Made by a program: the position numbers and the translations under genes | Shown: positions 1-64,000 of the stretch, piece after piece | How the letters are laid out: each line of letters begins with the position of its first letter | How positions within the stretch are numbered: the stretch's first letter is position 1 | Notes under the pieces: model-generated | The model's database searches: none | What the model was told of the DNA's origin: nothing | The model's input: the letters and a program-made list of their open reading frames with translations, nothing else | Source of the DNA: Myxococcota bacterium | GTDB taxonomy: Bacteria; Myxococcota_A; UBA9160; JAFDET01 | Assembly (NCBI GenBank): GCA_028278065.1 | Contig: JANQFA010000095.1 | Span: 3,349 to 67,348, forward strand | DNA: 64,000 nt | Direction: 5' to 3'

Positions 1-2878
1 TCTCACTTGAGAATCGCCACGACCGTTCGTAGGCGGAGGACCCAAACCGAAAACGTCGGCGATCGCTGACAAGCCACCGATACGCGAGATCGGCCGCGCG
101 CTCGGGTGCAGCCGCGAGGATCATGGCTACCAGGCGTTGACACGTCAGGAGGTCAGACGTCGCCAGTTGTCTGACTTGCGTCTCGAACTGCCGGAAATCG
201 ACGTTCGCCAGCCCTCCGCAGGCGCACGCAACCGCCTCAAGCATGGCTTCCGCGGAGTCGGGCCGAGTTCGATGCAGGCCATCCCCCCAGATGCGGTCCT
301 CAACGAAGGTAGTGCCATCGCCTTCCCCTACTTGTCCCGCGGCAGCCAGCTCTGCGATCGCTGGCACCAGCCGACGCCACACCACCGAGGAGTGAGTGGG
401 CGCCGCTTTCCTAACAACATCAAACTCGACGCCATCGAGCCCGACCAGTTCGCCTCGCCCTGTCCGTTCACCGAAGACGGAATCGGAAGTGTCGTCGGCT
501 GTCAGATGGGCCGCCGTGCTACGCACTGCTACCTCCAGCGCCTCTACGCACCACTCAGGACGGAACTCGGCAAGCTTGCGCCAAGCGATCGAGAAGCGAG
601 ATATCTCTCCGCGGGCCAGTGCGCGTAGTTGCAGCTCGAACATCTCCCTTGAGTCGTGCGCATCGGTGAACGCAACAGCGTTTGCCACTCGCTCGGGCCA
701 AGGTGACGGTTCATTCTCAAGCTCCTTGAGGGCACGCGCCACACGATCGCCACGTTCGCCTGCGAAGCGCCGGCAGATCCAGAGAGCACGATCTTCAGCT
801 TCTTTCGAGCCAGATCCGAGCCATTGCGCAAGGCTCCCGCGCTCGTCCAAGGCATCCAGCCACCCTGCCGATCGGAGCAGCACGAGTTCCTCGATGTGGG
901 CGGTCCACTCTTCGCGAGCTAGGTACCGCAGTACCAGCTCGACCTCGCGGTCCGAAGGCTGAGCTGCGCTACCGAGAACCTGCAACGCCAAGTGCTTGAA
1001 GTGGAATCGAACTCGATCATGTCCGAGGATCGCATCGATCCCTTCCAGGAACTCCCGTGGGTCCTCCTCACGGAGTAGTTCCAGGCCAAGACGCAGTTGC
1101 TCACGACGAAAGAGCGTCTGTTCCTTCTCAAGCAGCCAGCCCGCAAAGGTCGCGCGGCCAGCGTGCGCGGAATCGATGGCACGCCGCGCTACCTGGTAGT
1201 CGAAGTAGCTCTGATGGGCAAAGCGTAGGCGCCTGCCCCCGCGCGCCAGGATCCCCAGTGCTAGAAGCGCCTCCCCGACACGACCCTCGGCGCCAAGAAT
1301 GCTCTCTGGAGCATCTAGACGCTCCTGTGCGCTCATGAAGTCAATCAACCTCCCGATCGCTTCAAGCGCGTGGGCACCTGGCACGCCAAGCTCCTCAAGT
1401 TTCGACAGCCGGTCGTGCCAAAAAGCGCGAAGAAGGTCAGAGGCTGTTGAGAAGTCGCGAGGCCTGGCCCCATCGGCTCCGAGCTTACTCCACAGTGAGA
1501 GTCCCAACGGCGAGGACAGGACGCGCCGCTGAACCCGTGAGAGCGCGTCGTAGTTGCCGCCCAACGTGGCGATCCGCTCCCTGAGTTCATCTTCATCCAG
1601 AGGAGGGACTCTGATCTCCTCGCAATCCTGACCCTTGACCCACGCTCGAACTTGCGGATCGGTCTCCCAGTCGAATCCCCTACAAGCGACTACGACTCGG
1701 ATGTTGTCGAACGCCAACGCGTCTTGGATGACCTCTTTGCAGGCCTCCCACGCCGCTGGGCCGTGGCCGCTGGTCCATCGGATCGCGTCCAGCTGATCGA
1801 GAATGAGGACCGCGGGTCGCTCGCCTGCTAGCGCATGCAGGCAGAGCCCTGGCGATTCCGGCAGATCGCACCCATCGATTCCGAATCGTCTTGCACTTAT
1901 CGAGGGCATCCGCGCATCGAGCCTGATCGGTAGACATCGAACGCCCCGGGCTCTGAGGTCACGGAGTACGCTGAGGAGAACACAGCTCTTCCCAGAGCCA
2001 GCATCTCCGAGGATGGCGACAATCCGGGCACCGCGTTCCTCTTGAAGAACAGCAGCAACGCGGTCGGCGGGCACTCTCCGCAACAGGTCGTCGGCGATCA
2101 GCTCCGGCGCAAGCGACTCATCGAATTCGGAGCAGAGCGCCTCGATCCTGACGGCGAGACTTGCGTCAGCGGCGAGATCACGGCGACGTACGCCGCTGAC
2201 CTTCAGCCTTTTCGAAAGCCATTCATCTGTCAACGGACGCGCCCAAGACGTGCTCTCAGAAATCAGGTCTCTTAGAACCGCAAGGCCTTGAGACGGCTCG
2301 CCTTCGAACAAAAGGCGAGCGAGCGACAAGGGAAGACTCTCTCCCGAGCGCCCAGGCGGGAACACCTCGGCGCTCGAGCGGGTCAACAGGTCGAAGGCCT
2401 CGTCGCGATGCTCTGGGTTCTGAGGATCAAGCCCAAGCGCGGTGCAGAACTGATGGTGGGACTTTCGAGGCCCTTGAGTAGCCTGGACCTGAACACTGAA
2501 GAACCGGCGTGAATCGCCGCCAGCGCCTTGGGCTCGCTCACAGAGCCCACGGAAGTCAGGAGCCGGATCGCCCGATATGAACGCGTAGCGGAAGCTCGAA
2601 TCGCGCCGAAGCTGATCTCTGAGGTGGCGTAGAACGCCCCTACTTCGGAGGTCGGCTACCGACCAGCTCCCTTTGGACGCGTTGCCCCTCTTGCACTGCT
2701 GCGCCTCCTGTTGACCATCGGCGTAGACAACCCACAGATCGACACCTTCTTCAGCTTCGCCGAGGGGCTCGATCTCGACGGACTTCAGGCTACCCGCAAG
2801 TACATGCAGGAGCTGGAGGGCGACCCATGTTCCCTCGAACCGGTTCCCAAGCTTGTCAGCGCGCCCCCCAGGCTCCAC
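1..2878 (-). CDS. PD-(D/E)xK (Cap4/DUF4297-like) nuclease fused to a P-loop STAND-type NTPase with a long helical C-terminal region. Partial: the 3' end runs off the window, with at least 959 codons visible.
   Basis: Absent from the ORF track because no stop is reached before position 1. My hand translation of the minus strand is open from the TAG at 2902-2900 down to nt 1. The start is GTG at 2878, preceded by GGAG with a 7-nt spacer. The N-terminus reads GNRFEGTWVALQLLHVLAG..IEPLGEAEEGVDLWVV..EAQQCK, a D..ExK nuclease core. Walker A is ILGDAGSGKS (nt 2008-1985) and Walker B is VLILDQLD (nt 1810-1787). A winged-helix-like FAHQSYFDYQVAR lies at ~nt 1221-1183. No other minus-strand ORF in this frame appears in the track. 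Confidence 0.75.
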   Translation of the reverse strand, partial: MEPGGRADKLGNRFEGTWVALQLLHVLAGSLKSVEIEPLGEAEEGVDLWVVYADGQQEAQQCKRGNASKGSWSVADLRSRGVLRHLRDQLRRDSSFRYAFISGDPAPDFRGLCERAQGAGGDSRRFFSVQVQATQGPRKSHHQFCTALGLDPQNPEHRDEAFDLLTRSSAEVFPPGRSGESLPLSLARLLFEGEPSQGLAVLRDLISESTSWARPLTDEWLSKRLKVSGVRRRDLAADASLAVRIEALCSEFDESLAPELIADDLLRRVPADRVAAVLQEERGARIVAILGDAGSGKSCVLLSVLRDLRARGVRCLPIRLDARMPSISARRFGIDGCDLPESPGLCLHALAGERPAVLILDQLDAIRWTSGHGPAAWEACKEVIQDALAFDNIRVVVACRGFDWETDPQVRAWVKGQDCEEIRVPPLDEDELRERIATLGGNYDALSRVQRRVLSSPLGLSLWSKLGADGARPRDFSTASDLLRAFWHDRLSKLEELGVPGAHALEAIGRLIDFMSAQERLDAPESILGAEGRVGEALLALGILARGGRRLRFAHQSYFDYQVARRAIDSAHAGRATFAGWLLEKEQTLFRREQLRLGLELLREEDPREFLEGIDAILGHDRVRFHFKHLALQVLGSAAQPSDREVELVLRYLAREEWTAHIEELVLLRSAGWLDALDERGSLAQWLGSGSKEAEDRALWICRRFAGERGDRVARALKELENEPSPWPERVANAVAFTDAHDSREMFELQLRALARGEISRFSIAWRKLAEFRPEWCVEALEVAVRSTAAHLTADDTSDSVFGERTGRGELVGLDGVEFDVVRKAAPTHSSVVWRRLVPAIAELAAAGQVGEGDGTTFVEDRIWGDGLHRTRPDSAEAMLEAVACACGGLANVDFRQFETQVRQLATSDLLTCQRLVAMILAAAPERAADLAYRWLVSDRRRFRFGSSAYERSWRFSSE

Positions 2879-3258
2879 GGTTCCACTCCGCGTGTCGTCC
2901 TAGGCCGACTGTAAGAGACTTGAGAGGAGCTGTCTGCGGCGAAGCAGAGAGCGTCTGCCTCGAACCACGACCGTACAGGCTACTGGAGCTGGCGCGCTCC
3001 CCATCCGCCCGCGCCGATTTGACGACAAGGCGACGGACGCGTTGCATCGCTGCTTCCACGTTGGGCAGGCAATGGCTTTGCCCTCCGAGTCACCCCGGGG
3101 TTGCCACATCGCCACAGCGAGCATCCGTGCAGTCGTTCGCGCGACCCCGCTTGGCTGCGTGAATCAAGCGCTCAGGCATCACCGTGGGCGCATGCGAGCC
3201 GCCCCCTCAGACGGCTTCAGGGAGCGCTAGCTTTCTGTTCACCCCGGATCACGCGTCG

Positions 3259-3738
3259 CTAGGCCGGCCGCATCTTCTCACGGAGAGCCGCGCGAAACTG
3301 AAGCCGCACCGTCTTCGGGCTCTTGAGGTGGTGAGGCTCCCGATTTCGATAGGCCCTAACCTCCGTGTGAGCGTAGTTGTCCCAGTCTGGATCGTGAACC
3401 GGCTCGAAGGAAAAAGTGTCGATCTGTCCCCTGCGTTCCTTCGCCGTCACGACGAACGTGATGTTTCCGGGGATATCGCGCATCCCGAACTTCCAGGCCT
3501 CCCACCTTCGACGGTTGCCAACTATGACGCTTCGGGGCCCGCTGTACTTCGACCGATTTACAGACATATCTGGAAACCGGATCGCCGAGATATTCGGCAA
3601 GCGCTCATACCCATCACCGTCGATCTGATCCGGATCGATAGCGTGGTAGAATTCCTCATCACGTGCGAACCGGCTGTCCGGCCCTCTCCGTCGAAGCCAG
3701 TTAACTGAGGAAGTCGCGAAGTTGATCAATCGCTGCAC
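3259..3738 (-). CDS. Hypothetical protein (159 aa), third gene of a small overlapping three-gene cassette
   Basis: ORF track entry. It overlaps the upstream gene by 29-38 nt (GTG 3738 or TTG 3729). The composition is protein-like, with motifs SVNRSKYSGP and HDPDWDNYAHTEV, plus RNREPH (Rx4H). Third codon positions are AT-rich, unlike the rest of the window. The antisense ORF 3184..3708 looks less protein-like. Confidence 0.6.
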   Translation of the reverse strand: MQRLINFATSSVNWLRRRGPDSRFARDEEFYHAIDPDQIDGDGYERLPNISAIRFPDMSVNRSKYSGPRSVIVGNRRRWEAWKFGMRDIPGNITFVVTAKERRGQIDTFSFEPVHDPDWDNYAHTEVRAYRNREPHHLKSPKTVRLQFRAALREKMRPA

Positions 3739-4213
3739 GCAGCCTGCTCTCTTCGCTCTCGATGCACTCGACGGCAGGCTGGCGCCCCGCTTCGGAGAAG
3801 ACTAGCCCGACCGATCCATCGTTGAGGAACTCGACGGCAGCGTACTTCGAGGGAGCACGGAAGTTAAACGCGACGCCCTCTTCAACGGACGGCGAGATGC
3901 TCCGAGGTCGGAGGTTGGCCGCGAACAGCAGCCGCGTAAAGCACTCGGCAAACAGCAGAGTCCGAGCGCTAGGAGGACTGGCGCCCTGCGTGTCCCAATC
4001 CGGGGGAAGCACAGCCAGTTGTCGCAGCTTGTCGAGCGCAGCCTTCTGCCAGTCGACACCAGGCGCTAGGTCCCGATAGGACGCACTGCCTCGACGAGAA
4101 TCGAAAGACCGAACGCTCAGGATGACATCTCGACGTACGTCCGCGTCGGTCGTCATCTCCGTTAGCGACAACAGCGGCAGGTGGACCTCATGCGTTGCTG
4201 AGGGGCTAGACAC
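3701..4213 (-). CDS. Hypothetical protein (170 aa), middle gene of the cassette
   Basis: ORF track entry. The GTG start at 4213 overlaps the stop of the upstream gene (GTGTCTAG, 8-nt overlap), which suggests translational coupling. It carries the motif LPPDWDTQGASPPSARTLLFAECF. Codon usage is atypical for the window (TCT, TTT, GAT, CGA). Confidence 0.6.
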   Translation of the reverse strand: MSSPSATHEVHLPLLSLTEMTTDADVRRDVILSVRSFDSRRGSASYRDLAPGVDWQKAALDKLRQLAVLPPDWDTQGASPPSARTLLFAECFTRLLFAANLRPRSISPSVEEGVAFNFRAPSKYAAVEFLNDGSVGLVFSEAGRQPAVECIESEESRLRAAIDQLRDFLS

Positions 4214-4556
4214 CGCTATCAGTCCTCGCTGCGTTCAGTTGCTCGATTCTCTTCTCTAGCCAGTCTCTCAACGCGGTGGCCGTCGGGAGACTCAGGATCG
4301 CGGTTACCTCGCACTCACGAACCGGCCCATCGCGACCCAGGCGTTCGTCCGTCAGCTCGTCGCCAACCTGACCGGACGAGACCTCGTGCGTTGTGCGCTG
4401 GGGAATCGGCTGCCGCTCTGCGTAGAGGGTCATCTGGACAAACCCGTGCGGCGTGATGCCGCCGTGAGCACCGTCCACGTGGATCACGCGGTAGTCGGCG
4501 CTCTTGACGAAATGGAAGTTGATCCTCTCGGGGTGGTCAGCCACCTGTTCCTCCAA
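4206..4556 (-). CDS. Hypothetical protein (112-116 aa), first gene of the cassette
   Basis: ORF track entry with a TTG start at 4556. A better start is GTG at 4544, 6 nt after GGAGG. Beta-rich N-terminal half (INFHFVKSADYRVIHVDGAHGGITPHGFVQMTLY) with a C-terminal helix. It is faintly DUF3467-like in layout only, and I make no family call. Confidence 0.6.
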   Translation of the reverse strand: MEEQVADHPERINFHFVKSADYRVIHVDGAHGGITPHGFVQMTLYAERQPIPQRTTHEVSSGQVGDELTDERLGRDGPVRECEVTAILSLPTATALRDWLEKRIEQLNAARTDSGV

Positions 4557-4732
4557 GCCGGCGCGACGGAAGCTCCTTGGGCCACCGCCGATCTGGCTCT
4601 GTCTTTTCCCGCTGTCACGCTACCCCCTCGGGATCGGCGCGACAAAGTCGAAGAAAAAGCGAATAAGAACCCGGTCCCAGGCAAGTCTAGACCTTCTCGT
4701 CCGAGGGGATCTTTGGTGAGTCCCCGAGGGGG

Positions 4733-4984
4733 GGGGCTGTTCAGGATGCGCCTATATCGGAGAGCGCCGTATCTCGCCCAGGGCATCGCTGTGTGGGGGG
4801 GTACCCCCTTTCGACTCTCCTCCGTGGGGGGGCCGTATAGGGCCGTGGGGCCGTGCTGGGTGGGGCTGGGTGGGGCCCTGTGCGGGCCCCTGGGAGCGCG
4901 CAGACGCAAGCTCGCGCTACTTCTTGCCCTTCCGGGATTCTGGCAGTCTTGGGGTCAGGGGTTCGATCCCCCTCAGCTCCACCA
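4733..4984 (+). ncRNA. tmRNA-like (ssrA?) structured RNA with a tRNA-like 3' end. Alternatively, only the last ~30-40 nt are a tmRNA/tRNA 3' fragment left as an island att site.
   Basis: T-arm AGGGG-TTCGATC-CCCCT (4957-4973), then the 3' acceptor strand CAGCTCC (4974-4980), then ACCA (4981-4984). GGGGCTG at 4733-4739 can pair with the acceptor strand, including a G3:U70 wobble, which is the Ala/tmRNA identity pair. The interior is full of G/C-complementary hairpins (GGGGGGGTACCCCC, GGGGCCCTGTGCGGGCCCC, AGCGCG..CGCGCT). A strong terminator hairpin follows. No cloverleaf can be drawn and no canonical tag ORF was found. About 252 nt is short for a tmRNA. Confidence 0.45.
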
Positions 4985-4993
4985 CTCTCTTCG

Positions 4994-5022
4994 CGGGGTT
5001 GGCGAGATGCTCGCCAACCCCG
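4994..5022. terminator. Bidirectional stem-loop terminator
   Basis: A perfect 12-13 bp GC-rich stem, CGGGGTTGGCGAG / CTCGCCAACCCCG, with a 3-nt loop. It lies 10 nt after the CCA end on the plus strand and 7 nt after the TGA of the convergent giant gene on the minus strand. Confidence 0.6.
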
Positions 5023-5028
5023 TCGTTC

Positions 5029-8000
5029 TCAAGGGCCCGTCCGCCGCAGCTTGAAGACTCCGACGTCCTTGTCGATGTAGACGTCGGCACTCGGCGGATC
5101 GTCGTAGCGCATCCCAAAGCAGCTCCCGCCGCCTCCCGGGTGGAACTGAACGTCGTACGTCTGCGCCCCGATCCCGACCGAGGGCTGGAACGCCGGTATC
5201 GGCCGATCGGAATCGGCCCCGACCTCGGCGCCCTTGGCCACCAGGGTCAACTTCGACTTGCCCGGGGTGGTCGCGTCCGAACGGAGCAGGACGGACCGGA
5301 TACCGTCCGCAGCGGCGGCCTTGTCTACGTAGCGGTAGAGCTTGCCCGGGATCACCTTGATCCAGTTGGGCGACCCCGGGGGGATCGCCAGCTGGGTACG
5401 CAGCGCGTCGTCCGCATAGAAGCAGAGCCCCGCGCCGCCGCCCACGGGGTCACCGAACTCGTTGAAGTCCGTAACTCCACCCCGCAGCCACTTGAAGACC
5501 AGCTTCGCGTTGTCGCCGTTGACCCCGCCGTCCGCCGGCTCGAGGCGATCCTGCATGATCGTCAGGTTGAGGGCGTCGGTCCGACAGGTGGCCGGAACGA
5601 GGGGGCACGCGGGTGCGGCGGCGGACGAGCAGTCCGCACTGCACCCATCGCCGTCGATCTGGTTCCCGTCGTCGCAGGTCTCTCCCGCATTGACGATGCC
5701 GTTTCCGCAGGACGGAAGTGTGCAATTGGGATCGCACGCGTCCCCGCCGGCCAGGTTGCCGTCGTCGCACTCCTCCTGGATCTCCACGGCTCCGTTTCCG
5801 CAGGTCTCCAGATCGCAGGCATCACCGACGCCATCCAGATCGGCGTCGGCCTGCTCCACGTTGGGGGCATCCGGGCAGTTGTCCAATGCGTCCGGCACCT
5901 GATCACGATCCCGATCCGCGACGCCCAGGACGGCGATGTCCTCGACGCACGTGGCGTCGGGGTCGCAGCCCTGTTCGGCGGTGGGCTTGTCCAGGTCGCA
6001 GGTGCGCCCGGTGTCTCGAACGCAGCTGCCGATCGTCGCCTCCGGGTCGGGATCGAAGCAGAACTCGCCGGCACCGCACGTACCCGGCGCTCCAGGTGTG
6101 CATGACGCCGTCGTGTCGACCACGCAACGTCCTTCCGTGACGATGACCTGGTCGCTGCCCTCGCCCGGATCGTCCTCACTCGGGGTTTGCAGCGGATCGC
6201 TGCCCGTCCCGTCGTCGGGATCCGTCACCTCGGCCACCGGCCGCGTCTCGCCGGACACCACGTTGTAGACCTGCACCAGGACGTCGTCCTGGTCGCCGTC
6301 TTCGTTGAGATCCTCGCCCTGGTCTCCCTCGAAGGTGAGGAACCGCACGGTTCTGCTGGAAACCCGGTAGGGATTCCGCGGCTCACACTCGGACAGCCGG
6401 CAGGGAGTGACCGCCTGCCCCGTGTTGAGGAGCTGACCGCCGATCATGTCATACACCTGCAGGCCGTCGTCGCAGCAGTCGCCGTCCCCGTTCAGGTCGC
6501 ACTGGGAGATCGCGACGCAGCCCGCAGGCGCGGAGCAGTCCGGGGAAGGAACCGCCGCATCGCAGAAGTCGAGCTCGTGGCTGCGAAACGCCAGGAGATC
6601 CTCTCCCATCACGAACTCCTCGGCGGGCTGGCGGCGCCCGCTGCCATCCTCGATGGGAAGCAGGCTCAGGGCGGCAGCATCGTAGAGCTGCACGTAGCGG
6701 TCGGCGGCATCGCCATCCGAGGTCGCGTCCAGGCCAGCCTGTTCGGCTTCCGGCGTGATGAACGCCACCAGCTCCCCCGAGACGTCGATCGAATCCGCCG
6801 CCTGACCGACGTTGTCCCAGGAAAACGGCGGAGCGTCGATGTTGGCCGAGCACGGCAGGAACGGCGTCACACCCAAGGGAAGGACGTGAAGCACCCGATC
6901 CGATGCGTCCGCGTCGCCGTTCAGGAACGCCCCGCCCGCGTCGGCCTCCGGCACCAGGCCTGCAATGAAGGTGCCGGACATCGCCACGTCGCTGGCCGCG
7001 CACTGCAGGTTCTGGACGCCACCAGCCGTCGCAAGGTGCACCACCTGATCGTCGATGTCGCCATCACCGTTGAAATTCACACCGCCAGGGCACGCGCCCC
7101 CGCCCCCGGCTCCCTCCGGCCGGAGGAACGCCGCGCTCCCCGCCGCGACGGCGACGCGCCCTGCGGGACACAGGTTCGTCACCACCCCAGGTGGCCCCAC
7201 CGTCGTGTCGAGAGACCTCAAGACGGTGTCGTCGAGGTCTCCGTCGAAGCTCAGATCAGCCCCGAAGTCGCTCGGATCCGGACCGCGGACGAACACGTCC
7301 GAATCCATGTTGCCATCGCCCCCGACCAGGTTGGTTGCTCCGCTGTCGAACACGATCGAGCGACCGTCCGAAGCAAAGGGAGGGACGGCCCTCAGAAAGC
7401 TGGCGGCGTCCGCCTCGTTGCCTGCGGTGTCCAGGCTCATTCGTGTCGTGAGTCCGCTCGCGCGGTCGTGAACGAAGACGTCGTTCACGCCGTTGGTGTC
7501 ACCGTCCACGAGGTTGGTCGCGGCGCTGTAGAACGCGATGAACCGGGAGTCCGGAGACAAGTGAGGCGCCTCGCTCTGCCCGTCCGCCTCTTCGCCTGAC
7601 GAGCCCACGCTGATCCGGGTGGTGGCGATCCCGCCCGGCTCATCGAAGACCCCGTTCTCGTCGGCATCGCGATCATGGAGAAAGATGTCCTGCACCGAGT
7701 TGGTGTCGCCCGCCACGAGGTTGTTCGAGTCGTCGCTGAACACCACGAACCGCCCGTCGCCGGAGATCTGCCCGACCGAGCCCTGATCGTTCCCCTGCTC
7801 GCCGGTCGAGCTCACGCTCACCATGATGATCTCGATCTCTCCGGGGTCGTAGCCATCTCCCTCGTCGTCGAAGATCCCGTCTTCGTCGGCATCGCGATCG
7901 TGGACGAACATGTCGAAGAGACCGTCGGTATCGCCGGCGACGAGATTGGTCGCGAAGCTGCTGAACAAGACGTAGCGGCCGTCGTGAGAGACGCCGTGGC

Positions 8001-10431
8001 CCACCGAACGGTTGTTGCCGCCATTCCCGGCCGCATCGATGCTGATGCGAATCGTCTTGACCTCGCCGGGATCGATGATCCCGTTCCCTTCCCCGTCGAA
8101 GAGCCCGTCTCCGTCCGCGTCTCGGTCGTGAAGGAACGCGTCATCGGGAACGGCGACCAGGCCCCAGTTGCCCTCTCCCGGGGCGAGGTCGTTCGCCCGG
8201 CTCGTGATCACCACGAAGCGGCCGTCGGGCGAGATGTCGGAGGCGAACGAGAAGCCGCCCCCGTCGACGGCCTCGCTTCCATCGGACTGGACGCTCACGC
8301 GAACGGTCGCGATGCCACCCGGCTGGCCCTGCTCATCATAGATGCCGTCCTGGTCGAAGTCGCGGTCGTGAACGAAGGCGTCCCAATCGGCGTTCGTGTC
8401 CCCCGGAACGAGGTCGTCGAAGTCGGCCGAGAAGGCCACGAAGCGACCATCCGCCGCGAATCCGCTTCCCGCAGCACCCACACCGTTGCAACACCCGGGC
8501 CCAAACTCCTCGCCTTCGTCTCCGTTCGAGTCGACACTCACCCGGACGGTCGTGCCGGCTACCCGGTCCCGGATGAACACGTCGCGCACCTGGTTCGTAT
8601 CGCCGGCAACGATGTTGGTGGCGAACGAGGTAAAGGCCAGGTCGCGCCCCCCCCGGCCGAGGAAGCCCGTCGTGCTGAAGTCGTTCCCCTCGCCACCCGC
8701 ATCGGGCAGGCTCAGACGCTCCGTGAGCTGGGTGGCTTCAGCGGCCTCCGGGGTGCGAAAGAAGACGGTGCCGTCGGAGAGCGCGAGCGTCCGGCCGTCG
8801 ATGACGGGGTCGCTGGCGGCGGTGAGCGGGCCGGCAGGCGACAGCTCCCCAACACCAAGGGCGAAGCTCTTCAAGATCGGGTCGAAGACGTTGGCGTTCG
8901 CGTTCGTGTCGGTGTCGCCCTGCCCTGGCTCGGACTCGAGAAACGCCATGACCGACCCCTCGACCGCCACGGCGGGGAAACGGAACGGCCCCTCCTGGGT
9001 CCGCACGGCGGCGCGCCCGTCGCTCCCACCGTCCCCGATGGGCTGAAGGATGCCCGTCGTGCGGTCCCTGAGGGTGACGACGAAATCTCCCGGCTCGCCT
9101 CCCAGAGGGTCCCCGTCGGCATTGCGGTCGACGCCATCCACGTTCTCCGAGATCACGAAGGCGAAGTTGCCTGCGCCCTCCACGAGGCCTTCCAGCGGAA
9201 CCGGATCGTCGAGAACGGCCGTGTACTCCCCTCCGCTACCCAGGAGTACGACCGGCCCGATTCCGGCGTCGTAGCGGTCGCTGAAATCGAAGAGCTCATT
9301 GCTGCAGACGCTGGAGCTGCACTCGCCGTCGACCGTGCACGCCTTGCCCTCGTCGTCACCACCCACGCAGCCGCGTCGCGCGATCCGGATCACGCCTCGG
9401 GGTGCGTCCACCGATCCGAACAGCTCGGCGTCACTCACGGCCGGGTTGGCCAGGGCCGTGAAGACGGGAGGCAGGATGATCCCGCCGGGCGAGTGGGAAG
9501 AGATGAATCCATCGCCGGGGATCGTGACGGGCTGACCCGGAAGGTCCGTATCGGCATCCACATTCGTGGCTCCCCGGGCGAGCTGGGGGATCGGAACCCC
9601 GCCGATGCGCAGCAGGATCCCCGTGTAGTCCATCGGCGCCAGGATGTTGCCCGCAGCGTCCGTGGTGAAGTGCACCTCCGTAATGCCGGGGTTCGCGATC
9701 ATCGCCTCGATGTCGTTGGGGGGCGGCAACGCCACGAAGTGCCCGAACCGTTCGGCCAGATCGGCAGGGCTGGTTCGACAGGTACCGTCGAGACGGAAGA
9801 GCTCGTCCACGCAGGCGACCACGCCATGGGTCGACGTGTCTCCACCCAGATCGGCGCAGCGCTGGGTAGCCAGCCCGCACTGCAGCGGCGCGTTCCGCCG
9901 CGTCACGACGATCTTGGCCGGTCCGGCGAGAGTTCGGTCGTCGTTCACGCCACCGAGCCGATCATCGCTGTCGGGGAAGCGGAACCGGAGTTCGTTCAGG
10001 CTGGGAACGACCAGATCGATGGATCCTCCGGCGTTCAACTCGACGCACTCGGCGGTACCGCCGGGCCCGAGATCGGTATTGCAGTTGCTCAGGTCGAGGC
10101 CGGCACAGCTCTCCGCAAGGACGATGGCATTGGCTGCACCGTTGGGAGGCGTGAAGATCACCGACACGCGGTAGTCGTCCGCCGCGTCGCCATCCAGGTC
10201 GAGATCGACGAAGCCGGTGGACGTCTCGTCGCAGGCCGGCGGCCTCACGGCGACGCTGACGAAGTCATCGGGACTGGCAAAGGGCCGATTGAGGCTTCCC
10301 AGCGCACCGCGGAAATCACTCGACGCGGCGGGGATCACGTCGCAGATCGCGGAGGCATCAGGCGCGAAGGCCAGGAGCACGAGGGCGACGAGAAGCGAAC
10401 ACCTGGCGGAGCGAGCGAGCGGGCGATCCAT
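5029..10431 (-). CDS. Giant secreted multidomain protein (~1800 aa): a 7-blade PD40/TolB-like beta-propeller with Ca-binding-type inserts, thrombospondin type-3-like repeats and Myxococcus-type Cys-rich repeats
   Basis: ORF track 5029..10479. ATG at 10431 follows GGAGG and gives the signal peptide [28 protein letters not shown]. There are seven repeats of the type FxxFxSxAxNLVxGDTNxxxDVFxHDR. [11 protein letters not shown] inserts are present. [27 protein letters not shown] is TSP3-like. CGNGxxExxEeCDDGN..DGCsxxC occurs twice. Confidence 0.9.
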
Positions 10432-10718
10432 GGAGCCTCCACGCAGCATATCCGGGACAGCCGGCTGCACGGCGTTCAACGAAAGAGCATCGGGCGCTCC
10501 TCCTGTATATCACACAGCTCGGTGTAAGGACGTGAAGTATTTCACACGTGCCCTGCTCGCCCGAACGCCGTGTCCCGCGGAGCAACGATCCGTCTCCGGG
10601 TAATCACCGAGCCCCCCCAAGGGGCCAGATCCACCGGCGATGGGAATGGTGCCCACCTGATGATCTACAATCCGGCGGCCTGTTCACCGGACCCCTGGTT
10701 CGACGTCGTGGAAGGGGC

Positions 10719-12371
10719 GTGCCGACAGTAGGCGACACCGACCACCAGGCCGAGAGGCGAGCGCGGCGGTACGCCGTGGCGCTCGCTGTCTCGGCTGGGC
10801 TGGCGGGCGCCGCGATCCGCATCTGGGGTGGCTGGGCGTCCGTGCTCTGGGGGGACGAGTTCCACGTCCTTCTCGACCGCCGGCTGAGCGACCTCACCAC
10901 TGTCCTCACTACCTACGACGATCGCGGAACAGGCATCGGCTTCCCGCTGGCCCAGTACCTCTCGCTGGCCGCGCTGGGCCCGACGCTTCTCGGCTTGCGG
11001 CTTCCCGCGGTGCTCGCGGGGATCCTGGGACCGGCGCTCGCATTCTGGGCCGGACGACCGCTCGTCGGGGCCTCCGCCGCCGCCATCGCGGCCGCGGCCC
11101 TCGCGCTCAGCCCGCTCCACGTCTTCTACTCGACCTTCGGCCGCGGCTACTCGCTGGTCTGCATGCTGGGCTTGGTCCTTGGCGGGGCCTGCGCCCGAGG
11201 TATCGAGTCGCGACGCGACGGCTGGTGGCTCCTCGTCGCGGGGGTGGGCGGGGCCCTCATCTACGTCCACCTGACCTCCGTCGCCCTGCTCGCGGCGGGT
11301 TTCGTCGGATCGAGCCTGGCGGCCCGGAACGACCTCCGCCTGGTGCTGGTAAGAATTCTGCCAGCGTTCGGGACGGCGGCCGCGCTCGGCGCAGCGCTGC
11401 ACGTCCCGGCCTGGGACGGGCTGGCTGCGTTCTGGGAGGCCAAGGCTGGCGGAGGGATGTCGGGGGGAGGCTTCTCTCCGCTCGACGTCGCCACCCTGAT
11501 CGGCGGTAGCGAAGCGGGAGCGTGGATCTGGCTACTCGCTCTTCCGGCCGCAGCCGTCGCGTTCGCTCGATGCGGCGGGTCGCCGATCGTCCTGGCACTG
11601 GCGTTCGTTCCGGTGGTGATTCTGGGGGTGGTGAATCCGATCAGCAACGCGCCGGCATTCGCCCGATATCTGATCGGGATCCTCCCGTGGGGCTGGATGT
11701 TGGTTGGATGGGGCGTCGTGGCTCTGGTGAATCGAACTCGCCGCCCCAATGCCGAGCAAGCGGCCCTCGCCCTCGGCGGCGTCGCGGTCGCGGCGATGGT
11801 CTGGGCCTCTCCGATCGCTTCGGCCGCGCGGGTCGCTCCCTACGGAGCGACCTACCTGGGCATGTACTCCACGGGGGTGTTCGACCACCCGCTGCCAGGC
11901 GACCGGCGCTTCTACGGCAGCCTGGGTGCCGAGAGCGCCGTGGGAGTGATCCAGTTTCCGCCGGTTCGCCTCGGAGGCGCTCTGGTGTACCGGGCGGGAC
12001 GACTCGCGCTCGGTCGGCCGACCTGGATGGGCTACGTCGGGCATCCCCCGGCCGGGATCCACGGCGCTCCTCTGGTCGCCGTGGACGGACAGGGACCGCC
12101 CCCCTGCGACCGAGGCGAGGTGCTGCTCATCCTCTACCGAAATCTGACGTGGGAGATCCGCTCCTTCCAGAACGCCTCCAGCGCGGCCGTCACCAATGCG
12201 ATCGACCGGCCCTTCATCCGTCTCCCGCCCGTCGAGGCGCCGCTGGAAGCCTCCACGGTCGGCGCTCTCAGGGCAAGGTGGGGCGAACCGGCGCACGAGA
12301 CGCGTCGCCACATCGTGTGGAGGATCTCCTGCGACAGCTCGGGCTGGGGCGTGGGAGGAGAACCTGGCTGA
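10719..12371 (+). CDS. GT-C family membrane glycosyltransferase (ArnT/PMT_2-like, GT39/GT83-like)
   Basis: ORF track 10548..12371. The first ~57 codons look non-coding. An in-frame GTG at 10719 follows GGAAGGGG. Polytopic membrane protein with WGDEFH and RLPAVLAGILG..PL..FYSTFGRGY motifs, which are typical of ArnT-like enzymes. Confidence 0.75.
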   Translation: MPTVGDTDHQAERRARRYAVALAVSAGLAGAAIRIWGGWASVLWGDEFHVLLDRRLSDLTTVLTTYDDRGTGIGFPLAQYLSLAALGPTLLGLRLPAVLAGILGPALAFWAGRPLVGASAAAIAAAALALSPLHVFYSTFGRGYSLVCMLGLVLGGACARGIESRRDGWWLLVAGVGGALIYVHLTSVALLAAGFVGSSLAARNDLRLVLVRILPAFGTAAALGAALHVPAWDGLAAFWEAKAGGGMSGGGFSPLDVATLIGGSEAGAWIWLLALPAAAVAFARCGGSPIVLALAFVPVVILGVVNPISNAPAFARYLIGILPWGWMLVGWGVVALVNRTRRPNAEQAALALGGVAVAAMVWASPIASAARVAPYGATYLGMYSTGVFDHPLPGDRRFYGSLGAESAVGVIQFPPVRLGGALVYRAGRLALGRPTWMGYVGHPPAGIHGAPLVAVDGQGPPPCDRGEVLLILYRNLTWEIRSFQNASSAAVTNAIDRPFIRLPPVEAPLEASTVGALRARWGEPAHETRRHIVWRISCDSSGWGVGGEPG

Positions 12372-12604
12372 GCGGGTTCGAGCGGGCATCGAGCACGAGG
12401 GTCATCGAGCGACGGAAGTTGCCTGACTGGCGAACCTGGAGACGGAATACCAGGAGCTCGAGGAGGCACTGCTCGATGCCGGCTCGCGAGGCATGCTGAA
12501 CGTCCACGATCTCGTCGCGACCCAAGCCCGCAGTCGCGGCGAACGCCTGGCGAACCCGCCGGGTCTGGCGACCCGCGTCTCCGGGCAGAGCGACCGCAGG
12601 GCGG

Positions 12605-13027
12605 CTACTGGCCGCAGACCAGCCTGCAGTCCTGGTGGAGGCTCGTGCAGGCCTGCTTGGCGGCGTCGAGGTCGTTCTTCCACCAGGCCAGTCGCTCCAG
12701 GACGACCTTGCTCTGGCTGACACACTGCGGCTTCGTCCGTCCGTCCGCGAGGCAGTAGAACCTGACGTTCTTGGAGATCGACTTCGTACCCTGCACCAGG
12801 CACTTGTACCGAGCCTTGGCGAACTTGTTGCACCCCTTGAGCCCCGAATTGCACGCCTTCAGGCAAGCGGGTCCGTCCGGAACGGACAGGAGGCCATCCC
12901 GCAGAGCGCCGAAGTCTGCGGATGCCGCTTCCGTACCGAGGCAGATCGCCTCCTCCGTGGTCGCGCTCGCGGGGGCTGAGACGGCCAGGACGAGGAGAGC
13001 GGAGACGAGGACGACGAGGTGCTTCAC
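12605..13027 (-). CDS. Small secreted cysteine-rich protein (140 aa, 10 Cys)
   Basis: ORF track entry. Clear signal peptide MKHLVVLVSALLVLAVSAPASA. Protein-like composition. Confidence 0.7.
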   Translation of the reverse strand: MKHLVVLVSALLVLAVSAPASATTEEAICLGTEAASADFGALRDGLLSVPDGPACLKACNSGLKGCNKFAKARYKCLVQGTKSISKNVRFYCLADGRTKPQCVSQSKVVLERLAWWKNDLDAAKQACTSLHQDCRLVCGQ

Positions 13028-13112
13028 GGGGGGCCTCCATTCCGTCGTGTCATCCTACACCAGGACGATTCGCCACGGGCGAGCTGTCGCGCGCGGGGGG
13101 CGGGGCCGGCCG

Positions 13113-13538
13113 CTACTCGCGATAGAGCCACGCGCCGAGCAGCGTTGCGATCTGCACCTCGACGAACGTCCAGACCACGGGGAGCCACACCATGCGGGGC
13201 GGCATGATGACGACGCCGGCATGGACGTAGACACCCGTGAACAGGTGGGACGCCGCCCAGACGACGGCACCGGCGATGGCTGCCGTCCGCACGCCAGCGC
13301 CGAAACGAGGCCTGATCGCGGCGTACAGCCATACCGCGATCAAGCCGACCATGAAGATCACGGCGGTGAGCGGGACCGACGGCTCCAGGGCCGCGGACGC
13401 GTCGAGGCCTCGTGCAGCCCAGTCCGCGACCAGGTCGCGCCCCTCTTCGGACAGAACGACCGCATGAAGGACGATCTGGCTGACGAGCATCACGAATCCG
13501 GCCGCGACCCCGCCGACGACGACACGTGACCCGTTCAC
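13113..13538 (-). CDS. Small integral membrane protein (141 aa, ~4 TM)
   Basis: This is the C-terminal part of ORF 13113..14126. The upstream part is an Arg/Pro/Gly-rich shadow frame. GTG at 13538 follows GGGGAGAG. Hydrophobic helices are evident (VIFMVGLIAVWLYAAI, AIAGAVVWAASHLF, VWLPVVWTFVEVQIATLLGAWLY). Confidence 0.55.
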   Translation of the reverse strand: MNGSRVVVGGVAAGFVMLVSQIVLHAVVLSEEGRDLVADWAARGLDASAALEPSVPLTAVIFMVGLIAVWLYAAIRPRFGAGVRTAAIAGAVVWAASHLFTGVYVHAGVVIMPPRMVWLPVVWTFVEVQIATLLGAWLYRE

Positions 13539-13618
13539 GGCTCTCCCCGATGAGCGGCCACAGGCCTCACGCGAACCCCCGTGTTGGATACCCACGAGCA
13601 TGCCACGAACGGGCTCCT

Positions 13619-14302
13619 CTAGGGCGCGGGGTCGCTGCCGGCCCGCGCCAGGATCACGGCGTGGCGGCGGCCGCCGCGGCCGGGACGCTCGCTCGCGACA
13701 CGGAAGCCGGCGCGCGCGAGGCGCTTCTCGAAGGCGGGCGAACGCTCCTCCGACCAGATCGCGAGTACGCCGGCGGGAACGAGCGCCGCGCGCGCCGCGG
13801 AGAGCGCGCGGTCTCCCCAGAGCGGGTGGCTGTCCCGTGTGCCGGCGTGAGGCCCCTCGAAGAGGTCGAGGAGGATCGCGTCCCAGCGACCGCCGCCGGG
13901 CGGCCCCTGCGCGATCCGCTCGCGGACGTCCACCACCTCCACCCCCACCCTCTCGTCCTCCAGCGCGCGTCCGTTCAGCTCGGCGAGGGGCCCCCGGCAC
14001 CAGTCGACGATCACGGGGTGGAGCTCGGCCACGTCCACGCGCGCTTCGGCGGGGAGCGCATCGAGCGCCGCGCGCAGGGTGAGCCCCATGCCCAGGCCGC
14101 CGACCAGCACCCGCGGCGCCTCGCATGGGCCGAGGGCCTCGACTCCCCGGCGGGCGAGCGCCTCTTCGGAGCGGCTCGCGCGGCTGTTCATCAGCACCCG
14201 CCCGGCCACGGTGATCAGGAAGTCGTCGTCTCCGCGCCGGCGCAGCTCGAGGACGCCGTCCGCCGTCTCGCGCGCGTCGATCACGGACCAGGGACGCGTC
14301 AC
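13619..14302 (-). CDS. Spermidine synthase-like SAM-dependent methyltransferase-fold protein
   Basis: This is the C-terminal part of ORF 13619..15205. The GTG start at 14302 overlaps the TGA of the upstream sulfotransferase (GTGA). Motifs VLVGGLGMGLTLRAAL and WDAILLDLFEGP are typical of the SpeE-like family. Confidence 0.75.
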   Translation of the reverse strand: MTRPWSVIDARETADGVLELRRRGDDDFLITVAGRVLMNSRASRSEEALARRGVEALGPCEAPRVLVGGLGMGLTLRAALDALPAEARVDVAELHPVIVDWCRGPLAELNGRALEDERVGVEVVDVRERIAQGPPGGGRWDAILLDLFEGPHAGTRDSHPLWGDRALSAARAALVPAGVLAIWSEERSPAFEKRLARAGFRVASERPGRGGRRHAVILARAGSDPAP

Positions 14303-15132
14303 GAAGCCTGGCTCGCCCCCGTCTCGGCGCGGAAGCGCTCGACCCACGCCTCGGTGAGCGTGTCCGACTGACGCTGCCGGGTGGGGCGCGGGATCTCGCA
14401 GCCTTCCCAGCCCTGGATGCCGACGTGTCGGAGCACGGTCCGCGCCGCGGCCACCGGATCCTCGGCGATCTCCTCGTAGTCCAGTCGCAGGGGAGCGAGG
14501 CCGCCCTCGCTGAAGTAGCTCTCCCAGCCGCGCTCCTGTCGCTCGATCAGGGCCAGACGCGCGGCGATCGCCTCGGCGTCGTACTGCGGCTCCGACTCCT
14601 CCGGAGAGGCGTCGTCCCAGGCCCCGGTCTGGCGCGCGCGCAGCCACGACACGGCCTGCCGGATGCGGTCGCGGCGGCGCACGTACACCCAGCGCAGCTC
14701 CGGGAAGAACTCCTCCACCCGGAGACCCTTGCGCGTGAACGCGCGAACCGCCTGCTGCTGGTGGAGCTTGAAGCCGAAGACCCCGCCCGGACCCGTGCGC
14801 GCCGCCTCCAGCGCGGCGATGTAGCGGGCCAGGCGCGCGCGGTCCCAGCCGGGCTCGCCGAGGTAGAGCGGCGGACGCTCTCCCCGCCGGCGCCAGCGCG
14901 CGAAGCGCTCGAGGGGACCGCCCGGGTCGAGGCGCCGCACCAGATCCACCTGCGGGCCCGGGCTGAAGTACTCCATCGGCGCGCCCGCGATCCCCGTACT
15001 CCAGAGCAGATCCGCGAGCAGGGTGCTGCCGCTGCGCGGCAGGCTGGCGAGGACGTAGCGACGGACCGGCGCGGTGACGGTCCGGTAGTCGCGCTCCGCG
15101 AGGGAGCGTCCCGTCGGGTCGAGCGATCTCAG
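14299..15132 (-). CDS. Stf0-family sulfotransferase (start codon unresolved)
   Basis: This is the C-terminal part of ORF 14299..16182. It carries PRSGSTLLADLL..PMEYF, VYVRRRDRIRQAVSW and ERQERGW..YF. In my hand comparison these line up with mycobacterial Stf0. No in-frame ATG/GTG/TTG lies between the GT2 stop and the PRSGST motif. CTG at 15132 overlaps the GT2 stop (CTGA). Confidence 0.7.
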   Translation of the reverse strand: MRSLDPTGRSLAERDYRTVTAPVRRYVLASLPRSGSTLLADLLWSTGIAGAPMEYFSPGPQVDLVRRLDPGGPLERFARWRRRGERPPLYLGEPGWDRARLARYIAALEAARTGPGGVFGFKLHQQQAVRAFTRKGLRVEEFFPELRWVYVRRRDRIRQAVSWLRARQTGAWDDASPEESEPQYDAEAIAARLALIERQERGWESYFSEGGLAPLRLDYEEIAEDPVAAARTVLRHVGIQGWEGCEIPRPTRQRQSDTLTEAWVERFRAETGASQAS

Positions 15133-16157
15133 CGTGGGGCCCCTGCTCCCCCCCGGAGGCGTGCCAGGACACGCCGCGGGGTGCGCGCCAGGGCCCGGCC
15201 GCCACGACGCGCCCTCCGCTTCAGGTCCCGCACGAACGCCCTGCGGCGCGCGTGCAGCGCCTGGGCACGCGAGAAGCCGAGCATCACATGGGCCAGCCGC
15301 TGACTCGCCGGCGACTCGGAGAGCAGGTCGCGCGATCCGAGTCCCAGCTCCTGGGCGGCCCGCAGCACGCCCTCCCAGTCCTCGCCGCGCCGCCAGACGC
15401 CCTCGGCGATGCGCAGGAAGCGGGCACCGGCCGCTCCGCGCCGCCGCGCGTCGAGCTGGCCCGCACCGGCGAGGTGACGCACCGCCAGGCTGACCCCGGT
15501 CAGATCCGCCTCGCGCGCGGCCTTGGGATCGTCCCGCCAGATGCTCCGCCACAGGCTGCGGGGGTTCACGTGCCGCTTCACGCACAGCGCCTCGGGGACG
15601 ATCGCCACGCGGGCGCCGTCGGCCAGGAGCGCGCGCACCAGCGCCTGCTCCTGACCCGCGCGCAGGCGGGGATCCCAGCCCCCCACCGCACGCACCCGCG
15701 CGGCGCGAAAGAGGAGCGAGCTCGTCACGCCGAGGCGGGCCCCGAGGAACGAGGTCCAGGGGTCTCCGTCGACGGGAGCCCGGCGCACCTCGCCGGCGTC
15801 GTTCAGGCAGGGGGAGGCGATCAGATCGACGTCCTCGCCGGCCGCGGCGAGCTGGCGGGCGAGCTTGCCGGGCAATAGCAGGTCGTCGGCATCCAGGTAC
15901 TGCAGCCACTCGCCGCGGGCCAGCTCGAGCAGGCGATTGCGCGCCGCGTTGGCGCCGGCGTGGGCGGTCGACTCGAAGCGGATCCGCGAGCCGAACGACT
16001 CGAGCACCGCGCGCGTATCGTCGGTGGAGCCGTCGTCGACGACCACGACCTCGAGGTCCTCGAAGTCCTGCTCCAGGGCCGAGCGGATGGCGTCCCCGAC
16101 CCAGGGGCCGGATTCCCAGCTGGGAATGAGCACCGATACGCGCGGGCTGGCGGTCAA
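15129..16157 (-). CDS. Family 2 glycosyltransferase
   Basis: ORF track entry. VSVLIPSWESG...VVVVDDGSTDDT...YLDADDLL are classic GT2 motifs. Confidence 0.85.
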   Translation of the reverse strand: MTASPRVSVLIPSWESGPWVGDAIRSALEQDFEDLEVVVVDDGSTDDTRAVLESFGSRIRFESTAHAGANAARNRLLELARGEWLQYLDADDLLLPGKLARQLAAAGEDVDLIASPCLNDAGEVRRAPVDGDPWTSFLGARLGVTSSLLFRAARVRAVGGWDPRLRAGQEQALVRALLADGARVAIVPEALCVKRHVNPRSLWRSIWRDDPKAAREADLTGVSLAVRHLAGAGQLDARRRGAAGARFLRIAEGVWRRGEDWEGVLRAAQELGLGSRDLLSESPASQRLAHVMLGFSRAQALHARRRAFVRDLKRRARRGGRALARTPRRVLARLRGGAGAPR

Positions 16158-16289
16158 GCCGGCTTCTCCATGGGACGGTCACCGCCCCGCGTGCGGCATT
16201 CTACACCCACGCGGGGTGCCCGCACGGATTGCCGGTTTCGGGCTCGGCCCCGTCGTGGATAATGTGCACCCACCCACCCGGAGGTCCGC

Positions 16290-17855
16290 ATGACCCGTCG
16301 TCGCCCCATCGCTCTCGTGCTCCTCGCTGCCCTCGCGGTGTCCCCGGCGAGCGCCTATCCCCTCGACGGCTACACCGAGACGGGCATCGCCCGGCTCGAG
16401 TACCAGCGGCGCGTCCAGGAGGGGCAGCTCAAGGGGCGCAAGCGACCCTCCGGAGAGCTCCTCCCCATGTCGATGGTCGACCTCCGGCTGCGGGACCGCC
16501 CCGACTTCCAGCTGCCGCCCTCGGATCCCACCCTCCTGAACCGGGTGAAGAAGGTCCTCGGGCCTCACGTGGATCGCTACGGGATCGCGCTGCTCGATCT
16601 CTCCGACCCGAACAAGCCGCGCTACGCCGAGTGGAACGGGGGCCAGCAGCAGAACCCGGGGAGCGTCGGCAAGGTCCTCGTGGCGCTCTCGATCTTCCAG
16701 GCGCTGGCCGACATCTACCCCGACGACATCGAGGCGCGCAAGCGGGTCCTCCGCGAGTCGATCATCACGGCCGACATCTTCAGCGTCTACGACCACCACA
16801 CGGTCCCCTTCTTCGACGTCGAGACCAACGCGTACAAGCGGCACCCGATCCACGAGGGCGACAGCGGCTCGCTGTGGACCTACCTCGACTGGATGATGTC
16901 GCCCAGCTCCAACTCCGCCGCCGGGATGCTCCAGAAGCACCTGCTTCTGCTCCTCCACTACGGGAAGGACTACCCGGTGTCGGCCGAGGAGGAGGCCCGC
17001 TTCTTCAAGGAGACCTCGCGCGGGGACCTGAAGGCACTGCTCGAGAAGGGCATGCAGGAGCCGGTCACGCGCAACGGCCTCGACCTCGCGAACCTGCGCC
17101 AGGGCAGCTTCTTCACCCGCGAGGGCAAGCGGCGGGTTCCCGGGACCAGCAGCTACGCCACCCCCCGCTCGCTGCTGGAGTACTGCTTGAAGATGGAGCA
17201 GGGCAAGCTCGTGGACGAGTGGTCGAGCCGCGAGCTCAAGCGCCTCCTCTACATCACCGAGCGCCGCATCCGCTACGGCTCCTCCGGCGTCCTGCGCCCC
17301 TCCGCCGTCTACTTCAAGAGCGGCTCCCTGTACAGCTGCGCCCCGGAAGAGGGCTTCGTCTGCAAGAAGTACCACGGCAACAAGCGCAACTACATGAACT
17401 CGCTCGCCATCATCGAGACGCCCGCCGGCCAGGACCGCCTCTACTACATGGTGACCGTGCTCTCCAACGTGCTGCGCAAGAACTCGGCCCAGGACCACCG
17501 CGATCTGGCGCGGGCGGTACACGCCATGCTCCTCAACGACCACCCCCCCAAGCCCGTGCCCGAGGGCCAGCTTCCGCCCTCGGCGACCTACGGCGAGGGG
17601 TTCATCGGCTACGAGGCGGAGCGCGCGGAGCTGCGCCTCAAGACCGACACCCAGGAGGCGCTGCTCTCCCTGGGATACGCGATCGGGGACATCGACGGCG
17701 TGATCGGAGCCAACACCCGCAAGGCGATCCGCTCGTTCCAGAAGTCACAGGGGCTCAAGAGCACGGGCCAGCCGTCCGCGAGCCTGCTGGACACGATGCG
17801 TCGCGTGGCCCGCGAGAAGGGTCTGGCACGACCGATCCCCGCCGACACCCCGTAG
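16290..17855 (+). CDS. Secreted serine hydrolase (class A beta-lactamase-like fold) with a C-terminal peptidoglycan-binding domain
   Basis: ORF track entry. Signal peptide present. An SxxK-type GSVGK motif is present. The C-terminus LLSLGYAIGDIDGVIGANTRKAIRSFQKSQGLKSTGQ matches the PG_binding_1 pattern. Confidence 0.8.
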   Translation: MTRRRPIALVLLAALAVSPASAYPLDGYTETGIARLEYQRRVQEGQLKGRKRPSGELLPMSMVDLRLRDRPDFQLPPSDPTLLNRVKKVLGPHVDRYGIALLDLSDPNKPRYAEWNGGQQQNPGSVGKVLVALSIFQALADIYPDDIEARKRVLRESIITADIFSVYDHHTVPFFDVETNAYKRHPIHEGDSGSLWTYLDWMMSPSSNSAAGMLQKHLLLLLHYGKDYPVSAEEEARFFKETSRGDLKALLEKGMQEPVTRNGLDLANLRQGSFFTREGKRRVPGTSSYATPRSLLEYCLKMEQGKLVDEWSSRELKRLLYITERRIRYGSSGVLRPSAVYFKSGSLYSCAPEEGFVCKKYHGNKRNYMNSLAIIETPAGQDRLYYMVTVLSNVLRKNSAQDHRDLARAVHAMLLNDHPPKPVPEGQLPPSATYGEGFIGYEAERAELRLKTDTQEALLSLGYAIGDIDGVIGANTRKAIRSFQKSQGLKSTGQPSASLLDTMRRVAREKGLARPIPADTP

Positions 17856-17919
17856 CTGCGAAGGAGCGGGGCGCGGCATCCCCGGGCCGCGGAGGCGGGC
17901 GCTCGGGTACCCTCGCGGG

Positions 17920-18354
17920 ATGCCTCGCGACCTGTCCGTGCGACCCGACCTGGTCATCCCCGGCGACGAGCTGCGGGAGACCGCCAGCCGTGCAGGCGGA
18001 CCGGGAGGCCAGCACGTCAACAAGACCAGCACCCGGGTCACCCTGCGCTGGGCGCTGGGGCGGAGCCAGGCCGTGTCCGACGCCCAGCGCGCCCGTCTGC
18101 GCCGACGCCTGGCCACCCGGATCACCGCGGCCGGCGACCTGGTCGTGAACGCCTCGTCCACCCGCAGCCGGGCGCGAAACCGGGAACGCGCGCGCGAACG
18201 CCTGGCCGAGCTGGTCCGGGAGGGACTGTCGGTACGGCGCAGCCGCCGCCCCACCCGTCCGGGCCGCGCCGCACGGGAGCGGCGGCTCGAGGGCAAGCGG
18301 CAGCGGGGCCAGGTCAAGCGCGGCCGGGGGCCGGTGCGCGAGGACGCCGACTAG
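17920..18354 (+). CDS. arfB: Alternative ribosome-rescue factor ArfB (peptidyl-tRNA hydrolase, GGQ)
   Basis: GPGGQHVNKTSTRV motif plus a basic C-terminal tail, 144 aa. Confidence 0.9.
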   Translation: MPRDLSVRPDLVIPGDELRETASRAGGPGGQHVNKTSTRVTLRWALGRSQAVSDAQRARLRRRLATRITAAGDLVVNASSTRSRARNRERARERLAELVREGLSVRRSRRPTRPGRAARERRLEGKRQRGQVKRGRGPVREDAD

Positions 18355-18371
18355 GCGGTATCCTGCGCCCC

Positions 18372-19469
18372 GTGCACGGCTCCCTCGACTGCGTCCTGGT
18401 GACCGGCGGTGCCGGCTTCATCGGCTGCAACTTCGTGCGCCACCTGCTCGGAACGGGCGACGGGCGCGTGGTCGTACTCGACAAGCTCACCTACGCCGGG
18501 CACCGCGCCAGCCTGGCGGATGTGGAGTCCGATCCCCGCTTCCACTTCGTCGAGGGAGACATCGCGGACCCGCAGCGGGTCGAGGCGCTCTTCCGCGAGC
18601 ATCGCCCCAGCGCGGTGGTCAACTTCGCCGCGGAGTCCCACGTGGACCGCTCCATCGATGGTCCGGCGGCCTTCGTCCGGACCAACGTGCAGGGCGTGTT
18701 CGTGCTGCTCGAGGCCGCGCGCAGCCACCGGGAGTCGCTCGAGGGCGCCGCCCGGGACGCCTTCCGCTTCCTCCACGTCTCCACGGACGAGGTCTTCGGC
18801 TCCCTGGGTGCGGAGGGGAAGTTCTCGGAGACGACGCCGTACGCCCCGCGCAGCCCCTACTCGGCCACCAAGGCCGGCGCCGATCACCTCGCCCGCGCCT
18901 GGCATGCGACCTACGGGCTCCCCGTCCTCGTCACGAACTGCTCCAACAACTACGGGCCCTACCAGTTCCCGGAGAAGGTCATCCCCCTGATGACCCTCAA
19001 CGCCGCCGAGGGCAAGCCCCTGCCCATCTACGGAGACGGCCTCAACATCCGCGACTGGCTCTACGTGGGTGACCACTGCGAGGCGCTGCGCCGGGTGCTC
19101 GAGGCGGGCCGGCCCGGCGGCTCCTACAACATCGGCGGCGACGCGGAGCGCACGAACATCCAGATCGTCGACGCGATCTGTGCCGCACTCGAGACCGAGC
19201 TCCCGGCGGCGCGCAATCCCGCCCTCGCCGGCCAGGGCGTCGACTCCTACACGGCGCTCAAGACCTTCGTCGAGGACCGGCCCGGCCACGACCGCCGCTA
19301 CGCCGTGGACACCTCCCACATCCGCGCGGAGCTGGGCTGGCGCCCGGCCCACGACCTGGCCCAGGGCCTGCGCGAGACCGTGCGCTGGTACCTCGACCAC
19401 CGCGACTGGTGCGACACCGTCCAGGCCGACGGCTACCGCCGCAAGCGCCTCGGGCTCTCGCGCACCTGA
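18372..19469 (+). CDS. rfbB: dTDP-glucose 4,6-dehydratase
   Basis: VLVTGGAGFIGCNF, YSATKAGADHL and NNYGPYQFPEKVIPL are textbook RmlB motifs. Confidence 0.9.
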   Translation: MHGSLDCVLVTGGAGFIGCNFVRHLLGTGDGRVVVLDKLTYAGHRASLADVESDPRFHFVEGDIADPQRVEALFREHRPSAVVNFAAESHVDRSIDGPAAFVRTNVQGVFVLLEAARSHRESLEGAARDAFRFLHVSTDEVFGSLGAEGKFSETTPYAPRSPYSATKAGADHLARAWHATYGLPVLVTNCSNNYGPYQFPEKVIPLMTLNAAEGKPLPIYGDGLNIRDWLYVGDHCEALRRVLEAGRPGGSYNIGGDAERTNIQIVDAICAALETELPAARNPALAGQGVDSYTALKTFVEDRPGHDRRYAVDTSHIRAELGWRPAHDLAQGLRETVRWYLDHRDWCDTVQADGYRRKRLGLSRT

Positions 19470-19480
19470 GATCGGCCGCT

Positions 19481-19501
19481 CCCGGATCCGGGAATTCCCG
19501 G
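19481..19501 (+). terminator. Possible rfbB terminator (overlapping GC palindromes)
   Basis: CCCGGATCCGGG (19481-19492) overlaps CCGGGAATTCCCGG (19488-19501), 12 nt after the rfbB stop. There is no clear U-tract. Confidence 0.35.
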
Positions 19502-19771
19502 CAACGGGACCGGACCGCCCCGACTGGCCGGCCGAACGCGCCTGGGGCGTCCGCCCGAGAGGGCCGATCGGCGAAGGCCGGCGCGCTGTTGAGGGCAGAG
19601 CTGCATCCGCCGGCTACGGACGATGCCGCGCAGGGGACCGGCAAGCTGCCGGACCGCTTCCGGCGCCCTGCCGACCGCGATCCCGGAGCCGGGAACCCGC
19701 GGGCTCGGACCCGGCTTCCCTGTCGCGGCTCAACCTATTGGAACCGAAGGAGTTTCGGGATTCCACAGAGA

Positions 19772-19787
19772 TGGCACGGGGCTTGAT
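19772..19787 (+). promoter_or_regulatory. Sigma-54-like -24/-12 element
   Basis: TGGCAC-GGGGC-TTGAT compared with the consensus TGGCAC-N5-TTGCW. It lies ~47 nt upstream of the response-regulator start at 19833. The -12 GC is replaced by GA, so this call is weak. Confidence 0.3.
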
Positions 19788-19832
19788 AACAGAACGGGGT
19801 GGAGCTGAACAGGCAGCGCTCGGAGGCCCCCC

Positions 19833-20957
19833 GTGGAGCACACCGTCCTCTTCGTCGACGACGAGATCAACATCCTCAAGGCGATCCAGCGCCTGCTGCG
19901 CAACGAGCCGCTCAAGGTGCTCTCTGCGTCCCGTGCCCAGGAGGCGCTCGACCTCCTGGCCAACCACCCCTGCGAGGTCGTGGTGACCGACCAGCGCATG
20001 CCCGAGATGAGCGGCGTCGACCTGCTCTCCGGCGTGCGCGAGCGGCACCCCGACATCGTGCGCATGATGCTCACCGGGTACACGGAGATGACGATCGCGG
20101 TGGACGCCATCAACCGCGGCGAGATCTTCCGTCTGATCACCAAGCCCTGGAACGACGAAGAGCTCAAGGCCACGATCCGCCAGGCCTGCGATCACTACGA
20201 CCTGAAGCAGGAGATCAAGCGCCTCAACCAGGTCACCCGCGAGCAGAACTTCAAGCTCCAGGACATGAACCGGAACCTCGAGGGCAAGGTCCGCGAACGC
20301 ACCAAGCAGCTCGCCGAGAAGCACCAGGAGCTGCGCACGGCCTACGTCGAGACCATCAAGGCCCTCGCCGAGGCCGTCGACGCCAAGGACACCTACACCC
20401 GGGGTCACTCCGAACGAGTCGGCGTCTACGCCTCCAAGGTGGCCCGCGAGATGGGCTTCCCCAAGGAGTTCATCGAGCGCGTCTACATCGCGGGGGTGCT
20501 CCACGACGTCGGCAAGATCGGCGTGCGGGACGCGGTCATCACCAAGCCCGACCGCCTCGACAAGGAGGAGTACGAGGAGATCATGCAGCATCCCGAGATC
20601 GGCGCGAAGATCCTCGAGCCGGTCTCCTTCCTCTCGGACATCGTCCCCTGTGTACGTCACCACCACGAGTGGTACGACGGCTGCAACAAGGGCTACCCGC
20701 ACCGCCTGCGCGGCGAGCAGATTCCCCTGCCATCCCGGATCATCCTCGTGGCCGACACGGTGGAGGCGATGACGAGCGACCGCCCCTACCGCAAGGCGCT
20801 CACCCTCGAGCAGGCGATCCGCGAGCTGCACAAGTACTCGGGCAGCCAGTTCGACCCCGTCTGCGTCGACGCCATGAGCCGCCTCCTGGATCGCGAGGGA
20901 GACGGGTTCATCCGCAAGGACCAGCGCTTCGACATCTACGCGTTCATCGAGGGCTAG
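19833..20957 (+). CDS. Response regulator receiver + HD-GYP domain (RpfG-like c-di-GMP phosphodiesterase)
   Basis: The receiver domain has VLFVDDE..VVVTDQRMPEMSG..KPW. The HD-GYP domain has TYTRGHSERV..LHDVGKI..HHEWYDGCNKGYP. Confidence 0.9.
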   Translation: MEHTVLFVDDEINILKAIQRLLRNEPLKVLSASRAQEALDLLANHPCEVVVTDQRMPEMSGVDLLSGVRERHPDIVRMMLTGYTEMTIAVDAINRGEIFRLITKPWNDEELKATIRQACDHYDLKQEIKRLNQVTREQNFKLQDMNRNLEGKVRERTKQLAEKHQELRTAYVETIKALAEAVDAKDTYTRGHSERVGVYASKVAREMGFPKEFIERVYIAGVLHDVGKIGVRDAVITKPDRLDKEEYEEIMQHPEIGAKILEPVSFLSDIVPCVRHHHEWYDGCNKGYPHRLRGEQIPLPSRIILVADTVEAMTSDRPYRKALTLEQAIRELHKYSGSQFDPVCVDAMSRLLDREGDGFIRKDQRFDIYAFIEG

Positions 20958-20963
20958 ACGGCC

Positions 20964-21974
20964 GTGGACGCCGCGCTCTCTCCCGACCCCGCCGAGCGGA
21001 TCCCGCTCGGCCTGGAAGCCGACGCGGCGCTCCGCGCGGACCCCCGCCTGCTCGACCAGCCGGAGCGCCTGGGGCGCGTGCACGCCCACCTGCGCGAGGC
21101 CCTGGGGGAGACCGACGCGCGCGCCGCGCTCGTCCAGGCGGGCTTCCTGCACGGCATGCGGGACGCAAGAGCCGCCTCGGATGCCACCCTGGGCGAGCGG
21201 CTCGACCGGGCCGGGCGCCGGGTGCACGCGCCGCGCATCGCGTTCGATCTGAACCCGTCCGGCGCCCACCTCGATCTGAGCGGCGTGTGGCACGCCAAGA
21301 TGGAGGCCGCCGGTCTGGTCGCGGCGCTGGGGGTGCGCGGCGCCCCGGCCTGCAGCGTCTCCTGCGGCTATACCGCCGGCTGGCTCTCGGAGCTGATGGG
21401 CGAGGACCTGGCCGTCGTGGAGACCGAATGCGCCGCCACCGGCGCGCCGACCTGCCGCTTCCGGGTGCGGCGGGCGCGCGACTGGCTCTTCCGGCCGGAT
21501 CCCGCGGCGGCCGCGATCCTGGCCGCGCTCGACTTCGCGGCGCTGGGCGAGGCGGTCTGCGCCGCCCCCCATCCGCCCACCCCCGGGGTTCCCGAGGCCT
21601 GCGACGGGCCCGAGCCCGACGTCCCGGCGGTCCACGTCTGGGGGCCGGTCATGGTGGTGCCGTACGCCGGACCGGACGAGTCGATCCTGGCCCTCGACCT
21701 GATCACCCGGGACGAGTCGGCGCGCGACGTCTCGGTGGTGGTCATCGATCTGGGCGGCGCCTTCCTCGACCCGGGGATCGGCGCCCCGGCTCTCGAACGC
21801 GTCCTGTGCGCCGTCGAGCAGCGCGGGGCCGATGCCGTCCTGGCGGGCCTGTCTGCCGCGTCCCGGCGCTCGATCGGCCCGCTGGGGGCCCGCCACGTGC
21901 TCCTCGACGGGGATCTGGGCGAGGCGATCGCCACCGCGTTCCGCATCGCCGATGCGCAACAACGCGTGTACTGA
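20964..21974 (+). CDS. V4R domain + STAS domain protein (RsbR/partner-switching-like)
   Basis: SCGYTAGWLSELMG..ETECAATGAPTCRF is V4R-like. The C-terminal VWGPVMVVPYAG..VVVIDLGG layout is STAS-like. Confidence 0.7.
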   Translation: MDAALSPDPAERIPLGLEADAALRADPRLLDQPERLGRVHAHLREALGETDARAALVQAGFLHGMRDARAASDATLGERLDRAGRRVHAPRIAFDLNPSGAHLDLSGVWHAKMEAAGLVAALGVRGAPACSVSCGYTAGWLSELMGEDLAVVETECAATGAPTCRFRVRRARDWLFRPDPAAAAILAALDFAALGEAVCAAPHPPTPGVPEACDGPEPDVPAVHVWGPVMVVPYAGPDESILALDLITRDESARDVSVVVIDLGGAFLDPGIGAPALERVLCAVEQRGADAVLAGLSAASRRSIGPLGARHVLLDGDLGEAIATAFRIADAQQRVY

Positions 21975-22027
21975 GGCGTCGCGCACCCATCTCAAGCCAA
22001 TCGGCCGTCCGCCCGAAATCCACTCCG

Positions 22028-23512
22028 ATGGGCGAGATTCCGCAGGAGGGGGAGCTCTCGCACCTGGCCGTTCCGCGTCTGCTGCTGGCCCTGCGTCGGC
22101 AGCGCTACGACGGAGCGCTGGTGCTCGAGCGAGACCGCACGAGCAAGCGCGTCCTCTTCCAGGGCGGCGTTCCGGTGTTTGCCGAGTCCAATCTGCCGAG
22201 CGAGAGCCTCGGCGTGCAGCTCCTCGACGACGGCGTCATCGATCGCGAGCAGCACGCCCGCGTATCGGCGCTGGTCCAGGAACGCGGCGTGAAGGAGGGC
22301 GCGGCCCTGCTCGAGATGGGCGTCCTTCCGCCCCGCCAGCTCTTCACCGCGCTCAAGGACCAGGTGCGACGCCGCCTGGTCTCGTGCTTCGCCTGGGGCG
22401 ACGGCCGCTTCGCCCTGGCGCCGGGCGAGGCCACCGCGGACGAGGCGCAGGCCTTCCGCACCGAGCCCGTGGCGCTCATCTTCGAGGGCCTGGTCCGGCA
22501 TTGGGGACCGGAGCGCCTGCTGGCCGAGCTGACACCACACCTGGACCGCAGCGCGAATCCCACGCGGTCCTTCGAGCGCCTGCGCTCGCGCCTGGCCGAC
22601 AGCGAGCCCGCGGGCGAGATCCTCGACCGGCTGGCCGCCGGCGCGCCCCTGGGAAAGGCGCTCCAGGACGGGTCCTCGGTGGAGGCGCTCGCCGCCGCCT
22701 GGGTCGTGGACGCGGCGGGCGCCGTCGAGTGGTGCGACCCCAAGCCGAGCGGCGATGGGGACGACAGCGAGCCGGAGATCGAGCTCGAGCTGCTCTTCGG
22801 GGACGGGCCGGCGGCGGAGACCGGGCGGAAGCGCGACGCGCCCGCCTCCAAGCGCGGGGCACCGGTGGACGACGGAGAGATCGCCGCCCTGCGCAGCGAG
22901 GTCCTGGAACGCCACGGCGCCCTCGGCGAGCTCGATCACTACGGCGTCCTGGGCGTCCCCCACGACGCTCCTCCGGACACCATCAAGAGCGCGTACCTCA
23001 AGGCGGCGAAGCGTTTCCACCCGGACGCACTCGCCGGGCAGGGCCTGGGCGACGTGCGTAGCGAGGCGACCGCGCTCTTCGCCCGCGTCGCGCGCGCCTA
23101 CGCCACGCTGTCCGATCCCCAGGCGCGACGCAACTACGACGCCGAGCTGGCCGGCCACGCCACCGCCGACGCGGATCGCATCGCCAACGCGGAGGCGCTC
23201 TTCCGCAAGGGAGAGATCCTCCTGAAGGCGGGCGACTTCGGCGGCGCTCTGCCATTCCTCGAGCCGGCGGTGGATCTCTGGCCCGAGGACCCGGCCTACC
23301 GCTCCGCTCTCGGCTGGGCCCTCTTCAAGAAGAACCCGCCCGACTCGGCGACGGCGCGCGAGCATCTCGAGAAGTCGGTCGAGCTCGACGACCGCGACGC
23401 CAAGGCCTGGTTCCGGCTGGGCCACGTCCTGCGCGACCTGGGCGACGAGCAGGCCGGCGACCGCGCCCTCGCCCGCGCCCGCGAGATCGATCCCCAGGTC
23501 AGCGGCCGCTAG
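22028..23512 (+). CDS. DUF4388-like N-terminal domain + J domain + TPR protein
   Basis: These are the last 494 codons of shadow-extended ORF 19799..23512, starting at ATG 22028. The J domain reads DHYGVLGV..IKSAYLKAAKRFHPD. The C-terminus has TPR-like repeats. Confidence 0.8.
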   Translation: MGEIPQEGELSHLAVPRLLLALRRQRYDGALVLERDRTSKRVLFQGGVPVFAESNLPSESLGVQLLDDGVIDREQHARVSALVQERGVKEGAALLEMGVLPPRQLFTALKDQVRRRLVSCFAWGDGRFALAPGEATADEAQAFRTEPVALIFEGLVRHWGPERLLAELTPHLDRSANPTRSFERLRSRLADSEPAGEILDRLAAGAPLGKALQDGSSVEALAAAWVVDAAGAVEWCDPKPSGDGDDSEPEIELELLFGDGPAAETGRKRDAPASKRGAPVDDGEIAALRSEVLERHGALGELDHYGVLGVPHDAPPDTIKSAYLKAAKRFHPDALAGQGLGDVRSEATALFARVARAYATLSDPQARRNYDAELAGHATADADRIANAEALFRKGEILLKAGDFGGALPFLEPAVDLWPEDPAYRSALGWALFKKNPPDSATAREHLEKSVELDDRDAKAWFRLGHVLRDLGDEQAGDRALARAREIDPQVSGR

Positions 23513-23554
23513 CGCCGGGCTACCGGGAGAGATCGCCGGCCGCGGTCCGCCGGG

Positions 23555-24781
23555 CTACAGGGGAAGATCGCCGGCGGCCGGCGCCACGCTTCCCGTCCTG
23601 CTGAAGGCCTCGATGGCCCGCTGAGCGATCCGCCACTGGTGCACCTCGTCGGCGCCGTCGGCGAAGCGCGCCCAGCGGGCCTGCTTCATCATGTCGGCCA
23701 GGGGCGTGTCCGTCGAGTAGCCGAGCGCCCCGTGGACCTGGATGGCCCGGTCGATGATGCGGTTCAACGAGTTCGCCACGAAGTGCTTGGCCATCGAGAC
23801 CTCGCTCTTGAAGTCCTCCTTGCGGTCGATCTTGTACGCGGCGTGCAGGATCATCAGCTTGCACTGGTAGAGCTCCATCGTGCTGTCGGCGATGAGCCAC
23901 TGGATCCCCTGCTTCTCGGCCAGATAGGACCCGTGGGCGTAGCGCTGCAAGGCGCGGTCGATCATCATGTTCAGAGCGATCTCCGCCTGCCCCACCCAGC
24001 GCATGCAGTGAGCGAGCCGCGCCGGACCCAGGCGGGCCTGACCGAGCAGATGCCCCTGCCCTCGCCCGCCCAGGATGTTCTCCTTGGGCACCTGCAAACC
24101 AGTGATCCGGATCTCGCAGTGGTTGTGGCTGCCGCTCATGGTGTGGACGTCGCGCACGATCTCCCATCCCTCGGACGGGATGTCCACGAGGAACGCGGAG
24201 TTCGCCGCCTGGGGACGGTCCGGGTCGTCCTCGGTGCGCGCGATCAGGATGGCGAACTGCGCTCCCTGCGCGCCGGAGATGAACCACTTGTGGCCGTTGA
24301 TCCGCCAGTGGTCGCCGGCATCGACCGCCGCGGTCTGGATCAGGGTCGGATCCGAGCCGGCCACCTCGGGCTCGGTCATCGCGAAGCAGGAGCGCGCGCG
24401 CCCCTCGCAGAGCGGCTTCAGGTACTTCTCCTTCTGCTCGTCCGTCGCCCAGTGCAGGAGGGTGTGCATGTTGCCCTCGTCGGGCGCCTGGGCGTTGAGG
24501 GCGAACGGGCCGAAGCGGGTCTTGGCGGCCTCGGCCGACACCGCGGCCATGGCGACGTGGCCCAGCCCCATCCCGCCGTACTCCTCGGGCATGTGCGGCA
24601 GCCACAGGCCCCGCTCCTGCGCGGTCCTGCGCATGTGGACGACCTGCTTCACCAGGGTTGCGCGGTCGCCCTCCTGCTCGGCGATGGCGGCCTCGGCGGG
24701 GCGCACGATCTCGTCGCAGAACTGCCGCACCCGATGGCGCACCTCTTCGATCTCGGGGGGAAAGCTGAAGTCGATCGCCAT
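23555..24781 (-). CDS. Acyl-CoA dehydrogenase
   Basis: ORF track entry. Full-length ACAD-like sequence (CFAMTEPEVAGSD.., ..IHGALGYS..). Confidence 0.9.
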   Translation of the reverse strand: MAIDFSFPPEIEEVRHRVRQFCDEIVRPAEAAIAEQEGDRATLVKQVVHMRRTAQERGLWLPHMPEEYGGMGLGHVAMAAVSAEAAKTRFGPFALNAQAPDEGNMHTLLHWATDEQKEKYLKPLCEGRARSCFAMTEPEVAGSDPTLIQTAAVDAGDHWRINGHKWFISGAQGAQFAILIARTEDDPDRPQAANSAFLVDIPSEGWEIVRDVHTMSGSHNHCEIRITGLQVPKENILGGRGQGHLLGQARLGPARLAHCMRWVGQAEIALNMMIDRALQRYAHGSYLAEKQGIQWLIADSTMELYQCKLMILHAAYKIDRKEDFKSEVSMAKHFVANSLNRIIDRAIQVHGALGYSTDTPLADMMKQARWARFADGADEVHQWRIAQRAIEAFSRTGSVAPAAGDLPL

Positions 24782-24817
24782 GGCAGAGCCTCCTCGCGGC
24801 CGGTCGGCCGGAGCATG

Positions 24818-26113
24818 CTACCGCCCGCGATCCCAGACCGCGAACAACGCGAGACCGGCGAACACGAGCCCGGAAGCCACACCGAACATCGCGGGATAGC
24901 CGAAGCCCCGCACGATGATCCCGAGTGCCGGCGGTCCCAGCAGCGCACCGGCGTCGAACACGGCCGTGTAGGCCGCCATCGCGGCGCCGACCTCCGCCGG
25001 ACGGGCGCGCGTCACCACCAGGGCGTTGAGGATCGGGTTTGCCATCCCGTGCCCCAGCCCGCACAGGACACCGGCCGCTGCGAGGGCTGTCGCCCCGTCG
25101 ACGAAGGCGAGGAGGGCCAGGCCCGCGCCGAGCAGCGCGAAGGCAGGAGCCATCACGCGCTTCGGCCCCGCGCGATCGGGAAGCCAGCCAAAGCCTACAC
25201 GGATCGCGATTGCCGCGAGCGAGTAGGCGCTGAAGAAGAGGCCCATGCTCCCGAAGTCCACCTCCGCCAGGAACGTCTTGAGGAACGTGAAGGGTCCGGC
25301 GATCGCGGTGGCGAAGACGGTGCCCATGAACCAGAGGGGGACCAGGTCGCGCTGGCGCACGGCCGCGAGGAAGCCCCGGGAGGACTCGCCGGGCTCCACG
25401 ACCGGCTTCGCCTCGCGCAGCGGCAGCGCCACCAGGAGCGAGACCACGGCCAGCGCGATCGACGCGGCGAAGAGGTCGCCGTACGCGCCCCGCGCCAGGA
25501 TCAGGTCGCCGAGGAGCGGTCCCAGCGAGATGGGCAGGATCCCGAAGACGCCGAACAGCGCCAGGCCCTGGGTACGCCGCGACGCCGGAACGATGTCCGC
25601 GGCGTACGTGAAGTAGCCCGCGAAGAGCATCGACTCCGCGAGACCGTGGAGCACGCGCACCGCCACCAGCCAGGGACCGATGGCGTCCACCGTCAGGTAC
25701 ATCGTGAGCGTCGCCACGTTGAGGGCGTTGCCGTACAGGATGACGGGTCGCCGCCCGCGGTCGTCCATGGCGCGCCCCACTGCCGGACGGACGAGGAGCG
25801 CGGCTCCGGCGGTGAGCGCCCAGAGGACGCCGATCGTCACCTCGTCGGCGCCCAGATCCTGGAGGAATCCCGGAAAGTGGAGGTACAGATTGAACGCGAG
25901 ACCCTGGACCAGCGTGCCGGCGCACACGAGCACGAACGCGCGGGTCACGAGCGGATCGCCCGGGTCTGCAGGTGCGCGGGTGCCGGCGGGATCGCGCTGG
26001 ACTGCAGACGCGCGGGTGCCGGCGGGATCGCGCCGGCCTGCAGACGCGCGGGTGCCGGCGGGATCGCGCCGGCCTGCAGGCGCGCGGGTGGCGGCGGGAT
26101 CGCGCTTCTCCAC
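24818..26113 (-). CDS. MFS transporter (start ambiguous: GTG 26113 or GTG 25948)
   Basis: Twelve-TM-like MFS sequence. The 55 N-terminal codons of the maximal ORF are encoded by the 36-bp tandem repeats. GTG at 25948 (VTRAFVLVCAG..) would leave the repeats in the leader. Confidence 0.85.
   Translation of the reverse strand: MEKRDPAATRAPAGRRDPAGTRASAGRRDPAGTRASAVQRDPAGTRAPADPGDPLVTRAFVLVCAGTLVQGLAFNLYLHFPGFLQDLGADEVTIGVLWALTAGAALLVRPAVGRAMDDRGRRPVILYGNALNVATLTMYLTVDAIGPWLVAVRVLHGLAESMLFAGYFTYAADIVPASRRTQGLALFGVFGILPISLGPLLGDLILARGAYGDLFAASIALAVVSLLVALPLREAKPVVEPGESSRGFLAAVRQRDLVPLWFMGTVFATAIAGPFTFLKTFLAEVDFGSMGLFFSAYSLAAIAIRVGFGWLPDRAGPKRVMAPAFALLGAGLALLAFVDGATALAAAGVLCGLGHGMANPILNALVVTRARPAEVGAAMAAYTAVFDAGALLGPPALGIIVRGFGYPAMFGVASGLVFAGLALFAVWDRGR
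25966..26109. repeat. 36-bp tandem repeat, 4 copies
   Basis: CTGCAG recurs at 25966, 26002, 26038 and 26074. The unit is CTGCAGACGCGCGGGTGCCGGCGGGATCGCGCCGGC. Each unit contains a 7-bp GC hairpin (GCCGGCG..CGCCGGC). Confidence 0.9.
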
Positions 26114-26128
26114 GCGGCGACCGGATGC

Positions 26129-27190
26129 TCAGGGACGCCGGTCGGCGGCGATCGCGAAGAGCTGTGCCGCCGCCGAGCCCATGCCCGCGAAGCGCTCGTC
26201 CGTGGTCTGGCCGCGGTGGTAGCGCACGTAGATCTGCTGGAGCACGACGGCCATCTTGAAGGTGCCGAACACGACGTAGTAGGGAAGCAGCGACAGGTCG
26301 CGCCCGCTCTTCTCCCCGTAGCGCAGACCCGCCTCCCTTCGGGACATGAAGCCGGGCGTGGTCGACGGCATCGGCGCGAAGCCCGCGCCTGCCTCCTCCG
26401 GGCCCGACCACTGGGAGAGCAGAGTTCCGAGATCGCAGAGCGGATCGCCCACCGTGCACATGTCCCAGTCGTAGACGGCCACGCAGCGACCCGGGTCGTC
26501 CTCGGCCACGGCCATGTTGTCGAGCCGCCAGTCGTTGTGCAGCAGGGTCGCCTGCCCGGACTTCGGGAGGTTGTCGAGAAGCCAGCGCGAGGTCTCGTCC
26601 GCGACCCCGAGGTCCTCGGTGCGCGCCCGCTCCCAGCGATCCGACCAGCCCTCGACCTGGCGCTTCAGGAAGGCGTCCGGATCCCGCCCCAGCTTGTCCA
26701 GTCCCAGGGGCAGCGGGTCGACGGCGTGGAACTCGGCGAGCACGTCGATCACCACCTCCGACAGCTTGCGATTGGCGACCGCGTCCGCTCCGCCCCCGAA
26801 GGCGTCGGGAATCGGATTGCGTACCACGACGCCGCCGCGCCGCTCCATGACGAAGAAGGGGGCTCCGATCACCTCCTCGTCCTCGCAGAGCAGGAAGGCA
26901 CGAGGCGCGTACGGAAAGGCCCTGTACAGGACGGAGAGCGCCCGGTACTCGCGGGTCATGTCGTGGGAGCCGGGCGCGACCGGGCCCAGCGGCGGGCGCC
27001 GCAGCACGTACTCCACGAGATCCTCGCCCGCTCCGAAGCGGAGGCAATAGGTCAGGTTGGCGTGCCCGCCCCCGAACTGGCGGACCTCGAGGTGCCCCTC
27101 GGCACCGGCCAGCTTCCCCGCCAGGTAGGAGCGCACCCGCTCCGCATCCAGCGCCTCCCCCTCGCGCGGCTCGATGGTGTCGGTCGCCAT
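26129..27190 (-). CDS. APH/ChoK-like phosphotransferase family kinase (ACAD10/11 N-terminal-domain type)
   Basis: GGHANLTY, LLHNDWRLDNM and VYDWDMCTVGDPLCDL motifs. Confidence 0.85.
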   Translation of the reverse strand: MATDTIEPREGEALDAERVRSYLAGKLAGAEGHLEVRQFGGGHANLTYCLRFGAGEDLVEYVLRRPPLGPVAPGSHDMTREYRALSVLYRAFPYAPRAFLLCEDEEVIGAPFFVMERRGGVVVRNPIPDAFGGGADAVANRKLSEVVIDVLAEFHAVDPLPLGLDKLGRDPDAFLKRQVEGWSDRWERARTEDLGVADETSRWLLDNLPKSGQATLLHNDWRLDNMAVAEDDPGRCVAVYDWDMCTVGDPLCDLGTLLSQWSGPEEAGAGFAPMPSTTPGFMSRREAGLRYGEKSGRDLSLLPYYVVFGTFKMAVVLQQIYVRYHRGQTTDERFAGMGSAAAQLFAIAADRRP

Positions 27191-27250
27191 GGGGGGCGGA
27201 GCCTAGCACCGAGCCGAGCCGGCCCGACCGCTACCCCCACGGGGCCTCGT

Positions 27251-27460
27251 CGAGCCGGACGACGCTCGCGGGCGCCGCCAGCCGTGGAGTCGTCTGGCGA
27301 CGATCGCGGGCGCCGCCGGCCGTGGAGTCGTCTGGCGACGATCGCGGGCGGCACCGACCCTGGGGTCGTCTGGCGACGATCGCGGGCGCCGCCAGCCGTG
27401 GAGTCGTCTGGCGACGATCGCGGGCGGCACCGACCGTGGGGTCGTCTGGCGGGCACCCGC
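27251..27460. repeat. 38-bp tandem repeat, ~5.5 copies, in a divergent intergenic region
   Basis: GTCGTCTGGCGACGATCGCGGG recurs at 27289, 27327, 27365, 27403 and 27441. It is followed by one of two alternating 16-mers (CGCCGCCAGCCGTGGA or CGGCACCGACCCTGGG). Each conserved core folds as GTCGTC-TGGC-GACGAT. The period is not a multiple of 3. Confidence 0.9.
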
Positions 27461-27483
27461 GTCTCGCCGTTACGGTTCGGCGC

Positions 27484-28221
27484 GTGACGCCCCTCGAGCT
27501 CGCACTGCTGGCGGTGGCCGGACTCGCCGCCGGCGTGGTGAACAGCCTCGCGGGAGGCGGCTCCCTCCTCACCGTCTCGCTGCTGGTCGTGCTCGGGCTG
27601 CCCGGGCTCCTGGCCAACGGCACCAACCGGGTGGGCGTGCTCGCCCAGACGGCGATTGCCGCCTGGCGCTTCGACGCAGAGGGCGTGTCGGGCTGGCGCC
27701 CCGCCCTGCCCCTGCTGGTCCCGGTCGTGCTCGGGTCCGTGGTCGGGGCCTGGGGCATCTCGCAGGTCTCGGACACGCTCTTCGAACGGGCCTTCGGACT
27801 CGTGATGCTCCTGCTCCTGGTGCCGGTCCTGCGCCCGCCCCGCTCGCGAGACGCCGCGCCGCGCCCGTGGCCCGGCTGGCTCACCTTTCTCGTCTTCCTC
27901 GGGATCGGCCTCTACGGCGGAGCCTTCCAGGCCGGCGTGGGACTGCCGCTCATCTTCGCCCTCTCCTACGCGGGCCACGATCTGGTCCGTGCGAACGCGA
28001 TCAAGGTCGTGGTGATCCTGGCGCTCACCGCGATCGCGCTCCCGGTCTTCCTCTTGCAGGACCAGATCGTCTGGATTCCGGCGCTGGCACTCTCGGTGGG
28101 CTTCCTCGCCGGCGGAGAGCTGGGCGCGCGCATCGCGGTGCGCGGCGGAGAACGGGTGATCAAGCCCGTGCTGGCCGTCTCCGTGGTCGCGCTCGCCGGC
28201 CGCATGCTCGGCCTCTACTGA
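27484..28221 (+). CDS. TauE/SafE family anion (sulfite) exporter-like membrane protein
   Basis: GTG at 27484 lies within ORF 27322..28221. GLAAGVVNSLAGGGSLLTVSLL and GGELGARIA are typical of DUF81/TauE. Confidence 0.85.
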   Translation: MTPLELALLAVAGLAAGVVNSLAGGGSLLTVSLLVVLGLPGLLANGTNRVGVLAQTAIAAWRFDAEGVSGWRPALPLLVPVVLGSVVGAWGISQVSDTLFERAFGLVMLLLLVPVLRPPRSRDAAPRPWPGWLTFLVFLGIGLYGGAFQAGVGLPLIFALSYAGHDLVRANAIKVVVILALTAIALPVFLLQDQIVWIPALALSVGFLAGGELGARIAVRGGERVIKPVLAVSVVALAGRMLGLY

Positions 28222-28238
28222 TCGGCTACACGGTTCGG

Positions 28239-29639
28239 ATGCCCGAGCCGATGCCGCTCTCGCGCCGCGTGATCTACGCGCTCGGCTCGGCGGGCTGGCA
28301 GATCACCGATCGCATCGTCGTGACGATCGCGATCTTCTTCTACCTCCCCCCGGAAGGTCAGGGACTCGTCCCTCAGGTCTCCGAGGAGACCTTCCTGGGT
28401 GTACTCACCGTGTTCGGCGCCGCCAGCCTCATCGGGCGGGTCTTCGACGCCGGGGCCGACCCGCTGGTGGGTCACGGCTCCGACCGCTCCCGCTCGCGCC
28501 TCGGCCGACGCCGCTCGTACATGATCTACGGCCTGCTGCCGATGGTCGGTCTGCCCATGCTGCTCTACTGGCCTCCCGGGGCTCCGGGGAGCACCCTGAA
28601 CGCGATCTGGCTCACCGCGGTGATGTCGCTCTACTTCGTCTTCTTCACCGTGTACGTCGCGCCCTACCTGGCGCTCATGCCCGAGATCGCGCGCACGGCC
28701 AAGGAGAGGGTCGACCTCTCGACGGCCATGGCCGTGGCCGGGGTGCCGATCGCCATCTTCGGGTTCGTGTGGGGCATGGGCATCGACTGGGGCACCGCGG
28801 CAGGTCTCGACCCGGCCGACGCCGTGCGGGCGATCGTCGTGGCGTCCTCGGCGCTGGCCCTGCTGCTCTGCATCCTGCCGATCCTGGCCGTGGACGAAGA
28901 GCGCTACTGCCTCTCGACGCCGTCGGAGCTGGGGCTGTGGGAATCCGTGAGCGAGACCTTCAAGAACCGGCCGTTCCGCCGCTACCTGGTGGCCCAGCTC
29001 CCCTTCATCGTCGGCGTCAACATGATCAGCCCGGCGCTCATCTACTACGCGACGGTCATCCTGGGCCGCACGCCCGGCTACATCGCCAAGCTGGGCGGGG
29101 TGCTCTTCCTCACGACGTGCCTCGCCTTCGTCCCCATCAATCTGTATGCGGGCCGGGCCGGGCCCAAGCGCACCATCATCATCTGCGTCTTCCTGCTGAG
29201 CGTCTCGACCGGAATGCTGGGACTGCTCGTCCCGGAGGTTCCGGGCGGACCCGGCGATGCCCGGAACCTCGCGATCGCGTTCACGTCGATGGTGGTTGCG
29301 GGGGTGGCTCTCGGGGGCTTCATCGTGATGCCGAACGTGCTGATCGGACAGGTGGTCGACTTCGACGCCGCGCGCACCGGCGCGAATCGCGCCGCCATGT
29401 ACTTCGGCGTGCAGGGCTTGACGACCAAGATGCTCTACGGCCTGTCCAACGCGATCCTGGCCTGGCTCTTCTCGACCTGGGGCAAGAGCCCCGAGGAGCC
29501 GCTCGGCGTGCTGCTGGTGGGACCCGTGGCAGCGGGGTTCTGTCTCGCCTCGACGCTGCTCTTCTTTCGCTATCCCGAGGCCGAGACCCAGCGTCTCGAG
29601 GAGGTGCGCCCCCACCAGCGGGAGCCAGACCCGCGGTGA
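28239..29639 (+). CDS. GPH-family (MFS_2) cation symporter
   Basis: ATG at 28239 lies within ORF 27867..29639. It carries a DAGADPLVGHGSDRSRSRLGRRRSYM signature and 12 TM-like segments. Confidence 0.85.
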   Translation: MPEPMPLSRRVIYALGSAGWQITDRIVVTIAIFFYLPPEGQGLVPQVSEETFLGVLTVFGAASLIGRVFDAGADPLVGHGSDRSRSRLGRRRSYMIYGLLPMVGLPMLLYWPPGAPGSTLNAIWLTAVMSLYFVFFTVYVAPYLALMPEIARTAKERVDLSTAMAVAGVPIAIFGFVWGMGIDWGTAAGLDPADAVRAIVVASSALALLLCILPILAVDEERYCLSTPSELGLWESVSETFKNRPFRRYLVAQLPFIVGVNMISPALIYYATVILGRTPGYIAKLGGVLFLTTCLAFVPINLYAGRAGPKRTIIICVFLLSVSTGMLGLLVPEVPGGPGDARNLAIAFTSMVVAGVALGGFIVMPNVLIGQVVDFDAARTGANRAAMYFGVQGLTTKMLYGLSNAILAWLFSTWGKSPEEPLGVLLVGPVAAGFCLASTLLFFRYPEAETQRLEEVRPHQREPDPR

Positions 29640-29714
29640 CGGCCGTCACAGCGCTCCCGTCGCGGAGCCCGATAGGTTCTCGTGGGGCCGTAGGACGGCC
29701 GCCACACCCACCCA

Positions 29715-30425
29715 ATGAGGAGTCCGACGATGACCCGTTCCCCCGGCCGACGTATCTTGCCGCTCGGCGTCGCCTTCCTGCTCGCGAGCTTCGCCGCCAG
29801 CCCGGGCGCCAGTGCCCAGGGCGCCTGTGACGTCATCGATTCGCCCTGCACCCTCGCGGAGATCTCCGCCCAGGCACTCGCCGATTCCGGGGCCGAGGAC
29901 GTCGTCAAGGCCGGCATCCGCGACGTATCCGGGGGCGACGGCAGCGAGGTGACCCTGTTCAAGGTGCGGGTCCGCTTCGCGGACGGCTCCGAGGACACGC
30001 TCTACTACAGCACCGACGACTGCTCGGCGGTGGTTCCCCCGCTTCCGACCGTGAGCTTCCTCGATGCGATGGCGGCGGCAGTGGCCAAGAGCCAGGAGGA
30101 GGCCCCCGGTCTGGCCGACCCGATCGTGCTGTCCGGCAAGCTCGTCAACGAGATCCTGGCCCCGACCTACCTCTTCGCGATGATCGACGCCCAGGGCGAC
30201 CCGATGGCCGTCAGCGTGGATGCGCAGACGGGCGAAGCCGCGGTTCTCGACCCGAAGGCCCTCAAGAAGGCCGCGAAGAAGGCGGCCAAGCAGAAGAAGA
30301 AGAAGCTCAAGAAGCTCAAGTGCAACGGCGCCGACTCGGACTCCGACAGCGATTCCGACTCGGATTCCGATTCGGATTCGGACTCCGATTCGGACTCCGG
30401 CACGGGCGTCGAACCGGTCATCTGA
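29715..30425 (+). CDS. Secreted protein with a Lys-rich block and a (DS)11 C-terminal repeat
   Basis: ORF track entry. Signal peptide ..LLASFAASPGASAQG. The tail reads KKAAKKAAKQKKKKLKKLK, then CNGA, then (DS)11 at nt 30333-30398. Confidence 0.75.
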   Translation: MRSPTMTRSPGRRILPLGVAFLLASFAASPGASAQGACDVIDSPCTLAEISAQALADSGAEDVVKAGIRDVSGGDGSEVTLFKVRVRFADGSEDTLYYSTDDCSAVVPPLPTVSFLDAMAAAVAKSQEEAPGLADPIVLSGKLVNEILAPTYLFAMIDAQGDPMAVSVDAQTGEAAVLDPKALKKAAKKAAKQKKKKLKKLKCNGADSDSDSDSDSDSDSDSDSDSDSGTGVEPVI

Positions 30426-30457
30426 GCCAGCGTACGAGCTACGTTCCACGAGTCTGT

Positions 30458-30479
30458 GCGGCGGCCCTTCGGCCGTCGC
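30458..30479. terminator. Stem-loop between convergent genes
   Basis: GCGGCGGCC-CTTC-GGCCGTCGC: a 9-bp stem with one G·U pair and a tetraloop. It lies between the stops at 30425 (+) and 30519 (-). Confidence 0.5.
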
Positions 30480-30518
30480 GCCGAGCTCGTTCTGGCGCCC
30501 ACCCCACGTCTCTCCCGC

Positions 30519-31661
30519 TCAGTCGCGCCCGGCGTCGAAGACGATCTCGCCGACGTCGTCGCCGCGGATCTCCCACTCGGTCGAGTCGCGCATGCGGTTG
30601 GGACCGAACGAGTACACGAAGATGCGCCGGCGCCGCCGGTCCTCCTCCCCGCAGGTGTCCCGGACCCACCAGGGGGAGTTCCAGGGGTCGAGGAAGAAGC
30701 GGGCGCGCTCGTCGGGGAGCCCCTGCCCGACCAGGGCAGCGAACCGTCCCCCGTCGAAGACCTCCACCTCGTTCCGTCTGACGAAGGTGAAGAGACGCTG
30801 ATGGAGACCGCAGCTCGTGCGCAGCCTGGCTCCGCGGAAGTCCGTCGCCAGCGCCGAGACCTCGCTCCGCGCGGCCTCCACGCTTCCCGGGTGGGCCTCT
30901 CTCTGTCCCCGGGACCACGCCGCGCTCGCCAGACCGCTCGCGCAGACCAGCGCGCCCGCAACCAACACACCCAGCGCACCGCGGGAAGCGCCGACCCACC
31001 CCGTAGATCCGAGGACTGCCGAGAACAGGAAGCCCAGGCCCAGCATGAGCTCGACCCACTCCCCCGAGAAGTCCAACGGGTAGAGCTCGTACAGGGCCCA
31101 GGTGGCCAGAAACGCGGGCACGAGGGCGCGCGGAGGCGACATCACGCCGAGTCGCCGGAGCAGGACGGCGACGGCCGGGACCGCGCCGAGCAGCGGTAGG
31201 CCCACGCCATAGCCGAGGATCACGGCCTTCAGCCCCAGCTGGCGGAGATCGGAGTCCACCACGTTGTGGAGGTTCAGCTCCTGCTGGTAGTTGTGCTCCA
31301 GGAAATACGCCGGCGGGCGATACCCGAAGACCCGCTGGCCCCACGAGATCTCCTCGAGCGCGACCCACCCACAGAACACCGCCAGCCCGAGAGGGAACCA
31401 CAGGTCGGCCATCGAGCGCCGAGGTCGCCGCAGGGCCACTGCGGCGAAGACGCAGGCCGCCCAGACGAACGCCCAGAAGCTGGCCCACTCCAGGAGCTCG
31501 TCCTCCTGGACCACCCGCTGGTAGACCTCGGGAGCCCATCGCCATACGGACGCCGCCACGGCGACCACGAGGAAGACGAGGCCGTTGGCGAGCAGCGCAG
31601 CCGCCGGCGCCGTCCGCGCCCTGGCCGGCGAACTCGATGCTCCCGGAGCCGACTCGGCCAC
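30519..31661 (-). CDS. Polytopic membrane protein with a C-terminal pseudopilin (GspG-C)-like domain
   Basis: ORF track entry. Multiple TM helices. The C-terminus FLDPWNSPWWVRD...IFVYSFGPNRMRDS...GDDVG resembles the DPWGxxYxY...SxGxDG..DI tail of T2SS G-type pseudopilins. This is a motif-level match only. Confidence 0.75.
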   Translation of the reverse strand: MAESAPGASSSPARARTAPAAALLANGLVFLVVAVAASVWRWAPEVYQRVVQEDELLEWASFWAFVWAACVFAAVALRRPRRSMADLWFPLGLAVFCGWVALEEISWGQRVFGYRPPAYFLEHNYQQELNLHNVVDSDLRQLGLKAVILGYGVGLPLLGAVPAVAVLLRRLGVMSPPRALVPAFLATWALYELYPLDFSGEWVELMLGLGFLFSAVLGSTGWVGASRGALGVLVAGALVCASGLASAAWSRGQREAHPGSVEAARSEVSALATDFRGARLRTSCGLHQRLFTFVRRNEVEVFDGGRFAALVGQGLPDERARFFLDPWNSPWWVRDTCGEEDRRRRRIFVYSFGPNRMRDSTEWEIRGDDVGEIVFDAGRD

Positions 31662-31664
31662 CCC

Positions 31665-32153
31665 CTATTCCGGGCCGTCGTCCTGGCGGGAGACGATCCG
31701 GTAGATCCAGACGTTCACGTCGTCATCCGGCTCTGGCGGATCGAGATCGTACTTGGCGACGAGGCGAGGAACCACCGCCTCGACTTCGCCGGGATCCGTC
31801 ACGCGGATCGCGCGAGCCGGGTGGATCTGCTCGCCCACGCGAACCCGCACGCGGGGGTCGGCTTCCACGTACTGCACCCAGCGCTTCTTCTCCGGATCGC
31901 GCGACGGCACGTAGAGTCGCTCGCCCTGGGCCACGCACCAGACGGTCACCGAGTGGGGGTCGTCGGGTCGGGTTTCGAGCTGGATCGTCGACTTACCGTC
32001 GGCGAAGGACCAGTCGGAGACGGGCTCGGTCACTTCCGTCCCCTCCAGCCGCCCGCCCGGGAGCGGCCCCCAGGGCTCGCAGCCGACGCCCACCACCACC
32101 GCGAGCGCGGCGGCGCAGCACAGGCCGCGCCTCGAACTGACGGCTTGGAACAT
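31665..32153 (-). CDS. Probable lipoprotein, function unknown
   Basis: ORF track entry. The N-terminus CCAAALAVVVGVGC is lipobox-like. Beta-rich body. Confidence 0.7.
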   Translation of the reverse strand: MFQAVSSRRGLCCAAALAVVVGVGCEPWGPLPGGRLEGTEVTEPVSDWSFADGKSTIQLETRPDDPHSVTVWCVAQGERLYVPSRDPEKKRWVQYVEADPRVRVRVGEQIHPARAIRVTDPGEVEAVVPRLVAKYDLDPPEPDDDVNVWIYRIVSRQDDGPE

Positions 32154-32171
32154 CGCCGTCAGTCTATCGCG

Positions 32172-33119
32172 TCAGCTGGCCGTGACGCGATCCACGAGCT
32201 TGCGGAAGCCCGGATGCCTCAGGAGGCCCAGGGTATCCCCGGACTGAACCAGGCGCTGCACTTCCGGATCCTCGGCGAGGCGCTGCACCTCGGGATCCTC
32301 GCGCAGCCCGCGGATACGCGGCGCGGCCTCTTCGAGCGCGCCGGAGACCGCGAACCGGAACTCCTCCGCGTCGGACGCCGCCCGCTCGGATATCAGACCC
32401 GAATCGGCGAAGCGGCGGCGCAGGTCCTCGTCGTAGGCGATCCGGGCGAAGCTGACCCGTGACGTGGCCGCGCCGACCTGGCCGGCCTCGACGGCCGCCC
32501 AGAACTGCGGGTCCTCGCGCAGCGCGAGCACCCGTTCGTCCTCGAGCAGGTCCTGGAGCGCAGCGAACGTCTCCGCCGGATGCGCGGCCGCGCGCACCGC
32601 CATGCGTCCGCCCGCGCTGTCCTGGTCGGTGAGTGCGCTGGTGGCCGCGGCCACGAGGGTCTGGCTCGCGGCCGCCACGTTCGACGGACCCACGTGCGGG
32701 ACCATCGCGCGGCCACCCAGCGACTCGAAGGCCTGCAGCCAGTAGCCGAGGACGCCCACGAGCAGCACGATCAGGCCGCCTCGCAGGCCCCCGAAGAACG
32801 CGCCCAGAAGACGATCGCCGGCCCCTCGCGAGGTTCCCCCGCGGCGACGCCGCTCGAACAGGCGGATCACGGCGGAGACGGCTCCGAAGACGACGAACGC
32901 ACCCAGGAAGACGGCCGCGCCCGAGAGGGCCGTGGCGAGGAGGCGCGGGATGCGCAGCCCATCCGCAAAGGCGTCGGCGAAGCCCGGCCCGAGCACGATG
33001 GCGCTGGCGTAGGCACCGATGAGCACCGCCAAGGCGAGGGCAGAGGCCAGCGCGCCGCGCACCGCGCCCGAGATCACGAAGACGGCCAGCAGGCCCAGTG
33101 CGATGGCGTCGATCCACAT
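32172..33119 (-). CDS. cvpA: CvpA-family membrane protein with a long soluble C-terminal extension
   Basis: MWIDAIALGLLAVFVISGAVRG.. is a typical CvpA N-terminus. At 315 aa it is about twice the usual length. Confidence 0.8.
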   Translation of the reverse strand: MWIDAIALGLLAVFVISGAVRGALASALALAVLIGAYASAIVLGPGFADAFADGLRIPRLLATALSGAAVFLGAFVVFGAVSAVIRLFERRRRGGTSRGAGDRLLGAFFGGLRGGLIVLLVGVLGYWLQAFESLGGRAMVPHVGPSNVAAASQTLVAAATSALTDQDSAGGRMAVRAAAHPAETFAALQDLLEDERVLALREDPQFWAAVEAGQVGAATSRVSFARIAYDEDLRRRFADSGLISERAASDAEEFRFAVSGALEEAAPRIRGLREDPEVQRLAEDPEVQRLVQSGDTLGLLRHPGFRKLVDRVTAS

Positions 33120-33164
33120 CCCGGGGAAGGGATCGACGCCCCGCGGAGGGCGCTTGAGCCGGGG

Positions 33165-35405
33165 CTACGGCCCGCGCCCCCCGGCCAGCCGACAGCGCGG
33201 CACGCCGCTCCCGCGCATCCAGAGGGGCTCGCCCAGGGCCGCCCAGACGGCGCCGTCTCGGCCCGTCCACCAGACGGAGAGGCCGCGCCGACGCGCGCGT
33301 GCGACCACCTCGGGATGGGGCATCCCGAAGCGCCCATGACAGGGTGCGCTGGCCACCGCGACCTGGGCAGCGGTGGCCGCGAGGAGGGTGTCCGACCCCG
33401 AGGTCCGGCTGCCGTGATGCGGCAGCAGGAGAAGGTCCGCCCGCAGGTCGCCCGCCGTCGCCGCGAGGGCGGCCTCCGCGCGCGCTCCCAGATCGCCGGG
33501 GAGGAGGACGCCGGTCGCCGCGACGGTGACGTGCAGGACCAGCGAGGCGTCGTTTCCTCGCCAGCGCGGCTGCCCGTCGGGCCAGAGGGAGCGGACGCCC
33601 AGGTCCCCGATCGCCCGTTCGGGATCCCCCGTCCCGCGCTCCAGCACGGGGACCCCGCGCTGCGCGGCGGCCGCGCGGAGCTCGGCGAAGGCCGGGTCGT
33701 CCTCGGAGCCCCGCGGCAGCCACACCTCGCCGACCGGCAACGCCTCGACCACGGCGGGCGCCCCCCCGCGGTGGTCGAGGTCTCCGTGGGTGACCGCCAG
33801 GACGTCGAGCCGCTCGACGCCGAGGGCGCGCAGGGCCGGAACCACCGCTCCGCGCCCACGGTCGCCGCCCGGCCAGGCCCCTCCCGCATCCACCAGCAGG
33901 GTGCCGCTGCGGCCCTGCACGAGCACGGCGTCACCCTGACCGACGTCGAGGAAAACGGCCCGCGGCGGGGGCGGCTCGAGCGCGGCCCGCGGGCCGAACG
34001 CCAGCAGCACGCCGACGCCTGTGGCGGCGAGGAGTCGAGCCCGGGTGCCGGGCAGCGCCAGACCGAGCAGCGAGAGCAGTGCCGCGGCGGCGAGGCAGCC
34101 ACCCGCAGCCGGCGCGCTGGGCGCGCCGGCATGCGGGGCCACCGCGAGGGCGAGCCGGGCGGCCCGCCGTGCTCCTTCCGCGCTGTGGGCGGCGAGCCAC
34201 TGCGTGACGCTCCACTCCGGAGCCAGCGCGAGCGCCGGCACCAGCACGAGTGCGGCCGGCAGCAGCACGAAGCCCACCAGCGGCACGGCGATCGCGTTGA
34301 AGAGCAGCGCCCCCGGAGCCGCGGCGCCGAAGCGGAGCGCAGCCAGCGGCGCCGTCGCCAGGATCGCGCTCGCGCTGCTGCGCAGGACGCCGCTGCGGCT
34401 GCGCGCCCCGACCGGGTCGCAGGTCAGCGCGGCGGCTGCGGCGAACGAGAGCTGGGCGCCGGCATCGAAGAGCGCGGCCGGCTCCACCGCCAGGATCGTC
34501 AGGGCCGCGGCCGAGAGCCCGCTCCCGCGCAGGGCCGGACGGGACCGGGCCGCGTCGCTGGCGGCGCCGAGCAGGAGGACCCAGGCGCGCCGGACGGGCA
34601 CGCCAGCACCGGCGAGGAGCGTCTGCACGGCGGCTGCCAGCACCGAGATCGCCAGGGCGGCCTTGCGCGCATCGCCACGACGGGTGAGCGCTCCACAGCG
34701 CGACAGGATCCGCCGCCCCCCGGCGTAGGTTCCCCCCGCTGCGAGAGCCAGATGGAGCCCGGAGACCGCCAGGAGATGCGAGATGCCCAGAGCCGAGAAG
34801 GCGTCGCGCAGCTCGCTCGGCAGACCGGAGCGCTCCCCGAGCGCGAGGGCCGCCAGCAGCGCGCCTCCCGAACCGAGCTCGAAGAGCCGCGCGGCGAGGT
34901 CGCCGCGCAGCCGGTGGAGCCGCGCGAGCGGTCCGCCTCGATCCATCACCTGCACCAGTCGCGGGTGGGCGACCCGACCCGTCGCGGCGACTCCGCGGCG
35001 CCGGTCGGCGGCGTCCCGATCGACCCCGCCCGGATTGCGCGGCCCGCCGGGCGGACGCAGGCGCACCCGCACGCGCAGCCGCTCGCCCGGCACCGAGGCC
35101 GCCAGTCCGGGCTCGCGAACCGGGTCCACGTACAGGAGAACGCCTGGTGGCGCCGGCGGTCCCTCTCCGACGCGGACGACCCGGTCCAGCCGGACCCGCG
35201 CGCCGGTGCCTGAACGGCGCACGTCGGCGACGCGCGCCTCGAGCGTCATCTCCGCGGGCCGCGCGAGGATCCCAGCCCGAGTCCGCTCGAGCTGCAGCCC
35301 CAGGTGGAATGCGCCGGAGCCGGCTGCCGCCCCGACGAGGAGGAGCGCGCGCACGCGCGCGCCCCCACACAGCGGGACCAGGCCGAGACACACCCCCGCC
35401 AGCAC
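33165..35405 (-). CDS. comEC: ComEC/Rec2 DNA internalisation protein with a metallo-beta-lactamase domain
   Basis: Competence-domain TM region followed by FLDVGQGDAVLVQ...LLVDAGG...THGDLDHRGG. Confidence 0.9.
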   Translation of the reverse strand: MLAGVCLGLVPLCGGARVRALLLVGAAAGSGAFHLGLQLERTRAGILARPAEMTLEARVADVRRSGTGARVRLDRVVRVGEGPPAPPGVLLYVDPVREPGLAASVPGERLRVRVRLRPPGGPRNPGGVDRDAADRRRGVAATGRVAHPRLVQVMDRGGPLARLHRLRGDLAARLFELGSGGALLAALALGERSGLPSELRDAFSALGISHLLAVSGLHLALAAGGTYAGGRRILSRCGALTRRGDARKAALAISVLAAAVQTLLAGAGVPVRRAWVLLLGAASDAARSRPALRGSGLSAAALTILAVEPAALFDAGAQLSFAAAAALTCDPVGARSRSGVLRSSASAILATAPLAALRFGAAAPGALLFNAIAVPLVGFVLLPAALVLVPALALAPEWSVTQWLAAHSAEGARRAARLALAVAPHAGAPSAPAAGGCLAAAALLSLLGLALPGTRARLLAATGVGVLLAFGPRAALEPPPPRAVFLDVGQGDAVLVQGRSGTLLVDAGGAWPGGDRGRGAVVPALRALGVERLDVLAVTHGDLDHRGGAPAVVEALPVGEVWLPRGSEDDPAFAELRAAAAQRGVPVLERGTGDPERAIGDLGVRSLWPDGQPRWRGNDASLVLHVTVAATGVLLPGDLGARAEAALAATAGDLRADLLLLPHHGSRTSGSDTLLAATAAQVAVASAPCHGRFGMPHPEVVARARRRGLSVWWTGRDGAVWAALGEPLWMRGSGVPRCRLAGGRGP

Positions 35406-35546
35406 CGCCGCGTCGACGGCGCCGAGCCAGGCGCGATCGGCGGCGAAGATGCCGACCGCCAGGGCGACGAGCAGGACGAGAAGCGGTCGCTGCAGGGGCG
35501 CACCCGGGACCGGGAGCGCGTCGAGTCTAGCCCAGACCCGTCGGGG

Positions 35547-35939
35547 TCAGTGCAGGATGCCGGGCCGCTCGGAGCGGAGCTGATCGCGCATGCGCCCGAG
35601 GTAGGCGGCCAGCGTCTTCAGGTTCTCGTCGAGCTTGCGGATCTCGCCACCGAGGTCCTCCATCAGACGCGACACCTCGTTCAGCCCGCGCAGGTTCCTC
35701 TTCAGGTTCTCCTGGCCCCGGCGATGGACCTGGTAGGCCACCTCGATGCCCTCGATGATCGCCTGCCAGCTGGCGACCGGCTCGCCCTCGGCACCCAGCT
35801 CCACGCGCGCCATCACCGCATCGGCGAAGATGGGATCCACCCCCTTCTCCTCGAGATCGCGGCGCAGCCGATCCCGCGTGCGTACCCGCTCCCTCCCATC
35901 GTCCGGCTGGCCGCCGGCTCCGCTCAGCTTGCGTGCCAC
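35547..35939 (-). CDS. Hypothetical coiled-coil protein (130 aa)
   Basis: Lies within ORF 35547..35987. GTG at 35939 is 7 nt after GGAG. High GC3 and a protein-like helical sequence. Confidence 0.6.
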   Translation of the reverse strand: MARKLSGAGGQPDDGRERVRTRDRLRRDLEEKGVDPIFADAVMARVELGAEGEPVASWQAIIEGIEVAYQVHRRGQENLKRNLRGLNEVSRLMEDLGGEIRKLDENLKTLAAYLGRMRDQLRSERPGILH

Positions 35940-36124
35940 TGCTCTTCTCCTCTGCCTGCAGACAGAGAGGAGCAAGAACGATGCCACCCACGGCCGATCC
36001 GCAGGATCGCCTGCAAGTGGCCGGATCCCGATCGGAAGCAGCTCCCGCGGGTCCCCCCCGACCGGGCCGACGATGGCCCCTCGAGCACCCTCGGAAGGGT
36101 AAGACCTTGCTCAATCGCGGAGGA

Positions 36125-37003
36125 CTACTCGCGCCAGGCCATCGGAACGCGGGCCTGGTCGGCCTCGGCGTCGAGCACCTCGAGCTGGCGCAGGAGCTCC
36201 TCGCCGGCCTCCTCCAAGCGGTCGACCTTGCGCGACTGATTGGGGTTCGTGCGGTCGATCTCGTACTCGAGGCGCGCGATGCGCGCGCGCAGCCCGGCGT
36301 ACTCGGAGCGCCACTGGGCCTCGCTGCGCCCGCCGCGGATCTGGCCGCTCTCGGCCAGGTCGTTCCGCACCAGGGTGAGGATGCCGGACGCGGCGTCCAC
36401 GTGCGTGGTGAAGTGGTTGAAGTACGAGAGCCCGAGGAGCCCCACCTGCATGCTCGAGCTGACGCTGGCCGGGACGTCCTCCACGACGGCGCCCGCCAGG
36501 TCCACGCTGTCCAGCATCACCGCCTTCGCCTCGATCACCCCGTTGGCCGTCAGGTACTGGCGCGTGCGTGCGGACTCGAGCTGCAGCCTCTCCGCGGCCC
36601 AGCGCGGAATCGACACATCGCTGGCCCCGGTGTCGACCACGAACGGGACGTTCACGCTGTTGTTGATGCGCGCCGTCACCATCATCGTCGTCCCGGCGCG
36701 CTGGACCCGGATGCGATGCACCTTGCGGGCGGGCGCCAGCGGGGGTGCCGCGGGGCGCAGCGCGGGTCGGGCCGTGCGCGGCGGTGCCGCCTTGGCAGGC
36801 CGGGTCTTGAAGGTCGAGAGCCGGCCCTCTTCCTCGTCGAGAGTGCGCTCGACGGCCGCCCGGCGGTGCTCCGCGGGCACCTCGGAGAGATCCTGGGTGA
36901 AATGGGTGCGACCGGCTTCGTCGGTCCAGCGATAGATCTCGGCCGGGCTGGGCCCGGCGAGGGCGACGAGCATCGCGAGGACGATCCAGCGGAACCTGCG
37001 CAT
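36125..37003 (-). CDS. DUF4124 + retropepsin-like (clan AA) aspartic protease + coiled-coil protein
   Basis: ATG at 37003 lies within ORF 36125..37210. Signal peptide present. EIYRWTDEAGRTHFT matches DUF4124. FVVDTGASDVSIP is a retropepsin DTG motif. Confidence 0.8.
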   Translation of the reverse strand: MRRFRWIVLAMLVALAGPSPAEIYRWTDEAGRTHFTQDLSEVPAEHRRAAVERTLDEEEGRLSTFKTRPAKAAPPRTARPALRPAAPPLAPARKVHRIRVQRAGTTMMVTARINNSVNVPFVVDTGASDVSIPRWAAERLQLESARTRQYLTANGVIEAKAVMLDSVDLAGAVVEDVPASVSSSMQVGLLGLSYFNHFTTHVDAASGILTLVRNDLAESGQIRGGRSEAQWRSEYAGLRARIARLEYEIDRTNPNQSRKVDRLEEAGEELLRQLEVLDAEADQARVPMAWRE

Positions 37004-37121
37004 CGGTGAGGGTCCTTCTGCGCGCGGACGCGCACCCCTTTCGGATCGGCCACCCGCCGCACGGTCTTGACGAGCCCGCGTCGCTCGAAACGCGCTCGAC
37101 CGCCGCCGGAGCGGTTGCCGA

Positions 37122-38978
37122 TCAGGCGCCCTCGGAGTCCGCGAAGAAGCCCCGGATCGTGGCGGCGTCCTTCTCGGAGATGCCCGGCACCGCCGCCAGC
37201 GCCTCGGCACTGGCGGCGCGCACCGCCTTCAGCGAGCCCAGCTCGCGCAGCAGCGCGCGCCGCTTCCCCGGCCCGATCCCCGGAAGCTCCTCGAGGATCG
37301 AGACCAGGCCCATACGCTGGCGCAGGCTGCGCTGGTACTCGATGGCGAAGCGATGGGACTCGTCGCGCACGCGCTGCAGCAGCAGGAGAGCGCGGGAGTT
37401 GGCCGGGAGCAGGATCGCGTCCTTGCGCCCCGGCCGGAAGATCCGCTCGGCCTTCAGGCCGCCCGAGCGCCGCACCCTCGGCTGCGGCGAGTCCTCGTCG
37501 CGCTCCTTCGCCAGGCCCAGGGTCTCGACCCGCAGACCCGCGTCGTGGAGGGCGGCTTCCACCACCCCCAGCTGTCCCTTGCCGCCGTCCACCATCAAGA
37601 GGTCGGGCAGAGGCTCCTTCTCCACGCGCGCCAGGCGACGCTGCATCACCTCGCGCAGGGCCGCGTAGTCGTCCGATCCCTCCACCTCGCGGATGCGGTA
37701 GCGCCGATAGTCGTTCTTGCACGGTCGCCCGTCCTCGAACACCACGCGGCTCGCCACCGTCAGCACGCCGTTCAGGGTGGAGACGTCGTAGCACTCGATG
37801 CGTCGCGGCGGCCCGGCCAATCCCAGTCGCGCGCGGATCTCTTCCAGGGCCGCGTCCAGGCTCTCGCGCGCCTCGAGGCGACGCGCCAGCCCGAGCTCCG
37901 CGTTTCGGCAGGCCGTGTCCATCAGCTCGCGGAGCGCCCCGCGCCTCGGCCGTCGCACCACGACGCGCCGGGACGCCCGCTCCACGAGCAGCGCCTCCAG
38001 GGCGCCGTCGTCCTCCAACGGCTCCGGCGTGAGGATCTCTCCCGGGACCTGGCGACCGCCGCCCCCGCCGTAGTACTGGCCGAGAAAGGAGCTCACGACC
38101 TCGCCCGGATCGAGCCGCACGTCCGAGAACCCGTAGCCGGCCGCGCCCACCACGCGCCCCTCGCGCACGTGGAGGACCTGCACCTCCACCTCGCCGCCGC
38201 GCCGCGCCAGGCCGAAGACGTCCCGGTCGACCGCCCGCGCGCCCACGATCTGCTGGCTCTCGACGGTGTGCTCGACCTTGTCGATGGTGTCGCGCAGGCG
38301 GGCGGCCTCCTCGAAGCGCTCCGCCGCGGCCGCCTCCTCCATGCGCCGCCGCAGGAGCGCCACCAGCTCGTCCGAGCGGCCGCGCAGGAAGAGCGCCGTA
38401 CCCTCCACCAGCTCCGCGTAGGCCTCCGACGTCACCCGGCCCACGCACGGCGCCCCACAGCGCCCCATCTCGTGCTCGATGCACGGCCGGCCGCGGCGCG
38501 CGTAGTCCCGGAAGACCGCATCGGTGCAGGAGCGCAGAGGGAAGATCCGGCGCAGGCTCGAGAGGGCCTCGCGCATCGCACCGCTCGATGTGTAGGGACC
38601 GAAGTAGAGCGCACCGTCCTTCTGGAAGCGACGCACCTGGGTGAGTCGCGGCCACTCGCCCTCCGGATCCAGGCGCAGGGCCAGGTACTGCTTGTCGTCG
38701 CGCAGCCGCACGTTGAAGGGCGGCTTGTGCTGCTTGATCAGCTCGTTCTCCAGGAGGAGCGCGTCCTTCACGTTGCGCGTGACCACCACGTCGACGTCCG
38801 CGGCCCGCTCCACCAGATGGGGAACGCGCAGCCGGCCGTCTCCCCCCGCCTGGAAATAGGAGCGCACGCGGGTGCGCAGGTTCTGGGCCTTGCCCACGTA
38901 GAGGACCCGGCCCCGCTCGTTCTGGAAGAGATAGACGCCCGGACTCGCGGGCAGGGCGTCGATGCGCTCCGGGTCCAC
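37122..38978 (-). CDS. uvrC: Excinuclease ABC subunit C
   Basis: GIY-YIG motif (PGVYLFQNERGRVLYVGKA) and a C-terminal (HhH)2. The track start at 39026 overlaps uvrB by 47 nt. GTG at 38978 sits 1 nt after the uvrB stop and gives a normal-length N-terminus. Confidence 0.9.
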   Translation of the reverse strand: MDPERIDALPASPGVYLFQNERGRVLYVGKAQNLRTRVRSYFQAGGDGRLRVPHLVERAADVDVVVTRNVKDALLLENELIKQHKPPFNVRLRDDKQYLALRLDPEGEWPRLTQVRRFQKDGALYFGPYTSSGAMREALSSLRRIFPLRSCTDAVFRDYARRGRPCIEHEMGRCGAPCVGRVTSEAYAELVEGTALFLRGRSDELVALLRRRMEEAAAAERFEEAARLRDTIDKVEHTVESQQIVGARAVDRDVFGLARRGGEVEVQVLHVREGRVVGAAGYGFSDVRLDPGEVVSSFLGQYYGGGGGRQVPGEILTPEPLEDDGALEALLVERASRRVVVRRPRRGALRELMDTACRNAELGLARRLEARESLDAALEEIRARLGLAGPPRRIECYDVSTLNGVLTVASRVVFEDGRPCKNDYRRYRIREVEGSDDYAALREVMQRRLARVEKEPLPDLLMVDGGKGQLGVVEAALHDAGLRVETLGLAKERDEDSPQPRVRRSGGLKAERIFRPGRKDAILLPANSRALLLLQRVRDESHRFAIEYQRSLRQRMGLVSILEELPGIGPGKRRALLRELGSLKAVRAASAEALAAVPGISEKDAATIRGFFADSEGA

Positions 38979-38979
38979 C

Positions 38980-40974
<1,995 letters not shown>

Positions 40975-40976
40975 GC

Positions 40977-42386
40977 TCAGCCCCGCTTCCAGCGCGGCCC
41001 GTCCGGCGTATCCTCGATCACCACGCCCTCTGCGAGCAGGAGATCGCGGATGCGGTCGGCCTCGGCGAAGTCGCGGCGCGAGCGCGCCTCCTCGCGCTCC
41101 CGGAGGAGATCGTCGATGCGCGGATCGCTCTCCTGGACCTCGTCGGGGGGATCCGAGACCACGAGATCGAGCCCGAGCCAGGCGTCGAACTCCAGGAGCA
41201 GCGCACGGCGCGTGGCCGCCGAGAGCGACTCGTCCTTGGCCACCTCGGACGCCACGGCCAGGGCGCGCGGCGCGTTGAGATCGTCCATGACGGCCTCCCG
41301 GAAGCGCTGGCGCAGCGGACGGACGGCCTCCTCGTCCAGGGAGCCCTCTGCGTCCCGCACCGACGCCGCCTGGGCGAGCAGGCGGCGGTAGCCGCGGTCG
41401 GCGGCCCCCATGGCCTCGTCGTGGAAGTTCTGCTGCTTCCGGTAGTGCGCCTGCAGGAAGAAGTAGCGGAACGACAGGGGCAGGAAGCCCATGTCCACCA
41501 GGTCCTGCAGCACGTAGATGTTGCCCAGGGACTTGGACATCTTCTCGCCCTCGAAGACGATCCAGTCCTCGTGCATCCACACGGAGACCCAGGGGTGCAC
41601 GTCGAGGGCGCACTCGCTCTGGGCGATCTCGTTCGTGTGGTGGACCTTGATGTGCTCGACGCCTCCGGTGTGGATGTCGAAGCGCTCGCCGAGGTAGCGG
41701 GTGCTCATCGCCGAGCACTCGATGTGCCACCCCGGGAAGCCGCGTCCCCAGGGCGAGTCCCACTCCTGCTGCCGCCGCACGTCCGGCGCCGCGAACTTCC
41801 AGAGGGCGAAGTCCGCCGGCTGGCGCTTGCCCTCGACCTCGCCGATCCGCGCGCCTCCCTGCTGATCCTCCCGGTCCAGACGCGCGAACTCCGCGTAGCG
41901 GGGGAACTTGGCGGTGTCGAAGTAGAGGCCGTCGTCGATCCGGTACACGTAGCCCTTCTCGTCGAGCTTGCGGATCATCTCGATCTGCTCGGCGATGTGC
42001 TCCGTCGCCCGGCACAGCACGTCGGGATCGGGGATGTTCAGCCGGCGCCGGTCCGCCAGCCACTGCTCGGTATAGGCTGCGGCGATCTCCCGGGCACTCC
42101 TGCCGGTCTCGCGCGCCGCCTTCTCCATCTTGTCCTCACCGGCATCCTCGTCGTCCAGCGTCAGGTGCCCCACATCGGTGACGTTGATCACGTGGGTCAC
42201 CTCGAGCCGGACCATGCGCAGGGCGCGCACCAGGAGATCGGCGAACAGGACGGGCCGCATGTTCCCGATGTGCTGTGGCGAGTAGACCGTGGGGCCGCAG
42301 GTGTACACGCCGGCGCATCCCGGCGCGAGCGGAGCGAAGCTCTCCTTGCGCCGCGTCCTCGTGTTGTAGAGGACCAGCTCAGTCAT
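40977..42386 (-). CDS. cysS: Cysteine--tRNA ligase
   Basis: HIGN and KMSKSLGN signature motifs. Confidence 0.95.
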
Positions 42387-42867
42387 CGTCCCGCTCCAGC
42401 AGCACGACCGCCTGGGCGGCGACGCCCTCCCCTCTTCCCACCGCGCCGAGCCCGTCGGTGCTGGTCACCTTGACGTTGACCCGGTCCGATTCGACACCGA
42501 GGGCGCCGGCCACGCCGGCCTCCATCTTCCCCTGCCAGGGCGCCAGCCGCGGCGCCTGCGCCACCACCGTGGCATCCACGTTGGCGACCCGCCAGCCGGA
42601 AGCCGCGGCCAGGGCGACCGCCTCCTGGAGCAGCCGGACCGAGGACACTCCGCGCAGGTCTTCCCGGCTGGAAGGGAAGTGGCGTCCGAGATCGCCCTGC
42701 CCCGCCGCGCCCAGGACCGCGTCGGTCAGCGCATGCAGCAGCACGTCGCCGTCCGAGTGGCCCTCGGGTCCGCGCGGATGGGGGATCTCGACGGCGCCGA
42801 GCCGCAGCGGACGCCCCTCCACCAGACGGTGGACGTCGAAGCCCTGCCCGACGCGGAACGCGCTCAA
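42379..42867 (-). CDS. ispF: 2-C-methyl-D-erythritol 2,4-cyclodiphosphate synthase
   Basis: GQGFDVHRL..GHSDGDVLLHALTDAVLGA. Confidence 0.95.
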   Translation of the reverse strand: MSAFRVGQGFDVHRLVEGRPLRLGAVEIPHPRGPEGHSDGDVLLHALTDAVLGAAGQGDLGRHFPSSREDLRGVSSVRLLQEAVALAAASGWRVANVDATVVAQAPRLAPWQGKMEAGVAGALGVESDRVNVKVTSTDGLGAVGRGEGVAAQAVVLLERDDD

Positions 42868-43553
42868 GCCGGCGCCTCCGCAAGACGGAGCTCCGCCGCG
42901 CGCAGGTCCTCGGGCCCGGTGATCTTGACGTTGCCGGGATCGCCCTCCACCACCCGCACCGTGACCCCCAGGCGCTCGACGAGCTGGGCGTCGTCGGTTC
43001 CCACGAAGCCCTCCGCCTCGGCCTTCTCGAGGGCCTCGCGCAGGAGGTCCATCCGGAAGACCTGCGGCGTCTGGGCCACCCAGAGGCTCTCCCGGGCCGG
43101 TGTCTCGCGCACCTCCCCGGCCTCGACGCGCTTGATGGTGTCGCGGGCAGGCACGGCCAGGAGTGCAGCGCCGTGACTGCGGGCCACCTCGACCACGCGG
43201 GCCACGTCCACCGGCCGCACCAGGCAGCGCGCGGCATCGTGCACGGCCACCACTTCCGTGTCCGCAGGCAGCGCCGCCAGACCGGCCCGGGTGGAGTCCT
43301 GCCGCTCGCAGCCTCCCGCCACCGGAGACAGGAGCCCGCCGACGTCTCCCAGCCCGCCCTCCAGCTCGCGCCAGCGCACCAGCTCCGCCTCCGGGAGCAC
43401 GGGCAGGATCCGCTCCAGGGCTCCGGAGCGCGCGAGGGCGCGGACCGAACGAACCACCAGCGGCTCGCCCGCAAGCGGGACGAAGGCCTTGGGGATTCCC
43501 GCGCCCAGCCGGATGCCCCGGCCGGCCGCCAGCACGAGCGCTGCTGTCGCCAC
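42864..43553 (-). CDS. ispD: 2-C-methyl-D-erythritol 4-phosphate cytidylyltransferase
   Basis: ALVLAAGRGIRLG..PKAF. GTG at 43553 gives the usual ~229 aa. The track start at 43634 would overlap the divergent tolC-like gene. Confidence 0.9.
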   Translation of the reverse strand: MATAALVLAAGRGIRLGAGIPKAFVPLAGEPLVVRSVRALARSGALERILPVLPEAELVRWRELEGGLGDVGGLLSPVAGGCERQDSTRAGLAALPADTEVVAVHDAARCLVRPVDVARVVEVARSHGAALLAVPARDTIKRVEAGEVRETPARESLWVAQTPQVFRMDLLREALEKAEAEGFVGTDDAQLVERLGVTVRVVEGDPGNVKITGPEDLRAAELRLAEAPA

Positions 43554-43609
43554 GCCGGGCAGGGTAGCCGAAGCCGCTTTGCTAGGCTGCGATTCGGGAG
43601 GATTCACGC

Positions 43610-45229
43610 ATGGTTGGACGCATCTTCGTCGCATTTCTTTCGACCCTGTTGTGCGCTGCGCCGGGGCTCGCGATCGATCCCGGGCTGGACCCGAGCGATC
43701 CCAGCGCAGGCGGCACGCCCGCGACGCTGCACGGCGCGCTGCAGCTCTCCATCGACGAGGCGATCGCGATGGGTCTCAAGAACAACCTCGACGTCGAGGT
43801 GACGCGTCACGACCCGTTGATGAGCTGGGAGGACTTCCGCTCCTCCTGGGGCGCCTACGATCCCAACCTGACGGCCGACCTTCTCTACGAGAGCCGCGAG
43901 ACACCGATCGCGTCGACCCTGCAGACGGCGGACGCCCTGCAGGAACGCGAGATCGGCGGGAACTCGGGAATCCGCGGCAAGGTCCCGTGGCTGAACGCCA
44001 TCTACGGCATCAGCTATCAGGGCTCGCAGCTCAAGACGAACTCGACCATCCAGGATCTCTCGCCCGGCAACAACGTGACCGGCATCGCCGAGGTCAGCAT
44101 CCCCCTTCTCAAGAACCTGATCTGGGACCAGGACTGGACCCGGGTCAAGCAGACCGAGGTCCTCTACGGGATCAGCAACGAGGATTTCCGTCGCCAGGTG
44201 ATGGACTCGGTGCGCGAGATCGAGGTCGCCTACTGGGATCTCGTGGCGGCCGACGATTCGGTACGCGTGGCCGAGAAGAGCCTCGAGACGGCCGAGGCCC
44301 TGCTGCGCCAGACCAAGACCCAGTACGAGGTGGGCGTGGTCTCCCGGGTCGAAGTCACCGAGTCCGAGGCGGGTGTCGCAGAGCGCGAGGTGAACCTGAT
44401 CCGGGTCCAGAACGCCTATCTGACCGCCCAGGACGCGCTGATGAACTCGGTGCTCGGCCGTGGGCTGCGTCCGGGCTCCAGCCTGGAGATCGCTCCCTCG
44501 ACGCGTCCCGACGACTACATCGTCTACCAGATCGACATCGAAGAGGCGGCCTCCAAGGCGTTCGAGAACCGGCCGGAGCTGGCCTCCGCCCTGAAGGAGG
44601 TGGAGCGGCGCGAGATGGAGCTCAAGTTCCGCAACAACCAGAAGCTGCCCCAGCTCGACGTGCGGGCCGGCTACTGGCTGCAGGGCATCTCCGGCCGCAC
44701 CAACCCGGAGCCGGGCTTCACCGGCGGTCCGCGTCCGCCGGTCCAGGTGCGCAGCAGCTACGCGTCGGCCCACGACGCATGGTTCGGGACCGACCAGGCG
44801 GACAGCTGGCGTGCCGGGGCCACCTTCTCGATCCCGATCGGGAACCGCGCCGCCCGGCACCAGGCGAACCGGGCCCAGATCGACCTGCGCAAGGCGGCCA
44901 GCCAGGTGGCCCGCCTGCGCCAGAACATCATCCTGTCGGTGCGGAGGGCGGCCCGCGACCTGACCAGCGCACAGGAGGGCATCGAGGCGGCGGAGCGCCA
45001 GCGCATCGCCGCCGACGAGCAGCTGCGGGCGGAGCGGATCCGGCTCGAGCAGGGGGAATCCACGCCCTTCGACGTGCTCCTGCGCGAACGGGACCTGGTC
45101 GATGCCGAGAGCAGCAAGATCAACGCGATCCGCGTCTACCGGAACTCGGTGGTCGCCCTGGACCGGGAGCAGGGCACGATCCTGAAGACCCGGAACGTCC
45201 AGATCGACGACGTGCGCGGCATGCCGTGA
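43610..45229 (+). CDS. TolC-family outer membrane efflux protein
   Basis: Signal peptide present. Two OEP repeats (LSIDEAIAMGLKNNLDV.., ..AERQRIAADEQLR..). Confidence 0.9.
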   Translation: MVGRIFVAFLSTLLCAAPGLAIDPGLDPSDPSAGGTPATLHGALQLSIDEAIAMGLKNNLDVEVTRHDPLMSWEDFRSSWGAYDPNLTADLLYESRETPIASTLQTADALQEREIGGNSGIRGKVPWLNAIYGISYQGSQLKTNSTIQDLSPGNNVTGIAEVSIPLLKNLIWDQDWTRVKQTEVLYGISNEDFRRQVMDSVREIEVAYWDLVAADDSVRVAEKSLETAEALLRQTKTQYEVGVVSRVEVTESEAGVAEREVNLIRVQNAYLTAQDALMNSVLGRGLRPGSSLEIAPSTRPDDYIVYQIDIEEAASKAFENRPELASALKEVERREMELKFRNNQKLPQLDVRAGYWLQGISGRTNPEPGFTGGPRPPVQVRSSYASAHDAWFGTDQADSWRAGATFSIPIGNRAARHQANRAQIDLRKAASQVARLRQNIILSVRRAARDLTSAQEGIEAAERQRIAADEQLRAERIRLEQGESTPFDVLLRERDLVDAESSKINAIRVYRNSVVALDREQGTILKTRNVQIDDVRGMP

Positions 45230-45272
45230 TCGGGGTAGAATGCCGCCCGGTAGGACGGGGCGAGAGGGAACC

Positions 45273-45860
45273 GTGAGTCTCTTCGGAAGCAAGCGACGTG
45301 AGGAGGGGTCGGAGCCGACGGAGCCGGCCGCGCCGGGAGAGGCGACTCCCCCGGCCCGTGCGGAGGTCCCGCCGCCGGCCCCGGCACCCCCCGCGCCCAG
45401 CCCGGAAGCGAAGGCGAGCGGCCCGGCCGCGGAGAAGACACCCATGAGAGGGGAAGGCCAGATGGCGAACATTGGCAAGTCGATCTCGATCAAGGGCGAC
45501 CTGACTGGCGAAGAGGACGTCCTGGTGGAGGGCACGGTCGAAGGCAAGATCGACCTGCCCCAGAACGAGCTCACGATCGGTGCGAACGGCAAGGTCCAGG
45601 CGGACGTCCACGCCAAGACGGTGATGGTGATCGGCCGGGTGGCCGGGAACGTCAGCGCCGGCGAGAAGGTCGAGATCCAGACCAGCGGCGTCGTCGAGGG
45701 CGACGTGCGCGCTCCGCGGCTCATCGTGCAGGAAGGTGCCGTCGTGAACGGCTCCATCAGCATGGAGGGCAAGCCCGGCGCGCCCCGGCCCGAGCAGCCG
45801 AAGCCGACGGCGAGCCCGCCCAAGCCCGATCCCACGCGCCCCGCGCCGCCGCCCGCCTAG
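45273..45860 (+). CDS. Bactofilin (DUF583) with Pro/Ala-rich termini
   Basis: IGKSISIKGDLTGEEDVLVEGTVEGKI..GRVAGNV..VEGDV is the beta-helix repeat. GTG at 45273 follows GAGAGGGA. The track start is 45240. Confidence 0.85.
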   Translation: MSLFGSKRREEGSEPTEPAAPGEATPPARAEVPPPAPAPPAPSPEAKASGPAAEKTPMRGEGQMANIGKSISIKGDLTGEEDVLVEGTVEGKIDLPQNELTIGANGKVQADVHAKTVMVIGRVAGNVSAGEKVEIQTSGVVEGDVRAPRLIVQEGAVVNGSISMEGKPGAPRPEQPKPTASPPKPDPTRPAPPPA

Positions 45861-45885
45861 CGGGCGCGGCCGGGCCCGCGGGCCG

Positions 45886-46833
45886 CTAGCGCTTCTTCTT
45901 CTTCCGCCCGGCCTCGCCGGTGGGAGCGCCTCCGCCATAGCGCCGCTCGAGTGCCAGGAGCACCGGCGCGGCGATGTAGATCGACGAGTAGGTTCCGACC
46001 AGGATGCCGATCGTCATCGCCAGCGCGAAGGGCCGGATGACCTCGCCGCCCAGCACGAGCAACGAGAGCACGGCCAGCATCGTCGTGCTCGACGTGAGGA
46101 TCGTGCGCGACAGGGTCTGGTTGACCGAGAGATTGAGCACCTCGTCCAGATCCGCGGTGCCGCGCAGCTCCATGTTCTCGCGGATGCGGTCGTAGACGAT
46201 GATCGTGTCGTTCAGGCTGTAGCCGATGATCGCCAGCAGGGCCGCCAGCACACGCAGGTCGAACTCCATGCCCAGGATCACGAAGATCCCCGCGGTCATC
46301 AGCACGTCGTGGACGAGGGCCACGACCGCGCCCGGGGCGAAGCGCGCCGAGAAGCGGAAGGCCACGTAGACCAGGATCAGGGCGCAGGCCAGAAGGAGCG
46401 CGTTGAGCCCGTCGCGGCGCAGCTCGGCCCCCACCCGGGGGCCGACGAACTCGACCCGATCGACGATGATCGACCCGTAGCGTTTCTCGAGGGCGTCCTT
46501 GATGCGGTCGACGTGCTCGCCCTTCTCGCCCGGCTCGCCCGCGAAGCGCACCGAGAACTCCTGACCGCCCAGATCGCCGAAGCGCACCACCACCGCGTCC
46601 GGGACACCGGCGGCGGCCAGCACGTCCCGGATGCCGGACTCCTCGGCGTCCGAGTCGTCGGCGAAGCGGACGAGCATCTCGGTGCCGCCGGCGAAGTCGA
46701 TTCCCAGCCGGATCCCGTTGACCGGAACGGCGATCGCCCCGGCCAACAAGAGCCCGAGGGAGACGGCCAGGGCGATCTTCCACTTCCCGATGAAGTCGTA
46801 GTGGGTGCCGGGCTTGACGATCTCGAACGGCAC
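45886..46833 (-). CDS. secF: Protein translocase subunit SecF
   Basis: Full-length SecF-like sequence directly downstream of secD. Confidence 0.95.
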   Translation of the reverse strand: MPFEIVKPGTHYDFIGKWKIALAVSLGLLLAGAIAVPVNGIRLGIDFAGGTEMLVRFADDSDAEESGIRDVLAAAGVPDAVVVRFGDLGGQEFSVRFAGEPGEKGEHVDRIKDALEKRYGSIIVDRVEFVGPRVGAELRRDGLNALLLACALILVYVAFRFSARFAPGAVVALVHDVLMTAGIFVILGMEFDLRVLAALLAIIGYSLNDTIIVYDRIRENMELRGTADLDEVLNLSVNQTLSRTILTSSTTMLAVLSLLVLGGEVIRPFALAMTIGILVGTYSSIYIAAPVLLALERRYGGGAPTGEAGRKKKKR

Positions 46834-46842
46834 GGGTGCTCC

Positions 46843-48435
46843 CTAGATCGAAAGCGTGTCGAGGCGGCGATCGCCCCGCACGTAGAGGTCGAAGAGAAGG
46901 CGGGTCAGCACCAGCGCAGCGAAGACGCTGGTGACGATCCCGATCGAGAGGGTGACGGCGAATCCCTTGATCGGACCGGTCCCGAACTCGTACAGCACCA
47001 GGGCCGTGATCAGGGTGGTGATGTTCGCGTCGAGGATCGTCCAGCGCGCCTTGTTGAAGCCGGTATCGACCGCGGCGCGCGGGAGCTTCCCGGAGCGGAG
47101 CTCCTCGCGAATGCGCTCGAAGATGATCACATTGGCGTCGATGGCCATGCCGACCGTCAGCACCAGGCCCGCGATGCCGGGAAGGGTGAGGGTCGCGGCG
47201 ATCTCCGGCAGCGACATCAGCCCGATGATGAGCACCAGGTTCACGCTGAGCGCCACGCTCGCGAAGGCACCGGCCCTCCGGTAGTAGAGGACGGTGAAGA
47301 AGACGACCAGCAGCAGGCCCGCGATCGAAGCGCGCAGCCCGCGGCGGATCGAGTCCGCCCCCAGCGCGGGTCCGACCGTGCGCTCCTCCTCGATCACCAC
47401 GGGAACCGAGAGCGATCCGGCGCGCAGGACGATGGCCAGGTCCGAGGCCTCCTCGGTGGTGAAGCGGCCCTCGATCTGACCGCTCATCGAGATCCGGCTG
47501 CGGATCACCGGGGCGCTCTCGACGTTCTCGTCCAGGATGATCGCGAGCTGCTTCTGCTGGTTGGCCTCGGTCAACGCGCCGAAGATCTCGCCGCCCTCGG
47601 GCGTCCAGCGGAAGCGGACGATGGGGCGCTGGCGCTGATCGAAGCCGACGCGGGCGTCGGCCAGGTACTTGCCGGTGATGGCGGCCTCGCTGCTGACCAG
47701 GTAGGCGACCACGGGGCGCTCGGTCTCGGGATCGCGCTCGAAGGCGATCGCCGTGTTCTCGGGAAGCCCGTTCGGGTACTTGGAGCGCAGCAGCTCCTCG
47801 GAGTTGGCCTGGTCCTGCACGATCTTGAACTCGAGGAGGCCCGTCACCTCGAGGATGTCGCGGGCACGCTCCCGGTCCACCTCGCCGCCGGGGATCTGGA
47901 CCAGCACCCGGTCGGTTCCCTGCCGCGTCACGACGGACTCGGCGATGCCCTTGGCCGGATCGGAGACCCGGTTGCGCAGCACCTCCAGGACCTGCTGCAT
48001 CGCGCGCTCGCGCACCTCCTGCTGCCAGTCGTCGGCGATCCGCCAGGTCACCGAGCTGGCCTCCCGGGACACCTCCGCGAGCACCCCGCTCTCCACGGCG
48101 ACCTTCTCGGCGGCCTCGCGCTGCTCCGGGCTGCCGCCGCGCAGCACCAGGTGCGGCTCCTCCACCGCGAACTCGGGACCGAAGACGTCGTCCTCGGAGA
48201 GCTGCTCGCTGAAGCTCCCGCGCAGGTAGGTGAGCTCCTGGCGAAGGGCCTCGTCCAGCTTCACGCCGATCACCCAGTGGATGCCCCCGCGCAGGTCGAG
48301 ACCCAGGCGCATCCCCTGATCGGGGATCACTCCGCTCTGGAGGCGGGTCTCCTCGGAGACCGTGTTGCCGAACGCGAAGAAGCCGATGAAGGCGATCAGC
48401 ACGCCGACCAGGATGGCGCGTCCGCGAACGCTCAC
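46843..48435 (-). CDS. secD: Protein translocase subunit SecD
   Basis: Full-length SecD-like sequence (LGLDLRGGIH.., ..TLPGIAGLVLTVGMAIDANVIIFERI). Confidence 0.95.
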   Translation of the reverse strand: MSVRGRAILVGVLIAFIGFFAFGNTVSEETRLQSGVIPDQGMRLGLDLRGGIHWVIGVKLDEALRQELTYLRGSFSEQLSEDDVFGPEFAVEEPHLVLRGGSPEQREAAEKVAVESGVLAEVSREASSVTWRIADDWQQEVRERAMQQVLEVLRNRVSDPAKGIAESVVTRQGTDRVLVQIPGGEVDRERARDILEVTGLLEFKIVQDQANSEELLRSKYPNGLPENTAIAFERDPETERPVVAYLVSSEAAITGKYLADARVGFDQRQRPIVRFRWTPEGGEIFGALTEANQQKQLAIILDENVESAPVIRSRISMSGQIEGRFTTEEASDLAIVLRAGSLSVPVVIEEERTVGPALGADSIRRGLRASIAGLLLVVFFTVLYYRRAGAFASVALSVNLVLIIGLMSLPEIAATLTLPGIAGLVLTVGMAIDANVIIFERIREELRSGKLPRAAVDTGFNKARWTILDANITTLITALVLYEFGTGPIKGFAVTLSIGIVTSVFAALVLTRLLFDLYVRGDRRLDTLSI

Positions 48436-48761
48436 GAGTCCTCTCCCTCCTTCGCCTTGATCACGCGGTCCACCCGGGCCCGGTCCACCTTGACCCTCAC
48501 GCGCTCTCCCTTGAGCGCTGCGATCTCGACCGTCAGCACGTCGTCGGTCACGCCGGTCACCTTGCCGTGGATCCCGCCGCTCGTGACCACGCTGTCACCC
48601 CTCTGGATCGCCGCGAGCTCCGCTTCGTGCTCCTTCTGCCGCTTCTGCTGCGGCCGGATGAGAAGCAGATAGAAGATCAAGAAGATCGCGATCATGGGGA
48701 CGAAGAACGAGAAGTCGCCCCCCGGCTGGGCCTGCAACGGAATCGCCGCCAGCGTGTTCAT
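48432..48761 (-). CDS. yajC: Preprotein translocase subunit YajC
   Basis: IFYLLLIRPQQKRQKEH...GDSVVTSGGIHGKV. There is a 4-nt overlap with secD. Confidence 0.9.
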   Translation of the reverse strand: MNTLAAIPLQAQPGGDFSFFVPMIAIFLIFYLLLIRPQQKRQKEHEAELAAIQRGDSVVTSGGIHGKVTGVTDDVLTVEIAALKGERVRVKVDRARVDRVIKAKEGEDS

Positions 48762-49879
48762 AGCTCCTCTCCGAATCCCCAGTCACCGCGTAGCCGCGCG
48801 CCGGGATAGAACCACGCGAGGATTTCCCGGTAGTCGGCCCCGCGCTGGGCCATGGCCCGGGCGCCCCACTGGCTCATCCCGACCCCATGGCCGTACCCGG
48901 AGCCCACGAACAGGAACTCGCCGTCGTCTCCGCGTACCTCGAACATCGTGCTCGGCAGCCGTCCGGCTGCCCGCCGCAGATCCCGACCGGACACCGTGGC
49001 CGCGCTCCGGGTCCCGCGCACCTCGGCACGCTTGACCCGGCCGCTCGGCGACCGCTCGACCACCCGCACCTCCCGCACTCGCCCCACCGGCCATCCCAGG
49101 CCGGCCAGGGCCCGGCCAAGATTCGCGGCCGAAACCGGTATCCGCCAGTAGGTATCGGGCGAAACCTCCTCACCGTCCACCCGGACGCTGACCAGGTAGG
49201 GAACGGGCTGGCCCCAGACCTCCTCCGCGCTGGCGGTGCGGCCGCCCGAGGCCGAGTGATACGCGGCCAGGATGGGCCGGCCCTCCCAGACCAGCACCTC
49301 TCCGCGGGTGTCGGCCACCGCGCGGGCCGCCTCTTCGGCCTCGGCGTCCATCCCCCCGTAGACCTGACTGGCGGTTCCGGAGGTCAGGTCCCACATGCCC
49401 TCGCGGCCCTGCTCGCCCCGGTGCAGCGCGTAGCTGCGGGCGACCACCGCCTGGGCCTGCAGGACCGCCGCGTCCCAGCCGGGGTAGACCTCCTTGAGGA
49501 GGGTTCCCTCCAGATAGCGCTCGAGGGGCAGCTCGTTGACCACGTGGAGGCCGCCGTCGCTGCGGGTGACGACCACGCGGCCCCGATAGCGCCCCTTCCC
49601 GACGCGAATCGGGCCCGGCAGGGCGATCCGTGTCGCCGTGGGTCGGCCGTTGCGGAGGAGCTTGCCCCCGGGTCCCGGCCGGTAGCGAGCCTCGCCCACC
49701 TGCACGGCGTCCTCTCCCGCGTGCAGGAGCACCCGGACCACCGGCTCTCCGCCCCGGGCCCCGTCGGCGCGGACGAGGCTCGCGGGCAGGAGTGCAGCCA
49801 CGGCCAGGGCTGCGAGCGGCGCGCGGCGAAGACCCCCCATTCCGACGCGGGGTATCGCACGAAGTGCGCGACTTTTCAA
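48758..49879 (-). CDS. SpoIID/LytB domain protein
   Basis: VVARSYAL.., AAYHSASGGRTASAEEVWG..PYLVSV and GHGVGMSQWGA motifs. Confidence 0.85.
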   Translation of the reverse strand: MKSRALRAIPRVGMGGLRRAPLAALAVAALLPASLVRADGARGGEPVVRVLLHAGEDAVQVGEARYRPGPGGKLLRNGRPTATRIALPGPIRVGKGRYRGRVVVTRSDGGLHVVNELPLERYLEGTLLKEVYPGWDAAVLQAQAVVARSYALHRGEQGREGMWDLTSGTASQVYGGMDAEAEEAARAVADTRGEVLVWEGRPILAAYHSASGGRTASAEEVWGQPVPYLVSVRVDGEEVSPDTYWRIPVSAANLGRALAGLGWPVGRVREVRVVERSPSGRVKRAEVRGTRSAATVSGRDLRRAAGRLPSTMFEVRGDDGEFLFVGSGYGHGVGMSQWGARAMAQRGADYREILAWFYPGARLRGDWGFGEEL

Positions 49880-49906
49880 GGAAAGACCGGCTCGGGCCGG
49901 ACGGGG

Positions 49907-51067
49907 TCAAGCGTCGCGGCGCAGGGCCTCCGCCTTGCCCGTCTCCTCCCAGGGGAACCCCTGATTCTCGCGCCCGAAGTGGCCGAAGGCCGCGGTGGCC
50001 TGATAGATCGGGCGCAGCAGGTCGAGCCCCTCGATGATTCCGCGCGGGGTGAGGTCGAAGTGCTTGCGCACCAGCCGATCGAAGTCGGCTTCGCCGATGC
50101 TGCCCGTGCCGAAGGTGTCCACCCGGATCGAGACCGGCTCGGCCACACCGATCGCGTAGGCGAGCTGCACCTCGCAGCGCCGCGCCAGGCCGGCCTTGAC
50201 CAGGTTCTTGGCCACCCAGCGGGCGGCGTAGGCGGCGCTGCGGTCCACCTTCGAGGGGTCCTTGCCGGAGAACGCACCGCCACCGTGGCGCCCCATCCCG
50301 CCGTAGGTGTCCACGATGATCTTGCGCCCGGTCAGGCCTGCGTCGCCCAGCGGACCGCCCACGACGAAGCGGCCGGTGGGGTTGACGTGGAAGACCGTGT
50401 CGTCGTCGAGAAGCTCGGAGGGAAGCGTGGGACGGATGATCTGCTTGATCACGTCCTTGCGGATCTGGTCGTGCGAGACGTCCGGATCGTGCTGGGTCGA
50501 CAGCACGACGGCCGCAATCCGCACGGGGCGCTCGCCATCGTACTCGACGGTGACCTGCGACTTGGCGTCGGGGCGCAGGTAGGCGATCTCGCCGGACTCG
50601 AGGGCGCCGCGCTGCGCCTCCATGAGCCGATGGGAGAGCCGGATCGGCATGGGCATCAGCTCCGGCGTCTCGTCGCAGGCGAAGCCGAACATCATGCCCT
50701 GATCGCCCGCACCCTGCTCCTTGTGCAGGCCCTCCCCTTCGGAGACCCCCATCGAGATGTCGGCCGACTGCTGTCCCAGGGCCACCTGTACGCCACAGGT
50801 GCCGCCGTCGAAGCCCTTCTCCGAGTGGTCGTAGCCGATGTCGAGCACGACCTGACGCACGAGCTGGGGAAGCGCCACCTGAGCGGAGGTGGTCACCTCG
50901 CCCGCCAGCATGACGAGCCCGGTCGTGGTCAGCGTCTCGCAGGCGACGCGCGACTTCGGGTCCTGCGCCAGCATGGCGTCGAGCACCGCATCGGAGATCT
51001 GATCGCACATCTTGTCCGGGTGGCCCGGCGAGACCGACTCGGACGTGAACAGGGAGCGCTTCGACAT
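49907..51067 (-). CDS. metK: S-adenosylmethionine synthase
   Basis: ATG at 51067 lies within ORF 49907..51262. [20 protein letters not shown].., [16 protein letters not shown]. Confidence 0.95.
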
Positions 51068-51116
51068 GGTTTCCCCCGGGCTCGGGTGACGGCGACGCCG
51101 GAGGGTACGGAACCCG

Positions 51117-51395
51117 TCAGGCTCCTTCAATCGAAGCCGGGTTCTCGAGCAGATCGCCGAGCGCCCGGACCGCCTCCTCGGCCTGCGCCCCCACGGCGCG
51201 GATGCGCAGACGCGTACCGTGGGCTGCAGCGAGGGAGAGGAGCGACAGCACGCTGGTGCCACTCACCCACTCCTCGCCGCGCGCCACCTCGACTTGCGCG
51301 TCGAACTTGCCGGCCAGCGTCACGAATCTGCCGGCCGGGCGCGCATGCAGCCCCAGCTCATGGCCCACCACGAACACCGCGACGAACTCGCTCAC
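51117..51395 (-). CDS. ptsH: HPr/NPr phosphocarrier protein
   Basis: GLHARPAG active-site His motif, 92 aa. Confidence 0.9.
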
Positions 51396-51802
51396 GCGGG
51401 CTCTTCCGGCAGGATCTGGCTCGCCACCGAGATGTTGCGCTGCCCATAGCTGGCGATGAATGGAGCCAGCTCCTCGAGCGGAGCCTTCTCGGTCAGGGTG
51501 GCGAGCTTGATCAGCATGGGCAGATTGACGCCGGTCACCACCTCGACGCGGTGCTCCTCGTGGAAGGAGAGCGCGATGTTGGACGGCGTCCCGCCGAACA
51601 TGTCGGTCAGCACGAGCACGCCGTCCCCGGCGTCCGCGCCGCGGATGGCGGCGGCGATCGCCGCGCGCATCTCGTCGACGCTCTGCTTCGGGTCCACCGC
51701 CACCGCCGCGATGGGCGGGTGCTCGGGCACGATCAGGTCCAGCGCCTGGAGGAACTCCTCGCCCAGCGCGTAGTGTGTGACGATGACGAAGCCGACGTTC
51801 AT
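51392..51802 (-). CDS. PTS EIIA component, mannose/fructose family
   Basis: MNVGFVIVTHYALGEEF.., ..LTDMFGGTPSN. The ATG at 51802 overlaps the rapZ stop (ATGA). The upstream part of the track ORF is a shadow frame. Confidence 0.85.
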   Translation of the reverse strand: MNVGFVIVTHYALGEEFLQALDLIVPEHPPIAAVAVDPKQSVDEMRAAIAAAIRGADAGDGVLVLTDMFGGTPSNIALSFHEEHRVEVVTGVNLPMLIKLATLTEKAPLEELAPFIASYGQRNISVASQILPEEPA

Positions 51803-52668
51803 CTTTCGCGCTCCAGCTCCCTGTGCTCCACGTTCACCTCCCTGCCGGTCGCACGGAGCTCTGCGGCCAGCGCATTCGCGATGGCCGGAGAGCGGTGCCT
51901 CCCCCCGGTGCAGCCGATCCCGATCGTAAGGTAGGCCTTCCCTTCGGCATCGTAGAGGGGCAGCAGGAAACGAAGCAAGCCGCGCAGCTCCTCGAAGAGA
52001 CCCTTCGCACGGGGGTTGTCCAGCACGAAGGCGGCCACCTCGGGCTCCTCCCCGGTGCGCGGGCGCAGATCCGCCTCGAAATGGGGATTGGGGAGGAAGC
52101 GGACGTCGAACATCAGCTCCGCCGAGGCGGGCGGGGTGTAGCGGAACCCGAAGGAGACCAGGTTCACCACCGTCGGCCGCGTGTCCCCGGCCGTCTGACG
52201 CACCACGGACTCCCTCAGCTGGTGGACGTTCAGGGCGGAGGTGTCGATCGAGACGTCGGCCCGGGCCGCGAGATCGGCCAGCAGACGACGCTCGGTCTCG
52301 ATCCCCTCCTCCACGGTGCCGCCCGGCGAGAGGGGGTGGACACGCCGGGTCTCGCGGTAGCGGGCCACCAGCGCCTCGTTCGAGCAGTCGAGGAACAGGA
52401 TCTCCACGCGGGCGCCGCGCTCGCGGAGATGCTCCACCACCTGGGGAAAGGCCTCCAGGAAGGACGGCTCCCGGGCGTCCAGGGCGGCGGCCACCTTCAG
52501 GATGGGCGGCGTGGCCTTCCCGCAGAGGTCGACGAACTGCTCGACCAGGACCGGCGGAAGGTTGTCGACGCAGTAGAAGGACAGGTCCTCGAGGGCGGCC
52601 ATGGCGGTGGTCTTGCCGCTCCCCGACAGCCCGGACACGAAGATGACGTGGACGTCGGGGGCGCTCAC
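51799..52668 (-). CDS. rapZ: RNase adapter protein RapZ (YhbJ)
   Basis: VSGLSGSGKTTA..LEDLSFYCVDNLP.., ..GCTGGRHRS. Confidence 0.9.
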   Translation of the reverse strand: MSAPDVHVIFVSGLSGSGKTTAMAALEDLSFYCVDNLPPVLVEQFVDLCGKATPPILKVAAALDAREPSFLEAFPQVVEHLRERGARVEILFLDCSNEALVARYRETRRVHPLSPGGTVEEGIETERRLLADLAARADVSIDTSALNVHQLRESVVRQTAGDTRPTVVNLVSFGFRYTPPASAELMFDVRFLPNPHFEADLRPRTGEEPEVAAFVLDNPRAKGLFEELRGLLRFLLPLYDAEGKAYLTIGIGCTGGRHRSPAIANALAAELRATGREVNVEHRELERER

Positions 52669-53180
52669 CCTTCGCCGTCCCTCTCGACCCGGGCCAGTCG
52701 ATCGACCGCGTGCTCGCCGCGCCCCCGAGACCGGTGATCGCGGGCGACGATCTCGAGGAGGGTCGCCATGCTCGTGGCGGGACGCACCGGCAGCACCAGG
52801 CAGGGGATCTCCACGTCGGCGAAGCGCTCGCGAGCCCGTTCCAGGCCCACACGCTCGTAGTCGGCCCCGTCACGCCACCTCTCCAGGCGCACCGCCACGT
52901 TCACCTCGCCCTCACCGCGCACGCTGTCGGGCCCGTAGAGGTCCGGAACATACAGGAGTCCGAGGCCGCGGATCTCGGTGAAGTGACGGATCCGCTCGGG
53001 TGAGTGGCCCATCAGGCGACCGTCCTTGGCCACGAGCCGCACCACGTCGTCCGCCACCAGGCGGTGTCCGCGGGTGACCAGCTCGAGCGCGCACTCGCTC
53101 TTGCCGATGCCGCTCGGCCCGAGCAGGAGGATTCCCACGCCGAGCACCTCGACCAGCACTCCGTGGGTCTGGGTCTCCAC
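52665..53180 (-). CDS. hprK: HPr kinase/phosphorylase, short (C-terminal domain only) form
   Basis: HGVLVEVLGVGILLLGPSGIGKSE..LVADD. At 171 aa it lacks the N-terminal domain of the Firmicute enzyme. Confidence 0.85.
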   Translation of the reverse strand: METQTHGVLVEVLGVGILLLGPSGIGKSECALELVTRGHRLVADDVVRLVAKDGRLMGHSPERIRHFTEIRGLGLLYVPDLYGPDSVRGEGEVNVAVRLERWRDGADYERVGLERARERFADVEIPCLVLPVRPATSMATLLEIVARDHRSRGRGEHAVDRLARVERDGEG

Positions 53181-53213
53181 CCCGGTCCCCCCCGTGAAAC
53201 GCCCGACGTCCCG

Positions 53214-53675
53214 CTAGAACTTGGCGTCCTCTTCCTCGATCGCCCGACAGACGTCCTCGACCGACTCCGCATCGTTCAGCCGAGCGCGAAAGGCCGCGTC
53301 GCGGAAGAACCGCGAGATCCGCGCGAGCGCCTTCAGATGCTGCCCGCCGGAATGCTCGGGAACCACGAGCAGGAAGAACAAGTGGGTGGGCTGGCCGTCG
53401 ATCGAGTCGAAGTCGACGCCGCCGCGGCTGCGCGCGAACGAGGCCACCAGGCGGCCGAGACCCGGGAGCTTGCCGTGGGGGATCGCCACCCCCTCGCCGA
53501 TCCCGGTGCTCTGGAGGGCCTCGCGCTCCTCCAGCACCCGCAGCAGGGAGTCCGGATCGAGGCCGGACTCGGCGCCCGCCAGGGCGCGGGCCATCTCGCC
53601 CAGGATCTCCGACTTCGACTCGGACGCCAGGTCCAGCACCACGGCGTCCCGCACCAGGATGTCCATGATCTTCAC
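53214..53675 (-). CDS. ptsN: PTS IIA-Ntr
   Basis: TGIGEGVAIPHGK active-site region. Located directly downstream of rpoN. Confidence 0.9.
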   Translation of the reverse strand: MKIMDILVRDAVVLDLASESKSEILGEMARALAGAESGLDPDSLLRVLEEREALQSTGIGEGVAIPHGKLPGLGRLVASFARSRGGVDFDSIDGQPTHLFFLLVVPEHSGGQHLKALARISRFFRDAAFRARLNDAESVEDVCRAIEEEDAKF

Positions 53676-53687
53676 GACCGACTCCGC

Positions 53688-55154
53688 CTAGCCGATCTGC
53701 CGCCGCTTGGTGGACGACAGGATGTTCATGGCCTCACGGTACTTGGTCACCGTGCGCCGCGCGATATCGATGTTGCTCGCCTTGAGCATCTCCGCGATGC
53801 GCTGGTCCGAGAGCGGCCTCCGGGGATCCTCGTTTCCGATGATCTTGCGGATCTTCTGCTTGACGCTCTCGCTGGCAATCGCTTCGCCTTCGAAGCGATT
53901 GATGCTCGAGTTGAAGAAGTACTTCAACTCGAAGATCCCCTGGGGCGTGTGGACGTACTTGTTGGTGGTCACACGGCTCACCGTGGACTCGTGCATCTCG
54001 ATGTCTTCGGCCACGTCTCGCAGGTTGAGCGGCTTCAGATGGGCGACCCCGCGCTCGAAGAACTCGCGCTGGTACTTGATGATGCTCTGCATCACCTTGT
54101 AGATGGTTCGCTGGCGCTGGTGGATCGACTTGATGAGCCACAGGGCCGAGCGCATCTTCTCGCGCACGTACTCCCGGGTCTCCTTGGCCGCCCCCTCGCC
54201 GCGCTGGAGCACGTCCCGGTAGAGGTTGCTCACACGGAGCTTCGGCAGCCCGTCCTCGTTGAGCACGATGTGGAAGTCGTCGCCCACCTTGTACACGTAG
54301 ATGTCGGGCTCGATGTAGACGGGCTCCTCGCCGCCGAACGGCCGACCCGGGCGCGGCTCCAGGCTTCCCACCACGCGCGCGGCCGCGGCCACCTCTTCGA
54401 TCGTCACCGCCAGAGCGCGCGCGATGCCCCGGAAGTCCCGGCGCTGCAGCGCATCCAGGTGCTCGCCGACCAGCGCGACGACCAGCGGATCGTCGATCTG
54501 CAGCGCGCCGAGCTGGAGAAGCAGACACTCGCGCAGATCGCGTGCTCCGACCCCCGTCGGATCGAAGCCCTGCACGACCTCGAGCGCCTTCTCGACCTCG
54601 TCCGGCTGCACTCCGGCCTGGCGCGCGATCTCCTCGAGCCCGCTCTTCAGGTAGCCGTGCTCGTCGACGTTGCCGATGATCCAGCCGGCAGCCTGGCGGA
54701 TGGCATCCGGCACGTCGGCCAGCTGGAGCTGCCAGTCGAGGTGCTCGGCGAGGGTCTCGCGCCGCGTGTGCGTCGCCTCGAGGGAGCGGCGCTCGTCCTC
54801 CTCCCGCATGCCACCCGGAGCCGCCGTCTGCGGGTGCGAGTCGACGTAGTTCTGCCAGTCGATGTCCTCGAGCTTCTGGGCCTCGGCGTTGTCGGGCGAG
54901 GGCACGTCGTCCAGCGAGGCCACCGCAGCCTCGGTCTCGAGCGGAACCTCGCTCTCGGCGCGCTCCTCGACCGCCTGCCGGTCCTCGTCGGCGCCGTCCA
55001 CCTCCTCCAGGACCGGGTTCTCCTGGAGCTCCTGCTGGACCATGTCCACCAGCTCGATCTGCGACAGCTGCAGGAGCTTGATCGCCTGCTGCAGCTGCGG
55101 CGTCATCACCAGCTGTTGGGACAGGCGAAGCTGCTGCTTGAGCTCGATGGCCAT
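53688..55154 (-). CDS. rpoN: RNA polymerase sigma-54 factor
   Basis: The N-terminus MAIELKQQLRLSQQLVMTPQLQQAIKLLQLS and the C-terminal RpoN box ARRTVTKYR. Confidence 0.95.
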   Translation of the reverse strand: MAIELKQQLRLSQQLVMTPQLQQAIKLLQLSQIELVDMVQQELQENPVLEEVDGADEDRQAVEERAESEVPLETEAAVASLDDVPSPDNAEAQKLEDIDWQNYVDSHPQTAAPGGMREEDERRSLEATHTRRETLAEHLDWQLQLADVPDAIRQAAGWIIGNVDEHGYLKSGLEEIARQAGVQPDEVEKALEVVQGFDPTGVGARDLRECLLLQLGALQIDDPLVVALVGEHLDALQRRDFRGIARALAVTIEEVAAAARVVGSLEPRPGRPFGGEEPVYIEPDIYVYKVGDDFHIVLNEDGLPKLRVSNLYRDVLQRGEGAAKETREYVREKMRSALWLIKSIHQRQRTIYKVMQSIIKYQREFFERGVAHLKPLNLRDVAEDIEMHESTVSRVTTNKYVHTPQGIFELKYFFNSSINRFEGEAIASESVKQKIRKIIGNEDPRRPLSDQRIAEMLKASNIDIARRTVTKYREAMNILSSTKRRQIG

Positions 55155-55169
55155 CGTCGCTTCCCCGGC

Positions 55170-55901
55170 TCAGAGGAGCCGGAAGTTCTCCCCCAGGTAG
55201 ATCTCCCGAACGCGCGGGTCGCTGGCTACCTCTTCGGGCGGACCTTCCCTGAGGATGACCCCTTCCTTGATGATGTAGGCGCGGTCGCACGAGGAGAGCG
55301 TCTCGCGGACGTTGTGATCCGTGATGATGATGCCGATGCCACGCGCCTTGAGCTGCTCGACCACCTTCTGGATGTCGATCACCGCGATCGGATCGATTCC
55401 CGAGAAGGGCTCGTCGAGCAGCATGAACTTGGGATCGAGCACCAGCGCGCGCGTGATCTCCACACGCCGCCGCTCCCCGCCGGAGAGCGTGTCGCCGCGC
55501 TGCTGCGCCTTCTCGCTGAGGCCGAGCTCGGCGAGGAGCTCGCGCAGACGCTGCTTGCGGACACCGGCATCGGACTCGACCGTCTCGAGGATGGCCATGA
55601 CGTTGTCCGCGACGGTGAGCTTGCGGAAGATCGACGCCTCCTGGGGGAGGTAGGTGATGCCCAGGCGTGCTCTCCGATACATGGGGAGATCGGTGATCTT
55701 CTCCCCGCCCAGGAAGACGTCGCCGGCGTCCGGGCGGACCGCGCCCACCATCATGCTGAAGCTGGTCGTCTTGCCGGCGCCGTTCGGCCCCAGGAGTCCC
55801 ACCACTTCGCCGGGGGCGACCTGGAGGTCGATGCTGGAGACGACCTCCTTGCCCCCGTAGCGCTTCACCAGGCCCTGGGCGACCAGCGTCGTCGCGCTCA
55901 C
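55170..55901 (-). CDS. lptB: LPS export ABC transporter ATP-binding protein
   Basis: GPNGAGKTT, LSGGERRRVEI, LLDEPF. Confidence 0.95.
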   Translation of the reverse strand: MSATTLVAQGLVKRYGGKEVVSSIDLQVAPGEVVGLLGPNGAGKTTSFSMMVGAVRPDAGDVFLGGEKITDLPMYRRARLGITYLPQEASIFRKLTVADNVMAILETVESDAGVRKQRLRELLAELGLSEKAQQRGDTLSGGERRRVEITRALVLDPKFMLLDEPFSGIDPIAVIDIQKVVEQLKARGIGIIITDHNVRETLSSCDRAYIIKEGVILREGPPEEVASDPRVREIYLGENFRLL

Positions 55902-56947
55902 GGCGCGGCCTCCGCGCTGTCCACGGTCTCCGCCGGGGCCTCCGGCGCCGGCTCGAGGAACACGTCGGCACCGCCGCGCACGATCATGCGCTCGCTCTCC
56001 AGGAAGAACTCGATCTCCTTGCCGCGCACCTCGTCGCCACCCTGCTCGAGCTCCGCCGGGTCTCCCTCACAGACCACGCGCTGGCCCTTGGGATAGAACG
56101 TCGCCCGCGTGCACTTCGCGCGGCGCCCCTTCTGGTTCAGCCTGACCCCGCCGGTGGCCACCATCCGGGACGGATCGCTGGAGCCGGCCGGGTAGTAGGC
56201 CTCCATGCGCGCCGAGCGCACCGACATGTTCCCCTGGCGCAGGCGCACGTTGCGGCGGAAGAGGAAACGGCGCGTCCCGTCGGAGCCCTCGACCGCCTCC
56301 ATCTCGTCCGAGTGGACGCTCAGCGGCTGACGCCTCGCGTTCCCCGACGAGCCGCCCGCGGCCGGGGCGGGGTCGGGAGCCGCCGGCTCCTCGGCGCTGC
56401 CCTCGGCGTCCGCGTTCTGTGCCTCCGGGCCCGCGGCGGCGACGTCGGGCGTCGGCGGGGGAGTCGCGGACGTCCGCTCGGCCGTCGTGCCCTGGACGAT
56501 CGCGGTGGCCAGGCGGTCGACCGCAGCGCCCAGCTCTTCCGGCCGCCCCGCTTCGGTCACGAAGGTGCCCACGGTCGCACCATCGGCTGCCGAGCGCAGG
56601 CGCAGGTCGAGGCTCACCCGCCGCCCGATCTGCGTCGAGCGACCCACCACGACGAACTCGGTCGCCGCCTTGGCGCCCCAGGCCTGCACGTCCGCGTCGG
56701 ACGGCTCCGCCGCGGGGTCCACGGACAGCGCCGCCGGGCCCACCACCTTGCCCAGGCCGCGGGTACCGAGCCGGTCGGCGAGCAGCACCGCCACGTCGGG
56801 CAGGACGGCGTCCGCCGGCCCCACCCTCTCGAAGGGCGCGACGAACACGGACACGTCGCTGGCACGCCGCGCGGCCGCCGCGGGCAGCGCCATCGCCAGG
56901 ACGGCGGAGAGCACGAGGAGATGGACGGGGGCGCGCAAGTGGGTCAC
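55898..56947 (-). CDS. LptA (OstA_N)-like periplasmic protein with an extra ~200-aa N-terminal domain and an Ala/Pro-rich linker
   Basis: The GTG at 56947 overlaps the lptC-like stop (GTGA). The signal peptide is HLLVLSAVLAMALPAAAA. The C-terminal ~120 aa (SDEMEAVEG...FRRNVRLRQGNMSVRSARMEAYY...ATGGVRL...CEGDPAELEQGGDEVRGKEIEF) fit the LptA beta-jellyroll pattern. The position between lptC and lptB also supports this call. Confidence 0.7.
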   Translation of the reverse strand: MTHLRAPVHLLVLSAVLAMALPAAAARRASDVSVFVAPFERVGPADAVLPDVAVLLADRLGTRGLGKVVGPAALSVDPAAEPSDADVQAWGAKAATEFVVVGRSTQIGRRVSLDLRLRSAADGATVGTFVTEAGRPEELGAAVDRLATAIVQGTTAERTSATPPPTPDVAAAGPEAQNADAEGSAEEPAAPDPAPAAGGSSGNARRQPLSVHSDEMEAVEGSDGTRRFLFRRNVRLRQGNMSVRSARMEAYYPAGSSDPSRMVATGGVRLNQKGRRAKCTRATFYPKGQRVVCEGDPAELEQGGDEVRGKEIEFFLESERMIVRGGADVFLEPAPEAPAETVDSAEAAP

Positions 56948-57513
56948 TCCTGTACGACGCTGGCTCCGCCCCGCAGGACGAAGCGCCCGTCGCGCACGTT
57001 GTAGCGGAATCCGCGCCCGTGGAGCGTGTGCTGCCCATCCACGATGCGGACCTTCGCCTCGGTGGAGACCTCGCCCGTGGCGTTGTCCCAGATCAGCCAC
57101 GGTGTGTAGATACGGCGCCCATCGCCGGTGATGCCCTCGACATCGCCTTCCGCGCGGAAGTCCGCCGAGTCCATCTGGAGGTCGGCACGCGCGCAGGTCA
57201 TCTCGAAGGACTTGCGGCCGCGCGGGTCGTTCATCACCACGTGAACGCCGTCCAGGTCGGCGACCTCACCGTCCGGCGGGATGAGGACCTTCTCGGCCTG
57301 GAGCACCAGCTCGTTCTGCTCGTCGCGACTGGCGGTGAAGGTCATCCCGGCGAAGCGCAGGGTCGCTCCGGCGACGGGGGACTCGGCCGCCTCCTGGGCC
57401 GAGGACGGAGCCGCGGCCCACACGAACGCGAGCAACGCGACGCGGGCGAGAGGGCGAGAAGACCAGCGCCTCCACCCAGGGCGCGAGCTGCGGGCGCACC
57501 AAGCCATATGCAA
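56944..57513 (-). CDS. lptC: LptC-like periplasmic LPS export protein
   Basis: 189 aa with an N-terminal hydrophobic anchor and a beta-rich body. It sits upstream of lptA-lptB. The call rests mainly on context and size. Confidence 0.65.
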   Translation of the reverse strand: MHMAWCARSSRPGWRRWSSRPLARVALLAFVWAAAPSSAQEAAESPVAGATLRFAGMTFTASRDEQNELVLQAEKVLIPPDGEVADLDGVHVVMNDPRGRKSFEMTCARADLQMDSADFRAEGDVEGITGDGRRIYTPWLIWDNATGEVSTEAKVRIVDGQHTLHGRGFRYNVRDGRFVLRGGASVVQE

Positions 57514-57558
57514 ATATCATACCGGAGTCGCCGCGAACGACAACCGATCCGGGCGCGC

Positions 57559-57837
57559 CTAGTCGTCCTTGTGGTGCCCGAAGAGCGTCGTGAAGGGCTC
57601 GTGGTGCACCAGCCAGTGAGCTGGCTTGAAGATCAGCGTGTCCAGGACGACGCCGACCGGATGCAGCACGTAGGCGACGATACGGAGCGGGTGCCCCGCG
57701 GTCTGCGAGTCGTGATCGTCCGCCGCCGCGGGCGCCGCGACGAGAAGCGCAGCGCAGAGCAGCAGCGCCGACGCCCACTTGGGGGCCGCGCCTGCCGCAC
57801 GCTGAGCCGCTGTCCTTCGACCGGCGGTCGGAGTCAC
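57559..57837 (-). CDS. Small secreted/membrane-anchored protein (92 aa)
   Basis: This is the C-terminal part of shadow ORF 57559..59586. GTG at 57837 is 5 nt after AGGGAGG. The signal-like segment is WASALLLCAALLVAAPAAA. Confidence 0.55.
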   Translation of the reverse strand: MTPTAGRRTAAQRAAGAAPKWASALLLCAALLVAAPAAADDHDSQTAGHPLRIVAYVLHPVGVVLDTLIFKPAHWLVHHEPFTTLFGHHKDD

Positions 57838-57944
57838 GCCGACCTCCCTTCTCCCCGGCAGCACCGGGGACGCGCCCCCGTAATAGCAGGCCGTGCCGAC
57901 GCTGAAAACCTCTTTCGATCGATCGGTGCGCACACTGGAGCCCT

Positions 57945-58697
57945 TCAGCTCCGCTGCAGCAGCTCGCCGCGAATGCGCGGCAGCACCTCTTCGATCGGCT
58001 CCCGCACCCTGAAGTCGGCGAGTGCGTCGAAGGGCGTCTCGGACGCCGTGAGGATGGCCGTCTCGGCCCCGGCGCGCGCAGCCAGCGGCAGCATCTCGTT
58101 GATCGGACCCACGACCAGGGAGGTACCGGCGGCGACGAGCAGGTCGCACCCCGACGCCGCCTGCATCGCCCGCTCCAGGTCCGCCGCGACGAGGCCCTGG
58201 CCGAACGAGATCGTCGCCGGCTTGAGCGGCCCCCCGCACCGGCAGTCGGGAGCCGCCTCCCCCGACTCCCAACGGGACTGGGTCGGCTCGCGGGCCTCGC
58301 GTGCGCCGCAGCTCATGCACATCACCTCGGAGTCGGTCCCGTGGATGTTCACCAGCCGCTCGGCCGGAAACCCGCAGCGCGCGTGAAGGCCATCCACGTT
58401 CTGGGTCACCAGGAGCTCGATGCGATCCTCGTGCGCCAGCTCCGCCAGCGCTACGTGTGCGGCGTTCGGCTGCGCGTCGCGGATCACCTGCCAGGTCTCG
58501 CCCTTGTAGCGCCAGTACTCCTCGCGGGCGGCGCGACTGGCGAGGAAGTCGGGGAGGGGGACCGGCTGGTAGCGCTCCCAGCGTCCTCCCGGCGAGCGGA
58601 AGTCCGGAATGCCGGACGCGGTGGAGAGGCCGGCGCCGGTGAGCACCACGACGCGTTCGGCAGCCTGCCAGCGTTCGACCAGCCCTGCGATGTGCAT
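57945..58697 (-). CDS. cobB: NAD-dependent protein deacylase (Sir2 family)
   Basis: GAGLSTASGIPDFRSPGG, a Zn-ribbon (CMSCG..CRCGG) and HG..ATG at 58697. Confidence 0.9.
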   Translation of the reverse strand: MHIAGLVERWQAAERVVVLTGAGLSTASGIPDFRSPGGRWERYQPVPLPDFLASRAAREEYWRYKGETWQVIRDAQPNAAHVALAELAHEDRIELLVTQNVDGLHARCGFPAERLVNIHGTDSEVMCMSCGAREAREPTQSRWESGEAAPDCRCGGPLKPATISFGQGLVAADLERAMQAASGCDLLVAAGTSLVVGPINEMLPLAARAGAETAILTASETPFDALADFRVREPIEEVLPRIRGELLQRS

Positions 58698-58788
58698 CCC
58701 CGGTGCGTAGCAGATCGCGCGCCCCACGATCCGGAGCGATATACTCATGGGGTGGGCCCACATTGCTCCGGGCCCGAGGAGATACGCC

Positions 58789-59244
58789 GTGAAGATCCAG
58801 AAGATCCTGGTGCCGATGGACTTCTCCGCTCACTCGGGGAAGGCCGTCGAGACGGCGGTGGAGTTCGCCAAGGCGTTCTCGGCGGAGCTCCACCTCCTGC
58901 ACGCATACAGCCTGCCCGTCGGCGTCGTGGGCCCGTACGACTACCAGATTCCCGCGAACGTCCTCGGTGAGATGCGCGACTCGGCTGCGCGCCGGGTGGA
59001 CGAAGAGGTCAAGAAGCTCAAGGACCAGGGCGTCGACGCCAGCGGGATGATCACCGAGGGCGTCCCCACCCAGGCGATCGTCGACGCCGCCGAGCAGATC
59101 GGCGCCAACCTGATCGTGATGGGAACACGCGGGCTGACCGGGCTGAAGCACGTGGTGCTCGGAAGCGTGGCGGAGCGGACCATCCGGCACGCACCCTGCC
59201 CCGTCCTGACCGTTCACGACCCGGACGAGGACGACAAGGACTGA
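58789..59244 (+). CDS. uspA: Universal stress protein
   Basis: KILVPMDFS.., ..MGTRGLTGLKHVVLGSVAERTIRHAPCPVL. GTG at 58789 is 8 nt after GAGGAG. Confidence 0.85.
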   Translation: MKIQKILVPMDFSAHSGKAVETAVEFAKAFSAELHLLHAYSLPVGVVGPYDYQIPANVLGEMRDSAARRVDEEVKKLKDQGVDASGMITEGVPTQAIVDAAEQIGANLIVMGTRGLTGLKHVVLGSVAERTIRHAPCPVLTVHDPDEDDKD

Positions 59245-59277
59245 CGTGGCGGACCCGATTCCGCGGGGAGGAAGACC

Positions 59278-59541
59278 ATGAGCGACTGGAGCGAGACCTT
59301 CGAGAAGGAAGTCGATGACCTGCGCCGCATCCGCGACGAGCTGCGCGTGCAGATGCACCTCGCCGGCCAGGAAGCCAAGGACGGGTTCCACGCCCTCGAG
59401 AAGCGCTGGGAGCAGGTAGAGGCCAAGGCGAAGGTCGTGGCCGAGGGCGCGGAGGGCGCCGCGGAAGACGTGGGCGAGGCGGCGAAGCGGCTCCTCGAGG
59501 AGTTCAAGACCGGCTACCAGCGGATCAAGGACCTCCTCTGA
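59278..59541 (+). CDS. Small helical hypothetical protein (87 aa)
   Basis: ORF track entry. High GC3. Amphipathic-helix composition. Confidence 0.6.
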   Translation: MSDWSETFEKEVDDLRRIRDELRVQMHLAGQEAKDGFHALEKRWEQVEAKAKVVAEGAEGAAEDVGEAAKRLLEEFKTGYQRIKDLL

Positions 59542-59554
59542 AGCCGTCCTCGCC

Positions 59555-59821
59555 ATGACCGAAGACCATGCGGAACTGCGCGCCACCCTCGCCCGCCTCC
59601 ACCAGCAGCTCGAGGACCACGATCTCGACGAGGAGGAGCGCGACCTGCTGCGGGGGGCTCTCCGCGAGATCGAGGAGCACCTCGACGCCGAGGAGGGCGC
59701 CGACGCGCCGAGCCTGTCCGAGCGGCTCTCGGAGATGACTCAGCAGTTCGAGGGATCGCATCCCCAGCTCGCTGCGGCCGTCGGACGCGTGGTGGACGCC
59801 CTGGCCAATCTCGGGATCTGA
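59555..59821 (+). CDS. DUF4404-like small protein (88 aa)
   Basis: LHQQLEDHDLDEEERDLLRGALREIEEHL...FEGSHPQLAAAVGRVVDALANLGI matches my recollection of the DUF4404 pattern (..FEASHPxL...v..l..alsnmGI). Confidence 0.65.
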   Translation: MTEDHAELRATLARLHQQLEDHDLDEEERDLLRGALREIEEHLDAEEGADAPSLSERLSEMTQQFEGSHPQLAAAVGRVVDALANLGI

Positions 59822-59888
59822 TGGCCCGGCCCTTCCGCTTCGGGGTACGGCTGACCGGGTGGCCGGCGGCATCCGCTAGAGTCCCGCC

Positions 59889-61538
59889 ATGTCGTGGAAG
59901 CTCGAGAGGCACCCCACCTTCACCGGTGTGAAGGGCCCGGTCGTAGTGTGTGTGATGGATGGGGTCGGGATCGGACGGGGCGACGCCTCCGATGCGGTGG
60001 CCACCGCCCGCACGCCCAATCTCGATCGCCTGCAGGCCCAGGTCCCCACGACCTCGCTGGCCGCTCACGGCCTCGCCGCCGGCATGCCCTCCGATGGAGA
60101 CATGGGCAACAGCGAGGTGGGACACAACCACCTGGGCGCGGGTCGCGTGTTCTCCCAGGGCGCCAAGCTCGTCGCCGAGGCGGTGGAGTCGGGCAGTCTC
60201 TTCGACGGCGCGGTGTGGAAGGAGCTCGTCGGTCGCGAGGCGGAGCGTCGGGAGCCGCTCCACTTCATCGGGCTCCTGTCCGACGGCAACGTGCACAGCC
60301 ACATCGATCACCTCTGCGCGATGCTGCGCCGCGCCGACGCCGACGGCGTGAAGCGCGCGCGCGTGCACATCCTCCTCGACGGGCGGGACGTGCACGAGAC
60401 CAGCGCGTTCGACTACATCGACCCGCTGGAGGCGCTGCTCTCGGAGCTGCGCGACCGCGGCCGCGACTACTGCATCGCCTCGGGCGGCGGACGCATGCAG
60501 GTGACCATGGATCGCTACGAGGCCGACTGGCGCATCGTAGAGCGCGGCTGGAAGGCGCACGTGCGCGGCGATGCCCGCAGCTTCACGAGCGCACGCGAGG
60601 CCATCGAGACCTTCCGCAAGGAGACGCCCGGGATCTCCGACCAGAACCTCCCCGCCTTCGTCGTGGCCGGCGAGGACGGGGAACCGCTGGGGCCGATCCG
60701 CGACGGCGCCGGCGTGATCTTCTTCAACTTCCGGGGCGACCGGGCCATCGAGATCAGCCGCGCCTTCGAGTCGGACGAGTTCGACGCGTTCCCGCGCGGC
60801 CCCCGACCCGACGTCCTCTACGCGGGCATGATGCAGTACGACGGCGATCTATGCGTGCCGGAGCGGTTCCTGGTCGAGCCCCCGGCGATCGACCGCACGC
60901 TCGGGGAATACCTGGCCCGCAACGGCGTGACCCAGCTGGCCATCAGCGAGACCCAGAAGTACGGACACGTGACCTACTTCTGGAACGGCAACCGCAGCAA
61001 CCGCTTCGACGAGGCCAGCGAGACCTGGGTGGAGATCCCGAGCGACACCCTTCCCTTCGAGGAGCGCCCCTGGATGAAGGCGGCGGAGATCACCGACCGG
61101 CTGCTCGACGAGCTGCGCTCGGGACGCCATCGACACGCGCGCGTGAACTACGCGAACGGCGACATGGTGGGCCACACCGGGGACTTCGAGGCGGCGGTCA
61201 TCGCCGTCGAGGCCGTCGACCTCGAGCTCGGCCGGCTGCTCGCCGTGGTGGACGAGCTGGAAGGGGCGATCATCGTGACGGCCGATCACGGCAACGCCGA
61301 CGACATGTTCGACGTGGATGCGGACGGCCGCGCGGTGCGCGACGGGGAGGGCCGCATCAAGGTGCGGACCAGTCACACCCTGAACCGGGTCCCCTGCTCG
61401 ATCCACGCCTGCGGGCGTCGCCTGGCCCTGCGCGAGGGAATCCAGGACCCCGGGCTGGCCAACGTGGCCGCGACGGTGCTGCATCTCCTGGGCTACGCGG
61501 CGCCCGACGACTACGAGCCCTCCCTCCTCGCCGACTGA
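59889..61538 (+). CDS. gpmI: 2,3-bisphosphoglycerate-independent phosphoglycerate mutase
   Basis: MDGVGIG.., GNSEVGHNHLGAGR, ..TADHGNAD. Confidence 0.95.
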   Translation: MSWKLERHPTFTGVKGPVVVCVMDGVGIGRGDASDAVATARTPNLDRLQAQVPTTSLAAHGLAAGMPSDGDMGNSEVGHNHLGAGRVFSQGAKLVAEAVESGSLFDGAVWKELVGREAERREPLHFIGLLSDGNVHSHIDHLCAMLRRADADGVKRARVHILLDGRDVHETSAFDYIDPLEALLSELRDRGRDYCIASGGGRMQVTMDRYEADWRIVERGWKAHVRGDARSFTSAREAIETFRKETPGISDQNLPAFVVAGEDGEPLGPIRDGAGVIFFNFRGDRAIEISRAFESDEFDAFPRGPRPDVLYAGMMQYDGDLCVPERFLVEPPAIDRTLGEYLARNGVTQLAISETQKYGHVTYFWNGNRSNRFDEASETWVEIPSDTLPFEERPWMKAAEITDRLLDELRSGRHRHARVNYANGDMVGHTGDFEAAVIAVEAVDLELGRLLAVVDELEGAIIVTADHGNADDMFDVDADGRAVRDGEGRIKVRTSHTLNRVPCSIHACGRRLALREGIQDPGLANVAATVLHLLGYAAPDDYEPSLLAD

Positions 61539-61606
61539 TCCGGAAGGGGCCGCACGAGGGCGCTACACCACTTGCAGGCGAGAGGTGTCGCGGTACTCTG
61601 CGATCG

Positions 61607-61942
61607 ATGCTGGATTCGGGCCGCCGTTCCGGCAACAGGCCGCTGGCATGGCTCCTGACGGCGACGCTGCTCGGGTTCGCCGCACTCCCCGCGCTCCACG
61701 GCGCCCACGACTCCGAGGCTGCTCCGCCGACCGCGGTGTCGCAGCAGCCGGACGCGACCTTCGCCGAGGCCGAGACCGAGTGTCCGGTCTGCCGCTGGCT
61801 GGCTCGCGAACGGATCGCGTCCGGGCCCGCCCAGGGCGACCTGGTTGCGCCCCCGGCGGACCTCCTCTTTGCGGATCTCTCCGCGATCCTCGTCCCGCGC
61901 GAAGCCAGCGGCGGCACCCGCGCTCGCTCGCCCCCGGCCTAG
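61607..61942 (+). CDS. Hypothetical small membrane/secreted protein with a CPVC motif (111 aa)
   Basis: ATG at 61607 lies within shadow ORF 59894..61942. It has a hydrophobic N-terminal segment (LAWLLTATLLGFAALPAL) and sits immediately upstream of a TonB-dependent receptor. Confidence 0.4.
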   Translation: MLDSGRRSGNRPLAWLLTATLLGFAALPALHGAHDSEAAPPTAVSQQPDATFAEAETECPVCRWLARERIASGPAQGDLVAPPADLLFADLSAILVPREASGGTRARSPPA

Positions 61943-62038
61943 GCCACTCCCGACGTTCGGTCCGACTGCTTCGTCCTCGCGGCCTCGTGCCGCACGCGGC
62001 GTCGCTCGATGCACGGCGACGCCCATGGGAGAGTCCCG

Positions 62039-64000
62039 ATGCTGCTTCTTCGCAGCGGCGCGCCCGGAGCCGCCCTCTTCGCCCTGTTCCTCTTCGTTTC
62101 TGCATCCGCATGGGCCCAGCCGCCCGATGCGGCCGCGGACCCCGACCCGGCCGCCGATGCTGCGGATACCGCCCCGGCCGGCGATGCCACGGATTCGGCC
62201 GGCGATGCTGCGGATCCGGCCGGCGATGCCACGGATCCGGCCGGCGATGCCACGGATCCGGCCGGCGCGAGCACCACGCCACCGAGCGACCTCGACACCA
62301 TGGTCGTCACGGTGCCCGGCACGGGTCGCACCCGTTTCGACGTGATCCAGGGAACGAACGTCCTCGAAGGCGAGGCGCTGCTCCGCGAGATCTCGCCCAC
62401 CCTCGGCGACACGCTGCAGCGCCAGCCGGGCATCACCTCCACCGGCTTCGTCCAGGGCTCCAGTCGGCCGGTCATCCGCGGCCTCGACGGGCCGCGCATC
62501 CGTGTGCTGAACAACGGGCTGGGCACTTTCGACGCCTCGGTCACGAGCCCGGACCACCAGCCGGCCGTCGAGCCGCTGCTGATGGAACGGGTGGAGGTGG
62601 TCCGGGGAGCCGGGACTCTCCGCTTCGGCGGCAACGCGGTGGGCGGCCTCGTCAACGTGATCGACGGGCGGATTCCGACCCAGGTCCCCGAGAAGCACTA
62701 CGACGTGAAGCTCGGCGGGTCCTACGGCTCGAACGCCAACGATGCCGCCGGGGCGGCGGCCGTCGATCTGGGTGCCGGCCAGTTCGTGTTCCACGGCGAG
62801 GGCTTCGTCCGCGACACGGACGACTACCGGGTGCCGGGCCGCGCCCGCTCGGACAAGCTCATCCGCTTCAACGGCGGCCCCGAGATCCCGGAGCCCCGCG
62901 GCGAGCTCGAGAACACCGACCTCCGGGACCACTATGGCGGCGCCCTCGGTGGATCCTGGGTGTTCGGCGGGGGCTACCTGGGCGGATCCTGGACCACCAA
63001 GCAGTCCAACTACGGAGTCTCCACCCTGATCGAGCACGGCGAGGAGGAGCACGGACACGAAGAAGAGCACGGGCACGAGGACGAGCACGGAGAAGAGGAG
63101 CACGGCCCGGCCCGCATCGACATGGAGCAGGAGCGCTTCGACTTCGCGGGGGAGTGGAACCGGGACCTCGGCCCCTTCGATCAGGCCTCCTTCGCCTTCG
63201 GACGCGGCTCCTATCGGCACCAGGAGCTCGAGGGCGACGAGGTGGCCACGACGTTCACCAATCGCGCCTGGGAAGGACGCTTCGAGCTGCAGCAGGCGCC
63301 GATCGGCGCGCTGGACGGCCTCGTCGGCGTGCAGTTCGTGCAGCGCGACTTCGAGGCGTCCGGAGTGGAGGCGTTCATTCCCCGGAACGAGACCTTCCAG
63401 TTCGGGATCTTCGCCGTGGAGCGCTACCGCGTCGGGCCCTTCGATCTGGAGGGCGGGCTCCGCTACGAGTACACGACCGTCGAGGCCGACTCCCGGAAGC
63501 GGACCTTCAACGCCTTCAGCTTCTCGACCGGCGCCTCCTGGTCGCCCGACGAGGACTGGCTGCTCGGCCTCTCGTTCTCGCGCACCGAGCGGGCGCCGAT
63601 CGCCGAAGAGCTCTTCTCCGACGGTCCGCACCTGGCGACATTCGGCTTCGAGATCGGTGACTCGGGACTGGACAAGGAGATCGGCTGGGGCCTCGAGGGG
63701 ACGATCCGCAAGCGTGTGGGCCCGGTCACCGGCTCGCTGAACCTCTTCTACAACCCGTTCCAGGACTTCATCTTCCAGCAGTTCACCGGGGAAGAGGAGG
63801 ACGGACTCGCGGTTCGCCAGTACGTCCAGCAGGACGCCTACTTCTGGGGCGGCGAGCTGGAGCTGGAGTGGGTGGCATGGGAAGGCGACTGCATGACCGC
63901 CGTCTTCGACACGGGCCTGGACTACGTGCGCGGCCGCGGGGAAGACCAGGACCTGCCGCGGATCCCGCCCTTCCGGGCGCGCTTCGGGGCGGAGGCGAGA
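62039..64000 (+). CDS. TonB-dependent receptor with a His/Glu-rich loop (partial, runs off the right edge)
   Basis: Absent from the ORF track because there is no stop in the window. ATG at 62039 follows GGGAGAG. Signal peptide MLLLRSGAPGAALFALFLFVSASAWA. The plug domain has DTMVVTV.., ..RGLDGPRIRVLNNG.., ERVEVVRG. The frame is open to nt 64000. Confidence 0.85.
   Translation, partial: MLLLRSGAPGAALFALFLFVSASAWAQPPDAAADPDPAADAADTAPAGDATDSAGDAADPAGDATDPAGDATDPAGASTTPPSDLDTMVVTVPGTGRTRFDVIQGTNVLEGEALLREISPTLGDTLQRQPGITSTGFVQGSSRPVIRGLDGPRIRVLNNGLGTFDASVTSPDHQPAVEPLLMERVEVVRGAGTLRFGGNAVGGLVNVIDGRIPTQVPEKHYDVKLGGSYGSNANDAAGAAAVDLGAGQFVFHGEGFVRDTDDYRVPGRARSDKLIRFNGGPEIPEPRGELENTDLRDHYGGALGGSWVFGGGYLGGSWTTKQSNYGVSTLIEHGEEEHGHEEEHGHEDEHGEEEHGPARIDMEQERFDFAGEWNRDLGPFDQASFAFGRGSYRHQELEGDEVATTFTNRAWEGRFELQQAPIGALDGLVGVQFVQRDFEASGVEAFIPRNETFQFGIFAVERYRVGPFDLEGGLRYEYTTVEADSRKRTFNAFSFSTGASWSPDEDWLLGLSFSRTERAPIAEELFSDGPHLATFGFEIGDSGLDKEIGWGLEGTIRKRVGPVTGSLNLFYNPFQDFIFQQFTGEEEDGLAVRQYVQQDAYFWGGELELEWVAWEGDCMTAVFDTGLDYVRGRGEDQDLPRIPPFRARFGAEAR

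Follow-up and report, generated by a model that had tools for sequence, protein, structure and literature searches.

At the left end of the window, by which we mean the whole stretch of 64,000 nt that was analysed, four co-directional genes lie on the minus strand, as the first-pass annotation had described, and are followed by a non-coding stretch, a tRNA fragment and the first gene of host type:

1..2878, minus strand: gene assigned to the Avs7 family of antiviral STAND proteins, first 959 of 1622 codons by translation, with the remainder to the left of the window
2189..2878, minus strand: Cap4-type PD-(D/E)xK nuclease domain, about aa 1-230 (approximate boundaries), placed by conserved residues
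959..2086, minus strand: STAND NTPase module, about aa 265-640 (approximate boundaries), placed by invariant motifs
2..958, minus strand: start of the predicted all-helical C-terminal sensor, aa 641-959, which runs on to aa 1622 outside the window
2879..3258, no strand: non-coding gap of 380 nt from the orfABC operon to the Avs7 gene
3259..3738, minus strand: orfC, 159 aa, member of a large unnamed family
3701..4213, minus strand: orfB, 170 aa, partner of orfC and upstream of it
4206..4556, minus strand: orfA, 112 aa from GTG 4544 or 116 aa from TTG 4556, the optional first gene of the module
4557..4939, no strand: non-coding island end with G-rich imperfect repeats (D1-D3)
4940..4984, plus strand: 3' 45 nt of a tRNA-Ala(GGC), positions 32-76, with 45/45 identity to intact genes
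4994..5022, plus strand: perfect 13-bp hairpin (inverted repeat I2), terminator-like, right after the CCA
5029..10479, minus strand: secreted repeat protein of 1816 aa with DUF4215, first host-type gene on the right by GC3 (0.84) and Pfam

The GTG start of the large gene at 2878, its truncation by the window edge, the 380-nt gap and the overlaps of the small ORFs (8 nt between orfA and orfB, 38 nt between orfB and orfC) were all borne out by the ORF coordinates. The gap at 2879-3258 contained no credible ORF and no promoter or terminator consensus match, and DNA likeness to the closest Avs7 locus (L002) starts 15 nt upstream of the Avs7 start and no earlier. For orfA, gene callers used the GTG at 4544, which has a GGAGGA ribosome-binding site. 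The stretch 4557..4939 matched no Rfam family, did not resemble the 5' half of tRNA-Ala and presumably holds the orfABC promoter. The gene at 5029..10479 lies outside the island, and beyond it follow envelope and polysaccharide genes with a GC3 of 0.8-0.95.

That third codon positions in this region are richer in A and T had been judged by eye, and the computed GC3, CAI, GC content and tetranucleotide distance agree. The GC content was 0.62 in the island stretch compared to approximately 0.70 in the remainder of the window. In the island genes, GC3 was 0.67-0.78 and CAI 0.40-0.51, compared to 0.895±0.046 and 0.748±0.088 in 25 host genes, and in both measures each of the five island genes falls short of the host genes by about 3-4 SD. 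The tetranucleotide distance to the host was 0.032-0.035, about 5 SD from the host mean (0.0148±0.0035, maximum 0.0237). We infer a host of Myxococcota type with high GC content.

The large protein comprises 1622 aa once its ORF is completed from the Logan contig L001, which matches positions 1-4851 of the window with 2 mismatches and breaks at 4851. We found 254 homologues at E≤0.001, nearly all of the best 120 being 1500-1630 aa long, and the family is collinear over its full length of approximately 1550 aa and occurs in many phyla. A profile of this family matched SeAvs7 from Salmonella (PDB 9N00, 9n00_A) with an E-value of 3.5e-45 in two collinear stretches, the first covering Cap4 and NTPase and the second the sensor, where profile positions 1042-1405 align to SeAvs7 1021-1378 (i-Evalue 1.8e-4). 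A phmmer search with the single protein (P0005) gave no match to SeAvs7, so that the link to Avs7 rests on the family profile. Among 42 homologues, K9, G11, E15, W18, E37, C62 and K63 of the nuclease domain are invariant and D47 and Q61 at least 90% conserved; the D...QCK segment aligns to D46...Q-C-K of SeAvs7, inside the domain named Cap4 nuclease (Lee et al., Nature 2026, PMC13581612). In the NTPase module, G291, G294, G296, K297, S298, D361, Q362, L363, D364, R400 and D403 are invariant among the 42 homologues. These include residues of Walker A (GDAGSGKS, aa 291-298, nt 1985-2008) and Walker B (DQLD, aa 361-364, nt 1787-1798) as well as R400 (nt 1679-1681), and the motifs align with the P-loop, D358 and R395 of SeAvs7. 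Sub-threshold Pfam matches were obtained to AAA_22, nSTAND and NACHT in the NTPase and to HEAT at aa 1255-1309. The AF2 model (pLDDT 87.7) is all-helical from about residue 556, and a Foldseek search with it returned Avs4 (8dgf, E 7.9e-13) first, followed by NLRP9, NLRC4, NLRP3, SAMD9 and Avs5.

Judged by its sequence, the large gene is an Avs7-family antiviral STAND gene. Its earlier description as a nuclease-STAND anti-phage protein is supported by the SeAvs7 profile match and the conserved residues, whereas the view that it is uncharacterised does not hold, because the family profile matches the described SeAvs7 and the protein also matches a PADLOC candidate model, PDC-M54A (E 6.8e-21). 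Avs7 is a single-gene anti-phage system that senses the phage major capsid protein and joins a Cap4 nuclease to a STAND NTPase and a helical sensor, and structures of SeAvs7 are available (PDB 9N00/9N01/9YIX; Lee et al., Nature 2026, PMC13581612). The protein described here shares with SeAvs7 the three-part architecture (1622 aa compared to 1523 aa), the Cap4-type D...QxK, Walker A and B with the arginine, the large helical C-terminal sensor and the stand-alone gene. However, the relation is distant enough to escape a single-sequence phmmer search, and the host of the window is a high-GC environmental bacterium. In addition, the EF-Tu contact residues are not conserved: by our own reading of the profile alignment, K1044 and H1048 of SeAvs7 align to D and R, so that co-option of EF-Tu is not expected and the protein probably lies outside the EF-Tu-using Avs7 clade.

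PDC-M54, which we take to be a multi-gene candidate in PADLOC naming, gave the best PADLOC match; the PDC-M54A profile has, with about 1621 aa, the length of the window protein, and a second model matches the HEAT region. Nevertheless, the alignment is confined to about 290 residues in the NTPase and 70 in the repeat region, and for the Avs7 gene in the window no conserved partner was found. Our literature search found no paper mentioning PDC-M54. Avs4, the other Avs1-5 (AVAST) proteins and the eukaryotic NLRs share the logic of effector, STAND module and repeat sensor and include the best structural matches of the AF2 model, but the PADLOC models of Avs1-5 gave no sequence-level match to the large protein, and Avs4 has a portal-binding sensor whereas the sensor of the window protein is related to that of Avs7.

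The three small ORFs had been called unplaceable, which stands insofar as orfABC matched no family in Pfam, NCBIfam, PADLOC or PHROGs, but they are members of real conserved families. OrfC has three homologues, the best being 57% identical over the full length, 18 metagenome loci were found, and the family comprises at least 1,212 representative clusters at E≤1e-3. It is marked by the motifs PDxSVNRxKYS and HxP...NYxHSEVR, and all 92 members compared share E28 and H124, with F24, L30, P56, S59, R62, P90, H115, P117, N121, E126 and R149 at least 90% conserved. The orfC family had no Pfam or PDB match and did not occur among 72,556 plasmids, 50,697 phages or the IMG/VR viral contigs; the predicted structure of orfC was a poor model (pLDDT 53). 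OrfB has a conserved C-terminal domain of about 110 aa with the motifs WDxYGAxPP and PSVEGGI (alignment A7) and matched PDC-M32A of PADLOC weakly (E 0.002). A word-indexed search with orfB returned only orfB itself, and by tblastn an orfB homologue directly precedes orfC at all loci that leave space for one. Homologues of orfA with 30-56% identity precede orfB in L124, L126, L135, L137/L138 and L139, and one of six members matched DUF3467 weakly (E 0.016).

The orfB-orfC pair is kept together across loci with a GC content of 0.39-0.70 and is preceded by a variable first gene of at least four unrelated types; its occurrence is wide but sporadic. Its neighbours at other loci include RelE/XRE and HicB, and insertion between an SNF2-NOV_C helicase and a DUF1156 methylase was also seen. 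From the behaviour of the gene pair and its context, we infer that orfABC is a toxin-antitoxin-like or defence (abortive-infection) module. Type II and tripartite toxin-antitoxin modules likewise consist of small, overlapping, co-directional genes with an invariant pair and occur sporadically across taxa, both within islands and next to other toxin-antitoxin or defence genes. Unlike these, orfABC has no homology to known toxin or antitoxin families and no recognisable DNA-binding domain, and both the interchangeable first gene and the absence of the orfC family from plasmids and phages are unusual for such modules. This absence, the failure to match any known family of toxins, antitoxins or defence proteins, and one locus at which the pair lies between ORFs read by eye as housekeeping genes (putative rnhA and cysS) would fit a small housekeeping, regulatory or stress operon or another maintenance function of a mobile element. 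We consider such a role possible but somewhat unlikely, because sporadic occurrence over such a range of GC content, a variable first gene and tight overlaps are atypical of housekeeping operons, as are the neighbours named above and, in the window, Avs7.

The T-arm, acceptor and CCA that had been noticed to the right of the small ORFs were located at 4940-4984 on the plus strand, together with an anticodon loop and a variable loop. These 45 nt are 100% identical, anticodon loop included, to positions 32-76 of 76-nt tRNA-Ala(GGC) genes typed by ARAGORN (L122, L045, L029 and the matching part of other intact genes). From the start codon of orfA to the element there are about 385-395 nt, and from position 4732 about 208 nt, rather than the approximately 180 nt given before. 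The 5' half of the tRNA is absent at the junction (alignment A1) and was not found in the window and L001 together (about 67 kb). Island sequence meets the fragment at 4939/4940. The tRNA is broken precisely where the anticodon loop begins on its 5' side, and the hairpin at 4994..5022 occupies the same place as the GGGGTTA... hairpins after intact tRNA-Ala genes (alignment A1). The missing 5' half together with a native-looking terminator behind the fragment is the hallmark of an island that ends at a tRNA integration site, and the fragment is likely a displaced native tRNA half at an att-type junction. Composition and tRNA fragment thus support the earlier proposal of horizontally acquired DNA adjoining a tRNA-type integration site. 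Known tRNA-integrated islands with crossover in the anticodon loop likewise carry a partial tRNA copy, from anticodon loop to 3' end, at the border, as well as foreign composition and defence cargo; here, in contrast, only one border is visible (positions 1-4939 of the window and no less than 3.26 kb beyond its left edge), and no integrase, second 45-nt repeat or intact tRNA-Ala was seen in these 8.2 kb.

The missing integrase and repeat, a NOV_C-like ORF at the end of L001 that looks disrupted and the apparent movement of Avs7 as a single gene could also be reconciled with an old tRNA scar unrelated to the cargo, the low-GC block having arrived by another route, e.g. transposition. Recombination into a decayed site, or a block that is a non-mobile remnant, also falls under this reading. 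We regard it as improbable, since the compositional switch coincides with the fragment, the native terminator is kept and the break falls exactly at the anticodon loop, which is reportedly a canonical crossover position for tyrosine-recombinase elements.

The first-pass annotation had taken the four genes for one cassette. On this reading the small proteins would be partners that the nuclease-NTPase cannot do without, as regulators, antitoxins or adaptors. The common orientation, close spacing and shared foreign composition of the four genes would agree with this, but the 380-nt gap separates the units, and the closest Avs7 loci resemble the window, in DNA and in protein, no further than the gene borders. 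Next to the closest Avs7 homologues (65% and 45% identity; L002, L003), tblastn found no orfA, orfB or orfC, and no p251 adjoined them either; the context of a third homologue, read without DNA, has a different gene layout. Conversely, no Avs7 homologue turned up in up to 8 kb of sequence at any of 21 distinct orfC loci, and Avs7 defends as a single gene (PMC13581612). We therefore consider a single cassette very improbable, and it is graded as already largely refuted. Since the small ORFs and Avs7 homologues never occurred together in the loci examined, the visible island cargo is two independent units, the Avs7 gene and orfABC, and the supposed undescribed partners of the NTPase form an independent conserved three-gene module instead. 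In sum, the earlier observation was partly confirmed and its interpretation partly supported.

Least credible of all is that the RNA element is a 3' remnant of ssrA in an ssrA-integrated island, as its description as tmRNA-like would imply: the acceptor end CAGCUCCACCA, a G3:U70-compatible strand and the T-arm are common to tmRNA and tRNA-Ala and Rfam tmRNA matched with an E-value of 1.7e-10, but the score of 30.9 bits is below the gathering threshold of 47 with only the T-arm and 3' acceptor end aligning convincingly, ARAGORN called no tRNA or tmRNA in the window, and the fragment, besides its 45/45 identity to tRNA-Ala(GGC), carries the whole anticodon loop (CUGGCAG) along with the 3' strand of its stem, whereas tmRNA has no anticodon arm.

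We consider it probable that the locus is a tRNA-Ala island with an Avs7 gene and an independent orfABC module. Positions 1-4939 and at least 3.26 kb to their left would then form the right-hand end of an island, acquired horizontally and inserted, presumably by an integrase, into a tRNA-Ala(GGC) gene of a host with high GC content. The fragment at 4940-4984 would be the displaced native 3' half of the host tRNA with its own terminator still behind it, and the restored tRNA, the second 45-nt copy and a tyrosine integrase may lie at the unseen left end. Within orfABC, orfC is a candidate enzymatic effector with conserved Ser, Arg, His, His and Glu residues, orfB may bind or neutralise it as its cognate partner, and the variable first gene may act as input or regulator of the pair. 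By homology to SeAvs7, the Avs7 protein would sit autoinhibited and ADP-bound until newly made major capsid protein of the HK97 fold is bound in its bilobed sensor; capsid binding would trigger nucleotide exchange and tetramer formation via the NTPase and Cap4 domains, and the tetramer would cut dsDNA indiscriminately and thereby abort the infection.

The four minus-strand ORFs that the first-pass annotation had described at the left end of the window were all recovered when their coordinates were re-derived:

left window edge to 2878, minus strand: large ORF (protein P0005), leaving the window at the left edge, GTG start at 2878
3259-3738, minus strand: small ORF orfC
3701-4213, minus strand: small ORF orfB
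4206-4556, minus strand: small ORF orfA

Window 1-4851 is also covered by a Logan contig of 8,115 bp (L001), which has mismatches to it at two positions (4823 and 4828) and adds 3,264 bp to the left of the window. It encodes the complete large protein of 1622 aa, followed by an orphan ORF of 251 aa and by a NOV_C/DUF3883-like fragment that is disrupted. The foreign composition that had been proposed by eye for this region was confirmed by calculation: GC is 0.62 in the island against about 0.70, GC3 of the island genes is 0.67-0.78 against 0.895±0.046 in 25 host genes, and their codon adaptation index is 0.40-0.51 against 0.748±0.088 in the same host genes. Tetranucleotide distance averages 0.0148±0.0035 in the host and is 0.032-0.035 for the island. 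Among host chunks, the most atypical one (4 kb, distance 0.027) lies in the gene for a 1816-aa protein at 5029-10479, probably because of its repeats; the protein contains many Asp-rich repeats and a C-terminal DUF4215 Cys-rich repeat. Two tandem arrays were also observed on the host side, at 27260-27451 (38 nt x 5.1 copies, 88% matches, a period that is not a multiple of three) and at 25936-26105 (36 nt x 4.7).

In the left extension, the 251-aa ORF (p251, L001:6945-7700) directly adjoins the gene for the large protein, has a GC3 of 0.71, corresponding to island-type codon usage, forms a singleton cluster and has no family match in Pfam, NCBIfam, PADLOC or PHROGs. The NOV_C/DUF3883-like C-terminal fragment (IAVEVKAT...EVSANEWRAAREKKGDYTLCLV) lies at the contig end on the L001 minus strand (L001:7700-8115), some 2.85-3.26 kb to the left of the window, with an in-frame stop or a change of frame ahead of it. 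The fragment aligns with the NOV_C domain of a helicase encoded at another locus, L134 (pairwise E 2e-6), and may represent a decayed defence gene or a contig-end artefact.

The right border of the island is marked by an RNA element at 4940-4984, which had been taken for a tmRNA-like locus and instead proved to be a remnant of tRNA-Ala(GGC). The relaxed-threshold match to the Rfam tmRNA family RF00023 scores 30.9 bits against a gathering threshold of 47, and only the T-arm and the acceptor end align convincingly; at gathering thresholds Rfam finds nothing in the window, and ARAGORN calls neither a tRNA nor a tmRNA there. A genome scan with the 25-nt 3' end of the element gave matches spread over many lineages, and among the matches listed ARAGORN identified a 76-nt tRNA-Ala(GGC) gene at every locus that was checked. 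Window 4940-4984 is identical at 45/45 positions to positions 32-76 of several of these genes. The matching stretch runs from the anticodon loop (CUGGCAG) through the 3' strand of the anticodon stem, variable loop and T-arm to the acceptor strand and CCA. Just after CCA follows a perfect 13-bp hairpin, matching the arrangement at intact tRNA-Ala loci, and this hairpin accounts for the weak match to the tmRNA_permuted model. A G3:U70 acceptor is common to tRNA-Ala and tmRNA, which explains the initial tmRNA impression. Both a tmRNA and a permuted tmRNA were rejected on the ARAGORN result, the sub-gathering Rfam score and the identity with tRNA-Ala(GGC). Two further readings were likewise rejected: an intact tRNA or tmRNA that begins unnoticed at one of the GGGGCTG motifs (near 4732 or 4862), and a tRNA whose anticodon loop is split by a group I intron. 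The sequence shows neither a D-arm nor, by eye, a tag frame; Rfam gives no match, and nothing resembles the 5' half within 7 mismatches.

Nothing similar to the 5' half of the tRNA was found upstream or elsewhere in the 67 kb of window plus L001. The partial copy begins at the canonical crossover sublocation in the anticodon loop; junctions of this kind are reported as classic for tyrosine-recombinase elements (Williams 2002). The exact start in the anticodon loop, the native downstream flank and the compositional switch at the same place point to a junction of the tyrosine-recombinase integration type. An intact tRNA and an integrase would then be expected at the left end of the island; the window and the 3.26 kb of L001 contain no second copy of the 45 nt, no intact tRNA and no integrase, and among 120 tRNA-Ala loci none had the flanking host genes beside the tRNA as an empty site. 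Two complete tRNA-Ala(GGC) genes each were seen at three of the scanned loci (L033, L038 and L049), spaced by 219-226 nt in two Desulfobacter-type MAGs and by 4.6 kb in a Bdellovibrionales MAG; in each case the duplication is complete, unlike an att-type fragment. Between orfA and the tRNA fragment, window 4716-4880 contains G-rich imperfect direct repeats (GTGGGGCC[G/C]TG and GGGGGGGC-type). The Logan assembly of the island end stops at 4851 and has its mismatches at 4823 and 4828, which could be due to repeat-induced assembly breakage or to strain variation at the junction.

The large protein had been noted as a nuclease-STAND NTPase in a candidate uncharacterised defence island; the Avs7 family, to which it is assigned below, was published recently. 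Against Pfam, only sub-threshold P-loop/STAND and HEAT matches were obtained, and Cap4_nuclease did not match at E<=1. The best PADLOC match, PDC-M54A (E 6.8e-21), is limited to aa 288-574, with a second model at 1243-1312; a literature search on PDC-M54 found no paper. At E<=0.001, 254 homologues were detected, the best 120 of which are nearly all 1500-1630 aa long. Those listed come from Planctomycetota, Nitrospirota, Syntrophia, Omnitrophota, Bacillus and Paenibacillus and are all annotated as hypothetical or AAA/NACHT. A profile built from 42 sequences had one strong match among solved structures, Salmonella enterica Avs7 (SeAvs7; 9n00_A/9n01/9yix, E 3.5e-45; Nature 2026, PMC13581612). The match to 9n00_A consists of two collinear stretches, the first covering Cap4, NTPase and WHD and the second the sensor, where profile positions 1042-1405 align with SeAvs7 1021-1378 (i-Evalue 1.8e-4, envelope to 1522; weak on its own).

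Conserved residues in the 42-sequence alignment agree with this assignment. The nuclease motif E37...D47...Q61-C62-K63, in which E37, C62 and K63 never vary and at least 90% of the sequences retain D47 and Q61, aligns to D46...QCK of SeAvs7 within the Cap4 domain, as expected for an N-terminal Cap4 PD-(D/E)xK nuclease effector. Invariant Walker A (G294, G296, K297, S298) and Walker B residues (D361, D364) and R400 align with the T291, K292, D358 and R395 motifs of the SeAvs7 STAND core. The AF2 model of the window-encoded residues 1-959 (pLDDT 87.7) had its best PDB matches in Avs4, NLRP9, SAMD9, NLRC4, NLRP3 and Avs5, in a Foldseek library that did not include 9N00. Single-sequence phmmer with P0005 did not reach SeAvs7. 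The EF-Tu interface of SeAvs7 comprises Q999, D1003, K1044, H1048 and D1059, of which two of the five positions were inspected in the profile alignment, read by eye: the family consensus has E and N in place of K1044 and H1048, and P0005 has D and R, so that neither position carries the contact residue of the EF-Tu-using clade. Because of the profile match together with the phmmer, sensor and EF-Tu caveats, P0005 is filed as an Avs7-family member by sequence, probably outside the EF-Tu-using clade.

SeAvs7 combines a Cap4 nuclease, a STAND NTPase and a bilobed TPR sensor; Avs7 binds the major capsid protein of phages, assisted in one clade by EF-Tu, forms an asymmetric tetramer and cleaves dsDNA, and one Avs7 gene suffices for defence (PMC13581612). 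By homology, P0005 would be held as an autoinhibited monomer until its sensor captures a phage capsid protein; nucleotide exchange would follow, and the protein would then tetramerise and cut dsDNA via Cap4, resulting in abortive infection. For P0005, our analysis establishes homology and conserved residues, and the mechanism is adopted from published Avs7.

The proposal that the four genes form one cassette, in which the small genes are partners of the large one, was not borne out. The two closest Avs7 homologues, with 65% and 45% identity, have neighbours unlike those in the window, and tblastn beside them detected no orfA, orfB, orfC or p251. DNA similarity with the locus of the closest homologue (L002) begins 15 nt upstream of the Avs7 start codon and stops within the gene. 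A third homologue resides in yet another gene context, so that the neighbours differ in 3/3 homologue contexts examined, as would be the case for a single-gene system. Conversely, no Avs7 homologue was present within up to 8 kb at any of 21 distinct orfC loci. The island therefore contains two independent units side by side. Such juxtaposition of unrelated units is usual in defence islands.

The second unit is built around orfB and orfC. The earlier statement that the small ORFs cannot be placed in any family holds insofar as no Pfam, NCBIfam or PHROGs match rises above noise, but conserved families do exist. For orfB, the match to PADLOC PDC-M32A is weak (E 0.002), and a word-indexed search returned orfB itself and nothing else. 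Three homologues were found for orfC; in the one with 57% identity the N-terminal 85 residues are conserved, supporting the start of a 159-aa orfC with a 38-nt overlap onto orfB over the 74-aa version with an ATG start in the NCBI record (P0004). A metagenome scan with the orfC alignment added 18 further loci. Wherever a locus has room, an orfB homologue is located immediately upstream of orfC, at locus GC contents of 0.39-0.70, and in the loci examined the two genes usually overlap. The pair thus forms an invariant set of co-directional small genes with sporadic distribution, whereas the first gene varies. Six distinct contexts, the window among them, have an orfA homologue ahead of orfB; elsewhere the first gene encodes a DUF6941 protein, a roughly 270-aa protein, which we take to be TIGR04255-like, or unrelated proteins of 218 or 251 aa, or is missing. 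A literature search on TIGR04255 and DUF6941 found no papers.

The orfC family is sizeable. HMMER against 1.84 billion representatives detected 1,212 relatives at E<=1e-3 (626 at E<=1e-10), so that the family comprises 1,212 or more clusters at the 50% identity level; among ten relatives checked none is named, and one carries the label "hypothetical protein". Across 92 members, E28 and H124 are invariant and S59, R62, H115, P117, N121, E126 and R149 are conserved in >=90%, and this conservation suggests that orfC is an enzyme. None of the 92 members matches Pfam, and a Pfam scan of all orfA, orfB and orfC members yielded one weak DUF3467 match, on orfA, and nothing else. No sequence relative of orfC is present in the PDB, where the family profiles of all three proteins match nothing. 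An AF2 model of orfC from 4 sequences had a pLDDT of 53, at which a Foldseek search is meaningless.

Neighbours of the pair include RelE/XRE, HicB and a DACNV-DAC protein; one locus lies between ORFs read by eye as rnhA and cysS, and at three loci tRNA genes are found 1-6.5 kb away. In L134:880-9515 and L130:6282-9216, the pair has a long orfB (274-277 aa) and a first gene product of roughly 272 aa, and its insertion separates the gene of an SNF2 helicase with NOV_C from that of a DUF1156 N6/N4 methylase, indicating that the module is nested in another defence-type operon. In genomes, the pair behaves like a mobile toxin-antitoxin (TA) or defence module. Given the invariant pairing, the gene overlaps, a sporadic distribution and the kinds of neighbourhood, we tentatively consider orfABC a TA-like or abortive-infection module, in which orfC would act as effector, orfB as its cognate binder and the variable first gene as input, although we regard this reading as somewhat less probable than its converse. 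Our reserve is due to the missing fold or family support, with no above-threshold match of the pair to known toxins or antitoxins in Pfam, NCBIfam, PADLOC, PHROGs or the PDB, and to the absence of orfC relatives from IMG/VR viral contigs, 72,556 plasmids and 50,697 phages, which is atypical for such modules. With the same hesitancy, orfB-orfC and an interchangeable first gene could constitute a new, widespread TA-like or anti-phage system, with orfC adopting a new enzymatic fold and the swappable first gene setting input or specificity.

For annotation, the apparent four-gene cassette resolves into two unrelated units, and what looked like a tmRNA is an att-type remnant of tRNA-Ala. What remains novel is the orfB-orfC family, an independent, unnamed and conserved small-gene module, which is a useful lead on account of its size, its strongly conserved polar residues and its modular first gene. 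Should it turn out to be a defence or addiction system, it would provide both a new family of effectors and a case of input swapping; otherwise it would simply join the conserved unknowns. If the family assignment of P0005 holds, a "hypothetical" 1622-aa protein becomes an Avs7-family candidate capsid sensor. On the same sequence evidence, the Avs7 family extends into high-GC environmental bacteria, where its members probably operate without EF-Tu as co-factor.

Follow-up and report, generated by a model that had tools for sequence, protein, structure and literature searches.

At the left edge of the window, by which we mean the whole 64,000-nucleotide stretch of DNA analysed here, lies the first part of a gene whose product is quite probably an Avs7-type receptor, an intact antiviral STAND (Avs) protein specified by this gene alone, in which a Cap4 nuclease, an NTPase switch and a sensor of approximately 1,000 residues are joined. 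The case for this reading is built on the domain architecture, the conservation of catalytic and nucleotide-binding residues, homology to Avs7 of Salmonella enterica (SeAvs7; WP_079981830.1; PDB 9N00, 9N01 and 9YIX; Lee et al., Nature 2026, PMC13581612) and the location of relatives in defence islands. The gene is not a new system; it is of a known kind, a distant relative of the phage-capsid sensor Avs7, and no new principle emerges from it because systems of this kind, and how they work, are already established. What is gained is an annotation for a protein that public records call a 'hypothetical protein': an Avs7-related antiviral STAND receptor armed with a Cap4 nuclease.

On the minus strand, no stop codon interrupts the 966 codons from position 2899 to position 2, and the chance of a stop-free frame of this length is approximately 7e-13, taking approximately 0.029 stops per codon for the local base composition. 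The first start codon of the frame is a GTG at 2878 (2878-2876, minus strand), from which 959 codons run to the left window edge, and homologues share this start position, beginning M..E.GG.ADKLGN. The gene is missing from the list of open reading frames because its frame runs off the window and such frames go unlisted, and the initial annotation had correctly recognised it as an edge-truncated gene that the list had missed. The full-length frame, which that annotation recommended obtaining, was recovered from public data: the record P0001 holds an intact product of 1,622 aa that is 100% identical to the window part, so that approximately 1,989 gene bases (663 codons) lie outside the left window edge. 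The features of the gene as a whole are as follows.

2..2878, minus strand: in-window part of the probable Avs7-type STAND gene, aa 1-959 of 1,622 (stop-free frame, 100% identity to P0001)
2886..2889, minus strand: GGAG, Shine-Dalgarno-like, 7 nt upstream of the GTG start (read from the sequence)

Genes of this sort do become inactivated, since a related gene on a Nostoc plasmid is split by an IS630 element, and the gene studied here is itself cut by the window edge. It is nevertheless extremely unlikely to be a pseudogene in decay or a product of misassembly: its 1,622 codons, whose possible interruption had been raised as a point to check, are unbroken in two independent assemblies, namely the NCBI contig and the Logan contig L001, which carries the whole gene and agrees with the window over 4,851 bases except at 2 positions. 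All conserved motifs are intact, and homologues of approximately 1,550 aa can be aligned with the protein over its whole length.

Profile, fold and catalytic residues support the prediction, made already in the initial annotation, of a Cap4-type PD-(D/E)xK nuclease at the N-terminus. The motifs quoted there for the nuclease core, Walker A, Walker B and the winged helix are all present and in the order given, and those of the nuclease occupy the following positions.

2084..2878, minus strand: predicted Cap4-type PD-(D/E)xK nuclease effector domain, aa 1-265 (AlphaFold2 model, Foldseek and profile match to the SeAvs7 Cap4 domain)
2690..2848, minus strand: nuclease motif block GNRFEG...QQCK, aa 11-63 (conserved columns in alignments of 27 and 48 sequences)
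2834-2836, minus strand: E15, invariant nuclease residue
2738-2740, minus strand: D47, aligning with SeAvs7 D46
2690-2698, minus strand: Q61-C62-K63, of which Q61 and K63 align with SeAvs7 Q60 and K62

The AlphaFold2 model of residues 1-268 (pLDDT 90) has an alpha-beta-beta-beta-alpha-beta core, with the elements H13-28, E31-36, E48-52, E57-63, H74-92 and E97-102, together with a helical subdomain. When this model was searched with Foldseek, the top 12 matches were all Cap4, with LmuA and NucS coming thereafter, and the matches to Cap4 (6vm5, 6wan, 6vm6, 6wam) and LmuA (9hr5, 9nxx) had E = 5e-6 to 3.5e-4 over approximately 230-250 columns. Structure prediction, which had been suggested as a check, thus gave Cap4 and LmuA as the best fold matches, and it corrects one detail: what had been described as a '~250-aa linker' is, according to the model and Foldseek, the remaining, helical part of a Cap4 domain of approximately 265 aa. 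The family profile also matches the Cap4 domain of SeAvs7 (E = 1.6e-5). In the alignments of 27 and 48 sequences E15, E37, Q61 and K63 are invariant across phyla, and position 47 is acidic, every sequence inspected having D or E there.

The combination of a PD-(D/E)xK core with a helical extension, over approximately 230 columns, is shared with CBASS Cap4 (PDB 6VM5, 6VM6, 6WAM and 6WAN). Cap4, however, has a SAVED domain through which cyclic oligonucleotides activate it, whereas the nuclease described here shares one polypeptide with a STAND NTPase and a predicted protein-binding sensor. Lamassu LmuA (PDB 9HR5 and 9NXX) likewise has the Cap4-like nuclease fold and, going by the entry titles, is active as a tetramer; it is under the control of an SMC-like LmuB/LmuC complex, in place of which the present protein has its fused STAND module. 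SeAvs3, a Cap4-fused Avs3 and terminase sensor (PMC13581612), is likewise built from Cap4 nuclease, STAND NTPase and helical-repeat sensor, and its nuclease is activated by tetramer formation.

The central module had likewise been recognised as a STAND NTPase from its Walker motifs, and this assignment holds, with the sensor arginine and the winged-helix histidine kept as well. The order of the motifs (Walker A, Walker B, sensor-1 arginine, winged-helix histidine) is canonical for STAND proteins.

1034..2071, minus strand: STAND NTPase module (NBD-HD1-WHD), aa ~270-615 (family profile against SeAvs7, sub-threshold Pfam matches and PADLOC PDC-M54A)
1985..2008, minus strand: Walker A GDAGSGKS, aa 291-298, with K297/S298 aligning with SeAvs7 K291/T292
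1787..1810, minus strand: Walker B VLILDQLD, aa 357-364, including D361 and D364, with D361 aligning with SeAvs7 D358
1679..1681, minus strand: sensor-1 arginine R400 in the motif ACRGFD, invariant and aligning with SeAvs7 R395
1184..1222, minus strand: winged-helix motif FAHQSYFDYQVAR, aa 553-565, including H555, which aligns with SeAvs7 H545

In the 48-sequence family alignment G291, G294, G296 and K297 of Walker A, D361, Q362 and D364 of Walker B, and H555 and Q556 of the winged helix are invariant. Curated single-family models gave a different impression, and the HMM checks that had been proposed at the outset came out below threshold. Scans of the single sequence against Pfam and NCBIfam returned only sub-threshold P-loop and STAND matches, the nuclease being absent from them: Pfam PF14130 (Cap4_nuclease) had no match to the window protein at E <= 1 and matched 2 of 27 relatives, the best at 7.7e-4 and under the gathering cut-off. 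The Pfam STAND models all remained under their gathering scores on the window protein, with AAA_22 at 23.9 bits (cut-off 27), nSTAND1 at 20.1 (27.1) and NACHT at 14.9 (26.7), and with further sub-threshold matches of nSTAND_NTPase5 and NB-ARC to the NTPase region; some relatives have precomputed NACHT, AAA_16 or nSTAND5 matches. A test by a single HMM would therefore look falsely negative here, and profile and fold searches are required for a clade whose nuclease and NTPase such models miss.

Among the PADLOC models, those for Avs1-Avs5 matched neither the window protein nor four relatives, so that the proposed search with Avs family profiles found nothing; the only PADLOC matches of these five proteins were to PDC-M54A and, marginally, to a HerA P-loop. 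PDC-M54A is the best PADLOC match (E = 7e-21), with a profile of similar length (1,621 positions), and is also matched weakly by SeAvs7. We regard it as a relative and not as the same family, because the match is limited to the NTPase (288-574) and one HEAT-like stretch. PDC-M54 goes unmentioned in the literature searched.

A family profile built from 48 sequences places the protein more precisely than the Avs/NLR-like logic of effector nuclease, STAND ATPase and sensor that had been proposed and that these results support. Searched against the PDB, this profile matched SeAvs7 as the only solved STAND protein (E = 1.8e-50), and Avs3 was not among the matches. Two stretches are collinear, namely family positions 49-661 with SeAvs7 46-641, covering nuclease and NTPase (i-E = 1.8e-38), and 1015-1432 with SeAvs7 988-1397, covering the C-lobe of the sensor (i-E = 3.5e-9). 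The alignment was needed for this result, as a phmmer search of the PDB with the single full protein gave only RecA P-loop noise. Against SeAvs7-like proteins, which a protein search with SeAvs7 46-641 had yielded only in truncated form (<=1,041 aa), hhalign gave a probability of 100% and E = 2.6e-48.

The likeness to SeAvs7 extends to the order of the modules (Cap4 nuclease, STAND NTPase, large helical sensor), to the nuclease motif D...QCK, Walker A/B, the sensor arginine and the winged-helix histidine, and to the standalone gene. Residues D46/Q60/K62, K291/T292, D358, R395 and H545 of SeAvs7 face D47/Q61/K63, K297/S298, D361, R400 and H555, which are identical or equivalent and vary little or not at all within the family; in SeAvs7, R395 contacts the gamma-phosphate of ATP and H545 the beta-phosphate of ADP (PMC13581612). 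In length the two are similar, with 1,523 aa in SeAvs7 and approximately 1,550 aa in the family, the window protein being approximately 100 aa longer than SeAvs7. The hosts differ, being an uncultured Myxococcota bacterium here and an enterobacterium in the case of SeAvs7; the present host was assigned through its UvrC, which shares 81% identity with the UvrC of a Myxococcota MAG.

The C-terminal helical sensor had been anticipated from the part of the gene within the window, and the model of aa 620-1622 bears this out, predicting an all-helical alpha-solenoid of approximately 1,000 residues (pLDDT 83.8). Its first third falls within the window.

2..1021, minus strand: first third of the predicted alpha-solenoid sensor (N-lobe), aa 620-959 of 620-1622 (all-helical model of aa 620-1622)

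The C-lobe lies beyond the window and is similar to the SeAvs7 C-lobe. A sensor-only profile run with filters off found the 280 SeAvs7 residues used as the target of this test (988-1267) at E = 7e-7, while shuffled controls gave E >= 170; the profile of 13 sensor sequences had missed SeAvs7 under default filters, because of those filters and the shallow alignment. A fold search with the sensor model returned only generic HEAT/ARM solenoids (TM ~0.2), the SeAvs7 entries apparently lying outside the fold set searched, and this outcome carries no weight for family assignment. At its C-terminal end the model has a helix of 10 residues (H993-1002 in model numbering, aa 1612-1621); in SeAvs7 the short C-terminal helix of the sensor is formed by residues 1511-1521 (Lee et al., PMC13581612); the sequence match in this third profile stretch, at the C-terminal end of the sensor, is not significant.

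Compared on its own, the sensor N-lobe has no significant similarity to SeAvs7-like proteins (hhalign E = 0.065, probability <1%); the hhalign alignment crosses this region only when anchored by the NTPase. The SeAvs7 residues that contact EF-Tu (Q999, D1003, K1044, H1048 and D1059) are not conserved in the family alignment either, their positions facing the family consensus k, g, e and n, and K1044 facing an acidic residue in P0001. EF-Tu assistance is probably not conserved in the clade of the window protein, and according to Lee et al. the contact residues are conserved in just one Avs7 clade (PMC13581612). Since both sensor lobes of SeAvs7 enclose the capsid protein (PMC13581612) while the N-lobe similarity here is non-significant, target specificity is not secured. 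Cyanobacterial proteins with a SeAvs7-like NTPase barely match the sensor of the window protein (E = 0.035 or none), so that kinship in the NTPase is no guarantee of the same sensor.

These observations, together with a pairwise identity to SeAvs7 of just 22-27% over nuclease and NTPase and the many Avs families with distinct targets that have been reported (PMC13581612), would also suit a sister family that shares the Cap4-NTPase chassis and the C-lobe, and in which a diverged N-lobe senses another phage protein, such as a portal, terminase, tail or non-HK97 capsid protein, with no involvement of EF-Tu. We consider this unlikely, as the C-lobe is specifically SeAvs7-like, with no other helical-repeat protein in the PDB being similar, the protein is collinear with SeAvs7 in its overall length and the order of its domains, and the Avs7-type sensors of SeAvs7 and EcDsr1, which are very different proteins, both answer to capsid protein (PMC13581612). 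It is conceivable, if doubtful, that this large environmental clade forms an Avs family of its own that responds to a new trigger, combining the Avs7 chassis and C-lobe with a remodelled N-lobe and no EF-Tu contacts. The remodelled N-lobe and the missing contacts would then tentatively point to a phage target other than HK97 capsid protein, or to capsids from groups of phages invisible to SeAvs7, recognised without a host co-factor. With its diverged N-lobe and missing EF-Tu contacts, the clade is a reasonable test case for the evolution of sensor specificity on a fixed chassis.

For the preferred reading as an Avs7-type receptor, the trigger, oligomeric state and DNA cleavage are carried over by analogy from SeAvs7. 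The resting protein would be ADP-bound and auto-inhibited. Upon infection its sensor would bind a freshly synthesised phage protein, for which the HK97-fold major capsid protein is the most probable candidate. ATP would then replace ADP and the protein would oligomerise, possibly into a tetramer held by the Cap4 domains as in SeAvs7, and the assembled nuclease would cut double-stranded DNA, stopping phage replication and poisoning the cell; in SeAvs7 the nuclease action is toxic to the cell and stops phage replication (PMC13581612).

Relatives of the window protein run into the thousands and are standalone genes; with a cut-off of E <= 1e-30 they make up at least 1,584 clusters when grouped at 50% identity. 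They occur in Planctomycetota, Nitrospirota, Syntrophia, Omnitrophota, Bacillus, Paenibacillus and Halobacteriovorax, and WP_100616857.1, RJQ38130.1, MBC8876615.1 and MBP7764389.1 are among them. The Avs7 architecture, for which Lee et al. count 3,272 Avs7 homologues and 9,097 Avs7-sensor proteins (Tables S7 and S8, PMC13581612), thus reaches uncultured Myxococcota and many other environmental lineages. The STAND tree of Lee et al. comprises 589 clades. Sensor-bearing proteins of 1,160-1,250 aa were considered as possible Dsr1-like fusions and rejected as N-terminally truncated copies of the same architecture.

The relatives sit in defence islands. In Bacillus cereus the gene adjoins OLD-TOPRIM/UvrD (Gabija-like), SLFN-helicase and PHP-AAA genes, in Lacipirellula a prophage tail gene, a resolvase and an Mrr nuclease, and on a metagenomic contig Mrr and HNH genes. 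The neighbours differ in every locus examined and no conserved partner gene was found among them, including the downstream partner whose existence had been considered possible. This setting bears on whether the protein might be a non-immune STAND NTPase, that is, a signalling or transcription-linked ATPase with a degenerate, inactive PD-(D/E)xK fold, as might be supposed from the many STAND clades unrelated to defence (PMC13581612) and from the Pfam nuclease models falling below threshold. Such a role is very unlikely given the invariance of the nuclease motif residues across phyla, the position of relatives in defence islands and beside prophages, the closest characterised relative being a proven defence protein, and the islet on which the gene resides. 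At this islet, no tRNA gene was found and no promoter or terminator signals above chance. The islet is small, compositionally foreign and low in GC3, the gene having a GC3 of 0.66 compared with approximately 0.9 in the flanking host genes.

The minus-strand gene at the left edge of the window (the Avs gene) is intact and encodes a distant relative of Avs7, a kind of immune protein whose mechanism is already known. Its frame is free of stops for 966 codons (2899 to 2), a run with a probability of ~7e-13 at the base composition of the window. The first start codon is a GTG at 2878, with GGAG 7 nt upstream, and the start residue is equivalent to the start of homologues. The gene was absent from the ORF list because the ORF runs past the window edge, with 663 codons lying outside. 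Public data contain its complete, identical product (P0001, 1,622 aa), encoded both on a 73,024-base NCBI contig and on the Logan contig L001, which matches the window over 4,851 bases with 2 mismatches. The initial annotation was correct in describing an edge-truncated gene, and all of its motifs were found in the protein at the expected coordinates.

A 48-sequence full-length family profile searched against the PDB matched a single solved STAND protein, SeAvs7 of Salmonella enterica (E = 1.8e-50), in two collinear stretches (49-661 to SeAvs7 46-641, i-E = 1.8e-38; 1015-1432 to 988-1397, i-E = 3.5e-9). Additionally, hhalign of the family against 22 SeAvs7-like proteins gave a probability of 100% (E = 2.6e-48). 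Pairwise identity between the Avs protein and SeAvs7 is 22-27% over the nuclease and NTPase. The Avs1-5 models of PADLOC had no match, and the sole PADLOC match was a partial one to the candidate PDC-M54A.

Single-sequence Pfam scans of the protein returned no nuclease match. For the N-terminal part, we aligned residues 1-268 from 27 relatives, among which G4, G5, G11, N12, E15, W18, E37, G45, Q61, K63 and W72 are invariant. The resulting profile matched SeAvs7 (PDB 9N00) in its Cap4 nuclease domain at E = 1.6e-5. D47, Q61 and K63 correspond in alignment to SeAvs7 D46, Q60 and K62. In the AlphaFold2 model of the same residues (pLDDT 90, pTM 0.83), an alpha-beta-beta-beta-alpha-beta core is followed by helices, and among PDB folds Cap4, a CBASS effector, came first (E = 5e-6 to 6e-5 over ~230 columns), ahead of Lamassu LmuA and then NucS/EndoMS. 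What was initially regarded as a linker thus forms the helical half of a ~265-residue Cap4 domain.

In the NTPase, curated STAND models all remained below threshold. Walker A (G291-S298), Walker B (D361/D364), R400 and H555 are invariant across the family and align with SeAvs7 K291/T292, D358, R395 and H545, which in Lee et al. (Nature 2026) are the residues binding ATP-Mg, the gamma-phosphate of ATP and the beta-phosphate of ADP. The motif FAHQSY, previously noted as winged-helix-like, holds the conserved H555. The text of that paper gives the nucleotide-binding residues of SeAvs7 as 'Thr291, Lys292', while the numbering of its Table S1 corresponds to K291 and T292 (Walker A), a trivial swap bearing on residue mapping alone.

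The sensor model (residues 620-1622; pLDDT 83.8, pTM 0.64) forms a solenoid built of helices only, and its HEAT signatures are weak. Foldseek returned only karyopherins, CAND1, SF3B1 and the like at TM ~0.2; the SeAvs7 entries are seemingly absent from the fold library, and the sensor assignment therefore rests on sequence profiles. Since the NTPase could carry full-length alignments, the sensor was compared separately. With filters off, an HMM of the sensor alone, built from 48 sequences, matched SeAvs7 at residues 988-1267 (E = 7e-7, against E >= 170 for shuffled controls), a match missed by a shallower sensor profile at default filters, and the N-lobe alone was not significant against SeAvs7-like proteins (E = 0.065). 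Judged by these profiles, homology to SeAvs7 covers nuclease, NTPase and sensor C-lobe, and the sensor N-lobe appears to have diverged beyond detection. In the profile alignment, the family does not conserve the positions with which SeAvs7 contacts EF-Tu, in agreement with Lee et al., where these residues are conserved in one Avs7 clade only.

The earlier interpretation of a nuclease-STAND-sensor immune protein is upheld. Beyond the observed architecture, residues, homology and context, we draw its mechanism by homology from Lee et al., who showed dsDNA cleavage with a stop of phage replication and toxicity for SeAvs7. The resting protein would be ADP-bound and auto-inhibited; upon binding of a phage protein to the sensor, ATP would replace ADP, the protein would oligomerise via its NTPase and Cap4 domains, and the nuclease would cleave dsDNA, halting phage replication with toxicity to the cell. 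Stoichiometry and activity would likewise be those of SeAvs7, and the chances that the trigger is the major capsid protein are roughly balanced. The target of the diverged sensor is the sole point of some novelty in this protein.

The Avs gene and three small ORFs form an islet beside host genes with GC3 of ~0.9, as follows.

Features of the islet and its surroundings (window positions)
2-2878, minus strand: Avs gene, GC3 0.66, GC 62%
3259-3738, minus strand: small ORF, 159 aa, directly upstream group
3701-4213, minus strand: small ORF, 170 aa, directly upstream group
4206-4556, minus strand: small ORF, 116 aa, directly upstream group
5029-10479, minus strand: predicted secreted protein, 1,816 aa, many D-rich repeats (…FVHDRD.D.DG…)
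37122-39026: UvrC, 81% identity to UvrC of the Myxococcota MAG 'FCS_M_Myxococcota_03'

The upstream ORFs (3259-4556) overlap tightly, by 8 and 38 nt, and their GC3 of 0.68-0.78 is like that of the Avs gene and unlike the host. They lack significant Pfam, PHROGs or PADLOC matches (marginal only: DUF7696, E = 0.087; PDC-M32A, E = 0.002), and a search of 5.8 billion proteins with the 170-aa product found only itself. The compositional break between 1-~4560 and 5029 onward, where neighbouring chromosomal genes have GC3 of ~0.85-0.95, suggests that the islet is small and horizontally acquired; neither a tRNA gene nor an integrase turned up in 1-12000. Ordinary chromosomal genes flank the islet, and the chromosome beyond (15129-48435 generally) encodes UvrC, CysS, SecD, ComEC, a TolC-like protein, glycosyltransferases and GDP-mannose dehydratase. 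By its UvrC, the host belongs to the uncultured Myxococcota. The 1,816-aa protein ends in DUF4215 cysteine-rich repeats of the Myxococcus type and is unrelated to the Avs gene.

More than 200 relatives, nearly all of ~1,550 aa and aligning end to end, were found in Planctomycetota, Nitrospirota, Syntrophia, Omnitrophota, Bacillus cereus, B. thuringiensis, Paenibacillus, Halobacteriovorax and many metagenomes. Among representatives of clusters at 50% identity, a sensor-only profile retrieved 3,546 at E <= 1e-3, of which 1,584 reached E <= 1e-30. Relatives are standalone genes with differing neighbours, often defence-related or mobile, and no neighbour of the window gene recurred among the loci examined. 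In B. cereus, the relative is part of a dense defence island (NMYL01000015.1, 1-20647), together with an SLFN-type helicase, a Gabija-like pair of OLD-TOPRIM ATPase and UvrD helicase, a PHP-AAA protein and another ATPase, of the AAA_15 type. The Lacipirellula relative has a prophage tail gene, a resolvase and an Mrr nuclease nearby, and one on a metagenomic contig has Mrr and HNH genes.

Two cyanobacterial plasmids carry SeAvs7-like genes. In Tolypothrix sp. PCC 7712 (locus L087, 4272-9401), the NTPase of a 1,709-aa 'caspase family protein' resembles that of SeAvs7 (31% identity), and the protein's sensor barely matches that of the window family (E = 0.035); a trypsin-like peptidase gene and a second caspase-family gene flank the gene for this protein. 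In Nostoc sp. MS1 plasmid pNSMS101 (locus L086, 5845-11670), an SeAvs7-like Cap4-NTPase gene is split by an IS630 transposase (IS at 8403-9457), with 828 aa of the N-terminal part before it and a 707-aa remainder after it, an example of such a receptor inactivated by insertion.

Follow-up and report, generated by a model that had tools for sequence, protein, structure and literature searches.

The window, a 64,000-nucleotide stretch of a Myxococcota contig, carries three small, closely packed genes on its minus strand, here named A, B and C (Table 1). The preliminary description had presented them as three tightly coupled ORFs with short overlaps, and all of them were recovered on the minus strand with these overlaps. 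The 112-aa form of gene A is the one called in public records (P0005). The sequence GAGGA lies 9 nt upstream of the gene B start, and in gene C the next in-frame start after TTG 3729 is Met58. The NCBI record annotates gene C as only 74 aa, corresponding to its C-terminal half, which hides the C family from annotation-based searches.

Table 1. Positions of the genes, overlaps and conserved regions of the A-B-C cassette in the window
Feature	Position	Strand	Description
Gene A	4206..4556	-	116 aa from TTG 4556; ORF list, sequence, alignment A8
Gene A, alternative start	GTG 4544 (4206-4544)	-	112 aa; GGAGGA Shine-Dalgarno 5 nt upstream
A/B overlap GTGTCTAG	4206..4213	-	8 nt; B start GTG within the end of gene A; sequence
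Gene B	3701..4213	-	170 aa; N-terminal residues ~1-55 variable, C-terminal domain of ~110 aa conserved
Conserved B domain	3704..4042	-	residues ~58-170; homologous to the C-terminal domain of PDC-M32A-like proteins
B/C overlap	3701..3738	-	38 nt from GTG 3738, 29 nt from TTG 3729; sequence
Gene C	3259..3738	-	159 aa from GTG 3738, alternative start TTG 3729; putative effector, predicted enzyme
C motif PDMSVNRSKYS	3541..3573	-	residues 56-66; near-invariant P56, S59, R62; alignments A1, A5
C motif HDPDWDNYAHTEVRAY	3349..3396	-	residues 115-130; H115, P117, N121, H124, E126; alignment A5

Open frames of 117-181 aa also lie antisense to B and C; in DNA with a GC content of 63%, long ORFs arise by chance. 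GC content by codon position tracks the three successive frames of A, B and C, and homologues of these genes occur in loci whose GC content spans 0.39-0.73. The antisense frames become shorter as GC content falls. In low-GC loci, where B and C remain intact, the longest covers only 47-58 aa (L033 and L020) or 64-80 aa (L038). Both observations speak against the antisense ORF at 3184-3708(+) as a real gene, although it had been put forward as the frame that might prove to be conserved instead. The antisense ORFs are a GC artefact, and A, B and C are confirmed as real minus-strand genes.

Conservation of the operon

The close packing of the genes recurs among homologues. The called A and B genes overlap by 1-8 nt in L002, L008, L009, L012, L018 and L020. 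The region homologous to C begins between 13 nt before and 19 nt after the end of the B stop codon in 19 of 20 loci, the exception (L023) being a fragmentary match only, which indicates that the B and C genes overlap or abut.

Examination of gene neighborhoods bears out the expected linkage, as A-B-C is kept in 10 independent loci from Deltaproteobacteria, Cyanobacteria and uncultured bacteria. The first gene is the less constant member. B lies immediately upstream of C, in the same order, in all 21 non-redundant loci (Deltaproteobacteria, Cyanobacteria, the acidobacteriotal Bryobacterales and Thermoanaerobaculia, and metagenomes), and the slot ahead of the pair holds A, a DUF6941 protein, unrelated proteins of 237-285 aa, or nothing. 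Two-gene versions occur in L025, L027 and L034, with the pair between rnhA and cysS. Instead of the fixed three-gene unit initially proposed, the invariant core is B-C, with an exchangeable first gene.

Between unrelated loci, A, B and C are the only genes that recur. In the window, A-B-C borders an island of reduced GC content (0.60-0.65, against 0.67-0.69), on its inner side, and this island ends at a tmRNA-like fragment. The neighborhoods include an integrase in L003, IS elements in L012 and L014, and HTH_17 and DUF3631 genes in L009, which we read as an integrative element. Other copies lie without a mobile or defence neighbor: near surE, rpiA and tal-pgi in L048, after chlH in L023/L024 and between rnhA and cysS in L025. 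For gene C, tblastn against the plasmid and phage collections and a pattern scan of IMG/VR were negative. A frameshift splits the gene in two loci, L027 and L040, where gene B is intact.

The three proteins and their relation to PDC-M32

The C family comprises 1212 representative clusters at 50% identity (E <= 1e-3), mostly from uncultured bacteria. C homologues are 58-29% identical to the window copy and share many invariant polar residues. In alignment A5 (140 sequences), H124 is invariant and H115, P117, N121 and E126 are conserved at 90% or more. The near-invariant residues of C are Ser59, Arg62, His115, Asn121, His124 and Glu126. The motifs quoted in the preliminary description are present, and homologues keep PDMSVNRSKYS and HDP..NYAH[ST]EV in C as well as WD..GA.PP in B. 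The AF2 model of C (pLDDT 91.4, pTM 0.84) is largely made up of beta structure, comprising six strands and a single helix at the C-terminus; an earlier model from four sequences (pLDDT 53) was discarded. Searches of Pfam, PDB and BFVD with C gave no match, and Foldseek of the model detected no similarity to a known toxin fold, with a best E of 0.24 against PDB. C is probably an enzyme without a recognisable relative of known structure.

Several assignments of C to known enzymes were rejected. HEPN nucleases carry a conserved Rx4-6H motif in an all-alpha domain. The Rx4H of the window copy (RNREPH), initially noted as either HEPN-like or coincidental, falls outside the near-invariant columns of the 140 sequences and is replaced by LNQTHF in L008 and RNGQRY in P0001. 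Its lack of conservation and the predominantly beta model show that C is not a HEPN protein and that the motif is coincidental. By eye, C also lacks the companion motifs of HNH proteins, the HxT/S pair of 2H phosphoesterases, and the PCxxC that would accompany HxE in a deaminase. The ADP-ribosyltransferase/RES superfamily has a split-beta-sheet ART fold with an R/H, S, E triad, and a place for C in this superfamily is kept as a lead of low probability.

B homologues are 41-23% identical to the window copy. Their conserved positions are mostly W, P, G, F or A, found in the motifs L..L..L...WD..GA.PP and PS.EGG..I.F...KYA.VE..N.G of the C-terminal domain, and their N-terminus is unalignable. A DNA-binding domain (HTH, RHH or AbrB) was found in neither B nor A, in Pfam at E up to 10 or in PDB profile searches. 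A viral contig of 355 kb (L042) encodes the B domain alone (104 aa), without C. In this single case, the stand-alone domain has the form that an antitoxin mimic would be expected to take.

Gene A is upstream of B-C in 10 loci and of another cassette in L012 and L043. This second cassette consists of a 150-160 aa protein (B') and a DUF7689 protein, and one copy lies in a viral contig. A comparison of the L012 pair with B and C as possible divergent relatives was negative. S15, E43, P48, R76 and E77 are invariant in alignment A8 (15 sequences), and many invariant charged residues are listed for A (K14, S15, R19, D24, E43, R44, R76, E77). These fit an enzyme or a nucleic-acid binder no less well than they fit a chaperone. 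Sequence comparison gives no support to A as a SecB-like chaperone: hhalign against E. coli SecB gave 0.2%, and the family profile retrieved nothing from PDB. Comparisons of A by hhalign with the DUF6941 protein and the 237-285 aa proteins of the first slot were negative, as was that with the N-terminus of an M32A-like protein. DUF3467 matches stay below threshold in two of nine A family members (E 0.018), and the single paper found to mention DUF3467 is unrelated. Literature searches for DUF6941, DUF7689, TIGR04255 and PDC-M32 returned no functional information.

PDC-M32 is a pair of genes that 'guilt-by-embedding' put forward as a candidate for phage defence (10.1101/2024.01.29.577857). The PADLOC PDC-M32A profile matches 10 of 12 B homologues in their C-terminal part (best E 7.8e-7), while the match of the window B is weak and partial, covering only profile positions 263-344 of 375 (E 0.002). 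Alignment by hhalign of the B domain with residues 264-363 of a 377-aa Rhodococcus plasmid protein reached 96.3% (E 1.8e-9). Together, these profile comparisons show the C-terminal domain of B as a distant homologue of the C-terminal 100 residues of PDC-M32A.

The relation of C is more remote. The window C does not match the PADLOC PDC-M32B profile, which matches one of 140 C family members (E 0.019). By hhalign, the C family aligns over 85 columns with A9, a profile of four plasmid M32B-like proteins only (74.4%, E 2.7e-5), and the aligned columns preserve the motifs E.L[YW]R, S..R and His; [AF].P is a further motif shared by C and M32B. S..R is invariant in A9 too, and H124 of C aligns with an invariant His of A9. 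C is probably a distant homologue of PDC-M32B, not a member. Pfam and NCBIfam yielded no significant match for A, B or C of the window, nor did PHROGs for A, B and C from three loci. The initial view that they belong to no nameable family holds for these databases and has to be amended for B and C, which are distant relatives of the candidate PDC-M32A and PDC-M32B.

Proposed function of the cassette

We favor, with a probability of roughly 0.45, the reading that A-B-C is a self-contained conflict cassette of a toxin-antitoxin-like or abortive-infection type, with C as effector, B as neutraliser or sensor and A as accessory. A toxin-antitoxin or sensor-effector module, as first suggested, is still the best inference. 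At the core would stand B and C, whose genes overlap and which form a remote branch of the candidate PDC-M32. C would act as the effector, a small, mostly beta enzyme whose Ser59, Arg62, His115, Asn121, His124 and Glu126 may suit chemistry on phosphates or nucleotides; our guess is a metal-independent activity that is either RNase-like or modifies nucleotides. B, presumably translated immediately ahead of C on a shared transcript, would bind C via its conserved C-terminal domain (~110 aa) and hold it inactive. The fast-evolving N-terminal segment of B, judged to be probably disordered, might be the labile or sensing part. Once B is lost or displaced, for instance upon phage infection or loss of the element, free C would arrest the cell. 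A might be an accessory that can be exchanged, serving the pair as a chaperone/adaptor or regulating it, and the core would work without it. That C is toxic, that B neutralises it, that A has such a role and that phages are affected is in each case our inference.

Several features point to the conflict cassette. In all 21 loci, B and C occur together and in one order, with genes that overlap or abut, and the pair exists on its own. Conservation is asymmetric, with polar invariants in C and a more divergent B, and C decays where B survives. Some settings are mobile or hypervariable (the window island, L003, L009, L012 and L014). The homology to PDC-M32 adds to this, as do the surroundings of M32-like pairs, one of which lies among RelE/ParE and VapBC loci on a Limnohabitans plasmid and another near a type I restriction R subunit on a Sinomonas plasmid. 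The modular first gene, with A also heading the B'-DUF7689 cassette, and the single viral contig with the B domain alone agree with this reading. Against it count the missing similarity of C to known toxin folds, the invariant charged residues of A, and the link of C to PDC-M32B, which stands at only 74% with a four-sequence profile.

The same genes could instead form a sensor-effector defence system, in which the exchangeable first gene would be the phage sensor, B an adaptor or scaffold rather than a labile antidote, and C an effector inactive until triggered. We consider this unlikely, even though the exchange of the first gene between unrelated families while B-C is retained, and the service of A to a second effector pair, would fit it well. 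It could also accommodate the fusion of the B domain in PDC-M32A to a further N-terminal region of ~260 aa, as well as the absence of a DNA-binding domain from B, which counts against the conflict cassette since most type II antitoxins have one. The B-C loci L025 and L034, however, have no first gene at all, and a separate sensor is therefore not obligatory. The frameshifted copies of C and the orphan phage B domain also fit an antidote slightly better. Slightly less likely again, in our view, is a cellular operon outside conflict, in which C would be a small enzyme and B a partner that assembles or regulates it, for example in the metabolism of RNA or nucleotides or in a stress response. The housekeeping settings of L048, L023/L024 and L025 and the negative searches for the family in the plasmid, phage and IMG/VR collections favor such an operon over a conflict cassette, and the lack of a known toxin fold in C is consistent with it. 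But neighbors are never alike between unrelated loci, so that a pathway context is missing, and the occurrence of the pair in unrelated phyla and genomic positions looks like insertion, not vertical inheritance. The C pseudogenes in L027 and L040, the integrase and IS contexts of some loci and the homology of both proteins to a pair picked up as embedded in defence systems likewise disfavor it.

The genes next to the cassette raise a further alternative, namely that A-B-C modulates or extends the adjacent NTPase as an accessory module. This STAND-type protein is encoded on the same strand and matches PADLOC PDC-M54A at 8.5e-19; its N-terminus, initially labelled a nuclease, has no sequence relative in PDB. 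An AAA_16-TPR-BTAD protein also lies directly downstream of C in the L019/L020 lineage, but it is not homologous to the window NTPase at a BLAST threshold of E 1e-4. Moreover, a gap of 380 nt separates C from the NTPase start at 2878, and no NTPase homologue was found beside B-C in any other locus, which makes the cassette independent of the NTPase. Between the accessory module and the independent system that the preliminary description had left side by side, the neighborhoods thus decide for the latter, and the accessory role is largely refuted and highly improbable.

Extending the conflict-cassette reading, we tentatively propose that B-C might represent a large family of two-protein conflict modules and join PDC-M32 in a new superfamily, whose pairs would combine a toxin with its neutraliser or serve in defence. 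In these, C would have an undescribed fold with a Ser/Arg/His/Glu active site, the first gene would tune triggering, and phages would counter with a stand-alone B domain. The C family, with about 1200 clusters, has no Pfam, PDB or literature coverage, and should C prove to be an effector of defence or a toxin, toxin-antitoxin and phage-defence systems would gain an enzymatic activity new to them. The mostly metagenomic B-C family is now linked to PDC-M32, a candidate reported in genome surveys. The link provides this candidate with a domain map, in which a putative neutraliser domain stands beside a putative effector for which candidate catalytic residues can be named. Leads on triggering and counter-defence come from the exchangeable first gene and from the jumbo-phage copy of the B domain.

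Comparison with known systems

B-C is arranged like PDC-M32, in which the large gene comes first and the two genes are adjacent and co-directional; this holds in all 21 B-C loci, where the genes are adjacent or overlapping, and in L044-L047. The small overlap is a shared feature as well. M32A and M32B measure ~375 and ~140 aa, the Rhodococcus pair has 377 and 143 aa with an 8-nt overlap, and PDC-M32-like pairs also occur in Rhizobium, Limnohabitans and Sinomonas. The two groups differ in the N-terminal region of M32A (~260 aa), which is absent from B, in gene A, which is not part of PDC-M32, and in the acidic residue after the invariant His, which C has at +2 (HSE) and M32B-like proteins have at +4 (H...D). 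With B at E 0.002 and C without a match, the window proteins fall below PADLOC detection as a PDC-M32 system.

In type II toxin-antitoxin systems, the toxin inhibits growth and is neutralised by direct binding of the antitoxin, which carries a DNA-binding domain (HTH, RHH or AbrB) for autoregulation. B-C differs in that no such domain was detected in B and that both proteins lie outside known toxin and antitoxin families. It resembles these systems in its small, adjacent, co-directional and overlapping genes, in an upstream partner that evolves faster than the enzyme-like downstream one, in its scattered taxonomy with mobile-element contexts in some loci, and in the decay of the putative toxin gene in some of them. 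Tripartite toxin-antitoxin-chaperone (TAC) systems share SecB-like chaperones among HigBA, MqsRA and HicAB modules. Compared with these chaperones, A stands first in the operon, not last, and is without sequence similarity to SecB or a PDB match to its profile. What A has in common with TAC and omega-epsilon-zeta operons is that of a modular third small gene, here shared by two unrelated downstream pairs.

Gene structure and coding evidence

The three small minus-strand ORFs A, B and C are confirmed in the sequence, as are the overlaps of 8 nt between A and B and of 29-38 nt between B and C that the preliminary description had reported. Codon-position GC along the region tracks the frames of A, B and C in turn. 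A GGAGGA motif stands 5 nt before the GTG at 4544, and the public gene call for A (P0005) is the 112-aa form, so that 112 aa is the most likely length of A. The start of B is the GTG within GTGTCTAG, in the 8-nt overlap with A, with GAGGA 9 nt upstream. Only two starts come into question for C, GTG 3738 and TTG 3729 (B/C overlap of 38 or 29 nt), the next in-frame start being Met58. In the NCBI record of the window contig, C is represented only by its C-terminal half of 74 aa (P0142, starting at Met86), which is why C was absent from the first search results; the 159-aa form is backed by the Logan call and by all homologues. The public annotation thus conceals the N-terminal half with its SVNR motif, a conserved part of the protein.

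Features of the window and loci that retain the A-B-C order
Feature	Position	Strand	Description
Gene A	4206-4556	-	ORF, 116 aa from TTG; 112 aa from GTG 4544
Gene B	3701-4213	-	ORF, 170 aa
Gene C	3259-3738	-	ORF, 159 aa
P0142	3259-3480	-	public record of C, 74 aa
NTPase	2-2878	-	large gene downstream of C
1816-aa ORF	5029-10479	-	unrelated to A-B-C
tmRNA-like fragment	4862-4984	+	RF00023, 30.9 bits, below the Rfam gathering score of 47
tmRNA_permuted	4957-5001		second partial match
L002			Deltaproteobacteria MAG; A/B/C = 118/197/153 aa
L008			A/B/C = 135/184/147 aa
L009			A/B/C = 116/177/160 aa
L018			A/B/C = 141/185/152 aa
L020			A/B/C = 114/167/135 aa
L023			Cyanobacteria MAG; A-B-C order kept
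L024, L037			A-B-C order kept
L048			A-B-C order kept; 124/198/143 aa

All three genes have homologues, and the linkage anticipated by the preliminary description recurs, with the A-B-C order retained, in independent loci. The same description had allowed that ORFs on the alternative strand might prove to be the conserved ones. Antisense open frames across B-C measure 181-249 aa at GC 0.63-0.73. They shrink to 64-80 aa in L038 (GC 0.39) and to 47-58 aa in L020 (GC 0.50) and L033 (GC 0.39), loci in which B and C stay intact. Frame length follows GC and B and C persist; the antisense frames are therefore a composition artefact and can be ruled out as real genes.

The B-C core and its first slot

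HMMs of the A, B and C families were run on all fetched loci, and neighbouring ORFs were compared all-against-all by BLAST. Every one of the 21 non-redundant loci having upstream sequence has B directly upstream of C, and in 19 of the 20 loci examined the family-aligned part of C starts close to the end of the B stop codon, from 13 nt upstream to 19 nt downstream of it. Beyond A, B and C, the comparison of neighbouring ORFs returned no gene recurring between unrelated loci. The slot ahead of B is occupied by the A family in 10 loci, by a DUF6941 protein in L017 and by unrelated proteins of 237-285 aa in L026/L031 and L032/L033/L036; it is empty in L025, L027 and L034, with B-C between rnhA and cysS. 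hhalign detected no relation between A and the other first-slot proteins. The unit is therefore a two-gene B-C core with an exchangeable first gene rather than a fixed set of three.

A also heads a different conserved cassette, a pair for which hhalign detected no relation to B and C, namely a 150-160 aa protein (B') followed by a DUF7689 protein (L012:2430-3754, L013, L043:3805-5022). By eye, the DUF7689 protein has an NCIAWA motif and appears cysteine-peptidase-like. In L043, an IMG/VR contig, the cassette adjoins a 531-aa ORF resembling a terminase large subunit by eye, and in L014-L016 the place of the B'-DUF7689 pair behind A is taken by an IS3-family element. The first-slot proteins of 272-285 aa (L032:2282-3100, L033:2394-3251, L036:2438-3271) start with an NPP[IV].E..C...F motif, which may be that of NCBIfam TIGR04255; a literature search on TIGR04255 found no paper mentioning the family.

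Protein families and genomic context

A search with a C profile built from four sequences gave 1212 representatives at E<=1e-3, of which 626 reached E<=1e-10, each standing for a cluster at 50% identity. Of the best 150 listed, the majority are stand-alone proteins 135-185 aa long. Across an alignment of 140 sequences His124 never varies, and F24, E28, L30, P56, S59, R62, P90, H115, P117, N121, E126 and R149 are conserved in at least 90%. Pfam gave no match for any C family member, the C profile found none among PDB sequences, and PADLOC yielded scattered noise, except for one match at E 0.019 to PDC-M32B, a phage-defence candidate profile. The AlphaFold2 model obtained with this alignment (pLDDT 91.4, pTM 0.84) consists of six beta strands with a helix at the C-terminus; a further, N-terminal helix is of low confidence and confined to close relatives. 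The Rx4H motif, previously considered HEPN-like, is not conserved, and C is therefore not a HEPN protein. The constellation of S59, R62, H115, N121, H124 and E126 suggests that C may be an enzyme for a phosphate-bearing substrate. In L027:3237-3733 and L040:1189-1595 a frameshift splits C over two frames behind an intact B; either the putative effector is decaying there or the assembly is wrong.

The N-terminal 55-100 residues of B are unalignable and, by eye, rich in S, T, R and P. B ends in a conserved domain of about 110 aa, in which W73, P81, P103, G113, F118, A125 and E128 are invariant and L66, L69, D74, A78, P108, S109 and N131 reach at least 90% conservation; B has no match in Pfam or PDB. 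For A, 15 homologues with invariant S15, E43, P48, R76 and E77 were found; matches to DUF3467 are sub-threshold only, and neither PDB nor SecB similarity was detected. A 104-aa viral protein (L042:3890-4204; 42 bits; KYADIECFNDG...) on an IMG/VR contig of 355,825 bp (GC 0.31) consists of the B domain alone, with no C homologue within 4 kb on either side, and may mimic the antitoxin or act against defence.

Around the window copy GC is lowered, at 0.60-0.65 to the left of a shift near 4900 as against 0.67-0.69 to its right, and this lower-GC stretch ends at the tmRNA-like fragment. The fragment comprises acceptor-stem halves, T-arm and CCA; ARAGORN called neither tRNA nor tmRNA genes anywhere in the window. 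Logan contig L001 likewise ends at ~ window position 4852. We infer that an island may have inserted at ssrA, with the lower-GC stretch as its distal end. Among other copies, that of L003 has an integrase as neighbour, that of L009 HTH_17 and DUF3631 genes, and those of L012 and L014 IS elements; the copies in L023/L024, L025 and L048 have housekeeping surroundings. Downstream of B-C in L032, within 4458-6822, a gene resembling a DUF1156-type DNA methylase by eye is followed by direct repeats (translated GTPPRAWGQ / RNTPTSMGTT) that look CRISPR array-like. The 1816-aa ORF of the window displays, by eye, a signal-peptide-like N-terminus, many Asp-rich D.D.DG repeats and C-terminal Cys-rich CDDGN repeats, a make-up that looks characteristic of the large adhesin-like or secreted proteins in Myxococcota-type genomes.

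Possible roles and relation to PDC-M32

The NTPase starts 380 nt past C and reaches its full 1622 aa in L001 (1974-6842), where an uncharacterised 251-aa gene comes next. It has a GDAGSGKS P-loop, a match to the PADLOC candidate PDC-M54A (8.5e-19) and weak STAND/AAA Pfam matches; the full-length copy also has weak HEAT-repeat matches near residue 1260-1300, and the N-terminal 270 aa have no PDB sequence relative and so do not bear out the 'nuclease' label of the preliminary description. The preliminary description had offered A-B-C either as an accessory module of this NTPase or as an independent system. Among the fetched loci, no NTPase homologue accompanies B-C outside the window's own locus, which makes the accessory role highly improbable, and the neighbourhoods lacking the NTPase support independence. 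In the L019/L020 lineage, an unrelated AAA_16-TPR-BTAD protein of 1037 aa stands directly downstream of C (L019:593-3706 / L020:4339-5277); with the window, two loci have unrelated large ATPases after C, which could reflect chance in defence islands.

With a probability of about 0.45, we favour a cassette of the toxin-antitoxin-like or abortive-infection type as the most likely reading. C would act as the effector enzyme, and B, translated just ahead of it, would keep C inactive through its conserved domain; the variable N-terminus of B may be a labile or sensing part, and A a swappable accessory. A sensor-adaptor-effector variant, with the first gene as sensor, appears somewhat unlikely, and a B-C operon with a non-conflict role is an unlikely explanation.

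B-C can be compared with one catalogued candidate system. PDC-M32 belongs to a set of candidates obtained through 'guilt-by-embedding' in known defence systems (10.1101/2024.01.29.577857), and our literature search on it found no functional test. Ten of 12 B homologues match PDC-M32A at positions 263-344 of 375 (best E 7.8e-7). With the B domain, tblastn found a 377-aa Rhodococcus plasmid protein, and the domain aligns with the last 100 residues of this protein (hhalign 96.3%, E 1.8e-9); its PDC-M32A-like gene and the 143-aa gene downstream share 8 nt. Pairs homologous to these two genes occur on Rhizobium, Limnohabitans and Sinomonas plasmids; the Limnohabitans pair stands between RelE/ParE and VapBC loci, and the R subunit of a type I restriction system is encoded near the Sinomonas pair. 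The four small plasmid proteins have E.L.R, F.P, S..R and an invariant His in common, and their profile matches the C family over 85 columns (74.4% probability, E 2.7e-5) with the same motif order. B lacks the ~260-aa N-terminal region of PDC-M32A, and B-C falls outside PDC-M32 by PADLOC's own profiles. Judging by these matches, B-C represents a shorter and distantly related variant of PDC-M32. Small overlapping conflict cassettes are already known, the nearest relative of A-B-C being an uncharacterised catalogue entry; the protein families of A-B-C, the three-gene form and the possibly new fold of C are so far undescribed.

Follow-up and report, generated by a model that had tools for sequence, protein, structure and literature searches.

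Does the DNA between positions 4733 and 4984 encode one atypical RNA, or does it only end like one? The question is raised by a locus in a 64-kb window (the whole stretch of DNA that was analysed, 64,000 nt), for which the original prediction had described a tmRNA-like gene of about 252 nt, with an alanine-type acceptor stem and T-arm and without a recognisable tag ORF. Its proposed readings were a divergent or minimal tmRNA, a non-functional relic, or a short tmRNA 3′ fragment left behind by the integration of a genomic island.

A 45-nt segment identical to the 3′ part of tRNA-Ala(GGC)

The tRNA-like character of the 3′ end was confirmed. The T-arm, the acceptor strand and ACCA are present at 4958-4984, and the match is beyond chance: a 25-mer from this end with three mismatches allowed, which is expected 0.00 times in the window, occurs once. 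When the window was compared by BLAST with genomic loci carrying a 27-mer from this end, the similarity to tRNA-Ala started at 4940 in every locus compared and ran to 4984. The segment is single-copy within the window, and in four Nitrospirota MAGs (L027, L043, L109 and L119; reference tRNA length of 76 nt) the tRNA-Ala(GGC) gene matches it without a single difference:

4940-4984, + strand: tRNA-Ala(GGC) 3′ fragment, tRNA positions 32-76, 45/45 identity.

In the 5′ to 3′ direction, it is comprised of the anticodon loop CTGGCAG (anticodon GGC), the 3′ strand of the anticodon stem TCTTG, the variable loop GGGTC, the T-arm AGGGG-TTCGATC-CCCCT, the 3′ acceptor strand CAGCTCC, the discriminator A and an encoded CCA. 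The 16 nt ahead of the T-arm (4940-4955, CTGGCAGTCTTGGGGT) correspond to the anticodon loop, the 3′ anticodon stem and the variable loop of tRNA-Ala and are identical at 16/16 positions. Directly left of 4940, no tRNA-Ala similarity was found by BLAST against the tRNA-Ala loci: the window reads ...CCGGGATT, where the Nitrospirota tRNA-Ala genes read ...GAGCACAAGG. The original prediction had not recognised these 16 nt as an anticodon arm and variable loop.

The exact 27-mer (GGGGTTCGATCCCCCTCAGCTCCACCA) was scanned in one genome per species and was present at at least 120 loci. Among the matches listed, 115 of 120 were intact tRNA-Ala genes of 76-77 nt (GGC, CGC or UGC) according to ARAGORN; the remaining ones were one tmRNA (L006), two lone fragments (L060 and L095) and two loci truncated where the available sequence stops (L008 and L049). 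The tmRNA shares only its last 29 nt with the window segment. Since tmRNA has no anticodon arm, the 16 nt upstream of the T-arm decide for tRNA-Ala, and on its sequence the segment is almost certainly derived from this gene. Within 4733-4984, the part recognisable as tRNA-derived is 4940-4984 only. It does not form a functional tRNA-Ala cloverleaf, being made up of positions 32-76 alone, and no tRNA was called by ARAGORN anywhere in the window. It is no RNA gene, and any function it may have would be that of an attR core in excision.

Search for a tmRNA between 4733 and 4984

Neither ARAGORN nor Rfam at its gathering threshold identified a tRNA or tmRNA anywhere in the 64-kb window, and relaxed ARAGORN thresholds still returned no tmRNA. 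The checks suggested along with the original prediction, i.e. ARAGORN, RF00023 and the permuted tmRNA model on this region, therefore came out negative at threshold. In a permissive local Rfam scan, scores of 30.9 bits (RF00023) and 29.7 bits (the permuted model RF04321) were obtained, both models having a gathering score of 47; the alignment covers the acceptor and the T-arm only, with 308 model positions skipped, and takes its 5′ acceptor strand from GGGGCTG at 4862, not from 4733.

The heptamer GGGGCTG is indeed present at 4733-4739, as had been stated, but its proposed role as the acceptor partner did not stand. The region contains a second copy at 4862, and CAGCTCC has three possible upstream partners, at 4733, 4847 and 4862. 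Rfam picks the one at 4862 and ARAGORN in intron mode the one at 4847, so the choice of a 5′ partner is arbitrary. With three candidate strands available in the G-rich interior, an apparent acceptor stem does not indicate a gene.

The tRNA-like domain of tmRNA carries a D-loop analogue (GGxUUCGAC), and its long helix joins the T-arm directly via GGAC. Several local observations of the original prediction that bear on this point were accurate: the D-loop analogue is absent at 4743-4752, where the window reads AGGATGCGCC; the TAG at 4838-4840 is the single stop triplet of 4733-4984 on the + strand and ends a frame in ...LLRGGAV, which is not alanine-rich; and runs of seven to nine G and a G-quadruplex motif are present in the interior. 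ARAGORN found no tag ORF. That 4733-4984 forms one RNA unit was not confirmed: the 5′ partner is arbitrary, the minimum free energy is -124 kcal/mol where shuffles average -126.3 (z = +0.45, in a folding tool whose model does not include pseudoknots), and 129 of 200 shuffles folded at least equally well.

Two further candidates for the interior were rejected. ARAGORN in intron mode proposed a tRNA-Thr(UGU) at 4847-4984, a contrived structure with a mismatched acceptor, a 42-nt intron and an unpaired variable loop of 21 nt that swallows the true anticodon loop. A group I intron or any other Rfam family gave no match within the interior at E ≤ 10. On the + strand, no promoter-like site was found.

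What the locus has in common with tmRNA (RF00023 and RF04321) is an acceptor 3′ strand of the alanine type, the T-arm and the CCA; it differs in that it lacks a tag ORF, pseudoknots and a D-loop analogue, scores below threshold and possesses part of an anticodon arm. The likeness to the tmRNA 3′ end goes back to the shared evolutionary origin of the tRNA-like domain. A minimal tmRNA of about 252 nt, with its acceptor closed by GGGGCTG at 4733 and with interior pseudoknots and an unusual tag, would account for the T-arm, the acceptor 3′ strand, the ACCA, the possible G3:U70 pair and the two sub-threshold Rfam matches; it is contradicted by the restriction of these matches to the acceptor and T-arm with a 5′ strand at 4862, by the negative ARAGORN results, by the peptide end, by a fold energy equal to that of shuffles and, above all, by the 16 nt of tRNA-Ala ahead of the T-arm, which the true tmRNA L006 lacks. 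The divergent or minimal tmRNA is effectively refuted, and a tmRNA relic fails on the same lack of a model at threshold and of a tag, and on the same anticodon arm.

The third of the original readings fared better. It had the mechanism (an att remnant of island integration) and the side right, while the gene and the length have to be revised: the remnant consists of 45 nt of tRNA-Ala(GGC) and not of 30-40 nt of ssrA. An attR remnant of ssrA itself is hardly credible. It is true that ssrA is a favoured island target (PMC4383910) and that the last 29 nt are common to at least one tmRNA, but the 16 nt further upstream match the anticodon arm and variable loop of tRNA-Ala(GGC), including the anticodon, as in no tmRNA.

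Composition and gene content on either side of the segment

To the left of the segment, four genes were identified, all transcribed from the same strand:

1-2899, - strand: STAND-type P-loop NTPase, N-terminal 966 aa, running off the left edge of the window; GC3 of 0.67.
3259-3738, - strand: orphan ORF p159, without Pfam or PADLOC family, with an identical gene on Logan contig L001; GC3 of 0.69.
3701-4213, - strand: orphan ORF p170; GC3 of 0.68.
4206-4556, - strand: orphan ORF p116, a 112-aa gene call in L001, without Pfam or PADLOC family; GC3 of 0.77.

The Logan contig L001 extends the sequence by 3.2 kb beyond the window, so that 8.2 kb left of the fragment were covered, and it contains the STAND NTPase in full (1622 aa, with C-terminal HEAT repeats). 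This protein shows weak Pfam matches to nSTAND and AAA families and matches the PADLOC candidate system PDC-M54A at 8.5e-19; 254 proteins match it at E ≤ 1e-10. The three homologue contexts examined are mutually unrelated and have different neighbours, one of them (L122) with Mrr-type and HNH nucleases, and in none of them does a tRNA lie beside the homologue. The three small ORFs p159, p170 and p116 overlap one another, and among 5.8 billion proteins p170 has no homologue other than itself. This combination of orphan ORFs and a defence-like STAND NTPase that matches a PADLOC candidate system is typical of island cargo.

The composition of this DNA is distinct. Its G+C content is 62%, against about 70% for the host; the GC3 of genes is 0.67-0.77 left of the fragment versus 0.81-0.95 to its right, and a filter for host-like GC3 retains none of the ORFs left of 5029. 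The tetranucleotide deviation is highest in the two 4-kb tiles spanning -3262 to 4737 (0.032-0.035 versus 0.010-0.027). At least 8.2 kb of foreign DNA lie left of the fragment. Within these 8.2 kb (window and L001), there is neither an integrase nor an intact tRNA-Ala(GGC).

On the right, the segment is followed by a short spacer and a large gene:

4985-5028, unstranded: native spacer downstream of the tRNA, with a perfect 13-bp hairpin (4994-5006 / 5010-5022, 3-nt loop).
5029-10479, - strand: host gene for a 1816-aa secreted cysteine-rich-repeat protein (DUF4215, TSP3 and PD40-type), based on Pfam, homologues and a GC3 of 0.84.

The hairpin (inverted repeat I3, 100% complementarity) separates the tRNA fragment from the convergent host gene, whose end is at 5029, and is likely a two-way terminator; it is passed over by a simple terminator scan because it has no T-run. 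Hairpins of a similar kind (GGGGTT...AACCCC) follow the intact tRNA-Ala(GGC) genes in L013, L011, L085 and L109. With the gene at 5029-10479, which is outside the island, the composition is host-like again. Its closest homologues (L124 and L125, approximately 46% identity) have no tRNA-Ala nearby and are probably paralogues that are not syntenic. ARAGORN detected no tRNA in the 59 kb right of the fragment. An exact scan of metagenomes for the empty site, i.e. the junction between the tRNA end and the flank, gave 0 matches in a collection from which the organism is evidently absent.

The same lone segment on viral elements and in other genomes

IMG/VR was scanned for CTGGCAG-N5-RGGTCAGGGGTTCGATCCCCCTCAGCTCCACCA, which returned eight contigs (L126-L133). 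In all eight, the lone tRNA-Ala(GGC) segment starts at CTGGCAG after unrelated DNA and has the same extent as in the window, and none of the contigs carries an intact tRNA. Based on their flanking sequences, they represent three element families, one composed of six contigs and two of a single contig each (L128 and L131). In L126 and L128, the two contigs examined, each from a different family, a tyrosine integrase gene (PF00589) is convergent with the segment and is located 7 nt and about 165 nt, respectively, after the CCA. This succession of arm, tRNA 3′ segment and integrase is an attP layout. The window shares with the viral elements the segment from CTGGCAG to CCA, the unrelated upstream DNA and the lack of an intact tRNA; it differs from L126 and L128 in what follows the CCA, which is an integrase in the latter (attP or attL side) and a host gene in the window (attR side). 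No similarity was found between the arm or cargo of the window and those of the viral elements. Lone fragments of the same extent are also present in L060 and L095, again with unrelated upstream DNA.

A further comparison is provided by an islet in a Bdellovibrionales MAG (L031, OZ241840.1), where 4.6 kb between two tRNA-Ala(GGC) copies encode a BsoBI-type restriction-modification pair and a Schlafen/AlbA_2 ATPase, and no integrase. Similar to the window, it has defence-type cargo at tRNA-Ala(GGC), and its distal copy has an identical 3′ half with a degraded D-arm that resembles 4733-4768. In contrast to the window, the distal copy is of full length (76 nt, called by ARAGORN) and both copies are visible.

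The G-rich arm and its resemblance to a tRNA 5′ half

Between the leftmost base of the segment and the orphan ORFs lies the DNA that gave the locus its unusual appearance:

4557-4939, + strand: non-coding island-side arm, presumably the P-arm of the former attP; unique DNA with micro-tandem repeats.

With a G+C content of about 67%, the arm is not itself compositionally foreign. The only three G-runs of at least 7 nt in the 64-kb window are all found within 4728-4832 (4728-4736, 4795-4801 and 4826-4832). GGGCCGT(A/G) is present three times, at 4830, 4840 and 4848, as two copies of (GGGCCGTG) with a third GGGCCGTA just ahead; GCTGGGTGGG is repeated 2.2 times at 4855-4876, and the G-quadruplex motif reads GGGTGGGGCTGGGTGGGG (4858-4875). 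By inference, these short repeats might bind the integrase as candidate arm sites. The interior was also considered as a repeat family or mobile element, which was rejected, the DNA being unique.

Three pieces of the arm resemble the 5′ half of tRNA-Ala and are collinear with it: 4733-4744 (GGGGCTGT·TCAG), 4759-4768 (GGAGAGCGCC) and 4889-4901 (CTGGGAGCGCGCA). They are not significant by local alignment, since about 10% of the window tiles score equally well. As a chain with a gap of free length they reach P ~0.001-0.005 against tiles and shuffles, in a test that was chosen post hoc. The pieces at 4759-4768 and 4889-4901 compete for the role of the D-arm, so one of the two, if not both, resembles it by chance. 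When the 5′-like pieces were spliced to the 3′ part, ARAGORN did not call the constructs tRNA-Ala. Upstream of the lone fragment in L060, GTTGTAGCTCGG was observed as a degraded mimic of a 5′ half; together with L031, this locus indicates that island-side DNA at this site can bear such mimics.

In view of these pieces, it was considered that a tRNA-Ala gene was destroyed in place without any integrase, with native DNA at 4733-4768 and 4940-4984 split by about 170 nt of G-rich DNA, with indels in the D-arm, and with the low-GC DNA on the left being unrelated. The collinear order of tRNA positions 1-8 and 12-15 (4733-4744), the D-arm (4759-4768 or 4889-4901) and positions 32-76 is in accordance with such a history, as are the rarity of such a chain and the similarly scrambled D-arm of the second tRNA-Ala copy in L031. 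Besides the post hoc nature of the chain test, the two competing D-arm segments and the unrecognised spliced constructs, it is opposed by the nature of the damage, as a gene in neutral decay would hardly have its 5′ part ruined and all 45 nt of its 3′ part unchanged; the break is located exactly at the anticodon-loop position used by the integrase-bearing elements, the composition shifts here, and the inserted DNA is not a repeat family. A 3′ part with zero changes next to a heavily degraded 5′ resemblance argues for displaced native DNA abutting island DNA rather than for decay in place, which we consider unlikely.

It is possible, if rather doubtful, that the 5′-half-like pieces are real relics of a tRNA copy that was once whole in the att arm. 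The simplest island model does not predict them, and whether they are relics or not would not affect the main conclusion. That the whole 252 nt represent a decayed, insertion-split pseudo-tRNA-Ala in the att arm or, as a stronger version, that part of them is still transcribed as an alanine-type acceptor/T-arm minihelix recognised by tRNA enzymes, seems very improbable. The collinear pieces and the degraded 5′ halves at L060 and L031 leave room for the pseudo-tRNA, and if it were true, the element would once have captured an entire tRNA-Ala gene; nothing but its base-pairing potential speaks for the minihelix. More improbable still is a transcribed tRNA-like RNA (an acceptor/T-arm minihelix with G3:U70) that AlaRS would charge or tRNA enzymes would process and that the island would use, e.g. 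as a decoy. The sites at 4733, 4847 and 4862 can each pair with CAGCTCC and the CCA is encoded, but a + strand promoter-like site and a structural signal are both missing, and upstream of the other lone fragments with this extent the DNA is unrelated. No conservation can be demonstrated for such an RNA, since the arm consists of unique DNA and the ORFs beside it are orphans.

Probable integration at the anticodon loop of tRNA-Ala(GGC)

We consider it likely that 4940-4984 is an integration scar bounding a genomic island, i.e. the displaced native 3′ fragment of a tRNA-Ala(GGC) gene on the attR side. The segment starts in the anticodon loop, the classic crossover site of tyrosine integrases; the scheme used for such att sublocations is reportedly that of Williams, 2002.

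The integration would have proceeded as follows. The attP of the element would carry its own copy of tRNA positions 32-76 beside the integrase gene, and a crossover inside the 7-nt anticodon loop would join the host 5′ half to the 3′ copy of the element. A working tRNA would thereby be regenerated beside the integrase, at the far end of the island, and the original host 3′ half with its native terminator would be pushed to the other end. It is this other end that is seen in the window, as lower-GC cargo, the G-rich arm (4557-4939), the native fragment (4940-4984), and the hairpin (4994-5022) with the host genes.

This corresponds to what is known of tRNA-integrated islands, in which a 3′ copy brought in by the element makes the tRNA gene whole again, while the native 3′ fragment is displaced to the opposite end of the island and marks it; of 3919 mapped islands, 3760 leave a 3′ tDNA fragment and 2083 belong to the anticodon-centred att class (PMC4383910). 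As for Islander-type islands, the tDNA fragment in the window extends from a known crossover sublocation (the anticodon loop) to the 3′ end, and foreign DNA with atypical composition and cargo is found on the 5′ side of this fragment. The locus resembles the anticodon-centred ('A') class (PMC4383910) in its 3′ fragment, with a 45-nt identity block from the anticodon loop to the 3′ end, in its foreign DNA on the 5′ side and native flank on the 3′ side, and in its compositional shift and defence-type cargo. It differs in that the repeat pair that defines the class is not in the sequence reached (window and L001), and in that its arm is unusually G-rich with faint pieces resembling a tRNA 5′ half.

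What the fragment is, where exactly it starts, where the composition changes and that integrase-bearing elements carry the same lone segment are shown by the data; beyond this, we infer that an integrase made the integration at this site and that an intact tRNA-Ala gene and the integrase are located further left. As both partners are absent from the sequence reached, the mechanism is supported by the position of the break, by orientation, composition and cargo, and by the viral attP analogues, and not by a direct-repeat pair. An intact cognate tDNA could only be located to the left of window position -3263. Loss of the integrase from this island is also conceivable, since an islet without integrase exists at the same tRNA in L031.

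Significance

The feature is most likely an ordinary, well-understood integration scar of a known kind and involves no new RNA. The main value of the result is that a false annotation as an "atypical tmRNA" is averted. The 3′ ends of tRNA-Ala and tmRNA are nearly identical, and therefore a T-arm and a G3:U70-type acceptor strand alone cannot tell them apart; the 16 nt upstream of the T-arm do separate them. The segment also places one end of a genomic island to the nucleotide, in a high-GC bacterium that has not been cultured, by which the STAND NTPase and the orphan ORFs are flagged as horizontally acquired and possibly related to defence.

Genes surrounding the tRNA-Ala(GGC) fragment

The DNA on both sides of the tRNA-Ala(GGC) 3' fragment (4940-4984), which is read as the attR-type end of a genomic island lying to its left, comprises the following features:

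Window 1-2899, minus strand: P-loop NTPase of 1622 aa, STAND/NACHT-like, with HEAT repeats at its C-terminal end (complete gene at 1974-6842 of L001, an independently assembled Logan contig that extends beyond the left end of the window)
Window 3259-4556, minus strand: three overlapping small ORFs of 116, 170 and 159 aa, between the NTPase gene and the att arm (non-coding island-side DNA, 4557-4939)
Window 4728-4880: strand-asymmetric, strongly G-rich DNA with G-runs and a G4 motif
Window 5029-10479, minus strand: secreted cysteine-rich-repeat protein of 1816 aa (DUF4215, thrombospondin type 3)

The NTPase matched the PADLOC candidate system PDC-M54A (8.5e-19) and 254 proteins at E <= 1e-10, which, judged by their source names, are spread over several phyla; identities range from 27 to 65% among the 120 matches listed. 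The neighbours of its homologues differ between the three contexts compared, one of which (L122) carries adjoining Mrr-type and HNH nucleases. The NTPase is probably a mobile defence gene. The small ORFs that follow have no Pfam or PADLOC family, and the 170-aa ORF matched only itself among 5.8 billion proteins.

All G-runs of seven or more in the window, as well as the G4 motif, are located in 4728-4880. This stretch appears to be difficult to sequence or assemble, since L001 is interrupted at 4851, where it also differs from the window at two positions.

To the right of the fragment, the 1816-aa protein belongs to a large family (437 matches at E <= 1e-20), with PD40/Tricorn-like matches in its homologues. 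The nearest homologues, itself excluded, show only about 46-49% identity and no synteny. Downstream of a probable paralogue of this giant protein, region 16000-25316 of L124 (GCA_031396445.1) encodes an HTH_17 (excisionase-like) protein and a resolvase, and is possibly a separate mobile element, unrelated to the tRNA-Ala fragment.

Elements and recurrent neighbours at tRNA-Ala(GGC)

Two further elements carry tRNA-Ala sequences:

L126 (IMG/VR UViG_3300005939_001271), 472-4595: viral element with reverse transcriptase, attP-like segment and integrase
L031 (Bdellovibrionales MAG OZ241840.1), 677-5361: 4.6-kb islet with a tRNA-Ala(GGC) copy on either side, the two in direct orientation

The attP-like tRNA-Ala 3' segment of L126 has a tyrosine integrase after it and, approximately 2 kb upstream, a reverse transcriptase gene (RVT_1, 472-1482). 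Gene content was read in L126; the viral contigs L127, L129, L130, L132 and L133 were compared with it by the sequence flanking the segment, which is identical in all six, and on this basis they look like the same element. The L031 islet encodes a BsoBI-type restriction endonuclease, a DNA methylase and a Schlafen/AlbA_2 ATPase and lacks an integrase; its distal tRNA-Ala(GGC) copy has a scrambled D-arm.

A tRNA-Leu(CAA) gene was repeatedly found close upstream of tRNA-Ala(GGC) in several lineages (L013, L019, L023, L040, L076, L102, L113 and L120), divergently oriented in seven of these eight loci and on the same strand in L019. This neighbour could aid in locating the intact tRNA-Ala(GGC) copy in the source genome.
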